Assembly (NCBI GenBank): GCA_002269645.1
Contig: NIVC01002140.1
Coordinates: 62,001-126,000 of the forward strand
Length of the DNA: 64,000 nucleotides
Direction of reading: 5' to 3'
Source: Macrostomum lignano
Taxonomy: Eukaryota
The number at the start of each line of letters is the position of its first letter. Positions within the stretch are counted from its first letter, which is position 1. Positions 1-64,000 of this stretch are shown here, piece by piece. Made by a program: the position numbers and the translations under genes. The notes under the pieces were generated by a model that had not been told where the DNA came from, made no database searches, and saw only the letters and a list, made by a program, of their open reading frames with translations.

Positions 1-12643: not shown

Positions 12644-15600
12644 GGGGATGTCAACTTAAGCACCAGAATGGAGCCCGAAGTTCAGCTCCGGCCCAAACCG
12701 ACTGCAATCGATAACTTGTCGGCCCAGACGACTAGAATCGCCGAGACATCCCATCCGGCTCCCTTCCTTGGGGTCCCAGGGGATAAAGGGGATAAAATGG
12801 GGATCTCATGTCAACTTAAGGCTCTGGAATGGAGCCCGAAGTTCAGCTCCGGCCCAAACCGACTGCAATCGATAACTTGTCGGCCCAGACGACTAGAATC
12901 GCCGAGACATCCCATCCGGCTCCCTTCCTTGGGGTCCCAGGGGATAAAGGGGATAAAATAAGGATCTCATGTCAACTTAAGGCTCTGGAATGGAGCCCGA
13001 AGTTCAGCTCCGGTCCAAACCGACTGCAATCGATAACTTGTCGGCCCAGACGACTAGAATCGCCGAGACATCCCATCCGGCTCCCTTCCTTGGGGTCCCA
13101 GGGGATAAAGGGGATAAAATGGGGATCTCATGTCAACTTAAGCACCAGAATGGAGCCCGAAGTTCAGCTCCGGCCCAAACCGACTGCAATCGATAACTTG
13201 TCGGCCCAGACGACTAGAATCGCCGAGACATCCCATCCGGCTCCCTTCCTTGGGGTCCCAGGGGATAAAGGGGATAAAATGGGGATCTCATGTCAACTTA
13301 AGGCTCTGGAATGGAGCCCGAAGTTCAGCTCCGGTCCAAACCGACTGCAATCGATAACTTGTCGGCCCAGACGACTAGAATCGCCGAGACATCCCATCCG
13401 GCTCCCTTCCTTGGGGTCCCAGGGGATAAAGGGGATAAAATGGGGATCTCATGTCAACTTAAGGCTCTGGAATGGAGCCCGAAGTTCAGCTCCGGCCCAA
13501 ACCGACTGCAATCGATAACTTGTCGGCCCAGACGACTAGAATCGCCGAGACATCCCATCCGGCTCCCTTCCTTGGGGTCCCAGGGGATAAAGGGGATAAA
13601 ATGGGGATCTCATGTCAACTTAAGGCTCTGGAATGGAGCCCGAAGTTCAGCTCCGGCCCAAACCGACTGCAATCGATAACTTGTCGGCCCAGACGACTAG
13701 AATCGCCGAGACATCCCATCCGGCTCCCTTCCTTGGGGTCCCAGGGGATAAAGGGGATAAAATGGGGATCTCATGTCAACTTAAGGCTCTGGAATGGAGC
13801 CCGAAGTTCAGCTCCGGCCCAAACCGACTGCAATCGATAACTTGTCGGCCCAGACGACTAGAATCGCCGAGACATCCCATCCGGCTCCCTTCCTTGGGGT
13901 CCCAGGGGATAAAGGGGATAAAATGGGGATCTCATGTCAACTTAAGGCTCTGGAATGGAGCCCGAAGTTCAGCTCCGGCCCAAACCGACTGCAATCGATA
14001 ACTTGTCGGCCCAGACGACTAGAATCGCCGAGACATCCCATCCGGCTCCCTTCCTTGGGGTCCCAGGGGATAAAGGGGATAAAATGGGGATCTCATGTCA
14101 ACTTAAGCACCAGAATGGAGCCCGAAGTTCAGCTCCGGCCCAAACCGACTGCAATCGATAACTTGTCGGCCCAGACGACTAGAATCGCCGAGACATCCCA
14201 TCCGGCTCCCTTCCTTGGGGTCCCAGGGGATAAAGGGGATAAAATGGGGATCTCATGTCAACTTAAGGCTCTGGAATGGAGCCCGAAGTTCAGCTCCGGT
14301 CCAAACCGACTGCAATCGATAACTTGTCGGCCCAGACGACTAGAATCGCCGAGACATCCCATCCGGCTCCCTTCCTTGGGGTCCCAGGGGATAAAGGGGA
14401 TAAAATGGGGATCTCATGTCAACTTAAGCACCAGAATGGAGCCCGAAGTTCAGCTCCGGCCCAAACCGACTGCAATCGATAACTTGTCGGCCCAGACGAC
14501 TAGAATCGCCGAGACATCCCATCCGGCTCCCTTCCTTGGGGTCCCAGGGGATAAAGGGGATAAAATGGGGATCTCATGTCAACTTAAGGCTCTGGAATGG
14601 AGCCCGAAGTTCAGCTCCGGCCCAAACCGACTGCAATCGATAACTTGTCGGCCCAGACGACTAGAATCGCCGAGACATCCCATCCGGCTCCCTTCCTTGG
14701 GGTCCCAGGGGATAAAGGGGATAAAATGGGGATCTCATGTCAACTTAAGCACCAGAATGGAGCCCGAAGTTCAGCTCCGGCCCAAACCGACTGCAATCGA
14801 TAACTTGTCGGCCCAGACGACTAGAATCGCCGAGACATCCCATCCGGCTCCCTTCCTTGGGGTCCCAGGGGATAAAGGGGATAAAATGGGGATCTCATGT
14901 CAACTTAAGGCTCTGGAATGGAGCCCGAAGTTCAGCTCCGGTCCAAACCGACTGCAATCGATAACTTGTCGGCCCAGACGACTAGAATCGCCGAGACATC
15001 CCATCCGGCTCCCTTCCTTGGGGTCCCAGGGGATAAAGGGGATAAAATGGGGATCTCATGTCAACTTAAGGCTCTGGAATGGAGCCCGAAGTTCAGCTCC
15101 GGTCCAAACCGACTGCAATCGATAACTTGTCGGCCCAGACGACTAGAATCGCCGAGACATCCCATCCGGCTCCCTTCCTTGGGGTCCCAGGGGATAAAGG
15201 GGATAAAATGGGGATCTCATGTCAACTTAAGGCTCTGGAATGGAGCCCGAAGTTCAGCTCCGGTCCAAACCGACTGCAATCGATAACTTGTCGGCCCAGA
15301 CGACTAGAATCGCCGAGACATCCCATCCGGCTCCCTTCCTTGGGGTCCCAGGGGATAAAGGGGATAAAATGGGGATCTCATGTCAACTTAAGGCTCTGGA
15401 ATGGAGCCCGAAGTTCAGCTCCGGTCCAAACCGACTGCAATCGATAACTTGTCGGCCCAGACGACTAGAATCGCCGAGACATCCCATCCGGCTCCCTTCC
15501 TTGGGGTCCCAGGGGATAAAGGGGATAAAATGGGGATCTCATGTCAACTTAAGGCTCTGGAATGGAGCCCGAAGTTCAGCTCCGGTCCAAACCGACTGCA

Positions 15601-15652
15601 ATCGATAACTTGTCGGCCCAGACGACTAGAATCGCCGAGATATCCCATCCGG
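12644..15652 (+). repeat. 161/160-bp tandem array (~18.7 units) forming the left TIR
   Basis: Unit starts (atggagcccgaag) fall at 12668, 12829, 12990, 13150, 13311 ... 15562. There are two junction variants, ttaaggctctggaatgg (161 bp) and ttaagcaccagaatgg (160 bp). Confidence 0.97.
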
Positions 15653-16337
15653 TTTCAAGTGACGAAGCTCTATTCAATTCGAATATCGCATTGGCGGGTG
15701 TATTTTATTTCAGCTATTATACATTGATTGTTAAGTAATAAAAATGATTTGCTCGTATCGAAACAGTGTTAAAAATGCCGATCTGGAAACTCAGTTTGAA
15801 AAAATTAACTGGTAAATTCATTTGGTTATTAGTAAGCAGAACTTTTGACGATAAACCGAAACTATGTATATTGGTAAAATAAAGAATATCACGCAAGGCT
15901 GTACAAGTTATGACGTAATGGATACAAAGCATATCATGAAAAGCTGTACAAGGAATCAAAGTAATAAAAACAAAGCATGTCATGCAAAGCAGCACACGTT
16001 TTTAAGCAAATAAAGTAACGCCTCTCACGCATAGCTTAGTAAAATCATAATTGCAAAAGTTTCTCAGTCCTAAGAAACGGTTTTTGGGTTTAAGTTCTTT
16101 GCTTCAGTAAAAAATACTTCCAATTTTTAGCTAATTGTGAGTCTAAAAGAAATTGAAAGAACTAATGCAAAGCTTTTGTTATTTGATGTCAGTCTGAATT
16201 ATCTTCACATGTAACCTATGGTACGTAAAGAATGCGTGAGATGACATTGTTTCTTAATCTGCATGTCCTTTAAAATCTGCAATACAAAACGTACAGTACA
16301 CTCGCTTAAAACAATTGTATTTTCGCTAAAAATGCTT

Positions 16338-17156
16338 TTACGAGTTTAAAAGTGCAACGAGCACGATGCACTCAGGCTCACGTACGAACGGGTTATAGTC
16401 TGACGTAACTTTCAGGTCGTCAATTCTCGTCCACACACAGCTCAGTACGCTTGCTGTGAAATGTCCCGATTTCAGTCGGTTTCCATGGTGTGATATTGTG
16501 GCCACTGGCTTACCAAGTGTAGAAACACCCCCTGACCTTGAAGAAAAGCTTACAGGAGTTTGAAGCTTAAGGTGGCCATCCATACTAGCACGATCAAGAT
16601 AAATCAGGGTAAACTTTCCAGGTGTTACTACGATCTCTTGATTACAATCGCCCAGGCAATTGGCGTCCGAATATTTCACTACTTGAGGAGCGACAAAAGC
16701 GCAGAAGATTTTGTCTAAACTGACAATTGAGCGCTCAAATTGACAGAGAGGAATGCAAATCACTCTGTTATCGATTGTGCCAACAGGAACTTCAGCACTT
16801 GTGCGCTGGCAATCTCGACAAGTTTGAATGAGTGAAAATTCTGTGAAAGCATCTGATGACAGAAATTCCAGATGTATTAGAAGCGTTTGAACAAATTCGT
16901 TGACGCAATGGTGCTGATTTGTTTGAAATGAATCTGGATGTTGCAACCGAACTGCAGCTAACAGTGGAGTGACTGTTGCAGACCGCTGTTGCATCTCCGT
17001 CAGAAGACGAAGCAGCTCTCGATGGACTTGGTCGTTGCTAGTCTTTTTTAAAATGCATCCATTAGAATGCAGGCAGAGAAACACTTGCACTGCTGCATTT
17101 GCGTAGCACTGCAGGCCATTATTTGGCAACCCAAATAACTTCTTCGGCGAATTCAA
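16338..17156 (-). CDS. Compact ubiquitin-specific protease (peptidase C19/USP) catalytic domain
   Basis: Cys box GLPNNGLQCYANAAVQ, QHHCVNEF box, CxxC pairs (CRDC, CLGDC), His box ATISHHGNRLKSGHF and WTRIDD. All three triad residues are present. There is no ATG of its own; the frame continues upstream to a TAG at 17196-17198. Confidence 0.82.
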   Translation of the reverse strand: MNSPKKLFGLPNNGLQCYANAAVQVFLCLHSNGCILKKTSNDQVHRELLRLLTEMQQRSATVTPLLAAVRLQHPDSFQTNQHHCVNEFVQTLLIHLEFLSSDAFTEFSLIQTCRDCQRTSAEVPVGTIDNRVICIPLCQFERSIVSLDKIFCAFVAPQVVKYSDANCLGDCNQEIVVTPGKFTLIYLDRASMDGHLKLQTPVSFSSRSGGVSTLGKPVATISHHGNRLKSGHFTASVLSCVWTRIDDLKVTSDYNPFVREPECIVLVALLNS

Positions 17157-17195
17157 TGAACCAGTAGCATTTGAACTGTGCCTCTGTTCATCTTG

Positions 17196-17845
17196 CTACG
17201 ATTCAGCACTGTCTCTGCGAGGTGCATTTGGAGCTGGATGACCACCAGATTGATCATTGTAAAGATTGGCAATCAGTACTTTTGGCAAAGCACTGTCAAT
17301 AAATCGGAAGCTGCTGCTGCACATGTTGTAGCTTTCGGGGTGATATGCATAACAGCCTAGCATTCTAACCACAGCCATAACATGACTGTCACACCCTGCT
17401 GTCCTGCTTCCGGCCTTTGAGGATGAAAAGTAGCCATGCAGACGCAGCAGCCCGAGTCACGAAATCCGAATCGGTTACCGCTTGCAGTTTCGCAAATACG
17501 AAGGGCAACTCGGTAAGTTTTTGACCGATGACGGGAATGAAGAACGGCTAAATATATCCAAGATGGCCTCCATTCTCCAAACTTACTGCTCCACCCCTTT
17601 GGTGGCGCTCGCTGATGAAACTTCCAGCATTTTAAATGGCTTGGCAGTTCAGAAATCAACAATTCGAAATCGCGCCACGAGTCTCCAGCGTAGCTACTGA
17701 GCACCTCATGAACTCTGACGTTTTCGATGTAGCGTTTTGACTGAAGAACGTGGTATGGGCCGATGCTAAGCTCTTCCAGATTTCTTTCGTCAACGCTGGG
17801 GAACCCTGAACTTTCAGGGTCCAGGGGATCCACTGCTGTCCATTT
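17196..17845 (-). pseudogene. C-terminal remnant of an ISL2EU/Spy-like transposase (SWIM-like region)
   Basis: WTAVDPLDPESSGFPSVDERNLEELSIGPYHVLQSKRYI ... LHSRHRSKTYRV, then after a frameshift near 17450 HGYFSSSKAGSRTAGCDSHVMAVVRMLG. As recalled, this resembles the FP-L-E / SRH / WYCxCKxGxRxxGCCxH pattern of ISL2EU-type transposase C-termini, with CxC changed to SxS. The DDE core is missing. Confidence 0.6.
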
Positions 17846-19122
17846 TATCCCCTTTATCCCCTGGGACCCCAAGGAAGGGAGCCGGATGGGATGTCTCGGC
17901 GATTCTAGTCGTCTGGGCCGACAAGTTATCGATTGCAGTCGGTTTGGGCCGGAGCTGAACTTCGGGCTCCATTCCAGAGCCTTAAGTTGACATGAGATCC
18001 CCATTTTATCCCCTTTATCCCCTGGGACCCCAAGGAAGGAAGCCGGATGGGATGTCTCGGCGATTCTAGTCGTCTGGGCCGACAAGTTATCGATTGCAGT
18101 CGGTTTGGGCCGGAGCTGAACTTCGAGCTCCATTCTAGAGCCTTAAGTTGACATGAGATCCCCATTTTATCCCCTTTATCCCCTGGGACCCCAAGGAAGG
18201 GAGCCGGATGGGATGTCTCGGCGATTCTAGTCGTCTTGGCCGACAAGTTATCGATTGCAGTCGGTTTGGGCCGGAGCTGAACTTCGGGCTCCATTCCAGA
18301 GCCTTAAGTTGACATGAGATCCCCATTTTATCCCCTTTATCCCCTGGGACCCCAAGGAAGGGAGCCGGATGGGATGTCTCGGCGATTCTAGTCGTCTGGG
18401 CCGACAAGTTATCGATTGCAGTCGGTTTGGGCCGGAGCTGAACTTCGAGCTCCATTCTAGAGCCTTAAGTTGACATGAGATCCCCATTTTATCCCCTTTA
18501 TCCCCTGGGACCCCAAGGAAGGGAGCCGGATGGGATGTCTCGGCGATTCTAGTCGTCTGGGCCGACAAGTTATCGATTGCAGTCGGTTTGGACCGGAGCT
18601 GAACTTCGGGCTCCATTCCAGAGCCTTAAGTTGACATGAGATCCCCATTTTATCCCCTTTATCCCCTGGGACCCCAAGGAAGGGAGCCGGATGGGATGTC
18701 TCGGCGATTCTAGTCGTCTGGGCCGACAAGTTATCGATTGCAGTCGGTTTGGGCCGGAGCTGAACTTCGGGCTCCATTCTAGAGCCTTAAGTTGACATGA
18801 GATCCCCATTTTATCCCCTTTATCCCCTGGGACCCAAGGAAGGGAGCCGGATGGGATGTCTCGGCGATTCTAGTCGTCTTGGCCGACAAGTTATCGATTG
18901 CAGTCGGTTTGGACCGGAGCTGAACTTCGGGCTCCATTCCAGAGCCTTAAGTTGACATGAGATCCCCATTTTATCCCCTTTATCCCCTGGGACCCCAAGG
19001 AAGGGAGCCGGATGGGATGTCTCGGCGATTCTAGTCGTCTGGGCCGACAAGTTATCGATTGCAGTCGGTTTGGTCCGCAGCTGAACTTCGGGCTCCATTC
19101 TGGTGCTTAAGTTGACATCCCC
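17840..19122 (-). repeat. 161-bp tandem array (~8 units) forming the right TIR, inverted relative to the left array
   Basis: It is the reverse complement of the left-array unit and ends in ...GACATCCCC at 19122. Confidence 0.97.
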
Positions 19123-19221
19123 TTTAAGATTTGTTTAATAAATAGTAGTTAGATTAATATAACACTAAAAAGACATTAATAACACCAAATATTATAAAAA
19201 ATAAATATCAACATCGTTACA

Positions 19222-19234
19222 CTCGCCTCTCCTC
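19222..19234 (-). promoter_or_regulatory. Polypurine tract of the Gypsy element
   Basis: The minus strand reads GAGGAGAGGCGAG immediately before TGTAACGATG of the 3' LTR. Confidence 0.8.
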
Positions 19235-19374
19235 AAAAAAACAATACAGCTACTTACAGTAACATCAAAGCACATAACCCAAAAATTTAATAACAATATA
19301 AACTTATATATTGGCTATCGACGGAATTTAAATTATAGGCTCAATTGGCCCGGAAAGTTGGCAACAGCAAATCG

Positions 19375-19810
19375 ACACCATTGGCAAAAATCGACACCAT
19401 TGGCAAAAATTGACACCATTGGCAAAAATCGAACGCATTGGCAAAATCGAACACATTGGCAAAATCGAACACATTGGCAAAAATCGAAAACATTGGCAAA
19501 ATCGAACACATTGGCAAAAATCGAACACATTGGCAAAAATCGAACACATTGGCAAAAATCGAACACATTGGCAAAAATCGAACACATTGGCAAAAATCGA
19601 ACACATTGGCAAAAATCGAACACATTGGCAAAAATCGAACACATTGGCTAAAATCGAACACATTGGCAAAAATCGAACACATTGGCAAAAATCGAACACA
19701 TTGGCAAAAATCGAACACATTGGCAAAAATCGAACACATTGGCTAAAATCGAACACATTGGCAAAAATCGAACACATTGGCAAAAATCGAACACATTGAC
19801 AAAAATCGAA
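19375..19810. repeat. 19-20-bp minisatellite (AAAAATCGAACACATTGGCA)n, ~22 units, in the Gypsy 3' UTR
   Basis: Read directly from the sequence. It explains the repetitive ORFs at 19328-19867. Confidence 0.95.
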
Positions 19811-20272
19811 GCAATATTCGAACAACGAACGATCAATAGCTGGTATATCTGTAACAATATTCAATAATCAATATTTTTTTGAATTTTTTTGAAAATATTT
19901 TCTGACAACTGTCAAAAGGAAATATAAAATGCAAACGGCCAATAGAGTTGAATACACGGCAGCAACTGTAATTCAACGGTGGCAAATTCCAAAGACCGGC
20001 GGCGAATTCGAATGGCTCGGCAGCGCGGCAACAGCCTCGCCGACTCAGACTGCAGCCCAACGGCCACAGTCAGACTGAACTCCTATCTAACTAAGCCATT
20101 TCTAGACAGACCTAACTATGATCAAAAACCCAATCCGAGGATTAAGGGCTATGATCGCGGCAATAAACTAGACTAACCTACGATAAATTTAAGATGACAT
20201 TGACAATTGAATAACGGAGCCCTAAACAGACGTGCAGAACACAGGCACACAGCACACGACACGCCAAAATCC

Positions 20273-22939
20273 CTACTCCCCGCTACCTTTACCAAAAAGA
20301 TTAGCCAGCAAGGAACGAAACCTGATGGGCGGTCTAATTGCGCGCCCAGACCTTGTGGTTGTGACAGCTGGCTGTTCTTGAGTGGCTTGCTCGTGCCGTT
20401 CTGAAACTCTCTGTTCTTGTGCTACTGGTGCCTCAGATTGTGGTTGCTCTGTAACTTGAGGTGCTTCGGTTTCAACTTCGCCTTCTGCACCGATTTCTGG
20501 CACGTTGTCCACAGTGTCTGTGACTGGCAGTGCGATGTTTTCTGTGACTGGCTGCGTAATGTTTTCTGTGACTGGCTGAGTAACCGGTTCCGTGACTAGC
20601 TCTGTTGTCGAATCTGCTACTGTTCCTATGGCTGGCTCTGTGTCTGGTTCAGATGCCGACTGAGCACTCTGATGCTGGATGGACTGATGGCTCGGAGGAG
20701 GAACTGTCTGCTGCTCACCCGGGCAGACTGGGCCCGGATCGAATCCGGACAACCAGTCAGAGCAGTCAGAACTAAAGCTCAATTGCCTAGAGTCTTCATC
20801 ACCCTGTCCTAACCTCGAGGAATGAGGCATCCTCGCAACCAATTCTAATCCAAACCTGTCGGCGACATCCTGGTAGCTTGACTGGCGAATGCACCTTTTC
20901 ATATGATCTACATTGTAAATCTTGGGGCTCGGGTTCGGAGTTTTAAACTGATTCTCACACGCTAACTCAGGAACTAGCCGATAATTTCTCTCTGAAATTT
21001 TCTGCGCGACCTTGTACGGCCCAAGCCAGACTGAAGGATCGAGACCCTTGTGGTCGGGGTTTAACACCCACACGAGCTCTCCTACCTCAAAACTGGATTT
21101 AAACACTGACCGATCGTAGTACCTCTTCTGTCTAGACTGTGCCTTCTTCCTAACAGCTCTGGCGGTGGCAGAGGCTTCAACTAGAGTTCGGTGGAGCAGG
21201 TGTGCATAACTGGCTGGGTCATAGCGCTCTTGCCTAGGTGGGTTGTACAGCTAATCTAGCGGCATCTGGAATTCACGGCCTAAGAAAAGCTTGGCAGGCG
21301 TCATGCCAGTGGACTCAGATTCTAATGACCTAATGCTTATCCCTGCACATCTCGCGGCAAAGGGCCAGGTCACATGCCTTTCGGCAGTGACTGCACGGAC
21401 TTGGCTTTTGATGGTTTGGATCGTACGCTCCACTTTGCCATTAGCCTAAGGGCGACGGGCAGTAATTCTATCCGTGTCAATTTCTAACAAGCAAGTTAAC
21501 TCAGCTACAACGCTATTGATAAACGCTGTCGAATTGTCCGAGACCAATTGCTCCAATGTGCCGTAGCGAGCAATCCACTCCGTCAGGATCGCTGCTGCGG
21601 TTGTCTCGGCAGTTACATCTGTCACAGGAATGATTTCTAAGAATCCAGAAAATCTGTCTACCATGACAAGCAGATATCTGAATCCATCCTGTTCCGGAAA
21701 TGGCCCACAGTGGTCTACATGGACAACCTGATTTGGATATCCCGCTAGAGTCGGCAACATCGGCTCTTTGTTCTTGCGTTTGTTTTTCTTAGTTCTGGCG
21801 CAAATCTCGCAACTGGCAACGACACTCTTGACAACTGTTTCTAGGTTGAAAATTTGGAAGTTCTTCTTTAGGATACCTAATGTCTTCTTGACTCCGGAAT
21901 GGTTGATTAGCCTGTGGTAAGAGGTCACTAATTCGTCTATGTTAGCACTCTCTGGAATGACAGTCAGCTTAGCGGCAGGCTTCCTTTTCTTAGCTGGTCT
22001 ATTTCTAACTAGTACATTTTCTTCCACCGACAGCACACCAAACATGGCCCATAAGGCTCTCAGCTCCCGACTATGGCCTTGAAGCTCCTGCTTAGACAAT
22101 TTTTCCTCTCTGCCTGCTACCGCGTCTCTAAGGTACACCACGTCAATATTCGATTCCTGCGCGCTGCGAATCCATTCTCTTTCTTTCTGCTCAGCTTCTT
22201 CCTCATCTTCACTCTCACTGTCTGACCCAGAGTCTATGGCGGCTACATCGGATCTACCAGGGTCCTCCACTTGAACAGCATGAGCTGCAGCTGGGGACCG
22301 GGTCTCTGGTTCACTTCCAGCTGTGTCCGTGCCCGCAACAGGGGTTGGGGCGACTGGGTGCTCTCTGCCGTGGGCTAACTCACTAACTTCAGTGGGACGC
22401 TCTGTCTGAATAGCTAAATCTACTACCGGCTTGTCCTGCGCTGGGACCGCAAATTGGGACTCAGCTTCCAGGGTCTGGCTACCCGTGGAGGCGAGGGTCT
22501 GGGTGCTACTATCGACGCTGATGCGGTTGGCTTTAACTTCACTAGGCTCCGACGGCGCCACATTTTTACCCTTCTGGAACTTGGCTTTGAAATCTGGGAT
22601 CAAGCTGCAGGTTGGGCAATCGAAATGGTCTGCTCTGAACTTGGGATTACGACTGAGGATGTCTGCGTTACCGTGATCTAGGCCGGCTCTGTGGTTCACT
22701 TGGAAATCGTACTCCGCTATCCTTTCTAGGGGCGTCTGGTCGACCTTAAACGTATACGGTTCCAGGGTGACCAACCACTGAGCTAGCATGCCGGTTGCGT
22801 GCTTCTTTGAGTGCAACAACTTTAAAGCAACGGCATCGGTTCGAACTAGGAACTCACGGTCTAGAAGATAGGTTCGAAATTGCTCTAACATCAAGACCAA
22901 CCCTAACAGCTCCCTCATAATCGCACAATATTTGCGTTG
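20273..22939 (-). pseudogene. pol: Gypsy pol 3' part: RNase H end, acidic linker, integrase (HHCC, DDE, GPY) and low-complexity tail
   Basis: QRKYCAIMRELLG..FLVRTDAVAL (RH); HRLINH..CEIC; VHVDHCGPF, LVSDNSTAF, VERTIQT; WLGPYKV; tail TRSGRAIRPPIRF. In-frame TAG stops occur at 21446 and 21251. Confidence 0.9.
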
Positions 22940-25044
22940 CCCCCCTCGCTTTGACGATTCAACAAAATTGTACATGTCAATGTCTGTAAGAAGTTCAATG
23001 TACCAATCTGGATCTTGATCCCATTTCATTTTAAGCAAAGATTCCCAGCTAGTGGCAGGAAGAGACACATAATGTGCTGGATCGAGGCCATATGCTGTGT
23101 ACCAGGTGTATCTGAAGGTTTCAAACACATCGGCCAGCAGAAACACATCTGTGTAGAGGTAAAGCAGGTGATACTGGAAGAAGTTTTGACAAAGTAATTA
23201 TAGACATACTTCGCGTGCTCATAGTCTTTGTCAGAGATTCCAGAGTCTGTTAGCTTTGAAAAGAACTTTTCGTGTGGTGGTAAACCTTCTTCAAATACGT
23301 GATACCCAGTAATATTTTCATAGGGGTAGAAGCCTTTCTTTCTTAAAAGTTTAAATGACTCATCAGTGTTGTTAATTTTACTTGCAAACATCTTTGTATA
23401 TGTACATTGTTCATCTTTTAGATTCTTGCTTAGTTCGTCTAGACTGGCAGCTAGAAATTGATATGAATCCTTCAGTCTTATTTTACCTGTACCCGAATTA
23501 TCCTGTTTAATATCAACGCACTTAAACTTCTCCTTGTTCTCTGCGATGCAGTCAAGGTGTATGTCTGGAATCATGCCGATTTTTTCAACTATTAAATGCA
23601 TGTCATAGTTCTTTGCGTTGTGACAAAATATCGTTAGATCATGAATGTTCGATTTTAGCTTTAGATTACAGGTGTTATGCGCTGCACCTCTAAATTTCCC
23701 AGTAAAGTGGCAGTGGTCCCTAACGGTGGGGTTTTTAAAATCAGTGCAAGTTAACTGTTTCCTGCAGATGTGGCAATGAGTTGCTGATAGGAAATTTCTT
23801 TCATCCTCCTCAGACATACTTATTGGAACAGGTTGAAGGGTGCTAATTACTCTTTGCAACTCTAACATTCTAGCAATAAACTGCTCCACACACTGCTCTC
23901 CAAAGAAATAATTATACTCAACAAGTCCTTTTGTAGTAATAAAGGCATATGCTACTGAATTTGGGACATGTTTTTGAGTTTCTGGCATGATTGAGCATTC
24001 AAAATCAGCATATACAACAAATGGGAGCTTCTCCATCTTGTGATAGTTCTTAAACCGGAGATACTTCTCTTCAGCTGAAGGAAGAGAGCAGTTTGTGGGG
24101 TGATCCTCACATGATAATTCATGCTCTGTTAGTTTTTCAAAGCGTTCAGGTCCACTGTAATGCTTAAGGCACAAGCGGCAGATGGCAACAGCCTCGTGAT
24201 GATTATTCAACTGCTTGTGAATGAGTCTTGAAAGATCTTTAACCCAAACATAGTGAGCCTCCTCTAGTAAATTACCAATCACTAGAAGATCCACTTCAGT
24301 CCGCCTTTTCCCCTCAGGATCTAAAACGTCTTTGCTACATCTGACCGGCTGAACTTTCTCAGTTTTTTCACTCCACTCAAAGACTGTGATTCTAATTTTG
24401 TTATTAAACACTTCTTCTAGCTTTGGGATCTGAGAGATCGCCAAGCCTCCTTTGTCAAACCTGATTCCCTTCTTTTCGCATTCGATAAGATAGTACTTGA
24501 AATAATTTTGATAATTTGAGGTTCTTTCGGGGTGGTGAGGGACACTAAAAAGTGCAGAAAGTACTGCCCATAGAGCACAGAATTTGTCTTTATTTTTAAC
24601 ATTTATGCAAGCTTTTTTGCCGGTTAGCTTATGCGGGAGCTCTATATAAGAGGAGGCTTTAAGTGGGTCATATTTCATGACCATGACAGTCGCTCTTTGA
24701 ATCCCTCCTACGACCCATCCGGAACCTCTGGATGTAAACGCTTCAATTTTCTTAGTGACATCTTGAAGGAAAGGATCCAGCGTGTCTGTAGGGGTGAATG
24801 GCTTTGCCTTTGTTGTCATGTAATACTCGAGATGCTCAGTGGGTTTCGCAGGCATATAAAACGCAATCTTGAATGATATCTGTAGTTTAAAGGTCTTGCG
24901 TGTTTTGAGTGTGTGATCAACAACTGATTGGATGCTGTCTTTATAGTCGCAGATGTTTGCGGTAGTGTCGTTAATCCGGATTGTGTACTCTACGTAATGT
25001 TCTGTAAACTTCCTTTTGTGCAAAATTAATCTCTTCAATGGCAA
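22940..25044 (-). pseudogene. Polinton-type family-B DNA polymerase, N-terminal/exonuclease portion with endonuclease-VII-like Zn module, truncated
   Basis: SGWVVGGI, INVKNKDKFCALWAVLS, FVVYADFEC, CHICRK..VRDHCHFTGKFRGAAHNTCNL, FCHNAKNYDMHL, KDSYQFLAASLDEL, KKGFYPYE. After a frameshift near 23170 comes LADVFETFR..YGLDPAHY..KRGG, where it is cut. Confidence 0.9.
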
Positions 25045-25504
25045 GTTCCGACTCTTTTAAATGGATTAATTGCTCTAATTTCTCTTGTTCCTGCTTATTT
25101 TGTGGGTACTTTGCTTTTTCACCAGTGAGAGTTTCGTAATTGTTAACTAAGTTGCGACTCCTCTCTTGGTGTTCCTTTGCAGGATTTTTTATAGGCGCAT
25201 ACTGGTTGGATTCTAATTGATTGATGATTTCCAACTGTTTTTCATAGCTTCCCAGGTGACCGGGGTCGGTGTTAAACATTTGCTTGCATGCTTCTCTTAG
25301 TAAATTACTTTTGTCTTGAAATGGGACGCCTTTTTAAAAGTATTTGTTGACTAAATCTTTTGCTGGATTGGCTTTTGGCATTTTTTCTCTAAAATATAAA
25401 AAAAATTTGAGGGTTACCACCCTGATAGAAAAGTTGAACTGTTTCTACATCCTATAAGTAGTGTTAGGTTTATGAAGCTGGATAAAGTGGGGTTTTAAAC
25501 CTCA

Positions 25505-25969
25505 TCACATGCGCATTATTGCAAACACAGCATTGTGCAGTGTCATGATGGCTTTGACAATGTCAGACTTGCTTACAGAATTTTCATGCTCACAATCATC
25601 ACAATCATCACGATCATCAAAATCCGGGCAGCCCTCTCCTGCCTTAATTGTTATACCTTTATCTCTTGCAATCTTTTGCAATTCAAGCTGGTGGGCTCTA
25701 TCATTACCAGCTTTAACAGCAGTTGCTACACCTCCAGCTACACCACCTGCGGCACTTACAGCGCCTGCAATGATCGGAATAAGAGCTGCTAATGGTAGGA
25801 TTCCTCCTGACTTTTCATCTGTGATGCTGTGTCTTTGTTCGTTACACTGAACTATTTGCTGCGTGGGATCGATTTTTACTTTGGCACCTTTAATTGATAT
25901 AAGACCTGGTTTCTTTGATTCAATGATTTTATTGAGTTTATTGATGGTTCTGGTTTCAATCTTTGTCAT
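25505..25969 (-). CDS. Small Polinton/adintovirus protein with a GG followed by a hydrophobic Gly/Ala-rich segment (putative virion/membrane-active protein)
   Basis: KSGGILPLAALIPIIAGAVSAAGGVAGGVATAV; ATG start; lies between integrase and PolB. Confidence 0.55.
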   Translation of the reverse strand: MTKIETRTINKLNKIIESKKPGLISIKGAKVKIDPTQQIVQCNEQRHSITDEKSGGILPLAALIPIIAGAVSAAGGVAGGVATAVKAGNDRAHQLELQKIARDKGITIKAGEGCPDFDDRDDCDDCEHENSVSKSDIVKAIMTLHNAVFAIMRM

Positions 25970-25985
25970 TTTTTATTTTAATATT

Positions 25986-26980
25986 TTAATTAATTTCCGT
26001 GTCAGCTGGTATCACTAGGAGTTCAGCTCTAGTGAATGACCGCGTGGGGGATTTAGGGTTAAAGGCCTGAGATAAAAAGTAATAGTCACCGGAGTCGGAG
26101 GTAAAATGTCTGTCTATTTTATGTACATCAAGGCTGAAGTATGGATCTGTAGCTCTTCTTTTGGTGTCTTTCTCTAGCTCTCCAGGTAGATATAAAAAGC
26201 GTAGAAACTCAGAGTTTGTCAGTATGTATGGTGATTCAACTCCTGGAAGCTTAGGGTAGTTCGAGGTGTCTGTTCTATGAGATGACTTAAGTTCGACAGT
26301 GTCTTGTTTAATTGCATGGGATGGTTTCAATCCAGTCATGCGCGTGACTTCATTGTTCAGTTGTTCTATAACAGTGGGGAGCCGGTCTGTCCACTTGGTA
26401 TAGTACTGACCACTTTTTAGTTTCAGCTCTTCAGCTGTCTGCTTAGTGAATAGCCTCTTGGCTAGAGTTAGATTGAATCTTTCCACAAAAGCCTGGTCTC
26501 TGGGGAGCTCAGTTCTGCCATAGCGAATCTCTGTATTTTCTTTTCCATAAGTGATTTCACTGCACCCATGAATTCCTTACCCTGATCGGCCATGAAAATT
26601 TCTGGATTGGTTAGAGGAGAGGTTTTATAGATCTCTTGCAGTGCGCTGGCAACAACCTCTGACTTCTTCGTCTTGAGTGGGCGAGCTTCCTTATATCTGA
26701 AAGCAACGTCTATAATTGTGAGAGCATACTTGTAGCCCGAGTCATTGGGGAGAAACAGAAGATCTGCTTGGTGCGCCTCATTAGGTTTATAAATACTGAA
26801 ATGGGGTCTTTCAAATTTTACTGGTGGGAAATAGACTTGAAAGACAGCCTGCTTAGAGAGCCATTTTTCTACTGTAGCTTTTGGTTCCTTACTTAGTTCT
26901 GTGAGTTTGGTGACTGCATTTTTTCCTACAAAGAATCCTTTGTCGCTGTAGTAGAGTTTTTTAAGTTTCTGATCTGTCAT
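25986..26980 (-). pseudogene. Polinton retroviral-like (rve) integrase, frameshifted near 26500
   Basis: LKKLYYSDKG, HQADLLFL, FMADQGKEF, then DQAFVERFNLTL in the next frame, giving a D,D,E triad. Confidence 0.88.
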
Positions 26981-27009
26981 TTTTTAAAAAGAAAATTTAA
27001 AATAAAATA

Positions 27010-27522
27010 ATGCAGCGCTCTGGTGGTAAGTTAGATTCACATGGACTGATAGAAAAGCTTCCTCATCCAAACATAGGCTGGACAGTTCCCGGCTTTAAAT
27101 ATTGCGGGCCTTTGAATCCACTTGAAATACAGTTAGATAAAAACAATAATCCAAATCCTGGGCATGAGCCTGTGAACGAGCTGGACTCTGTCTGCATGTG
27201 GCATGACGTTAAATACAGAGATTTTCCTGAGGAGAAGAATCGCTGGGACAAAGAAATGCTTAGGAGACTAGACAATATAGGGGCTTCAAGCGGGTGGAAG
27301 GAATCGATCGCTCGGAAGCTAGTTAAAGCTGTTATTTTTAGTAAGGCAAAGTTGGGATTAGGAATGGGCGCTGAGGGTGGGTGCACAGGGAGAGAGGGCG
27401 GGTGCACGGTGTGCTCGGGAGCAGGGTTTATTTTGTGCGCTCCTAACAATGAATTGGAAAGGCTCTTGAAAGATATGGGGGTAGAGAGAGCGCGCGTGGG
27501 GGGAGAGAGATTTTCACTTTAA
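27010..27522 (+). CDS. Parvovirus-VP1u-like phospholipase A2 (adintovirus-type)
   Basis: PGFKYCGP Ca-loop-like motif, PVNELDSVCMWHDVKY (HDxxY catalytic motif) and KAKLGLG. Confidence 0.85.
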   Translation: MQRSGGKLDSHGLIEKLPHPNIGWTVPGFKYCGPLNPLEIQLDKNNNPNPGHEPVNELDSVCMWHDVKYRDFPEEKNRWDKEMLRRLDNIGASSGWKESIARKLVKAVIFSKAKLGLGMGAEGGCTGREGGCTVCSGAGFILCAPNNELERLLKDMGVERARVGGERFSL

Positions 27523-28392
27523 CTGAGCCCAGCCGGGGAAGAATTCCGTCTCGAGTGAAGGCCAGAATGCAAAGGATTTCGGCCTCGCGCAAGGCCAAAA
27601 TGAAAAGGATTTTGGCCTCGGGCGAGGCCAAAATTAAAACGATTTTGGCCTCAGGCTAGGCCAAAATGAAAACGATTTTGGCCTCGGGCGAGGCCAAAAT
27701 GAAAAGGATTTTGGCCTTTCAGTTTTTTAACGCAATTGCTTAATGATTTCTTCAAAGTTATAGTAGCTGTCGTAATCTTTTACATAGGTTACTCCATACT
27801 TATGAAACCAGTGTCTTTGGCGAGCTAGATTAATATTAGGGACATTGATATCAACGTCGGGCCAATATTTTCTCATGTACTCGCTGCATTCTAGTTTGCA
27901 TCGGTACTTGCTCTTGTAATTAGGCTCGTGCGCTTTGTAAAAAGAACCTGGAGAGACGATTGAAAACATTTTTATTAAGAATTTAATTTTTTTTCAAAGG
28001 GTAAGGACCCTGCGCTGATAATTTAAAGTCTTAGGGATTTGGTTTCGCCGCTTTGGATTGAATGTGGGGAGAAGAATGCAGATTCTTTTCTGATTGTTTC
28101 GAATATGCTATGGGTGGATGTCAGTGGATGATGTAGGACACTTGTTATGCTCTTATTCTGTCGTGGAGGAAGGAGGATAGGTTAGGAGGATTATGTTTGA
28201 AGTTTTGTGAGCGAGTTTTTCTGACTCTGTCAGGGATAATATGGATGGATTTATTGGGATTATGGAGGACGTTTTGTGAGCGAGTGCGACCCCCCTTTTT
28301 TCTGATTCTGTCAGGGATAATATGGATGGATTTAATGGGATTATGGAGGACGTGAAAAATTTTGTCCCAAAAGCCCCCTCATGCCTTCTACT
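27484..28392. repeat. Polinton terminal inverted repeat (~0.9 kb) with GGCCAAAA/TTTTGGCC repeats and ~60-bp direct repeats
   Basis: It is homologous to 45247-46080 and 59880-60715. Confidence 0.85.
27727..27969 (-). CDS. 80-aa ORF embedded in the Polinton TIR, function unknown
   Basis: ATG start and intact in all three TIR copies. It differs from the other element at 7/80 residues and has synonymous changes (AAG AGC vs AAA TCC; CTA vs CTT; GAG vs GAA). Confidence 0.6.
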   Translation of the reverse strand: MFSIVSPGSFYKAHEPNYKSKYRCKLECSEYMRKYWPDVDINVPNINLARQRHWFHKYGVTYVKDYDSYYNFEEIIKQLR

Positions 28393-28770
28393 CAGGTCTA
28401 AGCTGCTGAATACGTTGGAGCCCACCAAACTATCAAATGACTCTTCTATCAGCGGCAGAGGAAATGAGCACGGCTTTATGTGCTTGTTTAGGGCGCGGTA
28501 GTCTACGCACAGGCGATACGTACCGTCCTTCTTTTTCACAAGCACAATTGGTGAAGACCAGTCAGAGTCGCACTCCTCAACCACTCCCTGGTATAAAATC
28601 TGGGCAATATGCTTGTCTAAAAACTCTTTCTGGGCCGGCGTTGTCCGCCTGGACGGTTGGGAAATCGGGCGGCAGCTCGGGTCTTTGAGCTCGATCGTCA
28701 TCTCATGCAGCGTGGTCTTGCCTAGGTCTGTTTCGGACTGAGAGATTTGACTAAGGAAATAATTTAACAT
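28393..28770 (-). pseudogene. pol: Gypsy reverse transcriptase, N-terminal part
   Basis: DLGKTTLHEMTIEL..WSSPIVLVKKKDGTYRLCVDYRALN..FPLPLIEE..FSSLDL; interrupted by the Polinton. Confidence 0.93.
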
Positions 28771-29875
28771 CTTGACGGTGGTCCAGCTGCTTCTTAGTTA
28801 GGTTAGAGTCTAGCAAATTGAACTGGTTCATTAGCCACTTGGCTGTCCCTGGATCTGGGTAGGGTAGTCTTGCCAGCTTGTCATTGAGCAGATCTACCTT
28901 GTCGAAGCTGAAATCACTTTCGTTAAGCCGGGTGCACACCACGCTCTCGTCGTCCCCTAGCTTCTTAAATGACGCTACCTCCTCACCCTTGGCAACAGTA
29001 ATCTCGTCTTCACTGCTATTCAGGACCCTAACTAACACGTGACTGGTGGGGCTGACCTGGTCTAGAGAATTAGCGACCACGATGGCCGAATCTGATTCGA
29101 ACAGCCTCGTGCTGACAACCCCATGGGCGTTGCTCTCGGCGTCTATGGCTCTAGCTGGGACCAGGGCTTCTGAGAGCGGCGGCAGGACCGTGTCGCAAGC
29201 GGCGACCACACGGTTGACGCAACAGATGTCACTAGATCCCCGCAGGGTTGGGACATGCTCGCCTGCACAAGTCACACGGTCACAGGTCATGTCCATGACA
29301 ATTTGGAAACTGCTGCAGAAATCCAGTCCTAAAAGCGTCTCCCTCAGGGAGCCATCGATAACTAGGAAAATGTGCTGCTTCTTCAGTTTGCCTAAGCTCA
29401 ACTCGTACTCGAGCTTTCCCAGGATTTCTGAGCTGGCTCCGTTGAACCCAGTCGCAGTTCGCTGGATTCGGGCGGGGGTGAAGACATTATTGATGGGGTC
29501 CGCCTCTACTAGCCTGTCTCTCATCTTGGGGCAAATCAGCGATGCATTGGCTCCAGGTTCCAAGAGAGCCACGGTCTTCGTCTCTTCGACCTCGATCTGA
29601 ACATAAAATCCCGCCTTGTAGTGGGGCAGGTCGGAAGAGGCCTCCGCACACTTGGGGTCTACCGAATCTGCAGTCACGCTGATGGCCCGGTCTCTGGTCT
29701 TTCCAGCGTCAGCAACACGGCCGAAGGTCACATGGGTGCCCACTAGCTGGTGGTTTAAGGCCAGGTCCATCAGGGGCTGCACTAGCTGGGACAGGTGCAC
29801 GAAAACTGAATCTCCGATTTGAGAGGACCGGACGAACCCGTAGGAATCTTTCCAGTGAGTCACTACTCCCCTCTC
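28751..29875 (-). pseudogene. pol: Gypsy pol 5' part: cold-shock domain followed by aspartic protease (catalytic DTG appears as EPG)
   Basis: RGVVTHWKDSYGFVRSSQIGDSVFVHLSQL...VGTHVTF...RAISV (RNP1/RNP2-like motifs of CSD); ALLEPGANASLI...LLGLDF. It is in frame with gag across a TGA at 29876-29878. Confidence 0.8.
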
Positions 29876-31075
29876 TCAGGGCGGTCTTGGGGCTCGACTT
29901 CCCTCTGTCCTTTGGGTCGAACGGCTGCGGGCCCTGAACTTCGATGGGGGCACACTGGCACCTGGCTCTCTGGGATGGGGACACTCAGCGATCAGATGGT
30001 CTGTCTCCCCACACCTAAAGCACTTCGGTGGCCTACGGTTCTTGTGATTATGGTTACTGGAATTCAGGACATGCTGCGGTGGCTGATAACTCTGGGCTCC
30101 AGGATGTCTATGGTCGTTTACTGTCGTTTGCTGCTGATTTGACTGTTTCTTTTCGAGCTCCTTGATCCTTGCCTTCAGGGCTTCGATCTCGTCTGACTCA
30201 ACACTACGGACTTTCGGCGGTTCCGCTAATTTGAGTAACTGTCTAGTTTGGGCGGCGTCTCGGGCTCTGTTTAAAAGTCCTTCGAGCGACGGCCTTGGCT
30301 TCTCTTGCAGCAAATTGATTAACTTTTCTGCGATTGACTTGTCTGTTAACCCATAGCAAAATCGCGTCCTAACTAAAGGCTCGTACTCATTGCGGCTTAA
30401 GTTCGCAGAGTTAGCAAGGCTAACGAGGCGATCGAAATATTCTTGAATACTTTCAGACTGCAGCTGCTGGGCGGAGGTAAGCTCTATATAAAACTGGTCC
30501 ACATGCGTTGGTTCGCCGTACCGACCCTTAAGCTGCTTAACAGCGGTTTCGAAAACTTTCTCGTGCAGTCTCTGGTTATAGAAGTACTCTTGGCACTCTG
30601 GCGACAACGATGACAGCAGTACAGCTGTCCAGTGCTCGCGTCCTATGTTATTCGCTTCTAAGTACAGGCTGAACTGGGTCCACCAAATTTAGAATTTCAT
30701 TTTGGGCGAAAAGGCGGCTGGGGGCCTGAGCCGAGGGCTCGACTTTGTAGACTTAACATTGTCACGGATCTCTGCCAAAGTCCTGGCCAGATCGCCCAGG
30801 GAAGTCTCGCACTCCTGCAGGTCACCTTCATCTGTCTCCGCCTCGTCATCACCAGCTGTCTCTGGCAATCTAATTTTACTGCCAACTGTCTCGCTTTTAC
30901 CTCCTAGCTCTGTCTCTCCACTTCTACCTCCTAGCTCTGTCTCTCCACTTCTACCTCCTAGCTCTGTCTCTCCACTTCTACCTCCTGGCTCTGTCTCTCC
31001 ACTTCTACCTGTCCTAGCTCCACGCGCTGCTCGTTTCTCTGTACTTGGCTTGGCTACCGACTCGGACTCTGCCAT
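29876..31075 (-). pseudogene. gag: Gypsy gag with CCHC zinc knuckle and a 27-bp tandem repeat near the N-terminus
   Basis: CFRCGETDHLIAEC; QLQSESIQEYFDRL; in-frame TAA at 30689-30691; GGRSGETEL repeats at ~30890-31010. Confidence 0.88.
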
Positions 31076-31379
31076 GACCTTGGCAGCTAAGTATTACAGA
31101 CTACTGAGTACAGACACACTGACAGGCAATTAAAGAGGGAACCCAGCAAGAAAAGAGCCAAGAATAAAAGAGAAAGTGGCAGTTTATAAAATAACCTAGC
31201 TATTGAGTCTCAATCTGTAAGCAATCCTATTATAGTTACTGCCACAATAGGCCCTATTCTACTTGACAAAAATATGAATTCAGTCTTAACTGCGACGCTG
31301 GACCGCGGGTCCGGCCGTTGAAGGAGCTCGCCGCTCGCCAGGCCACTCGGTTCACCGGTCGGTCCGGTCTGCCTCAGCT

Positions 31380-31472
31380 CGGCTCGACTCGACTCGACTT
31401 AGCTCGACTCGGCTCGACTCGGCTCGACTCGACTCGAATCAGCTCGACTCGTCCCAGGCCCAGCTCGACTCG
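31380..31472. repeat. (CTCGA/CTCGG)n pentamer-type microsatellite in the Gypsy 5' UTR
   Basis: gctcgactcgactcgacttagctcgactcggctcgactcggctcgactcgactcg. Confidence 0.8.
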
Positions 31473-31981
31473 TCTCGGTCGCTGACGCTGCTCAGCACTG
31501 GCCGGCGTTATCGATGGTCACCGCTGGCTGTAGGCTTAGGCTGAAGTCGCAGGCTGATGAGTGATGATCGACAGACTGCACTTGCACTGTTGACTGCAGT
31601 AGGCCCTCGCGCAGGTTGCAATCACAGGCAGGCAGTATACAATTGTAGCTGCAACGGGCGCTTTACCAGTGCGGCGCTCTCAACTCAACTAAAAAAATTG
31701 ATGAGTGCTCGAGTGCTCGCGGGGCGGCAGACAGACAAAAACACGACCTGATGACTCAGCAGACTTGTTGACAGATTTTGCAGAATTAGGCTGGCCTTGG
31801 GTTGGTACAAAACTGGTAAACAACTTAAGCCTTAGGGTTATTTCTTGACTTGTATTGGCCTCTAGGTCCGACAGACTAGCAAATTTGTGTTGACAATTGT
31901 CACGTGACTAATTGGCTGGCTGGGTTGGCTGCGGGTGGATGGCCTTGGCTTTGATCGCGTGACTTGGGGGTTGTTGTCCAG

Positions 31982-32913
31982 GGGCCCGTGCTATAGAATC
32001 AGGAGTTAGGAGTTAGGAGCTAGGACTCAAGAGTACTCTTGACAAGGAGTGATTGAATTTTGTGTGCTATAGATTTCAGGAGTTAAGAGTTAGGAGCTAG
32101 GAGTTCTCGCAAGGAGTGCAGCCTAGGAGTGGGGGTGTGTTCAAGGAGTGTTGCGCCATCGTTTAAGGATGATAGAGAATTGTGTGCTATATCACAATCC
32201 TAACTTTACGGTCCTTAAGGATTGAAACTCAGGAGTCAAAATGCAAATTGCTAAAAAATATATTTTGTGAGAGCCGTCGCTGCACGCAAAGAGGTTCTCT
32301 TTGGTGCGTTTAGTACAACCATAACTAAGAATGCGAAGATTGCTATGTGGCAAGACGTGATATTGGAATGCCGTGAAAAGTTTGGTACAAAGATGTTCGA
32401 TTCTGTGTCGAATTCTATCTGTTAGGCTTGAAAGCTGGATCTCGTTAAGTCTAAAACGCATAGCACTCTCGGCTGGATCTTCTTCAAAAAAAGTAATTCT
32501 TGTCTTGAATTGTCGACGGCGTCTATCATTGACTCCTTCCTCATCAGAATCCGATTCGCTGTCCGAAAACATTATAATCCTGTCTAAGAGTGAAAATTGG
32601 CCCTTGAACTCTTGCTTAGGAGTCAAGAGTTAGGAGCGAAATTTTCTCATTCTATAGGACACACGCTCCTAGAATCACTCCTAAAAGCCAACTCCTAGCT
32701 CCTAGCTCCTAGACTTCCTCTCCTAATTCTATAGCATGCCACGGACCTTAATGAGTTCTCCTAAATTCACCCAGGAGTCTCCTAACGTCCTTAAGGAGCC
32801 TCCTAGCTCTTAATATTTACTCTTGATTCTATAGCACAGAAAAGCCAGCAGGAGCTAGGAGTTAGGACACTCTTAAGGATTTAGGAGTTAAGAGTATTCT
32901 ATAGCACGGGCCC
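31982..32913 (-). mobile_element. Non-autonomous PIF/Harbinger-type element (932 bp) with CAG TSD
   Basis: TIR GGGCCCGTGCTATAGAAT / ATTCTATAGCACGGGCCC; CAG at 31979-31981 and 32914-32916; many subterminal TAGGAG repeats. ORF 32192-32626 has an acidic patch and an RFRL motif like Harbinger transposase N-termini. Confidence 0.8.
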
Positions 32914-33152
32914 CAGTTCAGAGTTGGCCGCCAAAGCGTAAACTGGTTCAGACCGGTTTTCTAGTCGGCAGACAGTACGCTCAGTACTTTGCAGTGGCGC
33001 TAGCAGATAGGCGGCTGACTGAGGTACAGGCAATGTCACTGGCAGTGGCAAGTTGGCTTCCCGTTGCCGATTGCAGATTCCATACGATGCAGATGGTTAG
33101 CAATGGTTGTCAGCGATGTAGATTGCAGGCTGGGTCAGTTTTAATTTAGCCG

Positions 33153-33169
33153 TCTCGGTGGGACCTCCA
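33153..33169 (-). promoter_or_regulatory. Primer-binding site complementary to the tRNA-Gln 3' end
   Basis: The plus strand reads TCTCGGTGGGACCTCCA, the conserved 3' end of metazoan tRNA-Gln plus CCA. It lies 7 nt inside the 5' LTR. Confidence 0.8.
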
Positions 33170-33476
33170 AAATTAATGTGACGCGACCCTTCTTGTTCGG
33201 TGCTGACAGCTATGCACTTATCAATAAATGAGTCTATGTAGCAAGAAAGTTTAAAATTTAACTTCGACTGATTGTATGTCGTATTATATTATTTATTTGA
33301 AGACAGGAGTTATAGCGAACAACCACGCTGCGGGCCAACCAAAACACAGCACGCACGAGACCAAACAGGAAAAAACTAGAGAGCGAGTCTAGCGCGCAAA
33401 AATGCGATATAACAGTCTTTTAAATAATCCTCGTATTTCCATGAATGGTACAGTAAAACAAATTTTACGTATAAAT

Positions 33477-45645: not shown

Positions 45646-45888
45646 ATGTTTCCAGTCGTCTCTCCAGGTTCTTATTACAAAGAGCACGAGCCTAATTACA
45701 AATCCAAGTACCGATGCAAACTTGAATGCAGCGAATACATGAGAAAATATTGGCCCGACGTTGATATCAATGTCCCTAATATTAATCTAGCTCTCCAAAG
45801 ACACTGGTTTCATAAGTATGGAGTAACCTACGTAAAAGATTACGACAGCTACTATAACTTTGCAGAAATCATTAGGCAGTTGCGTTAA
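45646..45888 (+). CDS. 80-aa TIR-embedded ORF (left arm)
   Basis: Homolog of 27727-27969. Confidence 0.6.
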   Translation: MFPVVSPGSYYKEHEPNYKSKYRCKLECSEYMRKYWPDVDINVPNINLALQRHWFHKYGVTYVKDYDSYYNFAEIIRQLR

Positions 45889-45897
45889 AAAACCGAA

Positions 45898-45960
45898 AAA
45901 CCAAAAGGCCAAAAGGCCAAAAGGCCAAAAAGGCCAAAAGGCCAAAAAGGCCAAAAGGCC
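45898..45960. repeat. GGCCAAAA(A) short tandem repeat in the TIR (mirror at ~60003-60065)
   Basis: ccaaaaggccaaaaggccaaaaggccaaaaaggcc... Confidence 0.85.
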
Positions 45961-46240
45961 GAAATCGTTTTCATTTTGGCCTCGCGCGAGGCCGAAATCC
46001 TTTGCATTCTGGCCTTCCCTCGAGACGGAATTCTTCCTCGGCTGGGCTCAGTTAAAGTGAAAATCTCTCTCCCCCACGCGCGCTGCGCCCACACACACAT
46101 ACACTCCCCTCTCCCCCACGCACGCGAGGCCCACGCCCTCATACTACCAGAATGGGGTAAGAGATTTTGAGTACACATGCGCGCATTTTTTCATACCACT
46201 CTATTCTCGGCAAGCATACTTAAAAGGGGAACGAATTTTC

Positions 46241-47104
46241 TCACATTCTCTCAATGATCAACGTCAGTACAAACTCTTCACCGTTGAAATCAACGCCCAT
46301 CCCATCTTCAGTCTCAAACTGTAGCACAATCTCGTGAATCTCCTTATTACTCAATACAACTCTTTTCACTGGATTTGGTTTCTCTACCACCATCTGTCCT
46401 CCAGCTACAGAGTTGGAGATGTTGTACAAAATATTCGTTCGTTTTCCCTTAAATACTCAATCAAGACTGAGATTGCTTCTGATTAGAATATTCAAACCCT
46501 TTACAATGTCTGCAATATTGGGTGCTAAGAACAAACCGCTTACACTTTCCCGGACCATTCTAACAGTCCCCGATGCTTGAGTGGCGGTCCGCGCCGCGGA
46601 TTCTGCCTTATAAACTTTCTTCTCGAATCCAAGTTCCCTATACCAAGTGTCATCTTTAAACTCAACCTCCGCATCTTTGTGAACTTGCATGACCACTCTC
46701 ATTACAGTGAGATCATAGGTTAGTTTGGCAGGGAACAGTTTCTTCTCTGGCTTACTCGCATCAGGTGTCTCAAAATGGCCTCTTTTAGTAAAGACATTTT
46801 CTAGAAAGTTATTGTAGGTATCCACACTTTGCGTGCTCACATGGAATACCACAGGGTCTGCTGCTGCACCTTTCCATTTGTAATAAAACTTATTATTTGC
46901 TGCCATCACATTGGGAACGTTTGACCAACCAGTGAAGTCGTTAAGATAGACATGGTAATTAGCGCCTGGATCCAGGCGAATCGCCTGCTCTAATTTTTCA
47001 ACAAACATCCCGTTTGAGTCATTAATTCGCCCAGTTATTGTAATAGGAATGCTCTCCTTGGAGTGTGAAACAATGTTGTTTAGTCTTTCGGCTATAGCTT
47101 CCAT
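46241..47104 (-). pseudogene. Minor capsid protein (penton-like) with one in-frame TGA at 46457-46459
   Basis: VYLNDFTGWSNVPNVMAANNKFYY; the C-terminal part NILYNISNSVAGGQMVVEKPNP..DGMGVDFNGEEFVLTL is in the same frame. It follows the hexon-like gene. Confidence 0.7.
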
Positions 47105-47316
47105 TTTTTTTCACCCACAAAAATGGTCCGACCGGGCGTAGCTTGGTTGGGTGTTAAACCAGTGGGGCGTGGCTCTTGTGCGTTGGTGCGGGGGGGGGGG
47201 GGTGGGCCGGGCCTTGGTCACGTGCCCGCGGCCTGGGTGGCGTTTATTTAATACGGTGCGGGCTGTCGCTGACCCGCCTGCAAGCGCGTATTGATTTTTT
47301 TTCTCATTTTTTTGCA

Positions 47317-48435
47317 ATGGCTGACCGCGACAAACTTATGCACCTGAGCAAGGTGGCTCTGCAAGCCTTGTGTGCCCACGCTAACATAAGCAGTCGGGGC
47401 AACAAGGCCGACCTTGTCAGCGCCCTGCTCGCAGCCCCAGACCAGTCGTGGACAGATTCGCTGTTGCAGAACATGGAGCAATCTAAGCAAGAAGCCGAAG
47501 CAGATGACAACATCAGTACGGAGGCGGCTCGGGAGTCGGCGGCGGGCCTGGACGAGGACATCGCGAAAGCGGAGAAGGAGATCAGACTGTTGCAACTACG
47601 CAAGGAAGCCGCTCAACTCAAGAGGGAGATCGGAGATCTGCAGCGCGAGTGTCCATCCACGCGTCCTATGAATCGCGGTGAGTGTGCCAAGCCTGCTGGC
47701 CCCAGTTACTTTCCTGATGGGTGTGATGATGCTGGATTAGACCAAGCAGATAATGGCAATGAGCTGCTTGACAGATTGTTGTCACAGAACAGGGCCAATG
47801 AACGGATGGAGTGTTCTGGTAGACGTAAGGCTCTCCTGATTCGTGATTTCCTCGACGGCTTTGAGCAGGAAGTGGTGCTGGCTAATGGTTCTGGTGGCCG
47901 AATCACTTACAAGAGCAGAAAACCTAATCCAGATAGCATCACGGCAGCGCAGTATTTGGTAGGAAATTGCAGGCTGATGATGCAGATGATCAAGGATGGT
48001 GCCCTGGTGACTAGTAGAAATGGAACTGCCGACACGACTGATTTGATGAATTACTTACGCTACTCAATACAGATTGGCGAGCTGTTTGACGCGGGCTTCG
48101 GCCTTGCGCAGGTGAATCGTTTTGACGAGGACTACCGCACTAGGCAAGCTGAAACTGGCATGCGATGGGGCAAGGAGTCTTTCCAACTCGTTGCTAAGCA
48201 CTTAATCAGAACTGGAACTCCAGCAAACCATGGAGTCAGCAAGTCATTGCCCCAGCCACGGCAGCAGCGTTTTCAAAAACCAATAGACCCCAAGAGCCTC
48301 AGAACGCCAGACGGGGAAGAGATCTGCTTGCACTTTAATCGCCGGGGGTGCTTCCGGTCGAGCTGCAAATTCCGGCACGTATGCCGCATCTGTTTCGAGG
48401 CCCACCCTGAGGCCAACCATTCGACAAAAAACTGA
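47317..48435 (+). CDS. gag: Ngaro ORF1 (Gag-like): N-terminal SAP-like motif, coiled coil, C-terminal Cys/His zinc finger
   Basis: LMHLSKVALQALCAHANISSRGNKADLVSALL; ICLHFNRRGCFRSSCKFRHVCRICFEAH. Confidence 0.85.
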   Translation: MADRDKLMHLSKVALQALCAHANISSRGNKADLVSALLAAPDQSWTDSLLQNMEQSKQEAEADDNISTEAARESAAGLDEDIAKAEKEIRLLQLRKEAAQLKREIGDLQRECPSTRPMNRGECAKPAGPSYFPDGCDDAGLDQADNGNELLDRLLSQNRANERMECSGRRKALLIRDFLDGFEQEVVLANGSGGRITYKSRKPNPDSITAAQYLVGNCRLMMQMIKDGALVTSRNGTADTTDLMNYLRYSIQIGELFDAGFGLAQVNRFDEDYRTRQAETGMRWGKESFQLVAKHLIRTGTPANHGVSKSLPQPRQQRFQKPIDPKSLRTPDGEEICLHFNRRGCFRSSCKFRHVCRICFEAHPEANHSTKN

Positions 48436-48443
48436 AGTCTGCG

Positions 48444-50230
48444 ATGCTCTGTTTTAATCCTAAAATTTTGCCTAATGCTCAGCCTGCTTTAAATTTTAAC
48501 AATCCTGTCGTTGGCAGTGCAGGGGGTCGCCTGCGTTTTTGTTCGTGGGATTCTGAGCTTGAGAATGACCCTGATCGGAATTTTATCCTAGACGGCATCG
48601 CAAATGGTTTTCGCATTACTGATGGCAAAGGGCTTTGTGAGACTTTTAATGCCAATTACATGTCTACTTCTGCTTTTCATCGCGCTGTTGAGTTGCAAAT
48701 TAAGGAAGAGATTGAGAATGGCAGGTATTTGATTGTGCCTAAGAAGCCTACGATGGTCAGCCCTCTGGGAGCAATTCCCAAGGATAACGGGAAGGTTCGA
48801 CTTATTCATGACTGCAGCACGCCTCCGGGCTACTCGGTAAATGACAACTATACGAAGAAGCTGAGCCCCAGGTTTGAGTCCGTCAAGAAGGTTGCAGCCT
48901 CTATCGGCAAGGGCTGGTTCATGGCTAAGCTTGACTTGTCGCAAGCTTACAGAAGCGTGGCGATCCATCCGGATGATTACCAGGCGACCGGCATTGGTTG
49001 GCGCTTTAAAGGCAACCGTGATCTGACATGGCTTGTCGACACCCGGCTACCCTTTGGTAGCTGCGCCTCGGTCGAGATTTTCTACCGGCTTACTCAAGCG
49101 GTCAAGAGGATGATGGTGCGACGCGGCGTGGCCAATATTTCGGTTTACCTGGATGATTTTCTGGTTGCGGCCGAGAGCGAGAAAGAGTGTATGGATGCTC
49201 TGAAAGAGCTGATTAAGCTGGTTCGCCAGTTAGGTTTTGGTGTCAATTGGAACAAAGTGGTTGAACCTACGCAATGCTTGGTGTATCTCGGTGTGAAGAT
49301 TGATACTGTCCGTGGAGTTCTTAGTGTGCCGGCGGAAAAGTGTGAGGAAATGCGCACCACACTGCTTAACTTTTCGCAGCGCAGGCGTCTCTCGAAACGA
49401 CAGCTTTCGTCGCTTTGGTGGTGCACGCTGGGAGTTGCTTCCTAAGACCCCTGTTCGACCTGCTTAATGCCCTGGAAAAGCCACATCACAAAGTGCGTGT
49501 GTCCGCTGACACTGTGCGTATTTTACTCTGGTGGCGAGGTGCCCTTCTGAAGCTGCCTGATTTTCAGCTTTGGAGAAGTTGCACAAACGGCTGGATCATC
49601 GAAACCGATGCGAGCAGTGCTGGTGGCGGAGCCATTTTGCGCAATGGTAGCGGTATGGTGGATTGGCTGTACGTCAATTGGGATCTGGATGCTGGAGGAA
49701 AGTTTAAAGACAAGCATATCACGTACAAAGAAGCTATTGTTCCGCTGCTGGCTATGGTTCGCTGGGGTGCCTTTTTAAATGACAGTTCGGTCGTGGTCTA
49801 CTCCGACTCTAGTGCGGCTGTTGGCATGATTAACAGAGGTTGCTGTCGGCAGCCTGAGTTGCAGCCGCTGTTCCAGACTGCCATGCTCATTGCTGTTAGG
49901 CGTGGGGTTGAGGTGCGCGCTTTTCATGTGCCTGGCTGGTACCATGTCTTTGCGGACCCGTGCTCTAGGCTGCACGCCGTGGACAAAATGCGCGATTTTT
50001 TATTTCGGGTGTATGGCTCTGTTGACTGCTGTTTTAACGAGATCGCTAGCCATGCTTTCTGCCCTGCTGCCTCCGTTTTTCTCATTTTACAGGCCCTCCG
50101 CGCCAGACTCCCGACCGCCTCAGCAAGCGTTGCGCGTTTATCCTGGGCAATGCCTACGCGCCCCGCACGAAGCGGAGTTACCGGTCGCAGCTCGCGTCTT
50201 GGCTGCGATTTTGCAATTCCCGGCACCTGA
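48444..50230 (+). pseudogene. pol: Ngaro RT-RNase H, frameshifted near 49420
   Basis: KVRLIHDCS, KLDLSQAYRSV, RLPFG, YLDD; ETDASSAGGG, YKEAIV, YSDSSAAV, FADPCSR. The usual GKL-W segment between QLSSL and VVHAG is missing. Confidence 0.9.
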
Positions 50231-51093
50231 CGCCGCTGCGGGCAGAGCCTGTGCACGTGGCTGAATACCTGGCCGAGCTGTCCACCCGGCTGTCAGCCTT
50301 TCGGAGTTGCCAGGCGTATGCTAACGCGGTCTCGCTGTACTTCAGAGCTCTCGGCCGGTCGGACCCGTGCGAGTCGCCGATGGTTAAGCTGGTGCTTCGT
50401 GGTCTTCGCCGGTGTCTCAGTCGGCAGCAGCGCTCAAGGGAGCCATTCAGAGTCGCGGATCTCCTCAAGCTACACGCCCACCTGGACCAACGTCTGAAGA
50501 GTGACATCGCGTTCTGGGCAGCAGTTCTGGCAGCCTGGTGGGGTATGCTGCGAAAAGCGAATGTGACGACGCAATCGGGGCAGCTCGATCTGTGGTGCGA
50601 CCTGGCAGCATCGAGCATCGTCTTTTCAGAGTACGACTGTGAGCTCACTGTGCGGCATTCGAAGACCAACCAGTTTGGCGATCGAGTTCAGCGAGTGTTT
50701 CTTCCGAAACTGCCTGATGGAAGCTTGGGTGTCCTGTGCCCGTTCCGTGCGCTCGAGCGGCAGCTACGGACAAACCGAATCGGCCAGGCGCCGCGTCCGG
50801 TTCACCTGTTCTCCACGTGGTCGTCCGCGGGATGGTTGCCTCTGACGGCTAGCAGGTTTGATAGCCGGCTTCGTTCGCTCTGCACATCGGCGGGTTTGTC
50901 GCCACGCGAGTTCACTGGCCACGGGCTGCGGCGGGGCGGCGCTACGGCAGCCATGCAGCTCGGTGTTCCACTGCCGATGATCAAGAAGCTGGGCGACTGG
51001 AAGGGCAACTCAGTGTTTCGCTATCTATCTGTTCGGGACTCGGATGCCAGGGCGGCTGTGCATGGCTTGGCTCGTCGGGTTGGCGCGCTCTAA
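50093..51093 (+). CDS. Ngaro tyrosine recombinase (open frame without initiator ATG; predicted second exon)
   Basis: AYAPRTKRSYRSQLASWLRFC, then R..K..GHGLRRG..LGDW..Y motifs. A pyrimidine tract + CAG ends at 50092. Confidence 0.85.
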
Positions 51094-51525
51094 CTCTCTC
51101 TCTCTCTCTCTATGTCGAACTTTCTGGTTTGGGTTGGGCCAGGCTCGAACCTGCGCCTCTCGTGCCAACTGCCTTGACTTCGTCTCACTGGTTTAATGGT
51201 CCGACCGGGCGTAGCTTGGTTGGGTGTTAAACCAGTGGGGCGTGGCTCTTGTGCGTTGGTGCGGGGGGGTGGTGGGCCGGGCCTTGGTCACGTGCCCGCG
51301 GCCTGGGTGGCGTTTATTTAATACGGTGCGGGCTGTCGCTGACCCGCCTGCAAGCGCGTATTGATTTTTTTTCTCGCTTTTAAGTCTTCAAGGTTTTTAT
51401 TTGGCTTTTAAGTCCGGTAAATTAAAGTTAATAAATACGCTCGAATACTCGTACAATAGGGCCAGGCTCGAACCTGCGCCTCTCGTGCCAACTGCCTTGA
51501 CTTCGTCTCACTGGTTTAAAAATAT

Positions 51526-52812
51526 TTAAACTTTACTGGATGAATTGTTGATCATGCTAAGCTTCACCTTCCTCTCAAATGCATAGATAATGTACAGGTC
51601 CACGGGTGTTGCGGTAGTCCTCTCAATGTTAGTCACGATATTCACAGGGCTGTTATCAGTAGGCATTTGTCTGGCAGACACATCAGCGCCAAACATCGGA
51701 TATAGAGTTCCATATTGAAGAGCAGTGATAGCCATTCCATTGTTCTCTTTCACAGCCAAGCCGACCAACTCGCTATAAAATTTGCTAATCTTGTTCTGAC
51801 TGAAATCTCCATTTTGTGGCAGTGCAGGGTAAAGATTATCACTGATTTCATGCTGGATGGACCGCACGTCTCCATGTATGTAGCGTATAATGCTATTTGG
51901 GTTTCTCATGTTAATAATAATATACCTTGGATTGCTGCATGATCCCTCTTTAATGCAGATGTTTGTTCTAGTTTCGTTTCGCTCATCTCGACACATGTAG
52001 GCTGTGTATGCAACATCAATGTCCTTCTCTATTGCCTTAAGATAGTCTGCTTTTAGTGCAGTCTTTGGCTCAATGATTTCCAAATACAACTCGATTCCGG
52101 TTAGCTTCACCTCCATCCTAGTGTGATCCGCCCCAGTCCACAACGCTCTACTGCGATCATCTCTAGTCATCTTAAAAGTGTCGCTAAAGTTACTAGTCAG
52201 TCGATTAAATGTATTACAGAATCCACTCATGAATCTTAGTGGTACAAATACATCAACAGACCGATACAGCGGGTTTTTAGCAGCATCATCAGCACCTTGT
52301 AATGCATAGTTGTATCTCTTCTTCCTCTTTTTATAGCCACTGTCATTGATGTCTCCTTCTTTTTCATCTGCAATAAAACCCGCACCACTTCCCAACTGAA
52401 TAAAATCAGGATTCTCAATCAAACAATGAGCGTCATAGACAATTCCAAAGCTGGCGATTCGCTCCAACTCAGTGCTCCCATTCGATACACTAAACTCCTT
52501 GAACATGTACGCCCAAAAGTTACTGATCAGAGCCACATCCGCATCATGCTTGTCAACGTTAGCACGAGCCGCATCCACACCACCCTTTGTCTTGAATTGA
52601 AATGTCATATGGAAGCCGCTCTTAAGACTGTGCACACTAACCAGAGACGAACATCCATTGTATGTAAATGTCAGTGTTTGACCTGGACCCAAATTAGTTT
52701 CATTCTGGTTCTCGTGACTCGGAACTCTTACCTGAGTCGCTTTGATTGTGCTATCATCACTCAAAATAGGCTTGTTAATTTTGTAGAAAACTGGTGTCAG
52801 TGGGTCGTTCAT
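51526..52812 (-). CDS. Major capsid protein (hexon-like, double jelly-roll inferred), 428 aa, intact
   Basis: ATG start; DDSTIKATQVRVP..NL..GQTLTFT N-terminus and YGTLYPMFGADVS near the C-terminus resemble Polinton/adintovirus MCPs; size and position next to the penton fit. Confidence 0.72.
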   Translation of the reverse strand: MNDPLTPVFYKINKPILSDDSTIKATQVRVPSHENQNETNLGPGQTLTFTYNGCSSLVSVHSLKSGFHMTFQFKTKGGVDAARANVDKHDADVALISNFWAYMFKEFSVSNGSTELERIASFGIVYDAHCLIENPDFIQLGSGAGFIADEKEGDINDSGYKKRKKRYNYALQGADDAAKNPLYRSVDVFVPLRFMSGFCNTFNRLTSNFSDTFKMTRDDRSRALWTGADHTRMEVKLTGIELYLEIIEPKTALKADYLKAIEKDIDVAYTAYMCRDERNETRTNICIKEGSCSNPRYIIINMRNPNSIIRYIHGDVRSIQHEISDNLYPALPQNGDFSQNKISKFYSELVGLAVKENNGMAITALQYGTLYPMFGADVSARQMPTDNSPVNIVTNIERTTATPVDLYIIYAFERKVKLSMINNSSSKV

Positions 52813-52842
52813 TTTTTAACTAAAAATAAAATAAAATAAGAA

Positions 52843-53697
52843 ATGAAGCGGAAAAGTTCATATCATATCTCTGAACTAGAAAAGCTGGCGCAAGCAGAGA
52901 AACGAGTTACCGGTCTAATCAACAAAGAACAACAATCTTACAATGAATTCGTCCAAGCAGCCACCGAATTTCACAAACCCGGATACACAGAAGCGAAGAA
53001 AAACATCGACACTGTGAAGGAAGCAGTTGATGATATTCAAGAGAGCCAGTTGCAAAACACATTGGGTAAAATCCCATCTTCACCGGGACAACCACAGGCT
53101 CAGCAACCAGGACAACCAGTGCAGATGAATGTGACGGATAACTTTTTTGGCCCCGTAATGGTTGATGGAAAATATATTTTTGGAATTAGCGCCTGGTGAA
53201 AAGAAATTACCAAGGAACCGGTGGATTACAACATTGAAGTGACAAAGGAAAATATTTCAATCAATAAAGGTGCAGAAACTAAAAGAATCCCCTACACTAA
53301 AACTTTACTTGATTACTCGTACATGACTAAAAATCTAGAGAAAACGTCTGAAAAGCAGCTAAAAAATTACAAAGATCTTGTTACCTTTGCTTTAGAGAGG
53401 GACATAGACATTCTCAAGAACAACGGTGTTTTGAAAGTTTTACATGAAAACAGGATTGACTTGAACAGGTTTAGAAAATACAAATACTTTAAACAATGGT
53501 TTGGTTTGCCAGATCAGTTGGAAGTCATAAAATTTCTAGAACAACAACAGCAGCAACCACAACAACAGCAACAACCACAGCAACCACCACCTCCACAGCA
53601 ACAAAAAACCCAGGTTGAACAAGTACTTGATCAACTTGACGCCGCAGAACCGATTGTTGTTTCGCAGTACAAAGATACAAACCCTGATACTTGGTAG
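52843..53697 (+). pseudogene. Unknown Polinton ORF with one in-frame stop (53197-53199) and a Gln-rich tail
   Basis: ORFs 52843-53199 and 53221-53697 share a frame. Confidence 0.45.
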
Positions 53698-53980
53698 ACA
53701 TAATAATTGCAATGTTATTTACATTGCCCAAAACTGGTTTGAACTGCCAAATAAAACAATTAGAGGTAACTGTAATTTGATTCTCCTTTTCCCAACCATA
53801 CCACAGGATCGACTGAAACGATTTTATAATGAGGTCATTGCCCCAGCTCACATTACATATCCAGCTAAGAACTCTAACAGAACAATATCACAGGAGGAAT
53901 TTGTTAACATATGCTATGAAAAGTGGAACCAACCTTATCAGTTTGTCATGATTAATAAGGAGAAAAGAATTTTACTTTAA
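53677..53980 (+). pseudogene. C-terminal remnant of an A32/FtsK-like packaging ATPase
   Basis: LGRHNNCNVIYIAQNWFELPNKTIRGNCNLILLF..WNQPYQFVMIN; Walker A/B are absent. Confidence 0.75.
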
Positions 53981-53996
53981 TTTTTTATTTAAAAAA

Positions 53997-54473
53997 ATGT
54001 CAGTAAATTTTGCAGGTGAGTCAACTACAGGCAACAGCACTCTCACAACTTCCTTTCTTGACAAGCGCTACATTAACACTGATGAAGAGATCCCAGAGAT
54101 CAAACTGAATAAAAACAGACTGAAACAATTAGAGCGCTCCATGCACCAGTTGCAAATAAACATGGAAGATCTCAGGCTTAAAGTAGCTAGGCAGAAGTTT
54201 GAAAGTGATAAGCTTTATGTGCCGTTGTTAAACGCAACTAATGAACTTAGGTCAGAAATAACTTCGGCGGTCTCGCTAATCAACGGCTTGAGATCATCAG
54301 TTAATCTTCTGGGAAATTCCACTGATAGACGGATGCGTATTCTTGAAGGAGGAGTTTTCACAAACACAGCTAAAGTGAATAATTTAGAAGAGTTCATGAA
54401 CCAGTCAACAGCATTGCATGATAGAATTAAAGAAAACGTCGCAACCAACACAGTTAAAGTGAGGAATTTGTGA
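53997..54473 (+). CDS. Coiled-coil ORF truncated at the palindrome junction
   Basis: ATG start and heptad-like segments. The stop is supplied by junction sequence. Confidence 0.5.
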   Translation: MSVNFAGESTTGNSTLTTSFLDKRYINTDEEIPEIKLNKNRLKQLERSMHQLQINMEDLRLKVARQKFESDKLYVPLLNATNELRSEITSAVSLINGLRSSVNLLGNSTDRRMRILEGGVFTNTAKVNNLEEFMNQSTALHDRIKENVATNTVKVRNL

Positions 54474-54869
54474 GTTCGAGCCTGAGTGAGTTCGAGCCTG
54501 GCCCTATTGTACGAGTATTCGAGCGTATTTTATTAACTTTAATTTACCGGACTTAAAAGCCAAATAAAAACCTTGGAGACTTAAAAGCGAGAAAAAAAAT
54601 CAATACGCGCTTGCAGGCGGGTCAGCGACAGCCCGCACCGTATTAAATAAACGCCACCCAGGCCGCGGGCACGTGACCAAGGCCCGGCCCACCACCCCCC
54701 GCACCAACGCACAAGAGCCACGCCCCACTGGTTTAACACCCAACCAAGCTACGCCCGGTCGGACCATTAAACCAGTGAGACGAAGTCAAGGCAGTTGGCA
54801 CGAGAGGCGCAGGTTCGAGCCTGGCCCAACCCAAACCAGAAAGTTCGACATAGAGAGAGAGAGAGAGAG

Positions 54870-55870
54870 TTAGAGCGCGCCAACCCGACGAGCCAAGCCA
54901 TGCACAGCCGCCCTGGCATCCGAGTCCCGAACAGATAGATAGCGAAACACTGAGTTGCCCTTCCAGTCGCCCAGCTTCTTGATCATCGGCAGTGGAACAC
55001 CGAGCTGCATGGCTGCCGTAGCGCCGCCCCGCCGCAGCCCGTGGCCAGTGAACTCGCGTGGCGACAAACCCGCCGATGTGCAGAGCGAACGAAGCCGGCT
55101 ATCAAACCTGCTAGCCGTCAGAGGCAACCATCCCGCGGACGACCACGTGGAGAACAGGTGAACCGGACGCGGCGCCTGGCCGATTCGGTTTGTCCGTAGC
55201 TGCCGCTCGAGCGCACGGAACGGGCACAGGACACCCAAGCTTCCATCAGGCAGTTTCGGAAGAAACACTCGCTGAACTCGATCGCCAAACTGGTTGGTCT
55301 TCGAATGCCGCACAGTGAGCTCACAGTCGTACTCTGAAAAGACGATGCTCGATGCTGCCAGGTCGCACCACAGATCGAGCTGCCCCGATTGCGTCGTCAC
55401 ATTCGCTTTTCGCAGCATACCCCACCAGGCTGCCAGAACTGCTGCCCAGAACGCGATGTCACTCTTCAGACGTTGGTCCAGGTGGGCGTGTAGCTTGAGG
55501 AGATCCGCGACTCTGAATGGCTCCCTTGAGCGCTGCTGCCGACTGAGACACCGGCGAAGACCACGAAGCACCAGCTTAACCATCGGCGACTCGCACGGGT
55601 CCGACCGGCCGAGAGCTCTGAAGTACAGCGAGACCGCGTTAGCATACGCCTGGCAACTCCGAAAGGCTGACAGCCGGGTGGACAGCTCGGCCAGGTATTC
55701 AGCCACGTGCACAGGCTCTGCCCGCAGCGGCGTCAGGTGCCGGGAATTGCAAAATCGCAGCCAAGACGCGAGCTGCGACCGGTAACTCCGCTTCGTGCGG
55801 GGCGCGTAGGCATTGCCCAGGATAAACGCGCAACGCTTGCTGAGGCGGTCGGGAGTCTGGCGCGGAGGGC
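54870..55870 (-). CDS. Tyrosine recombinase, right-arm copy
   Basis: Mirror of 50093-51093. Confidence 0.85.

Positions 55871-64000: not shown

What the first reader, a model, noticed from the sequence alone, without database searches (positions are those of the whole stretch)
12644..19122. TSD-less DNA transposon carrying a deubiquitinase in frame with its transposase
Seen: between the repeat-built TIRs is a transposase C-terminal remnant followed in the same frame, across a single TAG (…GAA TCG TAG CAA GAT…TTG AAT TCG CCG AAG), by a USP domain with an intact Cys/His/Asp triad and no start codon of its own. Known: Spy elements insert at AAA|TTT without TSD; some viruses and large transposons carry OTU or Ulp1 proteases. 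I do not know of a USP/C19 domain fused to a PHIS-type transposase. Inference: the ancestral element encoded a transposase-USP fusion that could remove ubiquitin from itself or from H2A to counter degradation or silencing.
Basis: partly seen in the sequence, partly recalled or inferred. Interest (0 to 1): 0.86.

Follow-up and report, generated by a model that had tools for sequence, protein, structure and literature searches.

The report
Spy-like transposon relic with deubiquitinase
This is a dead, internally deleted copy of a cut-and-paste DNA transposon that inserts between AAA and TTT without duplicating its target, and intact relatives show that its family's transposase carries a built-in ubiquitin-removing (USP) enzyme, a combination I did not find described for this transposon group.

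Summary
Window 12644-19122 is bounded by exact inverted termini (GGGGATGTCAACTTAAG). Its arms are arrays of a 160/161-bp repeat, 19 units on the left and 8 on the right. On the minus strand it holds a transposase C-terminal remnant, an in-frame TAG, and a USP domain with Cys/His/Asp intact and no ATG of its own.

A second copy of the ~414-bp host repeat elsewhere in the window reads AAATTT uninterrupted. So the element inserted exactly between AAA and TTT with no target-site duplication, which is the Spy hallmark.

Exhaustive HMMER found 40 relatives. Several are intact single ORFs of 955-1380 aa that join HTH_Tnp_4, a DDE core, the same C-terminal domain and a USP. One family has at least 11 intact copies. 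The USP is under purifying selection there and has no close cellular relative, so it is not a recent host capture.

The window copy lacks the DNA-binding and DDE parts and is non-autonomous.

Spy membership is incomplete: DDE spacing and the terminal motif differ from published Spy. What the USP does is untested.

Ubiquitin-family proteases in transposons are known (OTU, Ulp1, UCH in Helitron-like elements, an IS5-like/C19 protein in Trichomonas). This is therefore a new variant of a known kind.

The parts
12641..12643 (+). Host AAA half of the AAATTT target, immediately left of the element
   Evidence: sequence. The paralogous empty site shows AAA and TTT are host DNA, not part of the TIR.
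12644..12660 (+). Left terminus GGGGATGTCAACTTAAG
   Evidence: Exact inverted copy of the right terminus and unique to the two ends. L004, a relative from another sample, has ttAAA|GAGGATGTCAACTTAGG at its 5' end.
12644..15652 (.). Left arm, on the 3' side of the gene: 19 tandem units of 160/161 bp. The innermost unit is cut at ...CATCCCATCCGG.
15653..16337 (-). Unique AT-rich region downstream of the USP stop codon (presumed 3' UTR); contains a 45-bp 2.5-copy repeat at 15876-15990
   Evidence: There is no other copy in the window.
16338..17195 (-). USP (peptidase C19) domain, 285 codons plus TAA. Catalytic Cys 17108-17106, His 16463-16461, Asp 16418-16416. Zn-ribbon Cys pairs CRDC and CLGDC.
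   Evidence: Pfam UCH 42.4 bits. Model pLDDT 90.8 with Foldseek hits to USP18/46/2/21 at E ~1e-16. Motif conservation.
17196..17198 (-). In-frame TAG in the low-complexity linker between the transposase tail and the USP
   Evidence: The JGI relative (L003/L004) has no stop at this position.
17199..17450 (-). Transposase tail, in the same frame as the USP: ...SSSKAGSRTAGCDSHVMAVV... (the CxH half of the Zn-like motif) and the conserved ...D..LP..L..LY end
17450..17450 (-). Frameshift: a 1-nt deletion in a G run relative to L004 and L005
17450..17842 (-). First 131 codons of the transposase C-terminal domain (WTAVDPLDP...NRFGFRDSG), in a different frame from the tail
   Evidence: 65% aa identity to P0002/L005 and 49% to P0004/L004.
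17840..17842 (-). Internal-deletion junction. A repeat unit (...GGGGATAAAATGG) is joined to the ORF at the Trp codon of WTAVDP, with TGG shared by both sides. About 480 upstream codons (zinc finger, HTH, DDE) are missing.
   Evidence: L005 and L004 continue upstream of WTAVDP/WLPVNALDP into the transposase.
17840..19122 (.). Right arm, on the 5' side of the gene: 8 inverted tandem units ending in the terminus at 19106-19122
19123..19125 (+). Host TTT half of the target
35365..35370 (+). Paralogous empty site: uninterrupted AAATTT in the second copy of the ~414-bp host repeat (33177-33476 + 35354-35467; copy 1 is 12330-12643 + 19123-19222)
   Evidence: 97.7% identity over 304 bp on the left and 100% over 100 bp on the right.

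Best explanation
Window 12644-19122 is a non-autonomous, internally deleted and mutated copy of a cut-and-paste DDE transposon of the PHIS superfamily that behaves like Spy. It was inserted exactly between AAA and TTT with no target-site duplication.

Its ends are long foldback-like inverted arms built from a 160/161-bp subrepeat, capped by a 17-bp terminus.

Autonomous members of the lineage make one polypeptide. In order it contains: N-terminal DNA-binding parts (C2H2 finger and/or an HTH_Tnp_4 helix-turn-helix), a DDE catalytic core with spacing D(92-94)D(74-102)E, a conserved ~200-aa C-terminal domain with a Cys/His Zn-like motif, a low-complexity linker, and a compact USP-type cysteine protease.

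The window copy lost everything upstream of the C-terminal domain by a deletion between a repeat unit and the ORF (microhomology TGG). It later acquired a 1-nt deletion and a TAG. It therefore encodes nothing functional and could move only if a related transposase acts on its intact termini.

Shown here: the element's anatomy, the target-site behaviour, homology of the remnant, continuity of transposase and USP in relatives, the USP fold and triad, and purifying selection.

Inferred, not shown: in autonomous elements the USP travels with the transposase to the transposition site and removes ubiquitin or a ubiquitin-like modifier. The likely target is either the transposase itself (stabilisation) or chromatin and repair factors at the break. 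I cannot say which.
For: - Termini and arrays.
- Empty site with intact AAATTT. An independent relative, L004, also has AAA immediately before its terminus GAGGATGTCAACTTAGG.
- Remnant homology: an exhaustive HMMER search of 1.84 billion representatives gave 40 hits. P0002 is 65% identical. P0028 aligns in one stretch across both remnant and USP.
- Superfamily: HTH_Tnp_4 33.5 bits (cutoff 27) in L074, which belongs to the closest subfamily; DDE_Tnp_4 32.4 bits (cutoff 24.8) in P0012; the GDGNL and R(3)E motifs.
- Fusion: intact single ORFs with HTH_Tnp_4 and UCH in P0007 (1048 aa; at least 11 intact members on separate contigs, including a Tara scaffold), P0028, P0079, P0061 and P0063. L004 runs from its terminus through the transposase into the linker that L003 continues into the USP.
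- Deletion: L005 and L004 continue upstream of the junction.
- Selection, window versus L005: pN/pS is 0.22/0.85, 0.36/0.77 and 0.40/0.64 in three segments.
- Selection, P0007 family: omega is 0.16 for the transposase and 0.43-0.48 for the USP, with no stop in 1048-1050 codons.
- USP fold and triad.
Against: - The window copy itself has no DDE part, so its superfamily assignment rests on relatives that are 25-65% identical.
- Published Spy features are not all met: DDE spacing is 92-94/74-102 against 79-80/44-62, and the terminus is GGGGATGT against GGANNNNG. Known long Spy TIRs were reported to have no subrepeat structure.
- No reference Spy, ISL2EU or Harbinger sequences were available for a phylogeny.
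- Every sequenced member of the window's own clade (window, L003, L004, L005, L074, L077) is damaged, so an intact fusion ORF is shown only in the more distant lineages.
- USP omega of ~0.45 rests on about 45 substitutions and is only weakly below 1.
- No biochemical evidence exists for activity or substrate.
Confidence: 0.85

Rival explanations
1. In the window's own clade the USP is not simply fused. The transposase and the USP-containing product are separated by recoding signals: an in-frame TAG-CAA in the linker and a +1 frame change in the Zn-motif region. The USP would then be made only by occasional readthrough or frameshifting, or as a separate product.
For: Window and L005 both carry TAG followed by CAA 21-22 codons after the conserved ...LY anchor. 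L004 and L005 both have 10 nt where the window has 9, with a 0-frame stop followed by C (TAA-C, TGA-C) at that spot. These lineages are saturated at synonymous sites. The P0007 family keeps a conserved in-frame TAG between its C2H2 ORF and the transposase-USP ORF in three intact copies.
Against: In L005 the TAG lies in the first copy of a 42-nt tandem duplication whose second copy has CAG at that codon, so a CAG-to-TAG decay mutation in a Gln-rich linker is the simpler reading. The JGI family has no stop there. The window is in frame at the L004/L005 shift site and has its own, different frameshift. All these copies carry other obvious defects: a TGA at a Trp codon in L004, a TGA at position 301 in L005, and internal deletions in L003 and L077. 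More distant relatives read straight through both regions.
Confidence: 0.08
2. The USP is a host gene fragment recently picked up by a non-autonomous element (transduplication, as in Pack-MULEs), and its position in frame behind the transposase remnant is accidental.
For: The window copy is non-autonomous and the USP has no start codon.
Against: The same architecture (C-terminal transposase domain, linker, USP) recurs in at least three well-separated lineages with intact ORFs. The best non-family USP hits are <=30% identical with E >= 7.7e-8, and phmmer found no PDB USP at E <= 0.01. L003/L004 and L005 carry the same junction at 35-65% identity, with synonymous sites saturated, so the junction is old.
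Confidence: 0.03
3. The element is a Mutator-like or Foldback-type transposon: long TIRs made of tandem subrepeats, plus a SWIM-like CxC...CxH motif.
For: Foldback-like arms of unequal length built from subrepeats. A CxC...CxH pattern can be read in some relatives, for example P0026 WCSC...CAH and P0008 CCSC...CCSH.
Against: There is no 8-11-bp TSD and the empty site shows zero duplication. No MULE, DBD_Tnp_Mut or SWIM Pfam hit appears in any relative, even at E <= 1; HTH_Tnp_4 and DDE_Tnp_4 hit instead.
Confidence: 0.02
4. This is not a mobile element but a local palindromic rearrangement of a 161-bp satellite that happens to enclose a pseudogene.
For: The arms are satellite-like arrays, with 19 versus 8 units.
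Against: The outer ends are precise and identical, and differ from internal units by the same short deletion. The whole 6479 bp is absent from a 98-100% identical paralogous site. The same terminus is found in an unrelated sample next to a transposase gene. The same repeat unit is joined to a different transposase fragment in P0005.
Confidence: 0.01

Closest known systems
Spy transposons (PHIS superfamily; Han et al. 2014, PMC4122938; Han et al. 2015, PMC4482050; cgSpy, PMC11304231)
   Same: Precise insertion between AAA and TTT with no TSD. A single transposase ORF in relatives, with an N-terminal HTH and a DDE core related to PIF/Harbinger and IS5. Invertebrate and marine-invertebrate-type hosts. 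TIR length highly variable, with most copies being deletion derivatives.
   Different: Published Spy transposases are about 700 aa with DBD and DDE only, and no protease is reported. DDE spacing here is D(92-94)D(74-102)E, not D(79-80)D(44-62)E. The terminus is G(G/A)GGATGT, not GGANNNNG. The TIRs here are tandem subrepeat arrays, whereas long Spy TIRs were reported to lack subrepeat structure. Some relatives have C2H2 fingers, whereas most Spy transposases were reported to lack a zinc-finger domain.
Ginger1 transposases with C-terminal OTU or Ulp1 domains; Ulp1-carrying Mutator-like elements (Bao et al. 2010, PMC2836005)
   Same: A DDE transposase with a ubiquitin- or SUMO-family cysteine protease fused at its C-terminus. 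The same open question applies: what does the protease do for transposition?
   Different: A different transposase superfamily (Gypsy-integrase-like, or MULE) and a different protease clan member (OTU or C48, not USP/C19). Those elements make TSDs.
IS5-like transposase_11 + peptidase C19 protein of Trichomonas vaginalis (XP_001314237.1, cited in PMC2836005)
   Same: A USP/C19 domain associated with an IS5-related DDE transposase, the prokaryotic-type relative of PHIS.
   Different: A protist protein known from one sentence in the literature. I could not retrieve its sequence, and the element's structure and target site are not described there. Homology to the present family was not tested.
Helitron-like elements (HLE2 subgroups c and d) carrying a UCH domain (HELIANO, PMC11417382)
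   Same: A PF00443 UCH domain stably carried by a eukaryotic DNA transposon lineage.
   Different: Rolling-circle Rep/helicase elements, not DDE cut-and-paste. Whether the UCH lies in the RepHel reading frame was not checked in the passages I read.
Foldback-type elements (Drosophila FB, Galileo); named from my own knowledge
   Same: Very long inverted arms of unequal length composed of tandem subrepeats.
   Different: Those belong to other superfamilies (MULE-like and P) and generate TSDs. The resemblance is architectural only.

Membership tests
Spy group (PHIS) | [quoted passage not shown] | tested here: met
   Filled site ...gaatAAA|element|TTTaagat...; paralogous empty site ...gaatAAATTTaagat... 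at 35365-35370. L004's 5' end is also preceded by AAA.
Spy group (PHIS) | Terminal consensus 5'-GGANNNNG-3' | tested here: not met
   The terminus is GGGGATGT in the window and GAGGATGT in L004. The consensus is quoted from PMC4122938.
Spy group (PHIS) | Single long ORF encoding a transposase with an N-terminal HTH | tested here: met
   Met in relatives only, since the window copy lacks this part. HTH_Tnp_4 is found in L074 (33.5 bits), P0004, P0010, P0061, P0063 and P0079; single ORFs of 955-1380 aa. The P0007 family has an extra in-frame C2H2 ORF upstream.
Spy group (PHIS) | D(79-80)D(44-62)E spacing of the catalytic triad | tested here: not met
   D(92-94)D(74-102)E in six relatives aligned in A2.
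Spy group (PHIS) | DDE core clusters with Spy reference transposases in a phylogeny | not testable with these tools
   No Spy, ISL2EU or Harbinger reference sequences could be obtained. Supplements hold no sequences.
PHIS superfamily (PIF/Harbinger-ISL2EU-Spy, IS5-related) | DDE_Tnp_4-type catalytic core with the shared motif pattern D...K...D...D...P...R(3)E | tested here: met
   DDE_Tnp_4 32.4 bits (cutoff 24.8) in P0012 and 21.8 bits in P0015. GDGNL, D(R/K)GY and R-x3-E are conserved in A2; the pattern is quoted from PMC4122938. Shown in relatives, not in the window copy.
ISL2EU group | 2-bp (AT) TSD; THAP-containing transposase plus a second ORF with a YqaJ exonuclease domain | tested here: not met
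   No TSD. Relatives have C2H2/HTH and no YqaJ or THAP Pfam hit. The THAP in P0005 lies in a chimeric 2393-aa gene model about 400 residues upstream of the element-derived part.
USP / peptidase C19 | Pfam UCH (PF00443) above the gathering score | tested here: met
   42.4 bits against 23.9, profile positions 2-237 of 254.
USP / peptidase C19 | Cys box, His box and catalytic Asp present | tested here: met
   GLPNNGLQCYANAAVQ, SHHGNRLKSGHFTASV and WTRIDDLKV. The Cys, His and second Asp columns are conserved in all USP-bearing relatives.
USP / peptidase C19 | USP catalytic-core fold | tested here: met
   Model pLDDT 90.8, pTM 0.88. Of the Foldseek PDB matches, 372 have E <= 0.001 and all 50 listed are USP catalytic domains. 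The best are USP18, USP46, USP2 and USP21 at E ~1e-16, TM 0.67-0.74.
USP / peptidase C19 | Isopeptidase activity on ubiquitin or a ubiquitin-like modifier | not testable with these tools
   Needs a biochemical assay.
Mutator-like / Foldback elements | 8-11-bp TSD and a MULE-type transposase with a SWIM finger | tested here: not met
   Zero-bp TSD. No MULE or SWIM Pfam hit at E <= 1.

The most novel reading that the evidence does not exclude
The USP is an obligatory working part of this transposase lineage, acquired anciently. Tethered to the transposase, it would strip ubiquitin or a ubiquitin-like modifier (its best structural matches include the ISG15-specific USP18) from the transposase or from chromatin and repair factors at the cut site, so that transposition depends on its catalytic Cys. 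In the window's own clade, the amount of USP-bearing product may additionally be set by translational recoding: a +1 shift at a stop codon in the Zn-motif region and/or TAG-CAA readthrough.
Probability: 0.15. Interest if true: 0.8.

Novelty: new variant of a known kind. Interest (0 to 1): 0.6.

Why it matters
Spy elements are the only eukaryotic cut-and-paste transposons known to integrate without a target-site duplication. One of them, cgSpy, is being developed as a gene-transfer tool (PMC11304231).

The evidence here points to a sister-like lineage with three properties:
- It has the same scarless AAA|TTT integration.
- It has a different catalytic-core spacing and foldback-type ends.
- Its transposase carries a USP deubiquitinase, kept intact and multi-copy in marine metagenomes, including a Tara scaffold.

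That gives a concrete, testable case for an old question raised for OTU and Ulp1 domains in Ginger, MULE and Helitron elements: why do unrelated DNA transposons repeatedly recruit ubiquitin-family proteases? The intact relatives of 1048-1380 aa are ready-made constructs for a wild-type versus Cys-mutant transposition assay.

For annotation, the window locus itself is only a dead, non-autonomous relic.

Tried and rejected
- **Word-indexed protein search.** The search for homologous proteins was used three times: with the conceptual fusion, with the A2 alignment, and with the junction ORF. It returned nothing, two hits, and nothing. Only the exhaustive HMMER search worked.
- **Sequence search of the PDB.** phmmer of the USP against PDB sequences found nothing at E <= 0.01. 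The fold comparison was needed instead.
- **Metagenome scan for the terminus.** It returned 68 loci. About 40 are ends of a prokaryotic IS6-like element (DDE_Tnp_IS240) from peat metagenomes that happens to start with GAGGATGTCAACTTAAGCC; the rest look like chance matches. None was a relative, and the sample that holds L003/L004 is not in that collection.
- **Termini of distant fusion families.** No 5'/3' inverted repeat was found in L001 or L075/L076. L078 and L079 break inside a ~101-bp tandem array. AAA|TTT could therefore not be tested in those families.
- **Source organism.** Exact look-ups of P0005 and of a window host ORF found nothing. P0005 is known only as UniParc UPI0007A1D47C.
- **More copies of the window clade.** All clusters are singletons, and L077 lacks the relevant region. 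The frameshift and TAG question could not be settled.
- **Fold of the transposase C-terminal domain.** It was predicted confidently (pLDDT 88.4) but has no PDB match at E <= 0.001.
- **Considered and rejected.** piggyBac (TTAA): the left flank is ATAA and the empty site shows no duplication. MULE/Foldback, host-exon capture and a satellite palindrome are covered under the rival explanations.

Full report
**1. What is there**

The window is a transposon-rich stretch of an animal genome. It contains LTR-retrotransposon pol, Maverick-like polB and capsid pieces, reverse transcriptases, and GIMAP/septin-like GTPase ORFs, one of which carries stonustoxin-helical and fn3 domains.

Inside it, 12644-19122 is bounded by an exact 17-nt inverted terminus, GGGGATGTCAACTTAAG. 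That sequence occurs nowhere else in the 64 kb; 0.01 matches are expected by chance.

- The left arm (12644-15652) is 19 tandem units of 160/161 bp.
- The right arm (17840-19122) is 8 units in the opposite orientation.
- Units are 97-99% alike, and arms pair over up to 946 nt at 99%.
- Both outermost units are the same 160-bp variant and carry the same short deletion that creates the terminus.

**2. Coding content (minus strand)**

From 17195 to 16341 runs a 285-codon USP domain ending in TAA.
- Pfam UCH scores 42.4 bits against a gathering score of 23.9.
- The Cys box (NGLQCYANA, Cys codon 17108-17106), the His box (SGHFTASV, His 16463-16461) and the Asp (IDDLKV, 16418-16416) are intact.
- An AlphaFold model built on 16 sequences has pLDDT 90.8. 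It matches USP18, USP46, USP2 and USP21 at E ~1e-16, TM ~0.7.
- No ATG precedes the catalytic Cys.

Upstream of that are 84 codons in the same frame (17450-17199).

**3. It is a transposon, and it made no target-site duplication**

The 300 bp on each side of the element, joined together, match a second place in the window.
- 12330-12633 matches 33177-33476 at 97.7%.
- 19123-19222 matches 35368-35467 at 100%.

In that second copy of a ~414-bp host repeat the sequence reads ...atagaatAAATTTaagatttg... without interruption (35365-35370). In the first copy the 6479-bp element sits exactly between AAA and TTT.

This is the same paralogous-empty-site test that defined Spy elements (PMC4122938). It shows zero duplication and zero loss. 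It also disposes of the idea that the structure is merely a satellite palindrome.

**4. The remnant is a transposase C-terminus, and the window copy is a deletion derivative**

The word-indexed protein search failed. An exhaustive HMMER search of 1.84 billion cluster representatives gave 40 hits.
- The closest, P0002 (65% identity), lies on contig L005.
- There the same WTAVDPLDP... sequence is preceded by the rest of the transposase (...FRYLVECSFAAIKQDKCINERHEPYQW...).
- In the window, that point is joined directly to a repeat unit (...GGGGATAAAATGG|ACAGCAGTG...), with TGG shared by both sides.

So roughly 480 codons, covering the DNA-binding and DDE parts, were deleted.

L004, from JGI sample 3300040801, has the terminus ttAAA|GAGGATGTCAACTTAGG about 800 bp upstream of a transposase ORF. 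That ORF contains a C2H2 finger, HTH_Tnp_4 and a DDE core. It continues, with one TGA at a Trp codon and one frameshift, through the remnant region into the linker. L003, from the same sample, continues that linker into a USP.

**5. Superfamily**

Relatives hit HTH_Tnp_4: L074, from the closest subfamily, scores 33.5 bits against a cutoff of 27. They also hit DDE_Tnp_4: P0012 scores 32.4 bits against 24.8.

The alignment shows the PHIS pattern, with the D.TY, GDGNL and D(R/K)GY blocks and R-x3-E. The triad spacing is D(92-94)D(74-102)E.

Together with the AAA|TTT behaviour, this places the element in PHIS and makes it Spy-like. But two published Spy characters are not met: D(79-80)D(44-62)E spacing and the GGANNNNG terminus. 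Long Spy TIRs were also reported to lack subrepeats. I could not obtain reference sequences for a tree.

The ~200-aa C-terminal domain that forms the window's remnant is shared by relatives with and without a USP. It is predicted confidently (pLDDT 88.4) and has no PDB counterpart. Pfam does not call it SWIM, even at E <= 1.

**6. The fusion is real in relatives**

Intact single ORFs joining HTH_Tnp_4, DDE, the C-terminal domain, a linker and UCH are:
- P0028, 955 aa. One HMMER stretch covers query positions 15-494.
- P0007, 1048 aa.
- P0079, 1010 aa.
- P0061, 1340 aa, and P0063, 1380 aa.

The P0007 cluster has at least 11 members of 1048-1050 aa on separate contigs, one of them a Tara scaffold.

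Between diverged copies of that family, omega is 0.16 for the transposase and 0.43-0.48 for the USP, with no stop in any copy. Between the window and L005, synonymous sites are saturated (pS 0.64-0.85) while pN is 0.22-0.40. The lineages therefore separated long ago under selection.

The USP has no close cellular relative. Non-family hits are at most 30% identical with E >= 7.7e-8, and no PDB sequence hits. A recent host-exon capture is thus excluded.

On a neighbour-joining tree of the C-terminal domain, the USP-bearing proteins fall in three separated groups: P0063/P0079/P0028; window/L005/JGI (99% bootstrap); and P0007, nested among proteins without a detected USP. One ancient gain followed by losses, or several gains, cannot be told apart.

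**7. How it most likely works**

Shown: the element's anatomy, the scarless AAA|TTT insertion, and the family architecture.

Inferred from what is established for DDE cut-and-paste elements:
- An autonomous relative's transposase binds the termini, and probably sites repeated in each 160-bp unit.
- It excises the element and integrates it at AAATTT.
- The window copy, with intact ends but no catalytic domain, could move only in trans.

The USP, being C-terminal in the same polypeptide, would be delivered wherever the transposase goes. Removal of ubiquitin or a ubiquitin-like modifier from the transposase (stabilisation), or from chromatin and repair proteins at the break, are the obvious options. 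Nothing here discriminates between them.

**8. Comparison with the literature**

- The Spy papers describe ~700-aa transposases with DBD and DDE only and do not mention any protease.
- C-terminal OTU or Ulp1 domains are known in Ginger1 and MULE transposases.
- Bao et al. (2010) note a Trichomonas protein with an IS5-type transposase_11 domain plus peptidase C19.
- UCH domains were recently listed among domains carried by Helitron-like elements.
- Full-text searches for USP/UCH together with PHIS, Harbinger or Spy transposases found nothing else.

A transposon-borne USP is therefore not new in kind. A USP fused to a Spy-like PHIS transposase, with foldback-type subrepeat TIRs, appears to be undescribed.

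**9. Unresolved**

All three sequenced members of the window's clade have a frame disruption within one ~66-nt stretch.
- L004 and L005 share the same 10-nt-for-9 state, with a 0-frame stop at the spot.
- The window and L005 both have a TAG followed by CAA in the linker.

Decay is the simpler reading. These copies carry other defects, and the L005 TAG aligns with a CAG in an adjacent tandem duplicate. Programmed recoding is not excluded, and no further copies could be retrieved.

P0005 carries the window's repeat unit (96% aa identity) next to a transposase remnant only ~55% identical to the window's. This suggests that diverged internal regions share the same arms in the source genome.

**10. 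Verdict**

The proposed function of the USP is untested. This is a new variant of a known kind, of moderate to good interest.

Noticed in passing
window 33477-35353: A different 1877-bp insertion sits in the second copy of the host repeat, 10 bp from the AAATTT site. It is flanked by a 4-bp duplication AAAT (33473-33476 and 35354-35357), with ends TGATGAGGACG...CCGAACCCATCA. No long TIR was found, and it has one 148-aa ORF with no obvious identity.
   Followed up: partly
window 12330-12643 + 19123-19222, and 33177-33476 + 35354-35467: A ~414-bp AT-rich repeat occurs twice in the window (98-100% identical), and each copy was hit by a different insertion. Its own nature (MITE or a fragment of a larger element) was not determined.
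   Followed up: partly
L004 ~2738-2747, L005 ~757-766, window ~17418-17450: Frame disruptions cluster in one short stretch of the Zn-motif region in all sequenced members of the window's clade. L004 and L005 share a +1 state with a stop codon followed by C (TAA-C, TGA-C) at the site, despite synonymous saturation between the lineages. This could be coincidence, a mutational hot spot, or a programmed +1 frameshift.
   Followed up: partly
window 17196-17198; L005 ~997-999; L075 ~1942-1944 (and the same site in L076, L002): In-frame TAG codons recur in these elements. TAG-CAA sits in the linker of the window copy and of L005. A TAG conserved in three otherwise intact copies of the P0007 family separates a 580-592-aa C2H2 ORF from the in-frame 1048-aa transposase-USP ORF.
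   Followed up: partly
P0005 (UniParc UPI0007A1D47C), residues ~520-780: A 2393-aa chimeric gene model contains the translation of the window's 161-bp repeat unit (96% aa identity). It is joined, at a different breakpoint, to a transposase remnant only ~55% identical to the window's. Diverged internal regions therefore seem to share the same arms in the same or a closely related genome.
   Followed up: partly
L007 395-1000 and about 40 other loci from peat metagenomes (L008-L073): A prokaryotic IS6-like element (DDE_Tnp_IS240, 55 bits) has a terminus, GAGGATGTCAACTTAAGCC, that equals the first 17-18 nt of the eukaryotic element's terminus and starts at the same base. This is probably chance given the size of the collection, but the coincidence of register is striking.
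   Followed up: partly
L075 5245-5410 and 5832-6346; L002 3500-3890: The distant fusion family (P0007) also carries subterminal direct repeats (~60 nt) and a ~101-bp tandem array downstream of its ORF. Assemblies break there, so repeat-rich ends may be a trait of the whole lineage.
   Followed up: no
window 17199-17842 (remnant) and alignment A4: The conserved ~200-aa C-terminal domain of this transposase lineage is predicted with high confidence (pLDDT 88.4) but has no structural match in the PDB (best E 0.55).
   Followed up: yes
window 19369-19810: A 19-bp satellite (AAATCGAACACATTGGCAA, 23 copies, 96% matches) lies 250 bp to the right of the element.
   Followed up: no
window 47176-51093 (+) and 54870-58811 (-): A large inverted duplication of a retroelement-like ORF set (SAP-domain ORF, RVT_1 reverse transcriptase and others) flanks an ORF with a weak double-jelly-roll capsid-like hit (51526-52812).
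   Followed up: no
window 6330-8474 (-) and 39023-41050 (-): Two long single-exon ORFs have AIG1/septin-like GTPase hits, one of them also with stonustoxin-helical and fn3 domains. They are probably members of an expanded immune-type GTPase family of the host.
   Followed up: no
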